Positions 1 to 64,000 of a stretch of DNA of 64,000 nucleotides are shown in pieces; positions within the stretch are counted from its first letter, which is position 1; each line of letters starts with the position of its first letter. This DNA is from Octopus vulgaris (lineage: Eukaryota). The notes beneath the pieces are model-generated. The model was not told the origin of the DNA. It ran no database searches and worked only from the letters and a program-made list of their open reading frames with translations. Position numbers and translations under genes: made by a program. The stretch spans positions 45,198,001 through 45,262,000 of the forward strand of contig OX597836.1 in the NCBI GenBank assembly GCA_951406725.2, read 5' to 3'.

Positions 1-241
1 CGTAAAATGTAAACTGGCAAAATATATTTATCCTAAATGCGATACAAAATAAGTTTGAGTAATAAATCAATGGTTAGGGTTGCAGGCTCTCATGAGAACT
101 TCCCTTCGGCATTCTAAAATACCTATATCGAAAGAATGGCCTTCCTTGATGTCCGTCTGTTAAATATGTGAAGCTTTTTCGAGTGACAATGAAAACAATT
201 TGCCTGTCCCTTTTTTATAACCTTTCTGATAAAGTCCTTAA

Positions 242-445
242 CCCTTCGTTACCAACCCGGCTAAAACCGACTCTGGCTCTGAGGTCTTGTTATAAGTATT
301 GAATTAAAATCTTCTGCCAAACCTTAGTCACAATCTATGTTCCCAACACTAGCTTAATGATGACGAAGTTCTTTTACTAAATTCTTTGTTATATTTAGAA
401 TTATTTGAAAGAAACGGAGCATCTCAAAATAGAGTAACGAAAGGG
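242..445. mobile_element. TTAA-flanked (piggyBac-type) MITE, ~210 bp family
   Basis: TTAA-CCCTT..AAGGG-TTAA. Related copies at 2992-3211, 7903-8114, ~21013-21218 and 49921-50129. A second TTAA family lies at 8356-8576, ~21554-21726 and ~24290-24458, and a third element at 20213-20496. Confidence 0.8.
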
Positions 446-1320
446 TTAAACGATCGCAACATAATTTTCCTGTGCGCACATCCACCCACACACAAACATG
501 TGTGTATATAAAATTATAGTTCCAGTCATTGGGTTGCTGCATGGTAGCACACCACTCTGAAGATTATTAAATTGGACGGAATTCACGGGCCTATTATAGT
601 AGTCGCACGTTGTGACTGTACTAAAAAAACCACATGGTTTCGAAGAGGAGTTTTTAATCACAGCCATACCTGCGCCTTGGGGTCGATGTAATCGACTTAA
701 TCCGTTTGTCTGCCCTTGTTTGTCCCCTCTGTTTAGCCCCTTGTGGGCAATAGAGAAATATATATATGTATGTGTTTGACGATATAGAGTATATGAACTA
801 GGGGCTTTCTTACTCAGTAAAACGTCTGAGCCATTGTATGATTACATGAAATCACAATGGGAGACCGTAGTCCTTGAGAACTTTGCCACTACTGGAACGG
901 CATGGAATTTGTTCGATCAGGGCTGATGTATATCTAACAATTTGTCTATCCTCTGAAGATTTGCAGTACTTAATTATTTGATAAAAGCCAATGTTTTGTA
1001 TAGAAGAGTGATTGGCAGTAAAAATATCCCCAAAATTATTTTAGTTATAAATTATATTATCGTTGTAATAAAATTTGCTTAATATTAATTTACATGAGCA
1101 AGTGATAGTCTTTCCAAAAAATAGTAAATGTTCCCAGAAATGGTTGGAAGTTATAAAAAATGAAATGTCTTGGGTGGAAATGAAGTTATCCTGAAGTGCT
1201 CCATGTAGCAATGTAGGGGAGAGGGTTAATGTGGTACTGGTAGGGGACAAGGAAGAAGCGATCAAAATGTTTTCCAGCAATGTACAATACTTGAGATCCT
1301 GGATCTGTTCTAAAACAATT

Positions 1321-1382
1321 GACTATGATGACACGTGTTGGATGTGATTGTCTGTGAATTCAATCCCTTGGCTGTCTGAGTC
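1321..1382 (+). ncRNA. SNORD53: Box C/D snoRNA, U53/SNORD53-like, copy 1 (presumed intron 1)
   Basis: gac-t-ATGATGA ... TCCCTTGGCTGT-CTGA-gtc. The guide is complementary to conserved LSU rRNA ACAGCCAAGGGA, and the D+5 rule points to the C equivalent to human 28S Cm3848. Human U53 ends CTTGGCTGTCTGA (recalled). Confidence 0.85.
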
Positions 1383-1680
1383 CACTTTATCTCACATTGT
1401 CCCTGTGTTGATAGTGAGGATAAGGGTCCCGTTGACTGTTTTAATCATAATTTGATAATTGCTTTTTTTTTTTTTACTTAGTTCCTGGAAGAATTCAAAC
1501 ATTTTTATTTTTCAATAATGTCCAAGTGTGTGTGTATGGGTTACTTAAGGGCCAGTACTTACATTGTACCTCAGTTGCGGACTTGAGACAATCGTGAGAT
1601 GGATAAACTACTTTTTTAGGCATGGCCTTTTTGAGTTTCAAATCTACCGATGGCTTTATCCCTCGGGGTCGATAATATAG

Positions 1681-1864
1681 GTACTACTTAAGAAGGGTGG
1701 TCCCGGTGCGCGCATCCGAGCTAGCTAGTCGATCCTACAACGACCACCTAGCAAAATAAATAAAATACAAAATGATTTTTACACAAAGTAAGGATCGACT
1801 AGTCACGACTAGCTTGTGCGACTACGCGAGTGTGCGCCCCGGGACCACTCTTCTTAAGTAGTAC
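1681..1864. mobile_element. MITE with ~26-bp terminal inverted repeats
   Basis: GTACTACTTAAGAAGGGTGGTCCCGG ... CCGGGACCACTCTTCTTAAGTAGTAC (1 mismatch), plus an inner IR ctagtcgatcct/aggatcgactag. Inserted at the (G)TA(C) site of a degenerate SINE. Confidence 0.78.
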
Positions 1865-2378
1865 CAATTTGTGCAAGTAGGAAAGGAAACCTCTGAAGTT
1901 CCAAATTGACGGCTTAATTTGCGTTTAACACGCATCCGCATATTTTCTCCCTTTTGCGTCTGGACATCTTCATTTGGCAGGATGACCGAAATGTTCTTCG
2001 TGTAGACCAACAATAAACGATTAAAAGGATTATTGTACAGGGAAGAAACATGGCTTTTGTCAAAGAAAGAACGGTGACGAATTGATTTTCTGTTTCTACA
2101 AAGCTGCAGTATCACTTTTCCATTAATAATGTCACCTCTTGTAATAAGGCCACATGATGAATTCACAATTTCCACAGGTGTATTTGTTCATAATTGACGC
2201 CCTGCCAACCATTGAAGGATGTTGTCTCGTGATTCTGCCAAGTGACTGATGATATTCCACAATCCATCTAATATTGCTTTACGACGATTTCAACTAGACT
2301 TTATTATGCAGATTGAGTGTTCAATTTTATTTCTGTGGTAAAGAAATTGAGAGGTGGGCTCATGACTTCAGAAAACGT

Positions 2379-2449
2379 TCGGGCAATGATGGAATTAAGA
2401 ATATTTGCTATATGAATACTAATGATTACAAATATTTTGCTGAGCCTGA
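2379..2449 (+). ncRNA. SNORD24: Box C/D snoRNA, U24/SNORD24-like, D'-guide type, copy 1
   Basis: tcgggc stem, C box ATGATGG, guide AAGAATATTTGCTAT + D' ATGA, C' ATGATTA, D CTGA, gcctga stem. The guide matches the recalled U24 5' element and pairs LSU UAGCAAAUAUUC (human Cm2352 equivalent). Confidence 0.82.
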
Positions 2450-2798
2450 CAAAACTTCAAACTTTTCCAGGTTACAAGGGTTTACAGTGCCATTTTGAGC
2501 GATTTCCAAAATGATCACAGAACCAAAGTAAAAGTATCAAAGAACATATTTGGGTTGTGTCCCTTCATTTTCATTTTTTTTTTTACACTTGTGTAAACTG
2601 AACAATTAACAATATATAGACAGAGGGAGGGAGTTTAGATTTAGACAAGATTTATTGTAGATTGGTGGGGTTAGTATGTACAGCAGACCAAATGCAGTTG
2701 TCAAGCACATTAAGGTTTTTGTTTTTCTGTTGAAATACGGAATTTTATGATTAAATTTTCAATTGGAAATCACATTTCCTCATTTGCGTCTCCTGCAG

Positions 2799-2916
2799 CC
2801 TAAATTCAAGAAAGGAAAAAAGAAGTTGCCACCAGTTCCTACTGTTGCTAGGAAGGTGGAACCAAAGAAAGTGGTCAACCCCCTGTTTGAGAAAAGACCA
2901 AAGAACTTTGGTATTG
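2799..2916 (+). CDS. RPL7A: 60S ribosomal protein L7a (eL8), first coding exon in window (exon 2; ATG exon presumed upstream)
   Basis: ctcctgcAG acceptor and GTGAGT donor. Translates [40 protein letters not shown], containing the eL8 motif [14 protein letters not shown]. Begins in phase 0 at Pro, consistent with an ATG-only exon 1. Length 118 nt. Confidence 0.96.
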
Positions 2917-3722
2917 GTGAGTAAATTCAAAATTTCTCTCTTCATTTTATAATAAAGTCTAGTGTTAGCAGTATTTTATGGAAGAACTTAACCCTTTTGT
3001 TACTGTATTTATTTTGAGATGCTCTGTGTTTCTTTCAATTACTTTAAATATAACAAAGAATTTAGTAAGATAACTTATTTATCATTTAGCTACTGTTAGG
3101 AACATAAATTGTGACTAAGGTTTGGTGGAAGATTTTAATTCCAAACTTCTGAAAACAAGATATTTGTACTCAGAGCCAGAGCCGGTTTCAGTCGGGCTGG
3201 TAACAAAAGGGTTGACCCTTTTGAAACTTTATGGTGATTTCTCCAAGTCAGATTTTCTGAGGAGTTTCATTGGATTCTATTTCTGGAATATCCAGTCAAA
3301 AGCCAGTGATTAATAGACCTGGACGGTTCTATTATTTAGCCAATGATCAATTCTAATCAAGCAGGCATGACCTAAAGTGTTTTGTCTTTCATTATCCAGT
3401 AAGTCCTTTCAATTATAAAATTGTAAAACTGATTTGCGGAAAATTGAACTAGTGGATTGAATTACCATTTAAAAACAGCAATGATTCTTTCTTCCACTTT
3501 TTCATTTCCTTCGTTTTCTATTCTAATATGATATTATGGTAAGATTTTCCAGGAATATTAGATTATAAATACACATAGCTTAGATTTTTTATACACCTTT
3601 TGTATTATATTTTGTAATTTATTATTGACTTGTTTAGTTCCTCACCATTATGCAGATTGAGTGTTCAATTTTATTTCTGTGGTAAAGAAATTGTGAGGTG
3701 GGCTCATGACTTCAGAAAATGT

Positions 3723-3793
3723 TCGGGCAATGATGGAATTAAGAATATTTGCTATATGAATATTGCTGATTACAAATATCTTGCTGAGCCTGA
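3723..3793 (+). ncRNA. SNORD24: Box C/D snoRNA, U24/SNORD24-like, D'-guide type, copy 2
   Basis: Near-identical to 2379-2449 within a ~190-bp duplication (about 2306-2492 vs 3646-3835). Guide, C, D' and D boxes intact. Confidence 0.82.
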
Positions 3794-4349
3794 CAAAACT
3801 TCAAACTTTTCCAGGTTACAAGGGTTTACAGTGCCCTGTTGACTGAAGTAAATTGTGGTCTTAATAGAGAAGTATTATTAAAAGCAAACGGTTATTTTAA
3901 ATAAAAAAATTGCTGCTTTTTAAAGAATATTTTAAACTGACCTCCAGATGAGATTTGTAGAAATAAAAGATGAGGTTTTTTTAAAAGTTTTCTCTATTTG
4001 AGAATAATTTTAAGAAAAAGGTGTTGACGTAACCTGAATAGAAAATAGGTTTTTGGAAGTATGGTTTCGAGTTTGATGTTACTGTGGACCTGTTTTATCT
4101 CCGCTTCAGATTAATCTGTTGAGGCTGTAAAACCGTGCAGCAGTTTGCTTCCTTTTACAAAAGAAAGACTAAAATTTAGTAATTCTCCTTCCATGTTGGT
4201 GCCCTGGCATGGCTGTAATTCAGTTGAAAAGAGTAAGAGGAACTGGTCAGGAAAACCACCACCTCTATTTGTGGGTTTCAAGATGAAAAACGTTAACCAA
4301 GATTATATTACTGCAAGAGAGAATATTTTAAAACATACAGTTTAAAACA

Positions 4350-4736
4350 GGCGCAGTAGTGGCTGTGTGGTAAGTAGCTTGTTTACCAACCACATGGTTC
4401 CAGGTTCAGTCCCACTGCGTGGCACCTTGGGCAAGTGTCTTCTACTATAGCCTCGGGCTGACCAAAGCCTTGTGAGTGGATTTGGTAGATGGAAACAGAA
4501 AGAAGCCCGTCGTATATATATATATATATATATGCGTGTCTGTGTTTGTCCCCTCCCAACATCGCTTGACAGCCGATGCTGGTGTGTTTACGTCCCTGTT
4601 ACTTAGCGGTTCGGCAAAAGAGACCGATAGAATAAGTACTGGGCTTACAAAAGAATAAGTCCCGGGGTCGAGTTGCTCGATTAAAGGCGGTGCTCCAGCA
4701 TGGCTGCAGTCAAATGACTGAAACAACTAAAGAGTA
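4350..4736 (+). mobile_element. tRNA-derived SINE family A with internal (TA)n
   Basis: Head GGCGCAG.AGTGGCTGTGTGGTAAG...GGTTCAGTCCC with A/B-box-like motifs. Other copies: ~9556-9902(-), 17560-17755(-, partial), 25243-25620(+), 28283-28669(-), 31474-31875(+), 36000-36403(-), 38814-39255(+), 54764-55245(+), 62535-62975(-). Confidence 0.88.
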
Positions 4737-5544
4737 AACAGTTGATGATGCCTGTAAAGCCAACTGGTGGAAGCACTAGACATGTTTCACTCCTATTAAA
4801 TCTCCTGTGTGTGATATATATGAACAGTCATACTGTAGCAGAATATTAATTCATTTTAAATGTAAATGGTTCATGAATATGTAAAATGTCTAAATAAATT
4901 CTAAGTTATAGAAATTAAATTATGATGGTTAACTCACTCTGGGTATATAAAATTACATACGAGTGAGGTTAGTTTTATTTCACAATTTATGTAAACTGGA
5001 CTTTTTTAAAAGAAAATATTTTATAATGGACAACCTAGTTCAGATCTAGCTGTAATATTGTGAATATTATACTACTGATGCATTATAGGGCAAGTCAACC
5101 CTGTGTCCATTGAGATAGTGGGAGATGATTAAAATGTGAAATGTCTTATCAAAGTTAATATGATTTAAGGCATTTAGTATAATAAAAATTACAATTGGTA
5201 CTTATCTGTCAGCTTAAAAAGAATGCATTTTATGGAATTCTGTTTCAATTAAAAAATTATTTTAGTTATAAATTACATTATCGTTGTCATAAAACTTCCC
5301 TCATATTAATTTACATGAGCAAGTGATTGTCTTTCCAAAAAATAGTAAATATTCTCAGAAATGGTTGGAAGTTATAAAAAATGAAATGTCTTGGGTGGAA
5401 ATGAAGTTGTCCTGAAGTGCTCCATGTAGTAATGTAGAGGAGAGGGTTAATGTGGTACTGGTAGGGGACATGGAAGAAGCGATCAAAATGTTTTCCAGCA
5501 ATGTACAATACTTGAGATCCTTGATCTGTTCTAAACAAGCAATT

Positions 5545-5606
5545 GACTATGATGACACTTGTTGGATGTGATTGTCTGTGAAATCTATCCCTTGGCTGTC
5601 TGAGTC
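5545..5606 (+). ncRNA. SNORD53: Box C/D snoRNA, U53/SNORD53-like, copy 2
   Basis: Same boxes and guide as copy 1. Lies in a ~385-bp duplicated block (about 1083-1465 vs 5302-5689). Confidence 0.85.
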
Positions 5607-6281
5607 CACTTTAATCTCACTTGGTCCCTGTGTTGATAGTGAGGGTTAGGGTCTGTTGACTGTCTTAATCATAATTTGATAATTGCTTTGCTACTAGCTA
5701 GTTAGCATTTGGGTTGCACTGGGTAAATGACTGGTATAGCTCTAGTGATACTGTTGACATAAATGTGTATATAGGGAGGGTTTACAAAAAAACAAAAGAC
5801 GAAGACAGGTGGTGTACATTAGTATAACATTCAGGAATAGAAAAAGTCTTTTACGTTTTGAGCCTACGCTCTTCTACAGAAAGGGACACAGAAAACAAGG
5901 TGAGAAAAAATGTGTATAGCCTGTTATTTTTATACACTAGTATTGGGAACGTTAGCTTTTAAGAACAAATATACTGAAAATAGTAAGCTCTAGCATTTTT
6001 GGTACCTTTCATAGGAAGAGTGCTCTACATATGGACCATCATTTTCTGTATCAGTGGTCATTTCAATATGTTTGTGTATGTATATATATGCACATCTCTG
6101 TTCACTTACTAGTAACAGTATAAAATAATGATTAAAATGATTTGCCATTTGAGTCTTATATAAAACGTTTACTTTTTTTTTTTTTTTTTTTTTTTTGTAA
6201 CTGATATTTTCTGAGAAATGTGAGAAGGAATTATTTAGTGAATCTAAAGGATCACAATAATTACAAGGCATATAATTTCTC

Positions 6282-6347
6282 AGCTATGAGGTTTACCTTG
6301 CCCTCTCTGACATTGATGAGACATTTTTTTATACGCATTTCTGAGCT
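6282..6347 (+). ncRNA. SNORD103: Box C/D snoRNA, U103/SNORD103-like, copy 1
   Basis: agc stem, variant C box ATGAGGT, guide CTTGCCCTCT + D' CTGA, C' TTGATGA, D CTGA-gct. The guide pairs SSU GGAGGGCAAG and D'+5 falls on the human 18S Gm601 equivalent. Long external stem gcatat...atatgc. Confidence 0.78.
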
Positions 6348-7003
6348 TTGAAAGAATATGCTTTTGTATTATGTGTGAGACCCAATTTTATTGTTGAAGC
6401 ACTTTTACATATATAATAGAGATGGGGATGTTGAAACAATGTTATATGACTATGAATATCTAATAAATATATACATGTATTTATATATTATACACAAACA
6501 CATTACAGAGGGATAAGAATTGGACTAAAATTACTCTTGAAAGTGTAGCTGATAGGTTCAGATGTCTTTTCAGACAATGACTGAATGGCAATAGTTGACA
6601 TCCTTGCTTCAGGGATCTGATGTTTAAACTGGTTACGTCTTGGTAGTTGTTTTCTATCCCTAAACAATATTTAGGGTTTAGATAATAACAAGGACTGACA
6701 CTTAAACAATTGGGAAATTGATGAAAAGCTTAGAGGAATGAGTGAGCATGGCTGGAAAGTAGGTGCTAGGATAGGAGTATGTCATGTAGAAGATGCCAAT
6801 ATTGGTCAAAGGCAGGTGAGATTAACCTGATATGTTAAACCTTGATTAGATATGGAATACAATGGATGAGTGGGATTCCTTAACACTAGAACTTGGTTTG
6901 TTATTGGACCTCATCAGCCAAACTGGTGCATTTAAAGTGACATGTTTACTAGAGAAGCCTTTCTGTTGGACTAAGGATGACAATTTCATTTAATTTTTTA
7001 GAT

Positions 7004-7135
7004 TGGAAGAGAGCTGCACACTTGTACCCCATGGTACATTTGTACGAAATCTCTTCCTACATTAACTTTGACAGTTGTAGGACACTGGTCATGATTATTT
7101 TGTGAATGAACTGGTGATATATGTCTGTTACATTA
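7004..7135 (+). ncRNA. Box H/ACA snoRNA, target not identified, copy 1
   Basis: Hairpin ggaagaga...tctcttcc, H box ACATTA (7059-7064), second hairpin gacag..cactgg/ctggtg..ctgtt, ACA at 7130-7132 plus 3 nt. Length 132 nt. Similarity to copy 2 is confined almost exactly to this span. Confidence 0.75.
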
Positions 7136-7337
7136 TTTTCTGTTAGATGCCTATTCGGCTTTAATATAGCATTTGGCATGGCCTGTCCCATTAGGAAGAG
7201 ACCAAGAGAATAAATATATCTGGGAAGATTTGTCTACCATCCAAAACAAAAGATGATCCCATTAGCATTTAGGCCAGCCATATCCAGCCCAAATATTCTA
7301 CCTGTTTCATGTTCAAACAAGTTAGATCTCATCTCAT

Positions 7338-7400
7338 ACCTGCCCTCTCTGGCATTGATGAGACATTTTTTTAATACACATTTCTGAGCTTTGAATGAAT
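7338..7400 (+). pseudogene. 5'-truncated U103-like snoRNA pseudogene
   Basis: Retains TGCCCTCT, C' TTGATGA and D CTGA-gct. D' is mutated to CTGG, and the C box and 5' stem are replaced by a MITE fragment (about 7258-7340, related to the reverse complement of the 8356-8576 MITE end). Confidence 0.7.
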
Positions 7401-8136
7401 ATACCTCTGTAAATTCTTGTTCTTAGTTAAGGCTTATGTAACTAGTTTTAACTAAAATACACTTCCCATGTGTAAATTCTGAAAAGTAGACTTTTGACAA
7501 AATAGGCATAATTTCATATGGAAATTGTGCTTCTATTATGAAGTTCAAGATGTAACGGTTTTATTTGTGTGCAATCTGTAGATAGAACACTAATATTATA
7601 TATGAGGTGTGTATATAGCTCATTGTATATCTGTGTTTGTCTCTTTGACATTGTGTGGTAGTTGCCATCATACTGGCTGCCATTTCCAATATATTTCATG
7701 AGGATATCTTGCCATGGAGAAATACTACCTTGCTTGGAATCAGGAAGGGCATTCAGCCATAAGAAGTATCCCTCAGTAAAGTCTGCCTGACCCTTGCAAG
7801 TATGAGAAAGTGGACGTTAAAATGTGTGGAATTTTTGGATTTAACAAGGACCTGAACATTATTGTGTAATATGTTCAGAAAATTGACAGGGTTTGTCTTT
7901 AACCCTTTTGATACTAACCCGGCCAAAACCGGCTCTGTGGTAAAATGTCTTGTTTTCATGTTTTGAATTAAAATCTTCCACCAAGCCTTAGTCACAATTT
8001 ACGTTCCTAACACTAGATTAATGATAACTAAGTTATTTTACTAAATTCTTTGTTATATTTAAAGTAATTGAAAGAAACACAGAGCATCTCAAAATAAATA
8101 CAGTAACGAATGGGTTAAAAAAAAAAGACAGTTTAT

Positions 8137-8268
8137 TGGAAGAGAGCTGCACACTTGTACCCCATGGTACATTTGTACGAAATCTCTTCCTATATTAACT
8201 GTGACAGTTGTAGGACACTGGTCATGATTATCTAGTGAATGAACTGGTGATATATGTCTGTCACATTA
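8137..8268 (+). ncRNA. Box H/ACA snoRNA, target not identified, copy 2
   Basis: Paralog of 7004-7135. H box ATATTA, ACA at 8263-8265. Substitutions preserve ANANNA and the basal stem (G-U to G-C). Confidence 0.75.
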
Positions 8269-9255
8269 TTTTCTATTAGATCAATGGATATTCAAAGAAT
8301 TTATTAGAATTTTTAGGTAAATTTTGGACCTACCATTTTGGTATTAACACTTTAACCCTTTAGCATTCAGATTATTCTCTCAAATGTGATGTTTGTTTAT
8401 TTATATTGTTTTGAATTAATCATGTATTATCTTGTAGTGTAGAGATTTCAGTGATGTGGTTTTTTTAGTTTTAGAATGACATGATAGGGCTGAGGTGAGA
8501 GGCGAAATCTGGTCAGTTTCAATATAAAGCAGGTTAAATATTCTGGCTGGACGTGGCCGGTTTGAATGCTAAAGGGTTAATATATTTTGGTACTGAAGAT
8601 AGGGTTTTGCCCAAGGATGACAGCTGGTGAAGTAATAATGATGAAACCTGGTTAGGAAAAATTAGTGGTTAATGAATTTCATTCTCTTGACAAAGGAAGC
8701 ATAGAGGATTGTGATTTTGAATTTTGGTATTGGTACTGTGAACAAAACAACTGATGTAAAGGGAGCTAAAAGATAAATAATTTAGAAACTACTGTTAGAT
8801 GAATAACTGGGCTGTTTCAATTACAGAAAGATAAGGTTTTATGAAACTAGTCTGAAGGACTAGTTTAAGGCCTGTCGATGGTATATTTTAAAGTATTCTA
8901 TTGATTTTAGTCTACTATTGTCATAGGAAGGGGGATAACTATAGTTTAACCATATTTTCAAATAACTTCTCATGCTTTCTGTAATAATTTTGTTTCTCAT
9001 CCCTCTGTTGTATGCTTATTTCTCTGGGTGCCAAATGGATGGCTTCAAAATGACTGCACCAAATCGTCCATTTGGTATTTCATTGTACCTTGTGATATAA
9101 TGGAATCTCTTGAACTATCAGACTGGAGTAAATTTGTTTTCTTTTCCAACATTTATGAATCTGACATGGTTTAATATTTCTAAGATTTTGGCGTTTTCCA
9201 TGATATTCTATACAGGTAATGCTTTAGATGGCTTTTGCAAAGCATATAATTTCTC

Positions 9256-9321
9256 AGCTATGAGGTTAACCTTGCCCTCTCTGACATTGATGAGACATTT
9301 TTTTATACGCATTTCTGAGCT
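9256..9321 (+). ncRNA. SNORD103: Box C/D snoRNA, U103/SNORD103-like, copy 2
   Basis: Nearly identical to 6282-6347, including the external stem aaagcatat...atatgcttt. Confidence 0.78.
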
Positions 9322-9956
9322 TTGAAAGAATATGCTTTTGTAGTTTCTTTGTGGAGCTTAATTATAATTAGATCTTTTGTTTCAATATAACTAGAATACA
9401 TTTTGAAAATAAAAGTTCCTTTCATAAATTTATAAAATTTCAAATCTAATCATAGGTAAGTTATTTCAATTTTGTGATATCATCTAACATGATAATATAC
9501 TGTATACTGAGAGAGAAGGAAGTGGGTGTGTGTGGTGAAAGCAGTATACTCTTTTTACCCTCTTGTTTCAGTCATTTGACTGGCCGTGCTGGAGCACCAC
9601 CTTTTAGTCTAGCAAATCGACTTATTCTTTGTGAGCCGAGTACTTATTCTATCGGTCTATTTTGCCGAACCGCTAAGTTACGGGGACGTAAACACACCAG
9701 TATCAGTTGTCAAGTGATGTTGGGGGCACACATATATACGACGGGCTTCTTTCAGTTTCCGTCTACCAAATCCACTCACAAGGCTTTGGTCGGCCCGAGG
9801 CTATAGTAGAAGACACTTGCCCAAGGTGCCACACAGTGTGACTGAACCCGGAACCATGTGGTTGGTAAGCAAGCTACTTACCACACAGCCACTCCTACGC
9901 CTAGTATACTAGATTTTTAGTTACTATTTCAAGGTTTCTGTGATTTCCATATAAAT

Positions 9957-10025
9957 TAACGGTGATGACAATAGTTATTGGTATTGAGTATTCTGTGAAA
10001 TTATACCCCTTGGCTGTCTGAGTTA
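9957..10025 (+). ncRNA. SNORD53: Box C/D snoRNA, U53/SNORD53-like, divergent copy 3
   Basis: taac-g-GTGATGA ... CCCTTGGCTGT-CTGA-gtta. The interior and stem differ from copies 1 and 2, but boxes, guide and stem complementarity are retained. Confidence 0.87.
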
Positions 10026-10339
10026 CTTGGAAATATGGCAGAACAAATATTAGTGAAAATCATATGAACTGAATTAGGTCTGTATATGTATTTTTTATTA
10101 CTATATAGTATTAGGTTTGACTTGCAGCTGAAAATTTTAAGGTTCTCTTGTTTGATGAATATAAATTATAGAGATATTAACTCGCAAGTAGCCTCTTATA
10201 ATTTCTCTAACTGAATCTTGCTAGCTGTGTAGTAAAATGCTGCATTTTATTAATTAGGAGCCCTAGTTCAGTAATAGTCCATTATATAGTTGCTTTGATA
10301 TGATTTGTTATGAAGTTATTTTTTTTGTATAATTTATCC

Positions 10340-10467
10340 TCACTGTTTTTGAACCTCTGCATTGTATGGTTTGTGCTGAGGCCAAGCAACAGTGAAATAA
10401 GAATACCAGTTCTGTAAACTCGGCATCCTCACTGATAGGGTTGTTGATTTGGTAACTGTTCACATGA
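10340..10467 (+). ncRNA. SNORA50: Box H/ACA snoRNA, ACA50/SNORA50-like
   Basis: 5' hairpin CACTGtttTTGAACCT...GGCCAAGCAACAGTG matches the recalled human ACA50. Pocket TTTGA/CAAGC brackets SSU GCUUG-U-C-UCAAA (human 18S Psi34). H box ATAAGA, ACA at 10462-10464. The 3' pocket AACT/TTTGG, 14 nt from ACA, is compatible with Psi105. Ends about 73 nt upstream of the exon 3 acceptor. Confidence 0.88.
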
Positions 10468-10540
10468 TTGATCTCTTGTTTATAAAAATATTTGGTTACA
10501 AATCAAACATGGCTAAATTTCATTGTGTATTTTTTTCCAG

Positions 10541-10690
10541 GTCAAGATATCCAACCCAAGAGGGATCTAACACGTTTTGTAAAATGGCCCCGTTACGTGA
10601 AGATCCAAAGGCAAAGGGCCGTTCTCTATAAACGCCTCAAAGTTCCACCACCAATCAATCAGTTCAGGCAGAATCTTAGCAAAGATTTAG
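10541..10690 (+). CDS. RPL7A: RPL7A exon 3
   Basis: ttttttccAG / GTAAGT; 150 nt, phase 1-1. Translates (G)[49 protein letters not shown]. Confidence 0.97.
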
Positions 10691-10777
10691 GTAAGTCCAG
10701 TTTTCTTTTGATTTGCCAAGATATAATGGCTATGTTGAGAATTTATATAGGCAACTCTTGATTATGTAATAGGTATT

Positions 10778-11462
10778 TTGGTATTCTTTCGATATGACTT
10801 GACAAAACCAAAGCACTTCAATTCAGCTGTTTCTCTGGAAGCACCTGGGGACTGATCCCGGAACCACGTGATTGGGAAGCAAGCTTCTTACCACAGAGCC
10901 ACGTGACTGTCAGTTGACGAAATGGGAGGAGGAGTAGAAGAAAGCGCTTGGGTTGTATGTCATTGCTTGTTCGCTTGCATACTTGTTCTTGTCTGTGTGC
11001 GTGTGTGCTTATCTATCTGTGCCTGTTCTGTTTTTATGTATTTATGAGTTGTGGAATATAGCTATACCGAAATTATGCCAGCAATGTCTCATTTTAATCT
11101 TGAAGAAAAAATGCCTTCCATATTTGTTCCTACCTGCTTCACGCCAAGCAGAAATATTGCAACATGCATGGAGAGAAGGAGGAACTACACAATGTATTTT
11201 ATGAATTTCATAAAAAAACATTCTTTGGGTTTAAATTAGTATAAAACTGCCTTCGTTATATCTATATTCCACAACACAAATACATAAAAACAGAACAAGC
11301 ATGCACACACAGAGAAAAGAACGTGCGGATAAGCACGCATGCATGTACAACCTATTGGCGTTCTTTTCCCATTTTGTCATCTGACATTTGACACGTGCTT
11401 CCATGGAAGCAGCCGAATTGAAGTGTTATTTGTCGAGTCATATCAAAAGAATACTGGTATTT
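10778..11462. mobile_element. MITE with ~65-bp imperfect TIRs
   Basis: gtattctttcgatatgacttgacaaa..cacttcaattc.. versus ..gaattgaagtgttatttgtcgagtcatatcaaaagaatac. The right part is duplicated at ~11868-12101. A related element at 57604-57891 shares the internal gaaattatgccagcaatgtctcattt. Confidence 0.68.
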
Positions 11463-11656
11463 TTTGAAAAGGAATTTAAAAATTGTCCACTGATTAGAGA
11501 GGGGTTGAAATAGTAGCTATTACTGGTTACCTAATGAAACTAGTCTAAATTCATGATTATTATAGAATCTAATTGAAACTCGTGAGGGGTGTATTTTGGT
11601 CAGAAATATGGTAACGAGAGGGTTAACTATAGGATGAGATAAGTGATGTTAAGACT

Positions 11657-11734
11657 TGGATAATGATGAAGTAAACTTGTCAGATTCCTGCCTGGTGATA
11701 ATCTAATCACTACCAACCGAGATCTCTGAGTCCA
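11657..11734 (+). ncRNA. SNORD24: Box C/D snoRNA, U24/SNORD24-like, D-guide type, copy 1
   Basis: tggat-a-ATGATGA ... ACTACCAACCGAGATCT-CTGA-gtcca. The guide pairs LSU AGAUCUUGGUGGUAGU with one G-U and one bulge; D+5 gives the human Cm2338 / yeast Cm1437 equivalent. Confidence 0.82.
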
Positions 11735-12541
11735 GTTTTAACTCTATTATGAATGATGAGCTTTGTTATAGTAACTTAGTAGATATTTTAAAAGTTTATT
11801 GTTAATGTATAACTCTTTTTGGTACCAACTTACCATATTTATGTATATATGTATGTATATATATACACACAGAACAAGCATGCACACACAGAGAAAAGAA
11901 CGTGCGAATAAGCACGCACGCATGTACAACCGATTGGCGTTCTTTTCCCATTTTGTCAACTGACATTTGACACGTGCTTCCATGGAAGCAGCCGAATTGA
12001 AGTGTTATTTGTTGAGTCATATCAAAAGAATACTGGCATTTTTTGAAAAGGAATTTAAAAATTGTCCACTGATTAGAGAAAGGTTGAAATAGTAGCTATT
12101 ATTTGTGTACCTGCTTTTGTCCCCATGCTGCAACTGAGTGCTCTTATACTACTGTACCCGACTGACCATACCGTGGTATATGACTTACAGCCAATGCAGT
12201 ACCAAGCATGATCAAGGTGAACTGGAAGAAATTATTAGGATTGTACAATTGTATAAAACCGTAGTGTCTACATTGACAATCATGTACAAGTGTATTTACC
12301 ATAGAATGTTTATAGCAGTGTTTCTCAACCTTTTTTACCCTTGCGTGACCCTTAAAATAAATTACATGCCTCAAGGAACCCCTGCATAAAAAAGAAAAAT
12401 TATATACCATATTTTTCTCATTTTTTCACTGTAGTATATTTTGATTATATATATATATATATATGTATATGTGTATATATATATATATATGTATTATATA
12501 TGTATGTATGTAAAGTTAGTTATTTAATGAAACTAGTTTAA

Positions 12542-15500
12542 CCCTTTCGTTACTATATTTCTGACCAAAATACACCACTCATGAGTTTCAATTAAATCCT
12601 AAAATAATCATGAATTTAGGCTTGTTTCATTAAATAACTAACTTTTTTACTTATCAACATACTGTGATATTTGGAACATAATTAAAGAAAGGGTTCTTAA
12701 TCAATTCTATTGCATAACTTTTGTCTCAAAGTGACTTTAATTACAGGTAAATCCAGGTAAATTGAGCAAAAGGTAAAAATATTAAAATTTTAAATTGAGC
12801 AAAAGGTAAAAAATTAAAATTTTGTTTAAACATCACCATAGAAAATGAATCATCAGCTAATATTCAAATGGGTATGCGACATAATTTTGATAAAGAAGAA
12901 TTGTGCACATCACTATATCATCAGTTGAATTTAATGCACAACAGGTGTACCATAAAGGTGGAATAAAGTGAAATAGTGGAATCCACCGTAAGTTTGACCG
13001 AACTAAAGAAATCGGTCGGAAAATAATATACGACCCTGGTTATGGTATGGAAGTGATAAATTCCAGACCACATCGTACCCTAAGCCATGCTGACTAACAT
13101 TAGTTTTCCCTGTATAAAAACTAAATCCACGCAGTACCCAGTATTTGCTTCACAAATTTCCCAAACTTTGAACCACGATTTTGGGTTTGGTTACGTTCTG
13201 CGTAAGTTTGTTTCCGAAGTGATCGCTTCAAACAATAACTTCCAGACCACATCGTACCCTAAGCCATGCTGACTAACATTATTTTCCCTGTATAAAAACT
13301 AAATCCACGCAGTACCCAGTATTTGCTTCACAAATTTCCCAAACTTTGAACCCCGATTTTGGGTTTGTTTACGTTCTGCGTAAGTTTGTTTCCGAAGTGA
13401 TCGCTTCAAACAATAACTTCCAGACCACATCGTACCCTAAGCCATGCTGACTAACATTATTTTCCCTGTATAAAAACTAAATCCACGCAGTACCCAGTAT
13501 TTGCTTCACAAATTTCCCAAACTTTGAACCCCGATTTTGGGTTTGTTTACGTTCTGCGTAAGTTTGTTTCCGAAGTGATCGCTTCAAACAATAACTTCCA
13601 GACCACATCGTACCCTAAGCCATGCTGACTAACATTATTTTCCCTGTATAAAAACTAAATCCACGCAGTACCCAGTATTTGCTTCACAAATTTCCCAAAC
13701 TTTGAACCCCGATTTTGGGTTTGTTTACGTTCTGCGTAAGTTTGTTTCCGAAGTGATCGCTTCAAACAATAACTTCCAGACCACATCGTACCCTAAGCCA
13801 TGCTGACTAACATTATTTTTCCCTGTATAAAAACTAAATCCACGCAGTACCCAGTATTTGCTTCACAAATTTCCCAAACTTTGAACCCCGATTTTGGGTT
13901 TGGTTTACGTTCTGCGTAAGTTTGTTTCCGAAGTGATCGCTTCAAACAATAACTTCCAGACCACATCGTACCCTAAGCCATGCTGACTAACATTATTTTC
14001 CCTGTATAAAAACTAAATCCACGCAGTACCCAGTATTTGCTTCACAAATTTCCCAAACTTTGAACCCCAATTTTGGGTTTGTTTACGTTCTGCGTAAGTT
14101 TGTTTCCGAAGTGATCGCTTCAAACAATAACTTCCAGACCACATCGTACCCTAAGCCATGCTGACTAACATTATTTTCCCTGTATAAAAACTAAATCCAC
14201 GCAGTACCCAGTATTTGCTTCACAAATTTCCCAAACTTTGAACCCCGATTTTGGGTTTGTTTACGTTCTGCGTAAGTTTGTTTCCGAAGTGATCGCTTCA
14301 AACAATAACTTCCAGACCACATCGTACCCTAAGCCATGCTGACTAACATTATTTTCCCTGTATAAAAACTAAATCCACGCAGTACCCAGTATTTGCTTCA
14401 CAAATTTCCCAAACTTTGAACCCCGATTTTGGGTTTGTTTACGTTCTGCGTAAGTTTGTTTCCGAAGTGATCGCTTCAAACAATAACTTCCAGACCACAT
14501 CGTACCCTAAGCCATGCTGACTAACATTATTTTTCCCTGTATAAAAACTAAATCCACGCAGTACCCAGTATTTGCTTCACAAATTTCCCAAACTTTGAAC
14601 CCCAATTTTGGGTTTGTTTACGTTCTGCGTAAGTTTGTTTCCGAAGTGATCGCTTCAAACAATAACTTCCAGACCACATCGTACCCTAAGCCATGCTGAC
14701 TAACATTATTTTCCCTGTATAAAAACTAAATCCACGCAGTACCCAGTATTTGCTTCACAAATTTCCCAAACTTTGAACCCCGATTTTGGGTTTGTTTACG
14801 TTCTGCGTAAGTTTGTTTCCGAAGTGATCGCTTCAAACAATAACTTCCAGACCACATCGTACCCTAAGCCATGCTGACTAACATTATTTTCCCTGTATAA
14901 AAACTAAATCCACGCAGTACCCAGTATTTGCTTCACAAATTTCCCAAACTTTGAACCCCGATTTTGGGTTTGTTTACGTTCTGCGTAAGTTTGTTTCCGA
15001 AGTGATCGCTTCAAACAATAACTTCCAGACCACATCGTACCCTAAGCCATGCTGACTAACATTATTTTTCCCTGTATAAAAACTAAATCCACGCAGTACC
15101 CAGTATTTGCTTCACAAATTTCCCAAACTTTGAACCCCGATTTTGGGTTTGTTTACGTTCTGCGTAAGTTTGTTTCCGAAGTGATCGCTTCAAACAATAA
15201 CTTCCAGACCACATCGTACCCTAAGCCATGCTGACTAACATTATTTTCCCTGTATAAAAACTAAATCCACGCAGTACCCAGTATTTGCTTCACAAATTTC
15301 CCAAACTTTGAACCCCGATTTTGGGTTTGTTTACGTTCTGCGTAAGTTTGTTTCCGAAGTGATCGCTTCAAACAATAACTTCCAGACCACATCGTACCCT
15401 AAGCCATGCTGACTAACATTATTTTCCCTGTATAAAAACTAAATCCACGCAGTACCCAGTATTTGCTTCACAAATTTCCCAAACTTTGAACCCCGATTTT

Positions 15501-16650
15501 GGGTTTGTTTACGTTCTGCGTAAGTTTGTTTCCGAAGTGATCGCTTCAAACAATAACTTCCAGACCACATCGTACCCTAAGCCATGTTGACTAACATTAT
15601 TTTCCCTGTATAAAAACTAAATCCACGCAGTACCCAGTATTTGCTTCACAAATTTCCCAAACTTTGAACCCCGATTTTGGGTTTGTTTACGTTCTGCGTA
15701 AGTTTGTTTCCGAAGTGATCGCTTCAAACAATAACTTCCAGACCACATCGTACCCTAAGCCATGTTGACTAACATTATTTTTCCTGTATAAAAACTAAAT
15801 CCACGCAGTACCCAGTATTTGCTTCACAAATTTCCCAAACTTTGAACCCCGATTTTGGGTTTGTTAACGTTCTGCGTAAGTTTGTTTCCGAAGTGATCGC
15901 TTCAAACAATAACTTCCAGACCACATCGTACCCTAAGCCATGCTGACTAACATTATTTTTCCCTGTATAAAAACTAAATCCACGCAGTACCCAGTATTTG
16001 CTTCACAAATTTCCCAAACTTTGAACCCCGTTTTGGGTTTGTTTACATTCTGCGTAAGTTTGTTTCTGAAGTGATCGCTTCAAACTAGCATACTGAAAAA
16101 AATAAAAGTCTAATGGTTTCACTTCCTAAGAAAGGCTATGGATAAACTTTATCTCCTCAGAAAAATTGCTAATAAAAGCATTTTAAAAGTTTTTTTACTT
16201 CATTCCGATGTAAAATCGCCTTCGCTGCATTGTCTCTTCGGAAGGCGCTGCTTTCATTTTCGGATAAAAAAATATTCATTATTTTGTTCACCACGTGCTT
16301 TAGTACCTATTTCATTCTTTTTCTTGATATCTCCCTATTTTCCGTTGACAAAGCTTTAAATTCAGAATCAATGCTTGATAACATGAAACTCCTATCCATT
16401 TTCAAAGTTGAAGAAAAATCGATGCCGAAAAACATGTGGAAAAAAATCTCCCAAAATTCACTGAGTTGAGATATCACTTCAAGCAATGTCGGATACTATA
16501 ACTTAACTATTTACAATGTCAAATCACATGCTTTAACGAATGTACCAACGAGATTTGGGTTCAAATTTACATTTAAATAACAATAGGTCCTCACGGCCGG
16601 GTTGGTATTATGGACCAAAAAATTTTTCGGCCGGCTTAGTAACGAAAGGG
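12542..16650 (-). mobile_element. Internally deleted piggyBac element
   Basis: Perfect 14-bp TIRs CCCTTTCGTTACTA / TAGTAACGAAAGGG with TTAA on both sides. Removing it restores a sequence matching the paralogous empty site at about 11532-11565. The minus strand has frameshifted piggyBac transposase motifs: FEAITSETN, GFKVWEICEANTGYC, YTGK, GLGYDVVW, YHNQGRILFSDRF. Confidence 0.88.
13061..16085. repeat. Tandem array of 17 near-identical 178-180 bp units
   Basis: Unit starts (TTCCAGACCACATCG) at 13061, 13240, 13418, 13596, 13774, 13954, 14132, 14310, 14488, 14667, 14845, 15023, 15202, 15380, 15558, 15736 and 15914. Units differ by a few substitutions and homopolymer indels. Confidence 0.97.
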
Positions 16651-16764
16651 TTAAATTAATGATTATTATAGAATTTAATTGAAACTCATGAGGGGTGTGT
16701 ATTTTTGTCAAAAATATAGTAACGAGAGGGTTAACTGTAGGATGAGATAAGTGATGTTAAGACT

Positions 16765-16842
16765 TGGATAATGATGAAGTAAACCTGTCAGATCCCTGCA
16801 TGGTGATAATCTAATCACTACCAACCGAGATCTCTGAGTCCA
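16765..16842 (+). ncRNA. SNORD24: Box C/D snoRNA, U24-like D-guide type, copy 2 (inside hAT element)
   Basis: Near-identical to 11657-11734; boxes, guide and stem intact. Confidence 0.82.
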
Positions 16843-17304
16843 GTTTTAACTGTATTAGGAATGAGGAGCTTTGTTATAGTAATTTAGTAGATATTTTAAA
16901 AGTTTATTGTTAATGTATAACTCTTTTTGGTACCAACTTACCTGAGATATATGTATATATATGTATGTGTTGTCCATAAATTACAGACATCACTAAATAT
17001 ATCCCCAATGATTGTTATATTTTTTGTTAACATAGGTTAGCTAGGATGATGTCTATATTACAATAGCCAATAACATGTTGTGCATGTATAGTAATATTAC
17101 GATCATGAAATTAATATTAGCTTATCTCACTCTTTCTCACGGAACCCTGGGAACCTCAGAAACCCTGGTTGAGAAATGCTGGTTTATAGTTTTGTATTTG
17201 TTAGTAAATACACAATCCTGTAATTGAATCCGACCAGAATTTAATTAGGTTGTATTTTAGTGCAATTACTTAAATGTATTGTTTTTTTTTGTTTCAAATT
17301 GCAG

Positions 17305-17525
17305 CAACTCAGACGTTTAAACTTCTGGACAAATATCGTCCAGAGACCAGGCATCAGAAAAAAGCACGTTTAAGGGCCCGTGCTGAGAAACGAGCTGCAG
17401 GTAAAGCAGACACACCAACAAAACGCCCCCCTGTTGTTAGGTCTGGAGCCAATACTGTGACCTCCCTTATAGAACAGAAAGCAGCCCAATTAGTTGTCAT
17501 TGCTCATGATGTTGATCCCATTGAG
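17305..17525 (+). CDS. RPL7A: RPL7A exon 4
   Basis: ttgcAG / GTAGGT; 221 nt, phase 1-0. Translates (A)[73 protein letters not shown], including the L7Ae motif [12 protein letters not shown]. Confidence 0.97.
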
Positions 17526-17752
17526 GTAGGTATTTACCCTAAGTGCATTGGATCTCTCTCTCTTTTACTTGTTTCAGTCGTTTGACTGCAGCCATGCTGG
17601 AGCACCGCCTTTAGTCAAGCAACTTGACCCCGACTTATTCTTTGTAAGCCTAGTACTTATTTGTATCGGTCTCTTTTGCCGAACTGCTAAGTGACGGAGA
17701 CATAAACACACCAGCATCGGTTGTCAAGCAATGTTGGGGGGACAAACACACA

Positions 17753-17796
<44 letters not shown>

Positions 17797-17863
17797 CATA
17801 TTTTGGTCAGAAATATGGTAACGAGAGGGTTAACTATAGGATGAGATAGGTGATGTTAAGACT

Positions 17864-17941
17864 TGGATAATGATGAAGTAAACCTGTCAGATCCCTGCAT
17901 GGTGATAATCTAATCACTACCAACCGAGATCTCTGAGTCCA
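17864..17941 (+). ncRNA. SNORD24: Box C/D snoRNA, U24-like D-guide type, copy 3 (intron 4)
   Basis: Identical in boxes and guide to 16765-16842. Confidence 0.82.
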
Positions 17942-19300
17942 GTTTTAACTGTATTAGGAATGATGAGCTTTGTTATAGTAACTTAGTAGATATTTTAAAA
18001 GTTTATTGTTAATGTGATACCAACTTACTTGAGATAGCTTCTATATAAATTTTCTGTTTAAAAGCGATATAAATTAAAATTTTTTAAAGTGTTAGTTTAT
18101 ATTCCAAACATTAGCTTAATAATTTCAATAAATTTGTTATTATTTTCTCAAACATTTCACGTGGAAAACACTAACATAACAGAGAGCATGATTTTTAATT
18201 AGCTGATGATGGTAATGATGAAATATATTGGGGGGATTAGATTCACACATTTTCAATGCTACTTTTAATTATTTGAATTACTCCTGTATATAAATCTACA
18301 CACATTAATTGAATTGCTCTTGTATGTACTCCAGTACAGGCTTTTACCATTTTCCTAAATATGGTTGGTGTCGAGTTATTTCCCTTTTAACCAGTTTGAA
18401 TTTGCTCTTATCTGAACCCATAGTTTAAAATTTTGCAAATAAAACAAAGAATGTTTGATCCCTTATAAAAAGTGAGCAAGTACCCCCTCATTACATGTAT
18501 CTTTGGTAATGTAATGTTGGCTAAATCATAGTTGGAATCCCTTTGTTGGTTGGTGCTTTCAACCTGGGTTCACCTTTGGCTACAAACTACAGCCCAACGT
18601 TTCAATTTCATAAAAACATTTACAAAAAAGACATTGTAAAATGAGGTCAACATGGGAATGAATTTACTTTGCAGATGTTGCAAATGATTGAATTATGCAC
18701 CAATTGTCTTGTCAGTAAATCTGTCTCTCTCTCTCCCCCTCTCCTGCGGAGGGGACCAGTCGATTAGATCAGCCCCAGTACGCAACTGGTCCTTAATTTA
18801 TCGACCCCAAAAAGTTGAAAGGCAAAGTCGACCTATATATATATATATATATATACATATATATATGTATATATACACATATATCTCGTTGCTGTCATAT
18901 GTCCCAAATTTGGCCAAATGTTTTTTTTTTTTAAATATTTAATTTTGCTTGGTCAAACTATTGTATCTCCAGCGCTGTTTCAGTTGAAAATTGCCAGTGT
19001 AGTACAACAGTTTAATATTTTTCAAAAGTGTAGTAAGTCCTACATAAGACAGTTTTGCAAAAAATATTTTCTGACTGAAAATATACTCGCATAGTTACGA
19101 TTTTAAGCACCCAGCAAAGTATTTATGAAGGCTGAACCTGTTGCTAATGTAAAAAGAAATGGAACGGTGAAACTATTGTTTCGCTTCCTGAAAATGCAAT
19201 GTTTTGAACTTGTGACACGTTTGCATAATAATGATATACACACACACTAACAGTATTGTAACAGCAGTAAAGGAGTTTGAAGCTATGGATGTAAGCAAAT

Positions 19301-19376
19301 TGGACAGTGATGAAGACAATTTATCAGTTACATCTCCATGGTGATATTTTATTTACTACCGAGATCTCTGAGTCCA
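19301..19376 (+). ncRNA. SNORD24: Box C/D snoRNA, U24-like D-guide type, divergent copy 4
   Basis: Perfect tggac/gtcca stem, GTGATGA, guide ACTACCGAGATCT-CTGA pairing AGAUCUUGGUGGU over 13 nt with two G-U pairs. Confidence 0.87.
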
Positions 19377-20085
19377 GTCGTTTGTAATGATTTTTTTTTT
19401 TTTTTTAGGTTCATTTAAATAATTTTGTGTTTTCTTAGAATTAGGGTTTTATTTTGTAAAATGTCCAATGAATAATGGAGAAATAAAGCAAGAACTTGAT
19501 TACTTATACAGGTGGAGTAAGTGATGAGTGGAGGTGAGGAAGGAATTCAGTGAGATTGAGATAATTTGTGTTTCATATACATTGTCATTAACACCTGCCT
19601 TCCATGCTAGCATGGGTGGGACTACATATGTATACACACACACTTATAAATATTTTTTGTCTCCGTTAGCATACTTTGTCAACTCTATTTGTTTATGCCA
19701 TTATTATTAATTCATTTTCTTTACTATTTTTATTATAACTATTGTTAATGTCACCTTCAAAAAACACATTCAGATTTGAATGGTTTTATACACACACACA
19801 AACACACACCTACTCTACCGTTGGTTGAGTCAGTGACTTGTTTACTCCATGGGGGTCAATGAGTATCATAAAGAAATGTCAGAACACCAGATCTGTTAGA
19901 CAGAAGTGTTAAATAGAAACAGTTTCTCAGATACTGAAATCATTGTTGGTTCTTTTGAAATAGTATTTTTTGTGCGCTTGTGCTTGTGCATCGGACAAGT
20001 AATTATATAAAACAAAGTTTGAATAATTCTGGTTTAAATTCCCAGCATACTTTGGCTTCATTTTTACTCTGGGTATTATCAATAG

Positions 20086-20160
20086 GATCACAGTGATGCT
20101 TGAATTTCTTCAACTGAATTTTTGTAATTTTGAAGACAACTTGACAACTTCTGAGTGATC
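20086..20160 (+). ncRNA. SNORD36: Box C/D snoRNA, U36C/SNORD36-like
   Basis: Perfect gatcac/gtgatc stem, C box GTGATGC, guide TTGAATTTCTTCA + D' CTGA (20114), D CTGA (20151). Pairs LSU UGAAGAAAUUCAA; D'+5 gives the human Am3703 / yeast Am2220 equivalent. Confidence 0.86.
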
Positions 20161-20583
20161 ATTTCTAATTGTGTCCCCTTCCCTGGCATCCCCTGCTTTC
20201 CTTGTGACTTAACCCCTTACCCGGCAGAAACGAATATATGCGTTTTGACCGAAATCGTTTTTTTCTATCTCTGGTGAGTTAACTCGCCAAAATCAACAGC
20301 AAACGAGTTCCTTCGTCTAAAAACGGGTTAACTCGTTTCTGCCCAAAGCGGTAATTTAAAATCAATATTATTGAATTAAAATTAAATAAGGTTTGAAATA
20401 TACCTCGAAATCACCATTCAAAACAGTGAAATAAAACAATTAAAAAATATGTCTGAAAAATTACATTTATTTTCAAAATAATTGTTGGGTAAGGGGTTAA
20501 TTCCAAATCAGATCTTGTCCTTTTATATATCTGTACAATACTTAGTATGATTTAGTATTAAAAGTTTTCAACCCACTTTTCAG

Positions 20584-20714
20584 CTTGTACTCTTTATGCC
20601 TGCACTGTGTCGTAAAACTGATGTCCCCTATTGCATCGTAAAAGGAAAGGCTCGTCTTGGCAGAGTTGTCAACACAAAGACCTGCTCATGTCTGGCCATC
20701 ACCGACGTCTATCC
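20584..20714 (+). CDS. RPL7A: RPL7A exon 5
   Basis: cttttcAG / GTAAGT; 131 nt, phase 0-2. Translates [43 protein letters not shown](P). Confidence 0.96.
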
Positions 20715-22110
20715 GTAAGTATTACTCATTCCTCTTGTTTAATGTTAATTATATTTACATTTTAGAACAGTTTAATTAGTAAGTAAAAAATGTCAGACAA
20801 ACATTGTTAAATATGATAGAAAAAATTCTTGATATGTAATTTCCTTAATTTAGAGTAATATGGTTGACTTGGATCAGTGAATTGTACCAGTGAGAACTGG
20901 GATCAACTAATTGATCAATGTCAACTGTTGAGTAGAAGTATCAATATCGCCACAACAAAATCAACTGTTCAATGGGAATGGTTACCTATTTTCAATATTA
21001 ACCACATTTAAACCCATTCGTTATTTTATTTATTTTGAGATGCTCTTCAATTACTTTAAATATAACCAAGAATTTAGTAAAATAACTTGGTTATCATTCA
21101 GCTGGTGTTAGGAACATAAAATTGTGATTAAGGTTTGGGGGAAAATTTTAATTCAAAACTTATGAAAACATGATATTTGTAGCCAGAGCCGGTTTCAGTT
21201 GGGTTGGTAGTGAAAGTGTTAAGGTGGTGAGCAAAATTGCTAGCAGATTGGGTGAACTGCTTATCCTTATTTTGTTCATATTTGTTTTGAGTTCAAAAGA
21301 AATACCAGCTGAGCACTGGGTTGATATAATCAACCCCCAGAAATCTCCAAAGTTGCTGACATTGTGTCAAAATTTGAAACCAGTATTAAAGCTTAAACTT
21401 TACAACGCCATAATATTGCAGAGTAGATCCATGTGTTAGAGGATAACGTCTCTTCAGACATATCTCTGGATGTGAAAAATTATCCTCTGCTGGTTTTGAT
21501 AACAGCTGTTCCTGAACTATTTTCACATTGGATTACATCAGTGGTTGAATATACCTTTCAGCATTTAGATTTCTTGGTCTAACCTATTATTTATTCAAAT
21601 TGTTTTTGAGTTACACTCATTATCGTGTGTCTTCAAGATTTCAATGATGTGTTTGTATATTTTTAGAATGACTTTATACTGTAGATGTGAGAGGTTGGAT
21701 CTGGTGCTAGATTAAATGCTAAAGGGTTAATGAGGACAATTTCAGTTGTTTGATAAACTGAATTACCTGCTCATTGCGATTTGTCTGCATATACCACAAT
21801 CGCTTGCATGTATAATAATTGTAAAGCTACATTCAATAAGGCGAGACCATTGCATTATAGGCACAAGGCTTTCAGAATATCTGTAGGCGTGAGCACAGGT
21901 GGGGATTGAACCTAGGGCTTTATGGTTACATATATTTTCTAATCATTCAAAACAATTGTTTGTGAAGGGTGGAATTGATTTTATTAAATGTGGTTTTATA
22001 TAGTTATCTTCAAGATCACCTGTATAAGTGAATTACTGGAGAGAGAATGGTATAATCATTAACAAATGAGATTTGTTAATTATAATGGTTCTTGTATGTT
22101 AAAATTTCAG

Positions 22111-22180
22111 GGAAGACAAGTCAAATTTGAATAATTTAATCACAGCCATAAGGACAGACTTCAACGACAGGTTTGATGAG
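22111..22180 (+). CDS. RPL7A: RPL7A exon 6
   Basis: atttcAG / GTCAGT; 70 nt, phase 2-0. Translates EDKSNLNNLITAIRTDFNDRFDE. Confidence 0.94.
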
Positions 22181-22238
22181 GTCAGTTATTTGTTATTACA
22201 CTTTTTTTTTCAAATTTTTTCTTTTTGTATACATAAGA

Positions 22239-22572
22239 CTAGCAGTATTGCTCGGGTTTGTAAGGGAAATAACTATATAAACCTTTTTAGAGAGTTACTT
22301 CCCTTATATAATAGCAAAAAATGTATTAAAAATGGGAAATTTTTTAAATCGTAGACACTTTAAGAGTTATATAATAGGAAAAAAAATATGGTATATTTTT
22401 AAAAAAATCATGGACTCATCGTAGACGCGCGCTAATACCCAGAAGGGCTCTATATGAATCACGACTATAAGATACCCGCTTTTGGTTAAACTGCACTGCA
22501 AAATGTGGGAGTAGTTAGGAATCTAAATCGTAGGAGACAGACACCACACAACTTTTCTTTTATATATATAGA
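22239..22572 (-). mobile_element. Non-autonomous Helitron
   Basis: On the minus strand it starts TC(TATATATATAAA), ends CTAG, and sits between A and T. Homologous to 60721-61116. Confidence 0.75.
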
Positions 22573-23468
22573 TATTAACTACAATATGTATGACAAAATT
22601 GGTCAAATATAAGAAAGAGGCACCCAACTCAATGTAGGAATTGCATGTATTATTTAAAACAGTTCGATCCAGCCCTATGCAAGTTCTGTAGGCTTGCTAC
22701 AGAAACCTAACCAGACTTGGATGTTACATTCCGCTGGTCACAATGCCCTTTCTCAGATTGTTGTAAGCTTTCAAATGATGCTACCCTACAGGTTGGGTGG
22801 GCAGGGTAACATTTTCTCTGCACAGAATGCCAGTTTGTTGCTGGGTTACTCATTTGCAGTTGAGATGAGAGCAACATGAAATGAAATGCTTTGTCAACCA
22901 GTGGTTGGGGACAGACGGACACAAGTGCATGTATATGCGTGCGCTCGCACACACATACAAGCTTCTTTGAGTTTCTGGCCCACCAAAACCACTCAGCTTT
23001 GGTTGGCCTGTGGCTGTAGAAGACATCTGACCCAAGGTGCCACGCAGTGAAACTGAACCTGGGTCCATGTGCTTGGGAAGCAAACATGTTAGCACACAGT
23101 GATACCTGTGTGTGTGTGTGTATATAAAACTTAACACAAATGGCAAGGTATAAACTTCACTATATACTTCAGATATAAACTACTTGCCCATGTAATATGA
23201 TTTGTAACGGTTTTGTGTGAAATTCTCCAACCTGACAATGAAAGAATCAATTATGATCTTGAATATTTGTTATATTTAAGCAGATTTTGTGACTCAGTTA
23301 CTTTTTAATTATGTACTTAATCTTTTATGAAGTAGCCATTGTTTTCAGCAACACTATTTCGTATCAGTTATATTGTGATTTTAGTCTGCCGTTGTTAGAT
23401 TTAGAAAGTTTTGTTACTGATTAATTCCGTTGCATGTGGTTTCTCATTGATGTTTTTGCTTTTTCCAG

Positions 23469-23573
23469 ATTCGCCGTCATTGGGGTGGTGGTATTTTGGG
23501 TTGCAAGTCCCGGGCCAAGTTAAGTAAGTTGGAGAGAGTGCGTGCTAAAGAAATAGCACAGAAGCTGGGTTAA
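23469..23573 (+). CDS. RPL7A: RPL7A last exon (to TAA stop)
   Basis: ttttccAG acceptor. Translates [34 protein letters not shown]. The six exons sum to 795 nt in frame, giving 265 aa with an upstream ATG. Confidence 0.97.
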
Positions 23574-23596
23574 TTTTCTTTTGTGGAATTGACGAA

Positions 23597-23602
23597 AATA
23601 AA
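23597..23602 (+). terminator. Polyadenylation signal of RPL7A
   Basis: AATAAA about 24 nt after the stop codon, followed by a T/GT-rich stretch. A short 3' UTR is typical of ribosomal protein mRNAs. Confidence 0.75.
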
Positions 23603-25197
23603 TATACTACAGAAAAAAAATTGTCATTTTGTTATTCTTTGTCAGAGTTGTGGACAAATGTTGGTGTGTGATAAGGGCATATGTGCCAGAGAGAAATCAC
23701 TTGGTGATAAGGCCAAGATCCCCCATGGTAGCTCTATCTGCCACCAACTGTTTTAGCATGAAACTCATTAATATAGTCTTTGGTTTAAAGATGCAAAACA
23801 AAGTTTTAATCAAGTCAATCAACATTGTTTAACGTCTGTTTTCCATGCTGGCATGGGTTGGGTGGTTTGACTGGGGATTGGCAAGCCAAGAGGCCTCACC
23901 AAGCTTGAATCTGATCTGGCTATGCTTCTACAGTTGGATGCCCTTACTAATGCCAACCAGTCTGAGTGTAGTGGGTGCTTTATATGGGACCACGTTCGGG
24001 GAGCCACTGGCAACAACATAAATGGTGCTCATTGCGTGCCACCAGCACGAATGTAACCAAAAAGTAATGTGTTGCAGTTAAAAAATATATTGTATAGTTG
24101 AATGTATGTTATGTAAATTTAGATAATCTGGTTGATGTATAGAGGAGAGGCATCTGCATAGCAATATTAGTGACAAGGCAGTGTTAATGCAGAGAGGTAA
24201 TAGCCCCCACTTACATGTCGGCGTACTGTTAGAACAAGCTATACTGCAGTAGAAAACTACGAGAGAATCCTTTGCACCAGAATCCAGCCAAAATAAGATT
24301 TTATCTTCAAGATGGTAAGATCTGGCCTCACAATTGACCTATGTATTCTGAAAATATGCAATCACATTGAAATCTCAAAAACTATGAAGTAATGCTTGGC
24401 TTGTTTTTATCAGTGTGAATAATTAAGCATTACATTTCACAAATCGGAATGCTAAAGGGTTAGGTGGTGGGGTGGATAAGTAAAATGTATCAAATTAGGG
24501 GTAGATATTTTTTTTTGTTTGATGGCTCTATATATAAACTGGCTTTGGTTGTGGCTAGTTGTCATTATGGTTCCATCTCTAACTCTGCACACCATAAACG
24601 TATGCATGCACAAAGCATCAGTTCCCAATGGTGGTTGTGTAAATATGAGATATTCATGTTTACATAAATGGTGTGTGGGGGGAGGGGTGACGGCAAGTTG
24701 TAATGTTTTTTTTTTTCTTTTGCTAAAAAAAACTGCCACAATAGATTAAAGCCTTTAATCCAGTGACATTAACACTGAGCCAGGTCAGACATTAATCCCG
24801 CTGCTAATGCATTATTAAATCACACTACCACCGAAGCAAGTCTCCTCACACCACTCCTCGATTTGTAATACAGATGAAGCCAAGAGATGATCTCTTTAAG
24901 ACTTAACACATCCTCCTCCCCCCTTACCTTGAAGGTGGTGGTGGTGGTGCCTCAGTTTATCAATTCACTCGGTTCTTATGCAAGGCCCTCGTTGCATCGA
25001 AGAGATCTTACCTGGACGTGGTTCTCCTTATATTTATTCTGTCCCCTGGAACTTCAATAATCTCAGCAGTGGAACCTCAGGTATTGTTCATTTACATACA
25101 TGTTAATATGGTGAGAGTTATTTGCACCTGTGTATATACACAATCATTTTATGTCCACTTTTCCAGGCTTCTATGGATCATTATATACACGCATATC

Positions 25198-25240
<43 letters not shown>

Positions 25241-26065
25241 ATGGCGCAGGAGTGGCTGTGTGGTAAGTAGCTTGTTTACCAACCACATGGTTCCGGGTTC
25301 AGTCCTACTGCGTGGCATCTTGGGTAAGTGTCTTCTACTATAGCCTCGGGCCGACCAAAGCCTTGTAAGTGGATTTGGTAGATGGAAACTGAAAGAAGCC
25401 CGTCGTATATATATATATATACGTGTGTGTCTGTGTTTGTCCCCCTAGCATTGCATGACAACCGATGTTAGTGTGTTTATGTCCCCGTTACTTAGCGGTT
25501 CTGCAAAAGAGACCGATAGAATAAGTATTGGGCTTACAAAAGAATAAGTCCTGGGGGTCGATTTGCTCGACTAAAGGCGGTGCTCCAGCATGGCTGCAGT
25601 CAAATGACTGAAAAGAGTAAGAGAATATATATATATGTGTGTGTATGTTGACAGTGACTGAAGCTTTGGTCAGTTAAGCCATAGTTTGTGGTGCATACCC
25701 ATCCAAAGCTGATTTGAAGTTAACAGACTATAAAGCCAAGACTGCCTCTAATGCACTGCAAATCCAACGATGATTTAGCTGGCCAAAACTTCGAAGTCAC
25801 TGTGAACAGTATTCTCGTATGAGAATAAATCTGTACTCAAAAGTATAGAGTAACTCATCAGATTAATGTAAAATTGTTCATCATAACAAGATAAAAACAA
25901 TACCTGCATTTCCCAGTACAAATGTTGATGTATGGAGGGCAGGAATGCAAGAAAGCACTGATTCAGAATAGGGTACCATTTAACTCTGCATCATCATTAA
26001 TTTGGGGCTAACCACTTGTTTAGTGTTAGTGCCTTCTATAATAACTCTAGTCTGGAGGAAATCTG

Positions 26066-26099
<34 letters not shown>

Positions 26100-26647
26100 C
26101 AAAACATCTGGACAACTAGGTGATACAAAAAGGGACAATAAAACATCCAGATAGATGATACAAAAAAACAAGGGCGGGTCATTCGAAGCCTTCTATCCTC
26201 AGTCAAGAACCTGATCATCCTCGCAATTTCGGCTGATTAATCTTGGACCCGTTTTTTTCTTTTTTGGTATCGTCTATCTGGATGTTTTGTTGTCCCTTTT
26301 TGTATCACCTAATTGACTGGATGTTTTGTGTTCTTGTCTCATTTTGTATTATCTATATATATATATGTATATATATATATGCATTAGAAAAAAACCACCG
26401 TTTATCAATTCAAAATGAACAATTAAATTACACCATATCGGTATTTTGTTATTTTAATTTTAATATTTCTATTATATGTAATTTTCTAGATGGTGTAATT
26501 TAATTGTTCATTTTGGATTGATAAAAGGTGTTTTCTTTTCTAATTTTATATATATATTATATTGCGTGAAATTTGATTTAGTATTTCTAAATTGAATTTT
26601 TTCCCTGTAAGTTAGGATTCCCTCAAATAATTATTATATATATATAT

Positions 26648-26970
26648 CATCATCATCGTTTAGCGTCCGCTTTCCATGCTGGTATGGGTTGGACGGTGTA
26701 ACTGGGGTCTGGGAAGCCAGAAGGCTGCACCAGTCTGATCTGGCAATGTTTCTATGGCTGGATGCCCTTCGTAACGCCAACCACTCCATGAGTGTAGTGG
26801 GTGCTTTTTACGTGCCACCTGCACAGGTGCCAGACAAGTCTGGCAATCGGCCACGGTCGGATAGTGCCTTTTACGTGCCGCCGGCACGGAGGCCAGGCCA
26901 GGCTGGCAACGGCCACGATCAGATGGTGCTTTTTACGTGCCACCGGCACGGAAGCCAGTCAGGGCGGTCA
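26648..26970. repeat. Dispersed repeat with internal ~60-bp subrepeats and (CAT)n end
   Basis: Repeated GTGCTTTTTACGTGCCACC motif after catcatcatcgtttagcgtccgctttccatgc. An inverted copy lies at ~29160-29548 and a degenerate copy at ~23825-24050. Confidence 0.7.
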
Positions 26971-27461
26971 GGCATATATATACATACATATATATATAGC
27001 AGCGTACGTACACTTTGTTCGCCCCCCCCCCTCTCTCTCTATATATATATATATAAATATAATGTCTGCCCCGGTTTGTTCTTTGCCTCATGATATATAC
27101 GTTCATCACTTCGTGTGTTGGTCTTAAAATCTCATTGGTTACTTGGTTGGTAGATCATTCTGTTAGTAGTAGATTTAACTCGCGTACAGGCCCTACATGC
27201 GAAGATATTCGATGTTTCGACTATTGTATTTTTTTTTAGGTGTTACCAAGGATTAAACAATTAATTTAAGGGGGTGGGGTCCTCCTAGCCAATATCATAG
27301 ATGAAGATGGGTTAAATGATGCTAGTTTGGTTCCCAGCCACATAGTTCTAGGTTCAGTTCCATTGCGTTGCACCTTGGCCAAGTGTCTTGTCTATGGCCT
27401 CGGGTCAACTAAAGCCTTGTGAGTGGATTTGGTCGGAGGAAACTGAAAAAAAGCCCATTTT

Positions 27462-27863
27462 GGATCTTTTTGGTTTGAACGGCAGTTTTAATATAATTTC
27501 TAGGTAACTAAAAAAATTAAAACTTCGTATACTGGTAGAATGTGTTTAGAAAACATTTTTTTCTCTTTACTTTATTGAGAAATTTCTTTGGTTAGTAAGA
27601 TATTTTTTGTTTTTTTTTCTGCAATTTCAACCAATCACTGACGTCTATTGAGGTAAAAAAACATTCTGTGCCGTATGAATATGTCCCTCTTTTAAGAAAC
27701 AGATTGGGTTTATTTACATTTCTGAAGAAAAAAAGATACCCTTCCCTTAACCCTAACCCTAAAACAGATTGAAATGCAATAGATCGATACTAGGGACATA
27801 ATTATGGGTGACAATTTCATATGACACCGCTAGAAAAAACTGCCGTTCAAACCGAAAAGATCC
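27462..27863. mobile_element. DNA transposon MITE with 8-bp TSD, inserted in a degenerate SINE
   Basis: TIR GGATCTTTTTGGTTTGAACGGCAGTTT / AAACTGCCGTTCAAACCGAAAAGATCC and TSD CCCATTTT on both sides. Internal (CCCTAA)n. Confidence 0.85.
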
Positions 27864-29828
27864 CCCATTTTTAATGTGCGTGTCCACCCCACCTTCATCG
27901 CTTGACAATCAATGTTTACGTTCCCGTAACATAGCGGTTCGGTGAAAGAGACCAATGGAATATATATCACACGTACAAAAAAGGAATGATCGGAGTCGAA
28001 TCATTCGACTAAGAATTCTTCAATGTGTTGCTGTAGCATGGCCTCACTCTAATGACTAAGACAAGTAAAAAAAAAAAAAAAAAAAGTGTTGGTGAAAGAA
28101 AACAAAATCCTAACGAATCCAGACAAACTTTTCCTTTCAAGGAAACGAAATTTGTTTCTGTAATTAATTTTTACAGAATTATCTCCCTTTTATCAGCTGC
28201 CAACGATTGTCGCTGGAGCTTTTGTTTAAAAGACACTCATTTCTCCCGTTCGGTATATCAGCATTCGCTTGATTTACTCTGCTCTCTTTTACTTGTTTCA
28301 GTCATTTGACTGCGGCCATGCTGGAGCACCGCCTTTAGTCGAGCAACTCGACCCCGGCACTTATTCTTTTTGTAAGCCCAGTACTTATTCTATCGGTCTC
28401 TTTTTGCCGAACCGCTAAGTAACGGGGACATAAACGCACCAGCATCGGTTGTCAAGCAATGCTAGGGGGACAAACACACACATGCATATATATATATATA
28501 TATATACGACAGGCTTCTTTCAGTTTCCGTCTACCAAATCCACTCACAAGGCTTTAGTCGGCCCGAAGCTATAGCAGAAGACACTTGCCCAAGGTGCCAC
28601 GCAGTAGGACTGAACCCGGAACCATGTGGTTGGTTAGCAAGCTACTTACCACACAGCCACTCCTGCGCCTATATTACCTCGGATTAATATTAATTTCAGG
28701 GAGATTTGGCTACTATTTCAAACAGACTTAGGAAGCCATAAAGAAACACTCGTACTCAAGGCATCGTGTTCCTCAATAATCTTTTAATAGATTATCCAGC
28801 TTAATTAAAAATTTTTGAAGAACTTCTTTTAACGGGTTTGCTAATAATTCTTGATTTTTTGCTGGAACCTCACCCCTCGTATAACAGTTAAAGCTGCATC
28901 CTTAAAGACTTCAGCCCCGGAAACTGCTGTACTCTTGCTGGCCCTTGATAAAGCTAGTATACCGTTGTCAGATCTAGGACGGTGATACTGTCGCTACACA
29001 AGTTCGAAGCCGAGGTGGTGAAGCATGAGCTTCGAACATTAGGCCTCGCCGAGGCAATGACTAGTGACCGAGACCTTTGGAAATATGTTGTGTTTGAGAA
29101 GACCCTAACCCGTGGCCTCTACCTGGGGTGCAACCAGCCCACTTATGCGTACCTTTCGTTCATTGGACACTAAACTCTGCTTGCGAAGACCTGTTGAGGC
29201 AAGTGAAATCAAATCAAATTCGCAAATTCGATGACTGGCACCCGAGCCAGTGGAGCGCTAAGAGCACCATCCGAGCATGATTGCTGTCACAGCAGCTAAC
29301 TGGCTTCCGTGCAGGTGGCACATAAAAAAACACCATTCAAATGTGATCATTACCAGCGTCAGCTTACTGGCACCTGTGCCGGTGGCACGTGAAAGACATT
29401 CGAGCGAGGCCTTTGCCAGTGCCGCTGGACTGGCTCCTGTGCAGGTGGCACGAAAAAAACACCACTTGAGCGTGGCCATTGCCTCAGTCAAATCGTCCAA
29501 CCCATGCTAGCATGGAAAGCGGAATTGAACAATGATGACGATGATGATCCAAACTAAATGATACAAAATTCCCAATGCCCATCCCATAATCACCACTCCA
29601 CAAATGACCCCCACTTATAGTTTAGACACTACGTCTAAACTAGTCCAGAACAAGGGAGACAAGTCAACCAAACTGTTAAGGGGCATACAGTGCGGTGGGA
29701 GTTTGATGGGTGGTGAATACGGTGACCCCAGACGTTTCAGTTATTAGACCGTAACCTTATTCGTTGATAACAGTCCTCGGAAGGAGTGAGAGAACACGTC
29801 TATCTATCTATCTATCTCGCTGTCTGTC

Positions 29829-29948
<120 letters not shown>

Positions 29949-30420
29949 CGTCTGTCTGTTTGTCCCCTTTCACCACCACCGTCGCTTGGCTGTGTCTGCA
30001 TCCCCGTAGCTTAGCGGTTCAGCAAAAGACACCGATATAATAAGTACAAGGCTTAAAAAAAAATACTTAGGTCGATACATTCGACTAAAATTTTTCAAGG
30101 TGGTGCCCCAGCATGGCCGTGGCCTGATGACTGAAGCAAGTAAAAAACAGATACACACGTGTATAATTGTACAAGGCCAACATACCTGACACTTCTAACA
30201 CCCGAAAGGCTGATAAAAGCAGTCCCTGGTTTTCGTGGAACCAGATTTATTAACTTTTCTCTATCTCCCAGATGTAATACCTTGCCCTTGACAAGTTTAT
30301 CAAATGCAATCTCCTTGCACTGGACATCAAAATATTTGGTCATGTCGGGCACCAGACTCCCAGAGTTAAGCTTTAAGAATTCTGGCCTCAAGTATCTCCT
30401 TGAATTGGAAGCTTCATAAT

Positions 30421-30660
30421 AAGGTGGTGAGCTGGCAGAATCGTTAGCACGCCGGGCGAAATGCTTAGCGGTATTCCGTCTGCGTTACGTTGTGAGTTCA
30501 AATTCCGCCGAGGTCGACTTTGCCTTTCATCCTTTCGGGGTCGATAAATTAAGTACCAGTTACTTAATTTAATACTGGGGTCGATGTAATCGACTTAATA
30601 CCTATGTCTGTCCTTGTTTGTCCCCTCTGTGTTTAGCCCCTTGTGGGTAATAAAGAAATA
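30421..30660 (+). mobile_element. SINE family B
   Basis: Head AAGG.GG.GAGCTGGCAGAA, B-box GAGTTCAAATTC, core GGTCGACTTTGCCTTTCATCCTTTCGGGGTCGATAAATTAAGTACC. Other copies: ~31005-31238(-), 50437-51119(+, three in tandem), 61727-62030(-, tandem). Confidence 0.85.
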
Positions 30661-32250
30661 GGTGCTGTCCCTGACCTGCACTTTATCCACACTAGGGTCA
30701 CTCTAGGTTTAGTTATGTCACCCACTGTCTTTCCTTTCATTACCTCAGTTGTTTGGTATCACCTCTAACAACGTCCATCCCTAATGTAGGCGACTTCCTT
30801 CTCACGTCTCTATAACTTGCACACATGTGCTGTCTACACTCAACCTTCAAACATCAACATCATCAGCATTGCCATTCATTTTGTCGCCGTCGTCGACTTG
30901 ACTTGGACTGGTCTGTTTCACCTTATAAAACAGCTACACTTGCAATCACAAAGTCCACCTCCCAAAATAGTCTTTCCTCCTCCTCCACCTCCTCAGACAT
31001 ATTGTATCTGTTTCTTTATTACCCACAAGGGGCTAAACACAGAGAGGACAAACAAGGACAGACAAAGGGATGAAGTCGATTACATTGACTCCAGTATGCA
31101 ACTGGTACTTAATTTATCGACCACGAAAGGATGAAAGGCATAGTCGACCTCGGCGGAATTTGAACCCAGAACGTAACGGCAGACGAAATACGGTTACGCA
31201 TTTCGCCCGGCGTGCTAACGTTTCTGCCAGCTCGCCGTCTTCCTCAGACATATCGTATCTGTCAATAGAAATAGACTAAATACGTCGCCCAGCTTGACAC
31301 CGCCTGCTCAATCTTGACAATCTTTGTTGAAGTAAAGACGGAGTCCTAATTCTTGCTACTGAGTGGCAATGGTAAGGACTTTGAGGAAAACCTCCCCTCT
31401 TTCCCACTAGTCAGGAACGACTGGAAGAGGGTCATTTCCGGTGTTTTTCCCCCTCTTGATTGAAGGCAAAACAGGCGTAGGTGTGGCTGTGTGGTAAGTA
31501 GCTTGCTTACCAACCACATGGTTCCGGGTTCAGTCCCACTGCGTGGCACCTTGGGCAAGTGTCTTCTACTATAGCCTCGGGCCGACCAAAGCCTTGTGAG
31601 TGGATTTGGTAGACGGAATCTGAAAGAAGCCCGTCGTATATATATGTATATATATATATATATGTGTGTGTCTATGCTTGTGTATCTATGTTTGTCACCC
31701 TCAACATCGCTTGACAACCGATGCTGGTGTGTTTACGTCTCCGTAACTTGGCGGTTCGGCGAAAAAGACCGATAAAATAAGTACTAGGTTCACAAAGAAT
31801 AAGTCATGGGGTCGATTTGCTCGACTGAAGGCGGTGCTCCAGCATGGCCACAGTCGAATGACTGAAATAAGTAAGATAGTAGATGAGTAAGTTCTCTCTG
31901 ACAAACGCGCACGTATATACACGCGTGAGCGCGCACACACACTCTACATACGTACATACATACATCGAAATTGAGAGAGTGGAGCAGGTAAAGTCCAGGC
32001 TACCTGAGTTTCCTAGCTAGCAAATCCTCTGATGTAATAATTACTCAACGAAGGGTACTCGGGTAGCTTCTCACCAGGCCGAAGATCCCTTAATTACATG
32101 AAGGTTACTTTGCCGTTAAGGAATCCAAAGTTAACTCACCGAAGATTACAAACCATCACCAATAAACTATCGTTGTTTTTTTATTATACCTACCACGGAC
32201 TGCTCGAAGCTTACAAACTTCCTACACTTTGATCCGTGGATCTTGCAAAT

Positions 32251-32282
<32 letters not shown>

Positions 32283-32737
32283 CTTTCTCACTGTTTGCAC
32301 ACGCAAACACAGGAGCGAGTGTGCGCGCGCACATGCACACACACACACACACACTCCACATGCTCATACACACACATACTCACAAACGCACACACACACA
32401 CACCACATGCTCATACACACACATACTCACAAACACACATACACACCACATGCTCATACACACACACACCACATGCTCATACACAAACACGCACACACAC
32501 ACATACACCACATGCTCATACACACACACACACACACACACCATGCTCATACACACACATACTCACAAAGCGGCAGTGCATGATTTGAGGTTATTTCCAC
32601 AGCTATTTCCAGCAAGTTAAAGCGAACACACAGAAAATCACCGGCTGCTGTTTAATCACAGAGTCGACTCAATAATTAAATCTATTCTAGTTGTGATCCT
32701 CCTATCTTTTCCAAGCCATCGTGCATCGTAGACTCCA

Positions 32738-33289
32738 TTTGATAGCCAGATTTCAACACAATTTCTAGTTAACTAAACACTTTAAAACTTCGTATACTGG
32801 TAGAATGTGTCAAAAGAAAACATTATTTTCACTTGGCTTTTTTGATAAATTTGAAGGTTTAGGGTTAGGGTTAGAGTTAGGGATAAATTAAGTACCAGTT
32901 ACGTACTGGGGCCGGTCTAAACAACGGCAGTAATTCGTTATCGATATTGATAAATAAACGTGAATTTACTAATAATCTAAAGAAAAAAATTACTAATAAT
33001 CGTAAAGAAAAAAAAATCCCACTGTGGGGCCTGATATCGAACTCACGAACGCTACATTACGAACAAAACGGATGTTGTCTCAGTTTTTAGACGCAGCAAA
33101 TGATTTCAGCTCAAAAGAGAGCATAGGATTGGTTAAAATTCGAAAAATTAAACTACGTTAAACAAACGAATTACAAATTTATCAAAAAAGCCAAGTGAAA
33201 ATAATGTATTCTTTTGACACATTCTACCAGTATACGAAGTTTTAAAGTGTTTAGTTAACTAGAAATTGTGTTGAAATCTGGCTATCAAA
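32738..33289. mobile_element. MITE/foldback with ~113-bp near-perfect TIRs
   Basis: 32738-32851 is the reverse complement of about 33175-33289. Internal TTAGGG runs. Shares aaacttcgtatactggtagaatgtgt with the 27462 element. Confidence 0.85.
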
Positions 33290-33674
33290 AGGAAAAAATC
33301 CTTCCTTTTTTCTAAAACCGTAAGAAATTATACGAGGACAATTTGGCCCCTAATATTTATATCATGTCACGTGACCAGGTCGCTGCACGACGATGGGTAG
33401 GGTGCTCTGCGGGATGCAATGTTTATCTTCTATTTACGTTTTCAGTACTAAAAACGATTAAATCTGTTTATGGTGAATGGCTTTAAATTCTCGTGGCTCA
33501 GAGGTCAACCAAATAATAAGTACCAATCAAATACTAACAGTCAGGCGATATAATCAGATTATACAACGAAAAATAACCTTCCACTATATCGCAACAACAA
33601 AAATAGTACAAACAGAACTTGTGACATTTTGTATGTATGTGTGTGTGTGTGTGTGTATGTAAGTATGTATGCAC

Positions 33675-33752
<78 letters not shown>

Positions 33753-33904
33753 GCCTGCCTGCCTGCCTGCCTGCTAGCTTGCTTGTCTGTCTGTCTGTCT
33801 GTCTAATCCATAATTGCGGCCTTGTAGCTATTTTAGATATTTACATAAAATATTTTAACCACTTCTTGGTTTTCCCATTTTCTGCGAAAGCGTGCAAAAT
33901 GAGT

Positions 33905-33937
<33 letters not shown>

Positions 33938-34708
33938 GAAATGCATCCCGGCGTTGCCGGGTGTTATGATCTACAGCTGCATTGTATTATTTGTTCCTTT
34001 CTTATGGGCAGTATCGGCACACGAGGAGTATGAAGCAAACAACTCTTGTTTATAAACATGCTTTTCGGTAATTTTCTGATTAACAACGTTGCAGTTTCTG
34101 TCTACCAAATTCAGTCACAAGCCTGTGGTTGGCCTAGGGCTATAGTAGAAAACACTTGCCCAAGGTACCGTGCAGAGGGATTGAACGTGGAATCATGTGG
34201 TTGGGAAGCAAACTTCTCAACCACACAGTCATTCTTGCACTTAATATGTGTGTGTGTGTTTACATTTGTTGGTAATTCGAGTATTGTGTCTCACTATGTC
34301 TCAAACTTAGCAGTTCATCAAGGAGAGATCTATAAAATAAATACCAAATTGAAATACGTACTGAGGTCAGAATGATCAATTAAATTTTTGAAGGTGATAC
34401 CTTATCATGGCGACAGTCAAAAGACTAAACCCAGTAAAATAATGTTTAAAGACTTAATGGCTTCAAATTTAAGGTAATGGATTACTAACCACAAGGTAAT
34501 GAGTTCAAAACTTCGTATTGAACTTCCGCTCAATACTATAACAGTATTGTACATCTCAGTCTATTTGACTTCCATCAATTAACAATTGTTATTTGAAGTT
34601 GAATGGTTAACACTAAGAAAGATGTCCAGATTTCTTAAAAAATTATTGGGCAAAATATTCTGAGAAAAAGCATTTTTCTCACCACAAGAAAACACACACA
34701 CACACACA

Positions 34709-34767
<59 letters not shown>

Positions 34768-35529
34768 AGGTGTCTGTAGTAACTTGAGCTACTAAAAATA
34801 GAAGCCAAATCTCTTTCAAAACACACTCTTTCATGAAAAGAAAGACACAGATTTACAGTATTTCAGGAAGAAAAGGAAAAAAATCCCAAAACAAAAAAAC
34901 TATGCGATGGGTCTGCTACAGCAGAGGCAACTCTGGGCTAAACAAAACACAGACAAACATACTTCATATTAAAAGATTATCTACTAAATAGTACTAATAA
35001 AGTTGATGGTATCTCTTCGAAGTTTCATTCCATGTATTTTAAAAATTTTCTCATAAAGGATGTTCAGGCAAAGTTGCCACCCTTAGTTAAAGACCTCAAA
35101 ATTGTGCGACCCGACGTCGTTTTCGAGGTTATTTTTGTTGTAAAAAAGAGTTGTTGTGCAAAAAACATACTTTATTTGGCAACAGAAAGATTACTGAATC
35201 TTTTGATACCTCATACGTCAAAACCGGCAACTCAGTTTTCGAATCCATAAGGAACATACGCACCACACACAAACTCTGTCTTATAGATATATATGTGTGT
35301 GTGTATATATATACAGTTGTCCATTATGTCCATTGTGGGTGCGTTACTGTATGTTCTGGTCAAACTCTTTGCTGAACTCCCAGGTATTGGTAGAAGCCCG
35401 AAGCTGGGGATCTGGTGATTATAGTCATGATGGGGCATGCAGGTATGATTGGATGCATTTCTTTTCATGGGGCAAGGATTGAAAGTGTTACTTCTGCTGT
35501 TCAGGTAAATGCCTGGGTGCTGGGAGGTT

Positions 35530-36790
35530 TTAATATTGCTCTTTTCTCAGCCAGGCATAATCTGCACTTCCTGCTGCTATTGAAGCACGCTTTATATTTC
35601 TCTCCATTTTATGCTGTAGTCGGTGGCGTTTTCCCCTCAATGACCATACGTGTTTGGTCAGGGGTGTAGCGTTACGTCTCTCAAGGATATTGAAGGTGGA
35701 CTTGTAGTAGTTATAGCGGGTTCTGAAGGGTCCTTCAGTTGCTCCCACGTACTTTCGCACGCTTGGTTTCTCATTTGGTCCTAATGCTGTTATCTCTGCC
35801 TCGCATACGTCGGTCTACGTGTTACAGTACCCGTTCAGTGGGTATGTTGTGTTACAGTTACATGATCATCCTGCCTATGTCTCAGGTGTGGGTCTACCTG
35901 CTAAAATCCTTTTTTACATTGGGTGCATTGCTAAAGGTAATTCTCAGGGTGTACCTTTTAAATATTTTGTTGAACCTATTTGTACGGGGGAAGTGTTTAC
36001 TCTTTACTCTTTTACTCTTTTACTTGTTTCAGTCATTTGACTGCGGCCATGCCGGAGCACCGCCTTTAGTCGAGCAACTCGACCCCGGGACTTATTCTTT
36101 GTAAGCCCAGTACTTATTCTATCGGTCTCTTTTGCCGAACCGCTAAGAGACGGGGACGTAAACACACCAGCATCGGTTGTCAAGCAATGCTAGGGACACA
36201 CACACACAAACACACACATACATATACATATATATACATATATACGACAGGCTTCTTTCAGTTTCCGTCTACCAAATCCACTCAAGGCATTGGTCGGCCC
36301 GGGGCTATAGCAGAAGACACTTGCCCAAGATGCCACGCAGTGGGACTGAACCCGGAACCATGTGGTTGGTTAGCAAGCTACTTACCACACGGCCACTCCT
36401 GCGTTTGTCTACTAAGCTAAGGAAATTCTTATCTATTCGGGTTTTTACCCTTAAAGAGAAATGCGGTGTGATCCACAACACTTTCCGGTGACGCTTTCTC
36501 CTGGAGGGGTTTGTAACTAATACTATGCTTTAAACCGCTGGCGGCTGGAGCCACATCGTATTATGGGGGCGGTAGTATAAAAATTTCTTTGCTTGAAGAT
36601 AGGTTGGGGATTCTTCTGAAGACGCCCTTTTTACCAGGTTCTTCAAAACTATGACTGAATGACAAGAACCTGTGTTAATATACGATAGTTACTCATTTGC
36701 CCTTTTAAAGTGTCTATAGGCAGCGGACTCAAAGCCCAGGGTCACATCAAGGAAACCCACCGTTTTCAGGTTGGTTTCTATCGAGACCTT
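35530..36790 (-). mobile_element. Penelope-like retroelement remnant (RT end + GIY-YIG), interrupted by a SINE
   Basis: Minus strand LKVSIETNLKTVGFLDVTL (RT thumb region) near 36790-36700 and KYVGATEGPFRTRYNYYKSTF (GIY-YIG) at 35760-35640. Frameshifted. Confidence 0.75.
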
Positions 36791-38971
36791 TAGTCAAAGG
36801 GAGCCCATAGAATAAGTACTAGGCTTACAAAGAATAAGTCCTGAGGTTGATTTCTTCGACTAAAATGCATTGAAAGCGGTGCTCCAGTATGGCTGCAGTC
36901 AAATTACTGAACCGTTGAAAAGGTTGCAAGACGTAATGAACATTTTAGAAAAAATAACTGAGTGGAAATCGAACCGGTGAGTGTGTTAAATAATAAAGCA
37001 CTAAAAGAGAATGAATGACTCTCCCCAGACACAATAAAATATGCTTCAACACACGAATTCACACAAAGAATCTTGCAAGCCAAATGGAAAAACGAAATAT
37101 ATATATATAGAATGGTTGTATACTGTCAATCTAACAAGAACGTGACAGTAGGGGGTACACCACCGTTGTATAGCCCTAGGAGGCATCGAACGCCTCCTGA
37201 CAGCTTCGACACATTTTTTCCCTGTGTCCTTACATACATATACGAAGGGGAGACAAACACCCCCGGCCGTCGGAACTGCATCTAGGGACACCGTGTTTCA
37301 GGATCATTGTCCTTCATCGGCCTAGAGTAGCAGACACCGGTCGGCTGGTGATATTTGCCTCGACTTCATAACTGTATATATGTATACTCAGTGAAGTTTA
37401 TTCACTGATTATCAAAATAAGAAATATTGAATTTCTAAATCTCTCGTAGAGACATGTAGAAGAAAAATAGAAGTTGAAAATGCACTGGGAATAGTTAAAA
37501 TCCTTTTTTTTTTCTATAGACAAACGACTCCTGTCCACTTTGCCAACAGGCAGATCCGCCTGGTGTGAGTGTGGACAGGAGTGGACACTGGTAACAGTAT
37601 CTATATAAAACCAACTTCCGGTCGACAGTTCTCTACTCGAAAACCATTATTATTGAGCCAGAAAACAGAGAGATCTAATGGATACAAATGAATTTATCGA
37701 TTAATTTATATACTCACCTACAATTGTTTCATTTCACAAACAAAACTAAAATTACAATGTTTTGTAATTTTAATTTCGCTTGTGAAATGAAACAATTGTA
37801 GGTGAATATGTTGATTAATTAATGAATTAATTTGTATTCCAGAATTGTTGTTGTTGTTGGCATCCTTTCGTCTCGGGAACAATGGAGTTGCGCATAAACT
37901 AATCCAGTTTGGTTTTTACATTTCATGTCCTCTCCAGTTTTGCGCACGCCTGGGCTAGATGTAAGAAAATCCTGGGTAGCCCAATCGTCAGGATTCCTCT
38001 CTCGACCTTGCTGACCTAGTGTCCAAAGGAGTGCAGAGCCTTACGTTTGGCACCAGCTTGGTTGCAGGAGTTGCCGGAAGAGTGTTGAGTCGAATACTAA
38101 ACCGCCTACGGGGCTCCAATCCGGATTTCTTTGAAGAAGGTTGTCTTCTTTCCGTAACCCTGGATAGGGAGCCGATACCGGGTACTGTCAGCCGGAGCCA
38201 GCTGAACCCGGGACTCGTGTCAGGCAGGGTCGTCGTCATTCCCTGAAGTAGTGAAGAAAATCGCTACTCACTACCTATTCTATCCCAGAATAAAAGAATA
38301 TATATATATAAACGATAAACATCACCCTTTTCAAGCCTTGCTAGGCTCATGGGCCCGGTTTCCCGGTTTCTGTGGCGTATGTGTTCCCCCCAGCTGGACG
38401 GGACGCCAGTCCATCGCAGCGTTACTCAAGAAACAGGAAGAGAGAGTGAGAGAAAGTTGCGGCGAAAGAGTACAACAGGAGTCGACCCCACCCCCTGCCG
38501 GAGCCTCGTGGAGCTTTTTTTTAGGTGTTTTCGCTCAATAAACACACACAACGCCTGGTCTGGGAATCGAAACCGCGATCCTCCGATCTCGAGTCCGCTG
38601 CCCTAACCACTGGGCCACTGCGCCTCCACACACACACACACATATCGGTTGACATTTTCGACCATGGGTTTTACAGTTGCTCCACAAACTCATCAACTAA
38701 AAACTAAATGAATTCACGTGTAAACGGTTGAGCTTTCCACAGAGACGCGTGAGCCTAATTCCCGGTGAGTGTGTTACATAATAAGGCACAAAAAGAAAAT
38801 GACTCTCCCCAGACAGGAGTGGCTGTGTGGTAAGTAGCTTGTTTACCAACCACATGGTTCCGGGTTCAGTCCCACTGCGTGGCATCTTGGGCAAGTGTCT
38901 TCTGCTGTAGCCCCGGGCCGACCAATGCCTTGTGAGTGGATTTGGTAGACGGAAACTGAAAGAAGCCTGTC

Positions 38972-39041
<70 letters not shown>

Positions 39042-39746
39042 TTGTGTGTCTGTGTTTGTCCCCCTAGCATTGCTTGACAACCGATGCTGGTGTGTTTATG
39101 TCCCCGTTACTTAGCGGTTCGGCAAAGAGACCGATAGAATAAGTACTGGGCTTACAAAAAGAATAAGTCCCGGGGTCGATTTGCTCGATTAAAGGCGGTG
39201 CTCCAGCATGGCCACAGTCAAACGACCGCAACAAGTAAAAGAGTAAAAAAGTAAAAGAGAGACAACCAGAATTCTCAAGTAGAATCAGCGTTACACGGCC
39301 TGACAAGAATGGTTTGATCGTCAAATTACAGCTACAATTTCCATGAATCCATTTTACTCACATCGACTCCTGGCCGTGCATTGCATCCTTGAGCAAGACA
39401 CTTTATTTCACTTTGCGCTCCAGTCCACTCAGCTGGCAAAAATGAGTCGTACCTGTAATTTCAAAGGGGACCCAGCCTTGTCGCATTCTGTGTCATGCTG
39501 AATTTCCCTGAGAAACCGCGTTAAGGCTACGCGCGTGTCTGTGGAGTACTCAGTCACTCAAACGCTAATTTCACGATCGGATCAACTCGTCGTCGTCGCA
39601 ATCGACGGAGGGCCATTTCAGTTTAATTTCACAACACTTTGCATTGAATTAGGTTTTAGTCAAAACACTTGCACAAATTGTTAAGCAATGGGATCGAATT
39701 CTGGGCTTTGTGATTGGAAAGTGAACGGTCAGATTACATCTGCTCA

Positions 39747-39747
<1 letters not shown>

Positions 39748-39797
<50 letters not shown>

Positions 39798-40180
39798 TAT
39801 TTCTTTATTTCTTTCATTCATTCATTCGTTCGTTCATTCATTCACTCATTCTTTCTTTCTTTCATTCATTCATTCTTTCATTCATTCATTCATTCATTCA
39901 TTCATTCATTCGTTCTTTCTTTCTTTCATTCATTCGTTCTTTCTTTCATTCATTCGTTCTTTCTTTCTTTCATTCATTTATTCATTAATTTTTCTTTCTT
40001 TCATTCGTTCATTAATTCTTTCTTTCATTCATTCATTCATTCATTCATTCATTCTTTCTTTCTTTCTTTCATTCTTTCTTTCTTTCATTCATTCTTTCTT
40101 TCTTTCTTTCATTCATTCATTAATTCTTTCTTTCTTTCATTCATTCATTCATTCATTCTTTCTTTCTTTCTTTCTCTTTC
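39748..40180. repeat. Compound (TTTC)n/(TTCA)n microsatellite
   Basis: Directly visible. Other long tracts: (TCTA)n 29867-29947 and 53219-53335; (CA)n-based 32250-32567 and 43571-43720; (TA)n 47689-47940 and many others; (GA)n/(GATA)n 49377-49507. Confidence 0.95.
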
Positions 40181-40641
40181 ACACACGCACATTTATAGAC
40201 ACACACCAAACATAAATACAAACACACAATACACGCATACGCACACACACACACACACACATAAGTACACATACAGATGTATACAGACCCCCCCCCACAA
40301 CAGGATTAGCGAACATCTACTCACAACACCAAACAGTGTTTCAATATTTCCTTTCACCACAGAATCCACGCCATGACAGCCACCATCCATTATTACTGGG
40401 GGATGTCTTTATCAAATGTCTCGAGTTGCTGATTTGTTTTAAGCCGAAACTTTTACGACTGGAAACACAACACTTTAAGTAAAAATGGCTGCCGACAACA
40501 CTAAACTTCTGAAATAATAAAGAAATATTACTTATATACAACTCTGTCTCTCACTCTTATTCTCTCACGCTGGTTCTCTCTCTCCCTCTCTCTCTCTCTC
40601 ACACACACACACATATATTTGTATCCATGTGCGCATGTGTG

Positions 40642-40683
<42 letters not shown>

Positions 40684-41095
40684 AATAAAATCAAAAACAG
40701 AACACAAAGGATATCGCGGTACACGTGTTTCAAGCTTTAAAAACGACCCCTTTCTTACATCAGTGTATAATTGATATAAAAGATGGTTTAAAGCTCTCTT
40801 CAGCCACAAACATTGTTATTCCAAAGAGTTACATCACACTATAAAAAATATGAAAAGTACATGTAGTATTACCCATTATATATATATACGAGTAAAACGC
40901 GCCCCAATCCAATCGATGGTGCTGAGTTGTCAAACATTTAAGCCAAATTATCTCAAAACAACTTGTCCGACCGTCCCATAGGCCTCCCCTTTGTGAAACA
41001 CTGATTTAATCTAAATTTGAGACACCAGCAAAAGAAAGACTTTTTTCTATTCCAAAGAAAAACGATTTTATTCACACAGATATGCAACCGAAGAG

Positions 41096-41644
41096 TTGAG
41101 TTGTCCGGAAAGTTCGTACCGATTTTTAAAGGAAAGAAAAAGGTCAATAAATACTTGCCATTACATTTTTAATCAACAAAATATGAACCATTTTCTTGCA
41201 CAATGCGTCTCCATCTTTCCTTTAACTTGAAAATACCCTCTTCTCAGAATTGAGCTGGTTTCATGGCAAATAATTCATCAAGGTATCTTTTTACATCATC
41301 CAAGGAATTGAAATTTTTACCATTAAGACTATTCTGCAGAGACCTGAATAAGTGGAAATCCGAAGGAGCAATATCTGGTGTATATGGAGGATGGGGTAAC
41401 ACATCCCAGCCGAGCTGCAGCAATTTTTGTTTGGTTCTCAAAGCATCAAGTGCCGAAAATGAACTTTCATAGCTTCCATTTTAAAGGGTTACAGAATTAA
41501 CACAGGTTATAGGAACATAAACCTTCTTCCACGAAAAGATAGCTTAAACTGTGCTCTAAATGGAGGTGTAGTAAAATCCTATTTTACGGACTCAATCTTG
41601 TTCTAAAATAATTCGAATCGGCACGAACTTTCCGGACAACCCAA
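41096..41644 (-). mobile_element. Internally deleted mariner element
   Basis: TIRs TTGAGTTGTCCGGAAAGTTCGTACCGATT / AATCGGCACGAACTTTCCGGACAACCCAA. Peptide LGWDVLPHPPYTPDIAPSDFHLFRSLQN is the mariner YSPDLAP-D motif. Confidence 0.9.
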
Positions 41645-41654
41645 TAGTTGTGAT

Positions 41655-42266
41655 GGAAAGCAGAGCGAGGATCGTTCAGCTTAGTAGGCTGAAATGGTCA
41701 TATAAAGCTATTTCAAACGAATTTGGATACTCTAAAAGCCGTCTACAATGCTGTTCACCTTCGTAAAGAAACCAATGGTTATAGAGGCCGCTCTTGACCT
41801 AGCCCCCCCCCCCCACAAAGAAAAAACAACGGCAGAAATGGATAGACACATTCGTAGACTGTCCCTAAAAAAAAAAAAAACGGAAAATGTTCGCTGTTGA
41901 TATTTTAAAATAAATTCGGCAAAATATAAACTTACCATTGGAGTGTCCACCATAAAAAAACGTCTCAAAGAATTTGGATTTCTAAGAAGAGTTTCTCTTT
42001 CCAAAAGCGATAGATTTCTTTAAAAAAATCGACGTGCCCGAATACAGTACACAAAGGAACATTTGAATTGGAGTCCAGCAGATTGGTCGAATGTGTTGTG
42101 GTCGGACGAGTCAAAGTTCAACTTGTTCGGCAGTGATGGCAGAAAGTATGTAAGAAGGCATATGGCCGAAGAATATCATCCAGAATGCATCCGACCTTCA
42201 ACTAAGCACGGTGGTGGAAGTTTTATGTCTGGAAAAGGTGTGGGTCCTATAATCCGAATCAAAGGC

Positions 42267-42268
<2 letters not shown>
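41655..42268 (+). mobile_element. Tc1-family transposase remnant
   Basis: WSNVLWSDESKFNLFGSDGRKYVRR...KHGGGS contains the first catalytic Asp motif. Upstream frames are broken. Confidence 0.85.
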
Positions 42269-42315
<47 letters not shown>

Positions 42316-42548
42316 CAATTTATAAGGTTAAAGCTTATAAGCGATCACCGTGCATTGACTAAAGTAAATAGTCTAATATTGGGGCATATAAGACCTCCAC
42401 GGAAAAGATTGGGGTTACGGCAACCCCTATTCTTTTCCGTCGAGACTATTAGTCAATGCACGGTTATCACTTTTATGCTTTAAGCTTATAAAATATCATT
42501 AATATTACTTATAGATTGTAAAATTCGGAACCGCTTACCAAATAATCG

Positions 42549-42593
<45 letters not shown>

Positions 42594-42853
42594 TTTTGCT
42601 TCGGCTTTTTTTTCCATCGGCGCATGTAGGTATTTCATTTATTTCTATTCGTATTTTCTACTGACGAGGAAAAAATCTATTATGAGATTAATTCCGAACT
42701 TTAAAAAAAAATTCTATTGGCTGGCTTTCCTCGATTTCAGCACAACATATTTCTGTAGCTGGTATATAATATGTGGAAATTGACGATTTAAAAGTCTGTT
42801 ATTAGCATATTGGCATACAAATTAATTTTCTTTTGCCCTTGTTTATAAGTTGT

Positions 42854-42909
<56 letters not shown>

Positions 42910-42929
42910 TATATATATATATGTATATA

Positions 42930-42976
<47 letters not shown>

Positions 42977-43353
42977 CATATTTCACAAAATGTTTTCGAA
43001 ACAAAATTTTCTCAGCCATTTAAAAAAAAAATGTATATATGATTTATATCATATATGAAAAAGGCTACAAGCGAAGCAGGACAGCTTCCAGAAAATGGCT
43101 CATCTTTCAACAGAGAAAAAAAAAAGCCCTCACAACTACGATTTAAAAGCAGAGACGTCAAAAGAAGAAAAAAAACAGAAATGTGAGATGCGAAGGTAAT
43201 ATTTTAAAATGGATTGAGCAGAAATAGTAAAAATAAAGTACAAACGTGAAGAGCAAACATGATCGATTCATTAAGTACCCACCACAAACTAATGCTTATA
43301 TAATATTCCGACAAAATCTTCCTAGTAAAAGTTATCTTATATACATATACATG

Positions 43354-43569
43354 CGAGATGGGGCTGAAAAGTTCCTGGTTTTGGGTAAAAGAGGATACAG
43401 GCGGATCAGTTGATTATGATTCTGTTCAATATTCCCCTCTCAGATTCACATATTTTTTTGCAATGGTCCTTCAGTTTTTCGAAGCCCTGTAAAAGAACTC
43501 AGAAGGCTGGGCCTCCAACCAGGCCTTTTGCGATACCCTTAAAACCAAGGACTTTTCAGCACCACCTCG
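43354..43569. mobile_element. mariner-type MITE
   Basis: cgagatggggctgaaaagttcctggttt ... aaaccaaggacttttcagcaccacctcg-TA imperfect TIRs. Confidence 0.65.
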
Positions 43570-44074
43570 TACACACACACAAACACACACACACACAGAC
43601 ACAGACACACACGCACACACACACACAGACACAGACACACACGCACACGCACACACACACATGTACACGCACACACACACACGCACACACACAGACACAG
43701 ACACAGACACACACGCACACACTTTATATATTTACGAAGGGCTTCTTTCAGATTCCGTCTACCGAATCCACTCCCAAGGCTTCGCTCGGCTCGAGGCTAT
43801 AGCAGAAGACATATGTCCAAGATACCACGCAGTGGGACTGAACCCCGGAACCATGTGGTCAAGAAGCAAGCTTCTTACCACAAAGCCAAGCCTGCGCCCA
43901 TATTTTACTTATACATTATGCAACGTCTGAATTATAATCCAATATCAGTAAGAAAGAGGAACTCGAAAGTCTGTGTGGGACCACAGACAGTGAGGTGATG
44001 GGGTAACAACATTATGTTCGATATTTGTGACAGTTTCACAGAAGTTTGTGATAAGATAGCAAAATAATTATTGT

Positions 44075-44360
44075 GGAGGCACATGGCCTAGTGGTTAGAG
44101 CAGCGGACTCGCGGTCGAGGGATCGCGGGTTCGAATCTCAAACCGGGCGATGTGTGTGTTTATGACCGAAAACATCTAAGCTCCACGCGGCTCCATCAGA
44201 AAGTAAAGGCGAAACTTCTGCTGACTCTTTCGCCACAACTTTCTCTCACTCTTTCCTCCTGCATTTTGCGGCTCACCTGCGACGGACCGGCGTCCCGTCC
44301 AGGTGGGGAACCTATACGCCAAGGAAACCGGGAAACCAGGCATGGCTCGAGAAGGAACAA
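44075..44360 (+). mobile_element. tRNA-derived SINE family C
   Basis: GGAGGCACATGGCCTAGTGGTTAGAGCAGCGGACTCG...GGTTCGAATC head followed by a non-tRNA body. Related copies at ~38320-38628(-) and 61395-61700(-); another tRNA-headed SINE at ~56612-56945. Confidence 0.8.
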
Positions 44361-44731
44361 CACAAAAAAACAAAATAATTGTTGTGAGGTGTTTTCTACC
44401 TGTTAGTTCTGATGAATGTTTCATTCGACTAATTCATTCTCGTTCCAAAGATCTTGGGCATCATCGGAGTTGACTGCTGACATGGAAGACCAACAATCAA
44501 ACGCATTTGAGCAGGAGAGCCTACATATATCGGACAATCATAAAAGAGGCGATAAAGAAGTCAAATATATTTCATGTCCCGATGGCAAGGTTGTGATGGT
44601 CTAGAAACATCGATAAGGGATACAGGAACTTATATTGTCTCAAACAAGCAAAGAAAGAAAAAAGCACGGAAGTATGCATAATCGTTATTAAGAAACTGGA
44701 ATATAATCGTATATTTAATACCATACTCCCC

Positions 44732-44766
<35 letters not shown>

Positions 44767-45079
44767 ATCCAAACATGAAAACACAAAGAGAAAACACAAC
44801 AACACAAGGACGTGGAACAAGAATAGTATTATTGGACGCTCAGGAAAGAAGGAAAGAAGGGGGGGGGTTTAACGTTTCGAGCGGAGCTCTTCGTCAGAAA
44901 CATAGGAAAAGGAAAGACCCAAGGAAGGGAAGACGGAGGGAAAAAATATATATGTGTATAATTTAAAATAATGAGGGTGAGAAATTAGATATTAATTTAA
45001 CACCAGTGGTCTAGCATATTAAAATCTGAAGGTTCAGTAAATTGTATTATATGCATAATGAGTGGTCATCCGTCTCATA

Positions 45080-45112
<33 letters not shown>

Positions 45113-46704
45113 TCATCAAAGTAAGTACCTTTACAATGAGGATTCTAAGACACCCTAATGGGTGCCTTAACTCCAAAATTTTAGTAATTTCTTTTATGAT
45201 CCAAAACTAAGTCAAAATTACTGCAAGGATCTTTACGAAATTTGGAAATTATATTCTATGCATAAAGGCCACAACCCCCATGACAATTCATATATTTTTG
45301 CTGTTGATGAAATTTTAACCATAGATATTAGACACAAATGAAGTAATATTTATAAAATTTCATCTTCTTACAAGTTAGAAAGACCCCTTCATGGGGACTT
45401 AACACCCGCAATTTTGTCATTTTATCTAAGCAAAGACGAATAGTTGTACTCTTGGAAGCTGTGGAGTCATCCGAGCATAGAAGATGAGCATTATTTGTAA
45501 TTCAATGGTACAACAGTGTAAGAGTTTGCTTTGATATACACTTACATTGTGATTTCTGCAATGTGGTGCATAAATTGTCAAGAAAATGAGAGGCATCTTT
45601 GACTCCACTGATTCAGTTGCAAAGTGTTGAGTAAAGTTATTTGATTGCAGACCTCCTTTCAGTCTTTTTATTATCATTGGGTAATCATTGGGTTACCCAG
45701 ATGGTAACATTGATTTCAAGGCCTTCTCAGACGAGTGACTGGTTATTCAAAGACATTTCTAGATTGTATTTTTATTCTGTCCAGTTACGTATCAGTATAG
45801 TGGTCATTTGCAAACTCCAGATGTGACACTTTAATTTCTCCTTAGCCCTCACATCACACAGTTGTTAATATTTATTTCAGTTGGGTCACGCCATTCCAAT
45901 TGCTATAGATTCGTAATGCATCTTACGGCTGTGCCTGTCACCTGCATGGTGAGCAATACTACATTGGGAGTGGTAACAACTAGCTCACCATTCGTCAACT
46001 TATTGTGACCATTCGTCTTTTGGTTTCCTGTAGCTTTGCTCTCTTTTACAAACCCAGTGAACATATATTTCCGATTTCAAAGAAGTTCAAACGATATAGG
46101 ACCCGAGTTAAAAAGATTCTCAACAATTCAACTTCTCTGGTTGACATTAAGACGCCCACTACCTATAGGGGTCTTAACTCTCACATTTTAGAGCTCCATG
46201 ACCTCCATTTTTCAGGAGCAAAATCCTTTTAACAGGTTCTATAAGACTGGAATTTTGGAATATGCGCATAAAAATCAGTAGTATGGGATACATGTGGCAC
46301 GATTACAATTTATTTTTAGGGTGTGTAAAGAGGGAAATAACCCTCATCTGCAATTTTGAGGAAATTCGAAACATAGGCATTCCAGTTCATTACAGAAAAT
46401 ATAACAGAAAAGTCTAATTCTTCAAGTGTATGTAACTCGGGCAACGCCGGGTAACTCTGCTAGTATATATATATATATATATATATATATGCATACACTC
46501 ACGCGCGCACACACACACGCACACACACACATACACACACACACACACACACTAATAATATTTTATAAGCTTAAACCTGATAAGCGATCATCGTACACGT
46601 ACGGAAAACCCACTTTTTTCTGTCGAGGGCTTATATGCTTCAATGTTACGTTATTTCCTGTAGTCAATGCACGGTGATCGCTGGTAAGCTTTAAGCTTAT
46701 AAAA

Positions 46705-46740
<36 letters not shown>

Positions 46741-46863
46741 CATTATTATTATTATTATTATTATCATTATTATTATTATTATTATTATTATTTACAGAAT
46801 TGTAAAATTTGGCACCGCTTTTAGAAAATATCACAGAAAGCGTACACACGCACGCACACACAC

Positions 46864-46899
<36 letters not shown>

Positions 46900-47685
46900 T
46901 CACACACACACACGCACACACACACACATACACACACAAAGGCACATACATATACAGCATCTGGTTAGCGGTCGCTCCGAACTGAATTGGTGTGTTTACC
47001 TCTTTTTGTCTACAGTGAGAATTTTTCTCTATGACAAAATGTAGCAAATGACATTCTTATAGGTTTTCGAATATATCTCAGACATATTTGAAGTGGTTCC
47101 AAGTATATATTTATATAACTCGATTCGTCTTAGTCGAAAGACACTTGTTGTTATTTTCTTGTTGTTTGTGTTTGTAATTGAGTAACATGTTCTCCGTTTT
47201 TTTTGTCTTTACTGTCATACACATTCACTTGCTTTCGACCCACCCCAAATTTAATGCTCTTAGCTTAGATTTTCGGGGGCAGCCAGATATAAACAGTCTC
47301 AAGTGTAACTGTCCGAAACTGTAAGGATAATTTGGTAATTTGACTGATGAGAGGAGGAAGTGAATGACCCGTCCTTGTTTTTCCATGTCCGTCTTTTTAT
47401 TGTCGTCTGTTGCGTTCTTGTTCCCTTTTTCGATTTTTATTGTCATACATGCACACACACATACATACATACGTACATACATATATATGTATATGTATAC
47501 ACACAGAGGAGGGGAATCTGTTGGTTGGTGGGTCATCTCCTGAATTCTTTTACAGGGCTTAGAAAAACTGAAGGACTGCTGTAATAAGTGTGTGAGTCTG
47601 AGAGGGAAATATGTTGATTAAAATCATAATTAACTGATCCTTCTGTATTTTCTTTTACTCAAAGCCAGGAACTTTCCAGCGCTCC

Positions 47686-47782
<97 letters not shown>

Positions 47783-48278
47783 ATATATATAAATATGTAT
47801 ATGTATATATATATATACATACATACATACATATATATATATACACATATATATATGCATATATTTATGCATATATTTATACATATATATATGTATATAT
47901 ATGTATATATATATGTATATATATATGTATATATATATATGTATAATAGAAATATTAAAATTACTAAGTCTCTATATATATAAAATTTAATAAGGGTAGA
48001 AATTGATATTAATCAATTAAAACCAGTGGCTTAGCATATTAAAAAATCCGAAGATTAAAATATTTTTACATACAAAATTTAAAGGACTGACCACTAAAAG
48101 TGGACGGTCAACATGCTAGATATAGACGTCAAATCGCTATTTTCCACAAAGAACATGTTCTCAAATAAAAAAAAACTCAGCACAAACCAAAGCATTAAAA
48201 ACAAGGAAGACAAATGAAAATATACGAAATAAAAATGATTACCTATGTACCGATCAGTTTCGATTGTTAATATCCACG

Positions 48279-48333
<55 letters not shown>

Positions 48334-48754
48334 ACAGAAAAGAGGAATTTCGATTATCCCCACGTGGTGAGTTGTAATGTATATAAGAAATTAAAAAAGG
48401 AAAATACGCACACTTACATACTTTTAATATAATTTTTAATGTATCGACCGGTTTCGCAATCGCTATTCATGATATAATGTTTTATTTATATGAATATATA
48501 TATTTTTCTTAAGAAGAAATTTGGTCCATGTTGTTTGTAATGAAATTCACGAGTGAATGATTTTACAAGTTGACAAGTAAAGGGAGGTAATTGGTTGTTA
48601 TTATTGTTATTGTTGTGCGTAAGGGAGATAACTGTTTAGGTTTTGGGTGGGGAATAAATATGTGTACAGAAATGAGACAGGTTTAAAAAAAGGGGACCTT
48701 GTTTAGTAGGGGATTTATGTACAGTGATGTAATATGTAAAAATATAAAAGTTCG

Positions 48755-49170
48755 TTATGCGTGCATATTAAGACGCGTTTTGTATTTTTCAATGAAAAAA
48801 GTTTCTTTATTTAAGCGTTCTAGTTGAGAGATTGTGTCTTTGCACTGGTAGAAAGGGAAGACTGTAAAATTTGGTTTGATGTTACCTGCACATTTTTCTA
48901 TGTGTTCACTAAGAGGAATTTGTCTGTATTGCGGTAAACGGATTTGCTCCTTATGCAGAGTGATTCTCTTCCTCAAAGTTAAACTCGTTTGTCCAATGTA
49001 CTGATGACTGAAACCCGAGCAGGTTATTACATAAATTAGGTTCTCAGAGGTACGGGTGAAATTAGTTTTAATTGTGAACCTCTGTCCTTGTTTGAAAAGG
49101 AAATCCGAGCCTTCAAGCAGGTTGGGGCAGGTACCACAGTTCGGGGACCACACTTTTCAACCGTTGGTTT
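48755..49170 (-). mobile_element. Penelope-like GIY-YIG endonuclease fragment
   Basis: CGTC...NLIYVITC...QYIGQTSLTLRKRITLH...E.FFIEKYKT.LN, the Cys motif plus GIY-YIG arrangement of Penelope-like elements. Confidence 0.82.
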
Positions 49171-49283
<113 letters not shown>

Positions 49284-49391
49284 TGGATGGATGGATGGAT
49301 GGATGGATGGATTGCTTAGGTTTTAAGAATGAACATACAAAACTCTTGGTCATAACCACAAACGACATACTTTCACAGAGAGAGAGAGATT

Positions 49392-49510
<119 letters not shown>

Positions 49511-52190
49511 AAGATATGCTAATCGTTTCAGTATAGTTTGTCCTGTAAAAATTCTCGCTATGTCTCAATGCATTTGACATACCTGACCTTATGTCTGTAA
49601 TCTGTTAAGCTAAGACATATGTGTAAGAATTATTTATAATCTTTGTTACAATGGCAGACGATACGTTCGGCCTGATACCGAAATGGAGATAAGTACTTCA
49701 GTGGATATGTTTCTATCAAAGCTTCACTGATCTCGCGTGTATCAGTAAAACTAAGACATATCTATAAGCATCGTAATGCTTATAGATATGTCATCTTAAT
49801 ATTAACACGTGTCTTAAATGTTAAGCTGTCTTTACAAGCATTAAGTCTTATGCATTGAAATGTGTTCATATGCATTGAGATGTGTTAACACGTATAAATA
49901 GATTAGTTTATAAGCATTAACCCTTTCATAACCATATTTCTGTTGAGATACTCTGTGTTTCTTTCAATTAATTTTAAATATAACAAAGAATTATTAAAAT
50001 AATGTAGTCATCATTCAGCTAGTGTTAGGAACAAATTGTGACTAAGATTTGGTGGAAGATTTTAATTCAAATCTTTTGAAAACAAGACATTTGTATTACA
50101 GAGCCAAAGGCGGGTTGGTATCAAAAGGGTTAAGACATACTTTAAGTATTGTGTTTATACGTATACATATTAAAGTGTGTTATAAGTGTTAAGATGGGTA
50201 TTTAAGTATCGGTTTCAAATTTTGGCACAAGGCTAGCAATTTCGAGGAAGAGGGTAAATCGATTACATCGATCCCCAGTGCGTAACTGGTACTTATTTTA
50301 TCGAGCCCGAAAGGATGAAAGGAAAAATTGACTTTGGTGGAATTTGAACTTAGAACATAAAGACAATTGAAATGCTTTGTCCGGTGTGTTAACGATTCTG
50401 CCAGCTCGCTGCCTTAAATGCGTGTTATAATATTAAAAGGGCGGTGAGCTGGCAGAAACGTTAGCGCGCCGGGCGAAATGCTTAGCAGTATTTCGTCTGC
50501 CGCTACGTTCTGAGTTCAAATTCCGCCGAGGTCGACTTTGCCTTTCATCCTTTCGGGGTCGATAAATTAAGTACCAGTTATGCACTGGGGTCGATCTCTG
50601 TCCTTGTTTGTCCTCTCTATGTTTAGCCCCTTGTGGGTAATAAAGAAATAGGTATTTCGTCTGTCGTTACGTTGTGAGTTCAAATTCCGCCGAGGTCAAC
50701 TTTGCCTTTCATCCTTTCGGGGTCGATAAATTAAGTACCAGTTACGCACTGGGGTTGATATAATCGACTTAATTCCTATGTCTGTCCTTGTTTGTCCCCT
50801 CTGTGTTTAGCCCCTTGTGGGTAGTAAAGGAATATATAATATTAAAATTTGTTTCAAATACAACGACGTGTCTATATATAACAGTGAAGGCGGCGAGCTG
50901 GCAGAAACGTTAGCACGTCGGGCGAAATGCGTTGCCGTATTTCGTCTGCCGTTACGTTCCGAGTTCAAATTCCGCCGAGGTCGACTTTGTCTTTTATCCT
51001 TTCGGGATTGATAAATTAAGTACCAGTTACGCACTGGGGTCGATGTAATCGACTTAATCCGTTTGTCTGTCCTTGTTTGTCCCCTCTGTGTTTAACCCCT
51101 TGTGAGTAGTAAAGAAATATATATATAGCAGTGTTTAAATGCGTTTGTAAGTATAAAAAAATGTATTGTGATGTATTCCACATGATGTGATCATCGCACA
51201 GCCTTATCTTTCAGATTATCTTATAATCTTCTGTTTTTCAAATCTTTCAGATGCTGTCAACATGGCGGCTTTCCATCTCAAGCACTTGAACATCAACGTT
51301 CATGAAACACCTTAACTTCAATAGAATGACAAAAAGGTATTGTTACAGTGTTAGACATTTCTGCATTACGATATTCTCATAGTAGTGGTAGTGGTGTATT
51401 GTGATTTAACTAAAACAAAGGTTCTCAGTCATTTAAAAAAATCTATGGACCCCTTTGATTAATGTTTTATTCTGATGGACCCTCACAGCCATTCGGTATT
51501 TATAAACTAGTTTTACAGAAACTTCTGTCAAAATTCCTATTTTGTTTTTCTCCCTTTAACTTGTGTAGGTTCAACTACACAAAATGTTAGAGAAAGAAAC
51601 CCAGCTGTTTCTTGCAATACATAACCATTACATACATCCAAAGCAAAATGTTTTTGTGGGGCCTTTGAAATGTTTTCATGTTCCCCAATTTACTATTTTT
51701 GTTGCGTGAACCCCTAAAAATCATATATGGACTCTCAGGGGCCATATGGACCCTGGTTGAGAACCAATGAACTAAAATGAGTACTTTTCCTCGGGATTCA
51801 AATTGCTGTGAGTACCAGGCAAACATTTAATGATCGCAATGGCCTGAAACTTAAGAGGCGCGAGAAAACCTTCTATATGTATGCATATATATATCCATTC
51901 ATATAATGTTGGTAAATGAAATAGGGATAAGAATGTGTATTGTCTGTTTAATTGGAAAATTCTATATGTGGCTGAAGATTGCTCGACATTTTAAAATTGA
52001 TGTAATACTTACAGAGTTTAATAAAATGAAGTAGCATGAAACAATTGTACTACTCTACCTTGGATATCCTTGTTGCTTATTTTGATTATAATCACCCCAT
52101 TTGATTTATATGGATAATACCATACAAAATGCTGGTGCCTTTAACTTCAGTACCACATTCATCTGAATCTTAATTTTGCTGAACTTATGT

Positions 52191-52262
<72 letters not shown>

Positions 52263-52382
52263 GTATATATGTATGTATGTATGTATGTATATATGTATGT
52301 GTGTATGCTTGTTTGAATGTATGTTAATCTCTTCCTTCATACCGCTAAGTCATTTTGTTTTTGTTTTGTGTTTTCCAAGCAG

Positions 52383-52558
52383 ATTCTCTTTGTTGGACAA
52401 TGGATGAAAACGAAGGAATCACTGTGGACGTGGAGTCCGGGGTGGAGCACGTGAAGGAGATGTGGAGATGTCTTGGCATTGGACAGAAGGGTTACCTGAC
52501 CGTGTCCGAGCTTGGCACTGTCTGCAGACATATTGGCATGGAAGATATGCAAGACTGG
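52383..52558 (+). CDS. Coding exon of an EF-hand protein, ninein/ninein-like family (ATG at 52400 may be the start or internal)
   Basis: Long pyrimidine tract + CAG acceptor, GTAAGT donor at 52559, GC-rich coding-like composition. MDENEGITVDVESGVEHVKEMWRCLGIGQKGYLTVSELGTVCRHIGMEDMQDW resembles the recalled NINL segment [27 protein letters not shown]. Confidence 0.7.
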
Positions 52559-52841
52559 GTAAGTAGTGCGCTGCTCATTTTCCATTCTTCTAAGCTTCTA
52601 TTTTTAAACTGGTTTAAAACCTTTTAGTTGTGTGTGTGTGTGTGTTTGCCCTCCGTTTAATACTTCTGACATGATAGCAGTTTGGTGAAGCTATTTGACA
52701 AGTGACTGCATGTTCACGAGTTCAACTCCTACTTCTAAAATATTTTTACTTTTATCTAAAGGGTTTTTCATCTCATTATTCACATACTACTTTTTGCAGC
52801 CTTCTATGTGTTTCTAGATCCAATTCCCAAAAAGAATTACT

Positions 52842-52913
<72 letters not shown>

Positions 52914-53218
52914 AGTAGGTGCTGCAAATTTAGGGTGAATACTTGATAAGTGTTAGCACCTGTATACGGCAGATAGTGGCAGAGGTGAGATAGAATATAT
53001 CAAATAAAATCAACAACAGAACACAAAGGATGTCGCGGTACACGTATTTCAAGCTTTATAAACAACCTGTTCTTTCATCAGTGTATAATAGATATAAAAG
53101 ATGGTTTAAACCTCTCTTCAGCCGCATGCAATTGTTATTCCAAAGAGTTACATCACACTATGAAAAATATGAAAGGTACATTTAGTGTTACCCATAATGA
53201 TAGGTATATCATGTCTCC

Positions 53219-53313
<95 letters not shown>

Positions 53314-53367
53314 CCTTCTTACCTATCTATCTATCTGTCTGTCTGCCTCCCTCCATGTGCGCGCGTG

Positions 53368-53407
<40 letters not shown>

Positions 53408-54934
53408 TTATGTATACATATATATTTATGTAAACACGCGTTGACATATAAACAAACCCTATCCCCCTATCCCCCTCTCTCTCTCTCTCGTTCAGATGAA
53501 TTCAATAATCCATTGAGCTAAATCTGTTTAATATAGATTAACTGTGATTGATAATCCCATGTCATGTCAGCCATATTGACATTAAGTTTGGGTGTGGTCA
53601 CTCAGTCAATATCTATGGTGGCGGTGGTGGTGGTGATGGCGTTGAACCAAATTTCGGTACTTCGGCTTTAGTTGTAGTCTTGTTGTTGTTGTTGTGGAAC
53701 CCCGGGGTCAATACTGATTGAGAAGACCCCTGATCAGAGATATACCAGTCGTGATACATCCTGTCTTTTTAAATCTGCGTAAGACTACATTGTTCATTGT
53801 GGCATTCCCGTTTTTACAACAACTTGGTGTAATTTTGGGAGATTTGGCTGTTATTTCTAGTGACCACGTTGACACTTTCTTGCTCCCTCGTTGACTCATG
53901 CTGTTGTTAACCCCAGGTCAACAATGATCAAGCACATATATGATCAACAACATTCCTTCTATGTTTTGGCATTCTCTATTTAGGACTACAATATCCAATA
54001 GGTTCTCTCTTCTTTAGAAATATTTGCGTGTGATTCTAGGGGTGTTAGGCTGCTATTTCTAACAGGTTGAGTAACGTAGAGAAACTCACTTATTTTCCTG
54101 AAGGGACTGATGTGAGGCGAGGTTTGGCTACTATCTCTAGTAGGTGGAGCCACTGCATACAGGCTCTGAATCTATCTTATGAGAAGTTTGGCTGTTGTTA
54201 CTAGAAGATCGCAAGACCACATGGTGGGCTGGTTTAGTTACATCGAAGATGGCTCCTTGTTGACTTACGAATTCTTCTCATTGGTCGATTTGTTGTTGCT
54301 GTTGTTGCTGTTGTTGCTATTGCTGTTTAACCCCAGGTCGGCACTTATTTAGTCAAAGGCGTCTCAGTCATGACTGTTTTACCTTTCTCTGGAAAACTCT
54401 ACTCTGAAGGAATTTTGGCAACAATACTAGCAGGTCTACTAACCCCATAAAGGTCCACTCATTAGTTCAGGGAACCAGTTGAACTCGATGCTGCTGTTGC
54501 TGTTGCTTATCTAACACTCATCAATGTTACCTTGCTGTCTTTCAATTCAAAAAGACAGACAAGAGGTGTAAATAGTATTAGGACACGAACGGGGCAGGAG
54601 CTTTGTGAGATTAACCGCGAGGAGGGAAAAAAATTTCTTTGCCTCCAGAAGAATAGCTGTGTTGTTGTTGTTGTTCTTATTATAGGCCCTAAGCACTTAA
54701 AAGAGTTTTGGTGCCCTTCAAACACAAAGGATACAATCTTTTCCTTAACATATTCACATCATAGGCGCAGGAGTGGCTGTGTGGTAAGTAGCTTGCTAAC
54801 CAACCACATGGTTCCGGGTTCAGTCCCACTGCGTGGCACCTTGGGCAAGTGTCTTCTACTATAGCCTCGGGCCGACCAATGCCTTGTGAGTGGATTTGGT
54901 AGACGGAAACTGAAAGAAGCCTGTCGTATATATG

Positions 54935-55039
<105 letters not shown>

Positions 55040-55799
55040 TTGTGTGTCTTTGTTTGTCCCCCTAGCATTGCTTGACAACCGATGCTGGTGTGTTTACGTC
55101 CCCGTTACTTAGCGGTTCGGCAAAAGAGACCGATAGAATAAGTACTGGGCTTACAAAGAATAAGTCCCGGGGTCGATTTGCTCGACTAAAGGCGGTGCTC
55201 CAGCATGGCCGCAGTCAAATGACTGAAACGAGTAAAAGAGTAAAGAGTATCAATAATGGAATTCAAAATATTTACTATAGTAGAATTAACAAGGGATGCA
55301 TTATTCTCTAAACTCGTTCTGCCACGGATATGACAAAAGAAACAAGGTAAATATTTTTTGAATTCCATTATAGAAGGAAATGGATGTATTCTCTATGTTT
55401 GAAGCATATTGGGTCAAGTGTCTTAGCCTCGGGCCAACCAAAACCTTATCAATGGATTTAGAAGAGAGAAGAAAGAGGCTCGTTGTACACACACACACAC
55501 AAACTCAGACACACTCACACACGCACGCACACACACATGCACACACACGCACACGCACACACACACACACACACAGGCACACACACACACACACACACAC
55601 ATACGCACGTACACACACACACACATACGCACGTACACACACACACACACACATAACGGAGCTTATGTGTGCGTGTATGTGTGTATCTGTGTATTCTTGT
55701 GTTTGTGTTTTGCCCCACCATCGTTTGATAACCGATGTTGGCTTCTTTACGTCTCCGTATCTTAGCGCTCGGCAAAATGACCAAAACTATTGAAAGATA

Positions 55800-56138
55800 A
55801 TCATCATCATCTATGTTACGCCAGACTTCACAGTCCATCATAGCATTACGGAGGTCCTGTTGCTGGATACCTGTATCCCTGGAGATTACATCAGGGTAGG
55901 AGAGTGTGCGCCATCTGGTATCGCGAGCAGATGGCTTCCAGAGGAGAAGAGTAGAAATTACCTCGTTTTCAGCTCTACAACAATGTCCAGCAAACTGGAC
56001 TCTTCTACCTTTCACAAGAGATGACACAGGTGGTAGTTTCCCATATATTTGCATTTTGGTTGGATGACGCTTCCACGAGAGATTTTGAGCTCTCATAAGG
56101 AGGTGAGTGTAAGTTCCATCCAACCGCCTCTCAAGCTT
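55800..56138 (-). mobile_element. RTE-type LINE 3' fragment
   Basis: KLERRLDGTYTHLLMRAQNLSW...VQFAGHCCR...LLWKP...AMMD.EVWR followed by a (GAT)n tail. Near-identical to 57899-58430. Confidence 0.82.
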
Positions 56139-56949
56139 TGAAAGATAAAAGATATGTGTCATATATAAACATTAAACACACAAATATGTATGTATATGTT
56201 TACGTATGTATGTATCAGTGGTGTGCAGTGACTTCTGAGGTTGGTCATACAATAAATACTTATTGGTTGAGCCGAACCATTCTGAAATTATTTAACTAAA
56301 AGAACACATTTAGTTACGTAATATAGCCATGGTTTTAGACCATTGTGCTGTCAAAGACAACTCAGCTAATTTATCAGGTTCCTCGCCAATTTCGGGAAAA
56401 TAATTGACACTCACTCGAGCAGCCTGTTCTGATATTTACTGAACTCTGTACATTAAAAGACTACGTCCCGCGTACATTGAACATACAGGCTGCTCGAGTC
56501 TTCAAAAATGCTGATTATGAAATTATAATTTTGTTTTGTGGTAATAAAGAGTAGTTCCATCTAGTTGCTGTTGCTTTCGGAAATCCTTTTTTAACAATGT
56601 TAAAACATTGTGAAGGCGCATGGCTCACTGGTTAGAGCGTTGAGCTTACGATCGTGAGGTTGCGAGCTCGAATCCCGGACCGGGCTGCGTGTTGTGTTCT
56701 TGAGCAAGACACTTTATTTTACGTTGCTCCAGTTCACTCAGCTGTAGAAATGAGTTGCGACGTCATAGGTGCCAAGCCTGTATCGGCCCTTTTGCCTTTC
56801 CCTTGGATAACACTGGTTGCGTGGAGAGAGGCGGCCGGTATGCATGGGCGACTGCTGGTCTTCCATAAACAACCTTGCCCGGACTTGTGCCTGGGAGGGT
56901 AACTTTCTAGGTGCAATCCCACGGTCATTCATGACCGAAGGGAGTCTCA

Positions 56950-58800
56950 GAATTTAATGCATTAGCCCTTTTCGGTGATTTCGTAAAAAATGTGCCTAGT
57001 CCATTTATTGTAGAAAAAAATATCTTACATTCTTTCATAGCAGAGCATGATTGTGAAAGAACAAGAATTTAGGATATGAGAATAACAATGAATAAAGATC
57101 GCACATTCATATTTCTTTCTTACATTTGACTGTGAATCATTTAATTGTCCTGCCATTGTAGCGGTACCATCATAGGTTCGTGCAATCAATTTGTTTCCAC
57201 ATTTCCACGTTTCAATGCTTTTACAAACATGTTCAGATTAAGCATCTGCAGATCGATCTGCACAAGCATAATTAAAACTAATAAATCGTTCTTTCGTAAC
57301 ACAATCTTTTGTAACATAACATAAAACAGTTGACAATTGTGAATATACCGATAAATCAGATGTTTCATCAACAAAATTAACAACGGATGTAGCCTAATTA
57401 AGTTAATTTTGTATTTCATACAACATAACCTTTTGAACTGCATCAATCAAGTCATTTTGAATTCTGTTTGAGAGGTAGAGGCTGTGTCTAGATGGGTTGC
57501 TGATTAAATATAAGAGTTCTTTATAATTTCCACGATTATTAGATTCTTCAGATTCAAAATGACCCCGAAATGATAATTCCTGACAACCTAAAAAAATAAC
57601 TACATCGATCGGCATTCCTTCGATATAGCTCGACAAGGTCGAGACATTTCACTTCGGGTATTTCCGTGGGTTTGTGGAGTAAAGATATAACGAAATTATG
57701 CCAGCAATGTCTCATTTGAAACTTGAAGTAAAAAAACCTTGCGTATTTGTTCTTACCTGTCTCATGTGTGTATGTAAAATCCGCAAATTTCCAAGCAGAA
57801 AACAGAATCGAACTGTCATTTGCTTCCACGGAAATACCCGAAGTGAAGTGTTTTGATTTTGTCGAGTTATATCGAAAGAATTCCCATCGATCAATCGTCA
57901 CATCATCATCATCATTGCTCGATCGTGGTCGAGACAATGGAATTTACCATGCTACGCCAGACTTCACGGTCCATCATAGCATTACGGGGGTCCTGTTGCT
58001 GGATACCTGTATCCCTGGAGATTACATCAGGGTAGGAGAGTGTGCGCCCTCTGGTGTTGCGAGTAGATGGCTTCCAGAGGAGAAGAGTAGAAATTGCCTC
58101 GTTTTCAGCTCTACAACAATGTCCAGCAAACTGGACTCTCCTACCTTTCACAAGAGATGACACAGGTGGTAGTTTCCCATATATTTGCATTTTGGTTGGA
58201 TGACGCTTCCACGAGAGATTTTGAGCTCTGATAAGGAGGTGAGTGTAGGTTCCATCCAACCGCCTCTCAAGCTTCTTTGATAACGTCCAGGTTTCTGAGC
58301 CATATAGTAGAATTGGTTTGACTGTGGCTTTGAAGATTTCAAGTTTGAAGTCTCTACTTAGATTTGATGACCAGATCTTATGCATGTCATTACAGGCTGA
58401 CCAGGCCATACCCTTTCTAGTTAGAAAATCTTGGATCTATTTCGTCTAACTTCCTCATTATGATGTTGTATACTCTGTTTTTTTTTACACGCATCTAATT
58501 GTAAGTCTACGCAAACATTCCCGAATGTTTTAAGATCTATCAAGGATTTTATATACCTTTGAGAACGTTCATGTTTTAGCATAGCCATTTATAGACAATT
58601 TAAATCATCATAACCTTTATCATTCCAAATAGATTTTTCTAAACAAAACAACACGCATGGCCAACCGAATAACTTATTAATTGTATCACTACCAGTTAGC
58701 CATTTTTTCTTTTCATACAAATTAACCTGAAATTGTGTTGGGAATTTCTTGTAGCTTCGCAAATCAGGTAATTTCGGTTTTGGTCGATCACCTTTTATAA
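56950..58800 (-). mobile_element. hAT (ZMYM1/DUF4371-type) transposase remnant split by a MITE and a LINE
   Basis: Minus-strand fragments KWLTGSDTINKLFGWPCVLF..WNDKGYDDL (TTF-type finger, ~58720-58600) and IDVVIFLGCQELSFRGHFESEESNNRGNYKELL (~57605-57505). A possible terminus CAGTGGTGTGCAG lies at 56216. Confidence 0.7.
57899..58430 (-). mobile_element. RTE-type LINE 3' fragment
   Basis: KIW...KLEIFKATVKPILLYGSETWTL (RT thumb) through the stop and a (TGA)n tail. Nested within the hAT remnant. Confidence 0.88.
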
Positions 58801-58804
58801 TTAC

Positions 58805-59160
58805 GATTGTGCTTCACCAGTTGGGACTTTGGTGAACAGACTTATCACATCTAGACTCACCATCTAGTTGGATTCAATAGGGGTATCCTTGATCAATTCT
58901 GTGAAGTGGGTGGAATTCTTCACGAACAATGTTGACTTTCCTGCTAATGGACTGATTATATATCCACAAGGAAGCGGCTCAGTGGATGACATGCTGAACC
59001 TCCACAGCTTACTATAGGTCTTAATGGAATACCATCCTTGTGAATCTTAGGGAGACTGTACATGTGTGCTAGTTTGCTGTAGTGTTGAGTCAGTTGTCTG
59101 TACTTCATTGGTGTAAAGTGATCCTTGTTCTTGATCTGTGACAACAACCTCCTAAGCAAA
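58805..59160 (-). mobile_element. Penelope-like reverse transcriptase fragment
   Basis: MYSLPKIHKDGIPLRPIVS and MVSLDVISLFTKVP motifs, interrupted by stops. Confidence 0.85.
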
Positions 59161-59549
59161 CCGAGTGCAGATATGAATAGCATATGGGAAGCGGTATTAA
59201 GGAAGGATAGAAAAAATATTAGATTTATAACCCTAACATTCACTCCATAATTGCCCACGGACATATGGCATAGTGGTTAAGAGCGCGGGCTACTAACCCC
59301 AAGATTCCGAGTTAACAACAACAACAACAATATTGGAAAATACATTAGGAATGAGAACCCAGGTTCCAAAATTTCCCCAAGACACCCGAAGAAGGTTGAA
59401 GGGTATATCAGCCGAAACGTTTTTTTTAACAACAAAGAAGAGGACAAATATCCGTCAAATGTAAATAATGTACTCAATTCCTCATCTCTTAAATATAGAA
59501 ATGAGTATTATTATTCTTATTAGTAGTAGTGTGTGCATGTGTGTATTTA

Positions 59550-59633
<84 letters not shown>

Positions 59634-59899
59634 CTCTTATTATAAAAGGCAGATTTTATCTGCCTCCCTTTGTAACTTATAGAAATCTACAATATAGGAT
59701 TTCTTCAATTACAATTTACCTAGCATTTTTAAGAGTAGAATGCATCGGGTCATGCCAGGTCCAGTTTTTAAAATTTAAACTCCAATTAAGCAAAATTTAC
59801 AGAAAACTCACATTCTGGTGTGTATGTCAAATGTTTTTCTTAATGTGGTTTACACCACACGCAAACGCACACACACACAAAGGGAGCGAATTGTTTCAC

Positions 59900-60608
59900 T
59901 GACGCTATCACCCTTCTCCTCCTTTGTCTTTGCAAGTTTGCAGCTATTAAAGTGAAAACAGTGAATCCGACAGCGATAAAGAAAACGAATTGGTACCTGA
60001 ATGGAGTGAAAATTTAAAAACTGTTTCTTTCGGTGATTTTTCTGAAGAAACTGCACCAAGCCACAGACTTTCCCAGAAGAGTAAAGCCTTAGACTATTTC
60101 TATTTACTTTTTCGAATGAGCCCATTTGAAATCATTACGGCAGAAACGAAACGTTACGCTAAACGTAAACAAAACGAAAGAAAGGATAGTTTGTTATTTC
60201 CCACAACCTTAAATGAAATTAAGGCCTATTTTGCCATAAATATTATTATGGGTATCAGAAAGTTACCCAGAATAACAAATTCTATCGTAAAATTTTGTTG
60301 TATACCCAATTGAATATTAGCTAATAACCCATTTTCTATAGCGATGTTTGAACAAAATTTTAATAATTTTATATATTGTTGAATTTACCTGTATCTACCT
60401 GCAATTAGAGTCACTTTGTGACAAAAATTATAGTATAGAATTGGTTGAGGACATTTCATTAAATTATCTTCCAAAATTCACGTTAATATATTGATAAATA
60501 AAAAAGTTATTGTTGTTTAATGAAACCAGACTAAATTTATGATTATGTTAGAAATTAATTGAAACACATAAGGGGTGTATTTTGGTCAGAAATATAGTAA
60601 CGAAAGGG
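59900..60608 (+). mobile_element. piggyBac remnant (transposase N-terminus + right end)
   Basis: ALDYFYLLF...FEIITAETKRYA...TTLNEIKAYFAINIIMGIRKLPRI. Ends TAGTAACGAAAGGG-TTAA. The last ~230 bp is the reverse-complement homologue of 12542-12770. Confidence 0.85.
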
Positions 60609-60720
60609 TTAAGAAAAACCAAAAAATATTTTATTCTTTATAAATGTTGTATTCAAAATAACATTTTCTTTTAAGAATGTGTATATAACAAAGTATGTGT
60701 ATATAACTACGTGACTTATA

Positions 60721-61116
60721 TCTTTATATATAAGAGTGAAGTTGTGTGTCTGTCTCCTACGATTTAGATTCCTAACTACTCCCACATTTTGCGGTGCAGT
60801 GTAACCAAAACCGGGTATCTTATAGTCGTGAGTCATATCGAGCCCTTCTGGGTATTAGCGCGCGTCTACGATGAGTCTACGATTTAAAAAAATTTACCAT
60901 CATATTTTTCCATTTTAATGCATTTTTTTCGCTATTATATAAGGGAAGTAACTCTCTAAAAATATCTACGATGTGTCAACGATTTAAAAAGAAATTTACC
61001 TTAATTTTTTTTCCATTTTTAATGCATTTTTTCCTATTTTTTGGCTATAACTCTCTAAAAATGCTTATATAGTTATTTCCCTTACAAACCCGAGCAACGC
61101 CGGGCGATACTGCTAG
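60721..61116 (+). mobile_element. Non-autonomous Helitron
   Basis: a|TC...CCCGAGCAACGCCGGG hairpin...CTAG|t. A similar 3' end (ctcgggcaacgccggg...gctagt) lies at ~46436-46463. Confidence 0.82.
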
Positions 61117-61341
61117 TTTACATATATATATATATATATCATATTATAGTTTCTTACATCTGTTAAAACGACTTATTGATGGACACTTGTTTATATTCTC
61201 CCTGGTGAGATTGATGCATTTTTCCACATTATTCTTCCACTCGGATTTATTTTAATACATCTATCGAAACATATGTAGGTGATATGGTGATATAAATGAT
61301 TTAAATAACATCTTGAGCGTTTGTCTCCATTTTCCATTATT

Positions 61342-61394
<53 letters not shown>

Positions 61395-62031
61395 ACGTGA
61401 TCACCGTGACCGACCAGGCTATCAGATGTTGCTACACATCGCTGGTCACAATGCGCTTCGCATTGTTTTAGCCTTCAAATGACACCACCCCGCTGGCTAA
61501 GCAGCAGGCCAACAGAAGAAAGAGTGAGAGAAAGTTGTGGCGAAAGAGTACAGCAGGGATCGCCACCACCCCCTGCCGGAGCCTCGTGGAGCTTTAGGTG
61601 TTTTCGCTCAATAAACACACACAATGCCCAGTCTGGGAATCGAAACAGCGATCCTACGACCGCGAGTCCGCTGCCCTAACCACTGGGCCATTGCGCCTCC
61701 ACTATATATATATATATATATATATCCCCGAAAGGATGAAAGGCAAAGTCGACCTCGGCGGAATTTGAACTCAGAACGTAGCGGCAGACGAAATACCTAT
61801 TTCTTTATTACCCACAAGGGGCTAAACACAGAGAGGGCAAACAAGGATAGACAAAGGTATTAAGTCGATTATATCGACCCCAGTGCGTAACTGGTACTTA
61901 ATTTATCGACCCCGAAAGGATGAAAGGCAAAGTCGACATCGGCGGAATTTGAACTCAGAACGTAACGGCAGACGAAATACGGTTACGCATTTCGCCCGGC
62001 GTGCTAACGTTTCTGCCAGCTTGCCACCTTA

Positions 62032-62373
62032 AACCGAAAGCATGTTCGGTTGGAGGGGATGCTTCAGTTCGTTCGAGGGCTTCGTAGTGTGGTCTTTCCT
62101 CTTCTCCTTGATGGTTTGGCATAGAAATTGTCCCTTTGTAATCTTGTATGAGGAATGCCGAATGTCTTCATGCATTACCTGCCTGGTAAGAAACTCAGAC
62201 ACTCTCATGTCGTTTCCAAATTTCAGGCAGAGTGAATTGCGTCATAATGCTGTTTTTCTTACAGACCGGTGCCCAACCGACCCTACAATACTGTGTAGTC
62301 GACATAGTAAAAAACAATGTACATTCGCAACATTAAAAATATAAAATGGCGACAATATATCTATCGCACCCTG
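62032..62373 (-). mobile_element. Tc1/mariner-superfamily (maT/DD37D-like) 5' fragment
   Basis: Minus-strand peptide VSEFLTRQVMHEDIRHSSYKITKGQFLCQTIKEKRKD...LKHPLQPNML and a terminus-like CAGGGTGCGATAG. Confidence 0.55.
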
Positions 62374-62755
62374 TGTGTATGTGTGTATATATATATATAT
62401 ATATGCACATACACACACACATATATATATACACATACACGCATACATATGGAAGTACAAGAGTTGCTCAGACTCTGCATAAGGAGTAGACAACAACCAC
62501 CATATATATGTATGTTTCTGTATATATATATATATACTCTCTTTACTCTTTTACTTGTTTCAGTCATTTGACTGCGGCCATGCTGGAGCACCGCCTTTAA
62601 TCGAGCAACTCGACCCCGCGACTTATTCTTATGTAAGCCCAGTACTTATTCTATCGGTTTCTTTTGCCGAACCGCTAAGTAACGGGGACATAAACACACC
62701 AGCATCGGTTGTCAAGCAATGCTAGGGGGACAAACACAGACACACAAACACACAC

Positions 62756-62816
<61 letters not shown>

Positions 62817-64000
62817 CGACGGGCTTCTTTCAGTTTCCGTCTACCAAATCCACTCACAAGGCTTTGGTCGGCCCGAGGCTATAGTAGAAGACACTTGCCC
62901 AAGGTGCTAAGCAGTGGGACTGAACCTGGAACTATGTGGTTGGTAAACAAGCTACTTACCACACAGCCACTCCTGTATATATTTATACAAACAAACACCC
63001 ATGCACATAGACAGCCATTCACGTCTGCATTCGTTCGCAGACAGGCACAGACCAAATCGGAATCTTGACACAGCATCATAGTAATGTTGCAGACTCCTGC
63101 AACTGTGTGCAACGACTGTGGCGGCGGCGGCGGCGGAGGAGGCGGTGGTGGCTCTGGTGACAGCGATGGAAAATTTAGAGCAAGCCTCAGACAAAGTGAA
63201 AAAGCAGCAAATCAAAAAAAAATCAAAAACGGTGCAGCAAAAATAATATGGAAGCTAATGAATTGGCGAGGAGCTTCTTGTAAGTGGCCGCTTTGCTTGC
63301 TAGAAATAGCAGTCAAATCTAATTGAGACTATTTACAAGCGTCTTGAAAAAGGAAGGACACGTTGGATGACAGACACCTAGAGAGAATATTCTTGAGAAC
63401 TGGATGAGGTGTTCACTGCTGGAGTGTCTTTAATCCATAGGTCACAGGTCTGCCTAATTATGGTTGACCTGGGGTTAAATAATAAACAGCGGTGGTGCCC
63501 CAGCATGGCCGCGGCCTTTTCGGGCTAAGACATTTATTAAGGATTTGAGGTACATAAATAAACCAGCGTGGTACATCATGTATGCAAACACACAGACACA
63601 CACACAGACACAGACACAGACATACGTTGTCTGTCTCACGGACACACATACACTCGCACAGACAAACACAGTCTGTCTCTCTCTCTCTCTCACACACACA
63701 TACACACACACGTTTAGTAGCAGGCATAGCCATGGATGCCTCTCGTCTCGATGACGTAACACACCTGTGGTTGTGTAATAGCAGCAGCGGTCGCAGCAGT
63801 AGTCGCAGCAGCTGAAGTCGCGGCAGCAGCAGCAGCAGCCGTTAAGCACAACAATTACATACGTTAAATGTATTGACAATTTACACACACACACACACAG
63901 ATACACATATATACAAATACATACACACACATATACACGCATATATTCAGGCATACACATAAATATATACATATATACGCATAATTATATACACACACAT

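What the first reader, a model, noticed from the sequence alone, without database searches (positions are those of the whole stretch)
2379..19376. U24 apparently split into two single-guide snoRNA families
Known: vertebrate and yeast U24 is a double-guide RNA, with the D' element GAAUAUUUGCUA and the D element ACCACCAAGAUC targeting adjacent LSU cytidines. Seen: copies at 2379 and 3723 have only the D' guide, while copies at 11657, 16765, 17864 and 19301 have only the D guide. No copy in the window has both. Inference: duplication followed by reciprocal guide loss (subfunctionalisation) within the ancestral host gene.
Basis: partly seen in the sequence, partly recalled or inferred. Interest (0 to 1): 0.8.

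Follow-up and report, generated by a model that had tools for sequence, protein, structure and literature searches.

The report
Octopus U24 snoRNA split in two
In the introns of an octopus ribosomal-protein gene (RPL7A), the small guide RNA U24, which in vertebrates marks two ribosomal RNA sites for methylation, is present only as two kinds of half-equipped copies, each predicted to mark one site, likely after duplication and opposite losses; such splits are already known for this and other guide RNAs.

Summary
Observation confirmed, with corrections. Six box C/D genes lie in introns 1-4 of an octopus RPL7A gene. Two (2381, 3725) carry only the D' guide. Four (11657, 16765, 17864, 19301) carry only the D guide. 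By the +5 rule they target this genome's 28S C1939 and C1925 (human Cm2365 and Cm2351), 14 nt apart. The D guide reads ACCGAGAUC, matching a C in this genome's 28S (38 of 42 copies). The vacant slots pair with rRNA, U2 or U6 only at chance level. Two genome-wide patterns found no double-guide copy. The best Rfam SNORD24 hit elsewhere is a U76-like Am guide. The six copies are three lineages; recent local duplications inflate the count. Outgroup RPL7A genes from metagenomes hold double-guide U24 in the same introns, so loss is the likely direction. No relic of the lost guide survives in either family, so common origin is inferred from host and position. Expression and methylation are untested. 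Splitting of double-guide snoRNAs is published for U36, for fungal U24/U24b and for U24/U76. This is a new, undated instance of a known kind.

The parts
2381..2447 (+). Family A copy 1, RPL7A intron 1. Box C ATGATGG 2386-2392 (one mismatch), D' guide 2399-2411, box D' ATGA 2412-2415, box C'-like 2422-2428, vacant D slot, box D 2440-2443, terminal stem
   Evidence: 12 Watson-Crick pairs plus 1 G-U to own 28S 1935-1947; +5 rule gives C1939
3725..3791 (+). Family A copy 2, intron 2; same D' guide (3743-3755), box D 3784-3787; inside a 196-nt segment 96% identical to the one around copy 1
11657..11734 (+). Family B1 copy, intron 3. Box C 11663-11669, no D' guide, D guide ACCGAGATCT 11716-11725 extended by 6 pairs past a one-base bulge, box D 11726-11729
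   Evidence: duplex -25.8 kcal/mol; +5 rule gives 28S C1925
16765..16842 (+). Family B1 copy, intron 3; recent local duplicate
17864..17941 (+). Family B1 copy, intron 4; core identical to the 16765 copy
19301..19376 (+). Family B2, intron 4; older paralogue of B1, no bulge, D guide ending 19367, box D 19368-19371
   Evidence: 75% identical to B1 in the RNA, flanks 57% and 52% against 49 +/- 5% for random intron pairs; duplex -23.4 kcal/mol
2799..2916 (+). RPL7A exon 2 (likely exon 1, ending in ATG, lies 599 nt upstream of the window, in L009)
10541..10690 (+). RPL7A exon 3
17305..17525 (+). RPL7A exon 4
   Evidence: 86% identical to Argonauta eL8; PF01248
20584..20714 (+). RPL7A exon 5 (exons 6 and 7 at 22111-22180 and 23469-23573)
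20088..20159 (+). SNORD36 (U36), intron 4; carries only the 28S guide; conserved neighbour of U24 in RPL7A
   Evidence: same host in L053 and L059

Best explanation
These are six intronic box C/D snoRNA genes in octopus RPL7A, in two families that each carry one of U24's two guides and that likely arose by duplication of a double-guide U24 followed by opposite guide loss. Family A is predicted to direct 2'-O-methylation of 28S C1939 (human Cm2365) through box D'. Family B is predicted to direct C1925 (human Cm2351) through box D. Both would be released from spliced introns and load fibrillarin as ordinary C/D RNPs (established mechanism, not tested here). U76-like RNAs at other loci would supply the Am two bases from A's site, so three single-guide RNAs would cover this one rRNA stretch. 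Shown: anatomy, pairing, vacancy of the second slot, absence of a double-guide pattern, outgroup state. Inferred: common origin, order of events, expression, methylation.
For: Boxes and stems in all six. Guides pair with the genome's own 28S in the +5 register at the two U24 cytidines (human sites from PMC11550049 table passage). All 4 of 4 B copies have G where 53 of 57 distinct double-guide outgroup cores have A, matching the C in 38 of 42 genomic 28S copies: the guide fits the rRNA change. B1 and B2 keep boxes, stem and guide while flanks are near random. Vacant slots reach 5-7 Watson-Crick pairs against rRNA, U2 and U6; random intron 15-mers mostly reach 6-7, and the true guides reach 12. 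No double-guide match genome-wide: 0 with the strict pattern; 10 with a loose one, 0 of 10 with a C box. Of 58 D'-pattern matches, 51 distinct places were read downstream: apart from the two A copies, only U76-like loci had snoRNA anatomy, and none had an intact D guide. Of 117 metagenome loci with the D guide, 83 also have the D' guide. Three kinds of RPL7A gene among them hold a double-guide U24 in intron 2 (L053) or intron 3 (L059/L037/L082; L092).
Against: No relic of the lost guide in A or B (p 0.40-0.63), although the same test detects relics in the U76-like L011 (p 0.01-0.02) and in the teleost-like intron-3 copy (p 0.02-0.04). A and B are no more alike (59-60%) than either is to U36 (58-59%). 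No mollusc outgroup was available, so the split is undated. No RNA evidence. A has a non-consensus box C and box D', and its 3' half can pair with its own guide. All C/D copies lie 351-6749 nt from the next 3' splice site, several per intron. Pattern searches miss diverged copies, and the Rfam genome search scored only 59 candidates and missed the window's own copies.
Confidence: 0.65

Rival explanations
1. Both families are functional single guides, but not sister halves of one duplication. B is U24 that lost its D' guide. A arose separately, from a U76-like paralogue whose D' spacing shifted from Am to Cm, or by a guide moving onto another C/D scaffold.
For: No shared relic and no excess similarity between A and B. 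Guide exchange is real in this family: L056, L058, L079, L099 and L148 pair the U24 D guide with a D' element complementary to an 18S site. A has weak likeness to Rfam snoR124 (33.4 bits against cut-off 70).
Against: A's element AAGAATATTTGCTAT is letter for letter that of the teleost-like U24 in L053, with Cm spacing, and one A copy sits in the same intron 2. The genome's U76-like RNAs lie in other hosts with the Am spacing.
Confidence: 0.15
2. Simple loss rather than partition: only B works, and A is silent or self-blocked, so the C1939 methylation is gone or weak.
For: A has box C ATGATGG and box D' ATGA. Its 3' half has an 8-base complement to its own guide (p 0.004-0.01, noticed after the fact), and 2381-2447 folds that way. 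The two A copies are too young to show selection. Sponges show one-sided U24 guide loss (PMC3412847 passages).
Against: A keeps a perfect 12-base guide, four boxes and a 6-pair stem while its D slot has decayed beyond recognition, which a dead gene would not do. The intramolecular fold is no more stable than shuffles (z 0.08), whereas the rRNA duplex is -16.0 kcal/mol.
Confidence: 0.12
3. A double-guide U24 exists but is missed (assembly gap or divergent boxes), and the six genes are redundant decaying paralogues, like the second copy in the teleost-like locus.
For: L053 has an intact double-guide copy in intron 2 beside an intron-3 copy with a decayed D' guide. Genome searches warn that no match does not prove absence. 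L195/L217 has a C box, the D' element and an 8-base D-like word.
Against: Four independent patterns and the D' survey give no such gene. L195 lacks box D and a stem, and its D-side score is not clearly above chance among 51 candidates.
Confidence: 0.08

Closest known systems
SNORD24 / U24 (Rfam RF00069), vertebrate form in RPL7A
   Same: Same host gene and homologous introns; same two 28S cytidines in the same +5 register; neighbour of U36.
   Different: The two guides are on separate RNAs; the D guide has an A-to-G change fitting this genome's 28S; each copy falls below the Rfam cut-off.
Fungal U24/U24b (S. pombe) and CD50/CD51 (N. crassa); vertebrate U24/U76
   Same: The same family divided into independent single-function RNAs (PMC2780460 passages).
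   Different: Those splits separate the Cm site from the Am site. Here the animal Cm+Cm form is itself divided, both halves stay in RPL7A, and U76-like RNAs exist in addition.
U36A/U36C in human against double-guide chicken GGgCD18
   Same: Separation of two guides among paralogues in RPL7A introns (PMC2653536 section 10).
   Different: Different family and targets (18S and 28S).
Sponge SNORD24 in RPL5
   Same: An animal U24 that keeps one guide only, shown to be expressed in one species (PMC3412847 passages).
   Different: Different host; no reciprocal partner reported in the passages read.
SNORD76 / U76
   Same: Same upstream element; present in this genome at L011:1501-1572 and L171, predicted target A1937.
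   Different: Family A has the Cm spacing and sits in RPL7A, so it is not U76.

Membership tests
box C/D methylation-guide snoRNA | Box C and box D near the ends with a terminal stem | tested here: met
   6 of 6; A copies have one mismatch in box C
box C/D methylation-guide snoRNA | 10 or more bases antisense to rRNA directly upstream of box D or D' | tested here: met
box C/D methylation-guide snoRNA | Expressed as a stable small RNA bound by fibrillarin; site methylated | not testable with these tools
   no reads were laid; no methylation data
SNORD24 (RF00069) | Score at or above the Rfam gathering cut-off of 41 bits | tested here: not met
   30.8, 31.1 and 31.3 bits for 2381, 3725 and 19302; B1 copies not listed
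SNORD24 (RF00069) | Two guides on one RNA | tested here: not met
   one guide each
SNORD24 (RF00069) | D guide for the Cm2351-equivalent site (family B) and D' guide for the Cm2365-equivalent site (family A) | tested here: met
   (+5 rule); human numbering
SNORD24 (RF00069) | Intronic in RPL7A, as in vertebrates | tested here: met
SNORD24 (RF00069) | Common descent of A and B from one U24 gene | tested here: inconclusive
   no relic, no excess identity; position agrees
SNORD76 (for family A) | D' spacing that selects the A (Am2363 equivalent) | tested here: not met
   A selects C1939; L011 and L171 select A1937

The most novel reading that the evidence does not exclude
The intron-2 and intron-3 U24 copies are an old animal duplication in which the intron-3 copy tends to lose the D' guide (seen here and, partly, in a teleost-like locus). 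Octopus completed the partition, let the freed D guide grow into A's binding site and let A's vacant slot become a mimic of its own target. It packs about nine snoRNA-like elements into one intron by short in-gene duplications, which would need a release route other than one snoRNA per intron.
Probability: 0.12. Interest if true: 0.55.

Novelty: new member of a known kind. Interest (0 to 1): 0.3.

Why it matters
It is a tidy natural case of guide partition: three single-guide RNAs predicted to cover three methyl groups within 15 bases of 28S rRNA, each removable on its own. It also shows a guide fitting a lineage-specific rRNA change, and that Rfam cut-offs miss such half-genes and mislabel the U76-like gene as SNORD24. 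It does not reveal a new mechanism: separation of guide functions is documented in fungi, birds and mammals.

Tried and rejected
Relic test for the lost guides: negative for A and B. New targets for the vacant slots in 28S, 18S, 5.8S, U2 and U6: chance level; U1, U4, U5, tRNA and mRNA were not tested. L011 as the missing double-guide U24: rejected, it is a U76-like Am guide whose D side pairs at only -7.2 kcal/mol. The other 8 of 9 Rfam genome hits are GAT-rich repeats or lack boxes. L020/L021 and L022 (D guide word plus a TGATG): no terminal stem evident, treated as chance. L195/L217 as a fossil double-guide copy: top D-side score of 51 but not clearly above chance, no box D. Likeness of family B's 5' part to L038/L076: those lie between ORFs with no RPL7A match, so no homology is claimed. 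An 18S-guide partner for U36: none found with the vertebrate-type or the own-18S pattern. Folding: no structure beyond shuffles except 19301 (z -2.1). The tool for fetching named genomes' loci was closed and no reads could be laid, so mollusc outgroups and expression stay open. The tally had a pattern error and was redone. Our-findings look-ups returned nothing. Literature searches listed no paper on cephalopod U24; the library lacks most subscription papers, the original U24 paper was not held, and no supplements were read, where annotation tables could list these genes.
Full report
Host and anatomy. The region is an RPL7A (eL8) gene. Exon 4 is 86% identical to Argonauta eL8, whose cluster holds Octopus proteins that match the window's exons, so the host is an octopus. 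Exons 2-7 lie at 2799-2916, 10541-10690, 17305-17525, 20584-20714, 22111-22180 and 23469-23573. The likely exon 1, a pyrimidine tract followed by ATG and a donor site, lies 599 nt upstream of the window; it was the nearest of 3 such candidates in 20 kb. All six elements named in the finding have box C, box D and a terminal stem. A (2381, 3725) is in introns 1 and 2; B is in intron 3 (11657, 16765) and intron 4 (17864, 19301).

Targets. I took 28S, 18S and 5.8S from an rDNA unit of the same genome. A pairs with 28S 1935-1947 over 12 Watson-Crick pairs plus one G-U and selects C1939. B1 pairs with 1921-1930, then after a one-base bulge with 1931-1936; B2 pairs without a bulge; both select C1925. 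These correspond to human Cm2365 and Cm2351, both assigned to SNORD24, with Am2363 assigned to SNORD76 (PMC11550049, table passage). All four B copies have the fitting G; only 4 of 57 distinct double-guide outgroup cores do. B1 and B2 are 75% identical within the RNA and 57% and 52% in their flanks, against 49 +/- 5% for random intron pairs. That points to selection on B.

Are the second slots empty? Their best pairing to rRNA, U2 or U6 is 5-7 Watson-Crick pairs, the chance level; true guides reach 12. A model from 30 double-guide U24 genes finds the six copies and nothing else in the window, with A aligning over the 5' half only. A relic test found no trace of the lost guide in A or B (p 0.40-0.63), though it does detect relics in two other paralogues. 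A and B are no closer to each other than to U36. Common origin therefore rests on host, position and guide identity.

Is there a double-guide copy elsewhere? The strict pattern gave 0 matches. A loose one gave 10, none with a C box. The D-guide pattern gave 10 overlapping matches at 6 places: the four B copies and two without a stem. The D' guide with Cm spacing gave only the two A copies. A loose D' pattern gave 58 matches; 51 distinct places were read. These added L011, L171 and a copy followed by an A run (L181), all U76-like and selecting A1937. L011 is the only locus over the Rfam SNORD24 cut-off (46 bits); that search scored 59 candidates and missed the window's copies, so it is weak evidence of absence.

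Outgroups. Among distinct doubles the Am spacing (25) and the Cm spacing (19) are the main classes. Three kinds of RPL7A gene appear. L053, closest to a teleost protein, has a double-guide U24 in intron 2 and a copy with a decayed D' guide in intron 3. L059/L037/L082 and L092, which my protein panel could not place, have a double-guide U24 in intron 3. So the double state in these introns is widespread and one-sided decay of a duplicate occurs elsewhere. No mollusc locus could be fetched, so the split is undated and may predate octopods.

Copy number. Short segments centred on snoRNAs have been copied within the gene: 196 nt at 96% for A and 217-317 nt at 92-97% for B1. The six genes are three lineages, and some copies may be redundant or silent.

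Known cases. Fungal U24 is split into U24/U24b and CD50/CD51, and the authors discuss duplication with reciprocal loss for another family (PMC2780460, passages). Human U36A/U36C divide what one chicken RNA does (PMC2653536, passages and section 10). Sponge SNORD24 keeps one guide (PMC3412847, passages). Yeast and Arabidopsis U24 guide Cm plus Am (PMC3511168, table row; PMC8817022, passages). The last paper notes that the two sites of its U24 equivalent are too close to be occupied at once, which suggests little is lost by separating them (my inference). Most C/D snoRNAs are single-guide (PMC5824354, passages). PMC6984369 and PMC11014333 gave no U24 passage. Seven searches listed nothing on cephalopod U24.

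Verdict. It is a new instance of a known kind of event; interest 0.3.

Noticed in passing
window 1320-1383, 5544-5607, 9957-10025: Three more C/D snoRNAs with an 11-12 base D guide to 28S 3458-3469; weak Rfam match to SNORD53/92. The label U74/snR64-like is recalled, from no call.
   Followed up: partly
window 6279-6350, 9253-9324, about 7318-7392: Two SNORD103-like C/D genes with an 18S guide and a third copy that has lost box C and looks decayed.
   Followed up: partly
window 10338-10467; 7002-7148 and 8135-8281: A SNORA50-like H/ACA gene 73 nt from the 3' splice site, and a duplicated 147-nt element (96%) that may be another H/ACA RNA; no Rfam match.
   Followed up: no
window 2917-10540: Intron 2 holds about nine snoRNA-like elements. 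The non-repeat local duplications in the gene are mostly short segments centred on a snoRNA. How several RNAs leave one intron is unexplained.
   Followed up: partly
window 2448-2472 and 3792-3816: Both A copies are followed within about 25 nt by a pyrimidine run and CAG|GT, like a 3' or recursive splice site; untested.
   Followed up: no
window 2430-2439: A's vacant D slot reads like its own rRNA target and can pair with its own guide over 8 bases (p 0.004-0.01, post hoc).
   Followed up: partly
window 20088-20159: U36 has only the 28S guide. This genome's 18S differs at the other U36 site, and no partner guide was found. The U36 in L059 is also single-guide.
   Followed up: yes
window 13056-16085: A 178-nt tandem array, 17 copies, 99% matches, inside intron 3.
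   Followed up: no
L011:1501-1572; L215:4581-4640; L218:2393-2460: Two U76-like genes, the first beside another C/D gene with a 28S guide, and a likely retrocopy ending in an A run.
   Followed up: partly
L056, L058, L079, L099, L148: Metagenome snoRNAs that join the U24 D guide with a D' element complementary to an 18S site: guide exchange in another lineage.
   Followed up: partly
L038:1325-1396; L076:485-556: D-only U24-like genes between ORFs of an AT-rich genome (43.9 and 38.7 bits); their 5' part resembles family B, probably by chance.
   Followed up: partly

What the first reader, a model, noticed from the sequence alone, without database searches (positions are those of the whole stretch)
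12308..17189. A snoRNA gene captured inside a hAT element with intact ends (nested hAT > snoRNA cassette > piggyBac > satellite)
Seen: hAT TIRs and a perfect GTTTATAG TSD enclose 4.87 kb. Between two (TA)n tracts (~12447-12510 and ~16946-16968) lies a cassette of an old piggyBac end plus a full U24-type snoRNA. A younger piggyBac has inserted into that cassette at TTAA. Inference: a Pack-type non-autonomous element carrying a guide RNA gene, which an active hAT transposase could in principle move into new host introns.
Basis: partly seen in the sequence, partly recalled or inferred. Interest (0 to 1): 0.72.

Follow-up and report, generated by a model that had tools for sequence, protein, structure and literature searches.

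The report
Local snoRNA copy patched into transposon
A small guide-RNA gene sits inside a gene-less jumping-DNA remnant in a ribosomal-protein intron, but three more copies lie within a few kilobases outside any such element, so it was likely pasted in once by local DNA repair, a process already described in animals, rather than being carried around by the transposon.

Summary
The anatomy is real: hAT-type ends with an exact 8-bp duplication enclose 4,866 bp in an RPL7A intron, holding a ~320-bp cassette with a box C/D snoRNA, split at TTAA by a 4.1-kb piggyBac whose 178-bp satellite looks like amplified transposase sequence. The vehicle reading is not supported. The same snoRNA occurs three more times in this gene without hAT ends (two copies 95-97% identical with flanks, one 76%), and four other intron segments are duplicated likewise. 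In four public runs the hAT arms pile up 280-1,500 times deeper than single-copy DNA, the snoRNA body at most 2.8 times, which the local copies explain. Family copies differ from this hAT by ~12%, the cassette copies from each other by 3-5%, so the cassette likely entered after the hAT inserted. The right end is degenerate (TIR 13/15, about 22 bp shorter than the family majority). The snoRNA has only U24's 3' guide; the 5' guide is on a separate snoRNA in the same gene. Best reading: a single-copy Pack-TIR made by local gap filling, i.e. ordinary snoRNA cis-duplication that landed in a resident MITE. No whole genome was available for a direct copy search.

The parts
12308..12315 (+). left 8-bp target-site duplication
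   Evidence: its reverse complement resembles the target consensus of other family copies in loose ends (table 7)
12316..12445 (+). hAT MITE left arm; 15-bp TIR at 12316-12330 identical to the family TIR
   Evidence: high-copy, many different flanks
12446..12511 (+). left TA-rich tract, likely the break site in the MITE
   Evidence: junction
12512..12541 (+). cassette, left piece: interior of an older piggyBac end, ending in the TTAA target
   Evidence: 24 of 25 match to the family
12542..16650 (.). later piggyBac insertion, 4,109 bp, 14/14 TIRs, TTAA duplicated, decayed transposase remnants on the minus strand
   Evidence: relative at 59951-60310 hits Pfam DDE_Tnp_1_7, E 1.3e-07
13056..16085 (-). 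178-bp satellite, 17 copies, likely an amplified piece of piggyBac transposase coding sequence
   Evidence: DDE_Tnp_1_7 E 0.035, below the curated cut-off, for 1 of 2 satellite frames tested
16651..16734 (+). cassette, right piece: rest of the older piggyBac end with its TIR and TTAA
   Evidence: 88.6% to the inner element's end
16766..16841 (+). snoRNA copy S2, box C/D, guide for the LSU rRNA cytidine that U24's 3' guide targets
   Evidence: identical to S3 over 76 nt
16842..16945 (+). cassette 3' flank; part of it is a low-copy repeat in its own right
   Evidence: 12-23 times single-copy depth at 16860-16895
16946..16968 (+). right TA-rich tract
16969..17181 (+). hAT MITE right arm; TIR 13/15, subterminal region shorter than the family majority
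17182..17189 (+). right 8-bp target-site duplication
   Evidence: arm-TSD-exon bridged by a contig in 4 of 4 runs (table 8)
11532..11858 (+). cassette copy S1 (snoRNA 11658-11733), same intron, no hAT ends, between two copies of a ~250-bp segment
11280..11532 (+). segment A', direct duplicate of A (11859-12112), flanking S1
   Evidence: 11 mismatches in 243 aligned positions
17799..18036 (+). cassette copy S3 (snoRNA 17865-17940), next intron, no hAT ends; candidate donor site
19302..19376 (+). older paralogue S4 of the same snoRNA
   Evidence: 76% to S2; SNORD24 31.3 bits, below gathering; 15-bp rRNA duplex
17305..17525 (+). RPL7A-like exon following the host intron (10691-17304)
   Evidence: Pfam Ribosomal_L7Ae E 2.3e-07; AG/GT boundaries; SNORD36 at 20088-20159

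Best explanation
A short, high-copy hAT mini-transposon sits in an RPL7A intron, and a ~320-bp piece of nearby intron DNA with a box C/D snoRNA was likely pasted into it once, after it had inserted, likely when a break in its TA-rich tract was repaired by copying from a neighbouring site. Shown: the ends, the TSD, the cassette, three other local snoRNA copies without hAT ends, and the later piggyBac insertion that splits the cassette. Inferred: the order S3 site (donor) to S2 (in the hAT) to S1 (a template switch that also duplicated segment A), repair guided by 3-5 bp microhomologies, and that the composite has never transposed. The snoRNA is predicted to guide 2'-O-methylation of the conserved LSU rRNA cytidine that U24's 3' guide targets, redundantly with its paralogues.
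For: Cis source: S1 ends about 0.45 kb upstream of the hAT and S3 begins about 0.6 kb downstream; pairwise differences 11, 6 and 7 of 217. Same copying without a transposon: only one TIR pair with TSD in the window, yet four other intron segments of 108-438 bp are duplicated at 93-97%, three of them holding sub-threshold Rfam snoRNA hits. Copy contrast: arms 282-1,487 times single-copy depth in 4 of 4 runs; snoRNA body 1.6-2.8 times in X1, X7, X12, and 0-0.6 in X6, which was read only to 76% and has a hole. Timing: listed family pieces differ from this copy by 11.9% (12 left rows) and 12.3% (21 right rows) against 3-5% among cassette copies. Junction microhomology of about 3-5 bp on the left and 3 bp on the right. 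S1/S2 (5.1%) and A'/A (4.5%) diverged alike. Tan et al. 2021 (PMC8277862, sections 7 and 8): 56.9% of animal Pack-TIRs lie within 15 kb of the parent, 67.6% have microhomology, 1.4% are multicopy.
Against: No genome-wide search for cargo-bearing copies could be run. The tool states that contig depth is no copy number, its tables are cut (over 4,000 pieces unlisted per call), and a diverged cargo copy could be missed. The cassette's 3' flank shows 12-23 times depth, read here as an independent small repeat because the snoRNA body does not share it; this is unverified. No listed contig joins left arm to right arm, so the cargo-free family form and the native TA tract are inferred, and no listed contig bridges cassette to right arm. 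S3 lacks about 85 bp of the old piggyBac end that S2 has, so naming it donor needs a later loss. Short microhomologies in AT-rich DNA are weak evidence. The timing rows are the longest pieces only and some are one locus seen in several runs.
Confidence: 0.78

Rival explanations
1. A mobile Pack-hAT that has carried, or can carry, the snoRNA to other loci.
For: Both ends and an exact TSD survive; the family is very abundant; multicopy Pack-hATs exist in frogs (PMC8277862 section 7); S2 has 0 private changes in 76 nt of snoRNA against 6 in 141 nt of flank, P=0.075.
Against: snoRNA body depth at most 2.8 times single copy; donor-like copies lie next door, whereas multicopy Pack-TIRs lay distal to the parent; right TIR has 2 mismatches and depth falls about 45- to 95-fold over the last 36-bp bin because family copies run on differently; hAT ends need subterminal sequence (PMC10368747 passages); the element is now 4.9 kb.
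Confidence: 0.07
2. The cassette was captured during a transposition-linked event, for example repair after excision, or a local hop within RPL7A of an element that had already captured it.
For: Would give the same cis source and microhomology; a hop of under 1 kb would not show as extra depth.
Against: Arms look about twice as old as the cassette copies; both arms keep family homology up to the TA tracts, so little was lost; no second TSD or footprint pair in the window.
Confidence: 0.07
3. The cassette was reverse-transcribed from unspliced RPL7A intron RNA and inserted in the TA tract.
For: Same orientation as the host transcript; a near-duplicated ~22-bp TA-rich word lies on both sides; snoRNA retrocopies inside DNA transposons are known (PMC1687206 section 10).
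Against: No A-rich tail; about 140 nt of upstream flank is included; the near-duplicate is low-complexity; landing beside the parent is not expected; C/D snoRNAs mostly duplicate by cis recombination (PMC8178906 passages).
Confidence: 0.05
4. The two arms belong to different elements, or the composite is an assembly artefact.
For: No contig shown links the arms; the satellite is hard to assemble.
Against: Exact 8-bp TSD that fits the family target consensus; same TIR and same order of depth on both arms; S2-specific letters matched with 0 differences over 181 bp in X1.
Confidence: 0.03

Closest known systems
Single-copy animal Pack-TIRs made by transposition-independent gap filling (Tan et al. 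2021, PMC8277862; abstract, sections 7 and 8, passages, supplement search)
   Same: Short non-autonomous hAT, internal breakpoint, filler from under 5 kb away, short microhomology, apparently single copy.
   Different: [quoted passage not shown] 'octopus' has 0 hits in the main text. A later piggyBac and satellite are nested inside.
snoRNA cis- (intragenic) duplication (PMC2653536 and PMC8178906, passages)
   Same: Box C/D paralogues in the same host gene, copied with short flanks.
   Different: Two copies share one intron here (S1 and S2; S3, S4 and U36 share the next), and one landed in a DNA transposon.
snoRNA retroposons inserted in DNA transposons (Weber 2006, PMC1687206; passages and section 10)
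   Same: A snoRNA copy inside a DNA transposon, inserted after it.
   Different: Those have an A-rich tail and their own TSD and lie far from the parent; this has no tail and lies beside it.
U24/SNORD24 (Rfam RF00069; chicken RPL7A intron 1, 28S C2112 by the 3' guide and C2126 by the 5' guide; PMC2653536 table rows)
   Same: Host gene RPL7A; 3' guide points to a C 14 nt upstream of the second target C, the same spacing.
   Different: The two guides are on separate snoRNAs here: S1-S4 carry the 3' guide, copies at 2381-2447 and 3725-3791 the 5' guide.

Membership tests
hAT non-autonomous element | 8-bp TSD, nTnnnnAn pattern | tested here: met
   pattern from PMC10368747 passage
hAT non-autonomous element | short TIRs | tested here: met
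   13/15, left identical to family
hAT non-autonomous element | dispersed copies with different flanks | tested here: met
   17-34 contigs per run with unlike flanks before 12316 in 3 runs listed (table 7)
hAT non-autonomous element | link to a hAT transposase with the same ends | not testable with these tools
   no genome; the Charlie/Buster-like label is recalled, from no call
Single-copy Pack-TIR (gap filling) | non-family filler between arms of one element | tested here: inconclusive
   filler shown; contiguous cargo-free family copy not seen
Single-copy Pack-TIR (gap filling) | parent copy in cis, under 15 kb | tested here: met
   S1 and S3 within 1 kb of the ends
Single-copy Pack-TIR (gap filling) | single copy | tested here: met
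   by depth only, 3 of 4 runs informative; no genome search
Single-copy Pack-TIR (gap filling) | microhomology at breakpoints | tested here: inconclusive
   3-5 bp in AT-rich DNA, no chance test
Single-copy Pack-TIR (gap filling) | element without filler at the orthologous site of an outgroup | not testable with these tools
   all 4 runs hold the hAT right end here; contigs break at the TA tracts
Multicopy (mobile) Pack-TIR | several cargo copies with distinct TSDs | tested here: not met
   snoRNA body at most 2.8 times single-copy depth; indirect
Box C/D snoRNA | C and D boxes, terminal stem, guide of 10 nt or more next to D | tested here: met
   10 contiguous bp, 16 bp with one bulge, -23.7 kcal/mol; 32 of 2000 shuffles reach 10 bp on the 698-nt rRNA piece; stem
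Box C/D snoRNA | expressed as a stable small RNA | not tested
   both read-laying runs went to DNA-type contig runs; one search offered contigs only
SNORD24 (RF00069) | Rfam gathering score 41 | tested here: not met
   S2 20.9 bits, S4 31.3 bits
SNORD24 (RF00069) | both guides on one RNA | tested here: not met
piggyBac | TTAA TSD, TIRs starting CCC, DDE_Tnp_1_7 remnants | tested here: met
   (strong hit in the relative at 60 kb, weak in the satellite)
snoRNA retroposon | A-rich tail and own 7-19-bp TSD | tested here: not met
   no tail; only a low-complexity near-duplicate

The most novel reading that the evidence does not exclude
A hAT mini-transposon that captured a working snoRNA gene and has moved it, or could be made to move it, to new introns: a DNA-transposon route for snoRNA trans-duplication beside retroposition and recombination.
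Probability: 0.07. Interest if true: 0.65.

Novelty: new member of a known kind. Interest (0 to 1): 0.22.

Why it matters
As read here it is a clean junction-level example of snoRNA cis-duplication by repair into a resident MITE, with an unusual cargo for a Pack-TIR; modest value. The five searches made (listings only, apart from the papers named) showed no report of a DNA transposon mobilising a snoRNA, so a second cargo-bearing copy with its own TSD would be a new route of snoRNA spread. The library lacks most subscription journals.

Tried and rejected
Whole-genome search: none held. A 21-nt stretch of the left arm found 0 viral contigs and 1 metagenome contig, which matched only 27 bp and is chance. 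No other copy of either arm in the window; the third TIR-like match at 51755 has no TSD partner and only weak similarity to the arms. Earlier-findings look-ups by place and by the right-arm sequence gave nothing. The X6 hole over the snoRNA is no evidence. Folding gave no unusual stability for S1-S3 (z about 0; S4 -2.45). Selection on snoRNA bodies: 3 private changes inside, 9 outside, P=0.35. No D' guide of 9 bp or more against the rRNA piece for S1-S4 (only 698 nt of LSU tested). Pfam gave no hit for 3 of 6 translations. A direct link between the arms and a contig across the piggyBac junction were looked for and not found among listed pieces.
Full report
Setting. The region is an intron (10691-17304) of an RPL7A-like gene: the next exon hits Pfam Ribosomal_L7Ae, splice sites are AG/GT, and SNORD36 lies at 20088-20159. 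That the animal is an octopus rests on my recall of its SINE and on unchecked notes of this scan, not on a test. No genome was held.

Observation. The TIR pair is not chance. The satellite's minus strand reads like piggyBac transposase (DDE_Tnp_1_7 E 0.035, below cut-off, in 1 of 2 frames tested), and a 76% relative of the element near 60 kb hits that family at E 1.3e-07. The piggyBac split the cassette at a TTAA that reads CTAA in copy S1 and in two family copies, so it came last.

The snoRNA. S2 (16766-16841) has C and D boxes and a terminal stem. Against a eukaryotic LSU rRNA piece fetched for the purpose (L001, not from this animal; LSU_rRNA_eukarya E 6e-86, with the same target letters in the Rfam consensus) its guide forms 10 contiguous pairs, 16 with one bulge; the fifth nucleotide from box D faces a C. 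A different snoRNA (2381-2447, 3725-3791) points to the C 14 nt further on. Chicken U24, in RPL7A, guides two Cs 14 nt apart with its 3' and 5' guides (PMC2653536 table rows). So U24's two jobs are predicted to be divided between two snoRNA families here. S2 scores 20.9 bits on SNORD24, under the gathering score of 41: it works like half of U24 but does not pass as a member. The fetch pattern was built from the guides, so finding a complement was expected; the independent part is that the hit is conserved rRNA at U24's spacing. Expression was not tested.

What the finding leaves out. The cassette is also at 11532-11858 (S1, same intron) and 17799-18036 (S3, next intron), and an older paralogue S4 is at 19302-19376. 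Differences over the 217 shared bases are 11, 6 and 7. Neither S1 nor S3 has hAT ends. Four other intron segments in this gene are duplicated at 93-97%, three with weak snoRNA hits. The gene copies snoRNA-sized pieces locally without this transposon.

Copy number. Four of 24 runs (organisms A, A, B, C) were laid on both flanks. Relative to the exon-side single-copy contig, summed depth is 282-1,487 times on the arms in 4 of 4 runs and 1.6-2.8 times on the snoRNA body in 3 runs; X6 has a hole. Three local copies explain that. The tool warns that this depth is no copy number, so only the thousand-fold contrast is used. Against my reading, the cassette's 3' flank reaches 12-23 times; I take it for a separate small repeat, unverified. 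Family copies show many different flanks and a target consensus like this TSD. The arm-TSD-exon junction is bridged in 4 of 4 runs, so the hAT insertion is shared by three species labels; the empty site was not seen.

State of the ends and timing. The left TIR equals the family's. On the right, the best-supported loose ends (24-47 contigs per run) continue after 17147 with about 22 more bases of subterminal repeats, a shorter form also occurs (16 and 24 contigs in two runs), and depth drops about 45- to 95-fold over the tip. Listed family pieces differ from this copy by about 12% (12 left rows, 21 right rows, taken from 64 listed pieces after dropping the locus's own contigs, piggyBac and other rows; gaps not counted; some rows repeat one locus), against 3-5% among cassette copies. 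Capture after insertion follows as an inference.

Order of events (inferred). S2 and S3 share sequence up to the last base before S2's TA tract, after which S3 runs on into ordinary intron; S2 keeps more of the old piggyBac end at its 5' side than S1; S1 shares S2's 3' TA-rich tract and lies between two copies of segment A that diverged as much as S1 from S2 (4.5% and 5.1%). The simplest path is S3 site to S2 by repair of a break in the MITE's TA tract, then S2 to S1 by a template switch, then the piggyBac and its satellite. S3's missing 5' part needs a later loss beside a SINE. One low-depth contig of organism C runs unbroken across the TTAA site and begins with 26 letters that do not fit S1's upstream, a hint of S2 before the piggyBac; its letters were not shown.

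Comparison. Tan et al. (PMC8277862; abstract, sections 7 and 8, passages) report 370 animal Pack-TIRs, 208 of them hAT, 1.4% multicopy, 56.9% within 15 kb of the parent. This locus fits that class on source, size and apparent copy number; the outgroup test could not be run. Cis-duplication is the usual route for C/D snoRNAs (PMC8178906 and PMC2653536 passages), and snoRNA retrocopies inside DNA transposons are on record (PMC1687206 section 10). PMC11933835 (passages) notes snoRNA families enriched in plant TE-associated variants without showing capture; PMC8967140 (passages) lists hAT-Charlie among cephalopod DNA elements; PMC10368747 (passages) gave the hAT target pattern and the need for subterminal sequence. 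I found no report of a snoRNA-mobilising DNA transposon (listings) or in Tan's 12 supplementary files.

Verdict. Real nested structure; likely a one-off local snoRNA duplication into a resident, decaying hAT MITE (0.78); mobile vehicle 0.07. New member of a known kind; interest 0.22.

Noticed in passing
window 2381-2447 and 3725-3791 versus 11658-11733, 16766-16841, 17865-17940, 19302-19376: U24's two rRNA guides appear divided between two separate snoRNA families within the same RPL7A gene.
   Followed up: partly
window 10691-17304 and 17526-20583: Several C/D snoRNAs share single introns (two in one, three in the next), which the one-per-intron trimming model (recalled) does not easily allow; unchecked notes report the same elsewhere in this genome.
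   Followed up: no
window 1032-1465/5253-5689, 2303-2498/3647-3842, 6261-6368/9235-9342, 7002-7148/8135-8281: Four more local duplications of 108-438 bp; three hold weak snoRNA hits (SNORD53/92-like, U24 5'-guide type, SNORD103-like); the fourth has no Rfam hit.
   Followed up: partly
window 13056-16085: A 99%-homogeneous 178-bp satellite apparently born from piggyBac transposase coding sequence.
   Followed up: partly
window 11280-11532 and 11859-12112: S1 is flanked by a ~250-bp direct duplication, like a very long target duplication.
   Followed up: partly
window 10338-10467: SNORA50-like H/ACA candidate, 43.4 bits, below gathering 90.
   Followed up: no
window about 16845-16931: Cassette 3' flank present at 12-23 times single-copy depth in 4 runs; identity unknown.
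   Followed up: no
window 59951-60612: Older piggyBac relative with a transposase N-terminal remnant.
   Followed up: partly
window 234-450, 2988-3213, 7899-8120, 21007-21224, 49917-50140: Five copies of a ~220-bp MITE with piggyBac-like ends.
   Followed up: no
L001 1-698: A contig of the viral collection carries eukaryotic LSU rRNA, likely host contamination.
   Followed up: no
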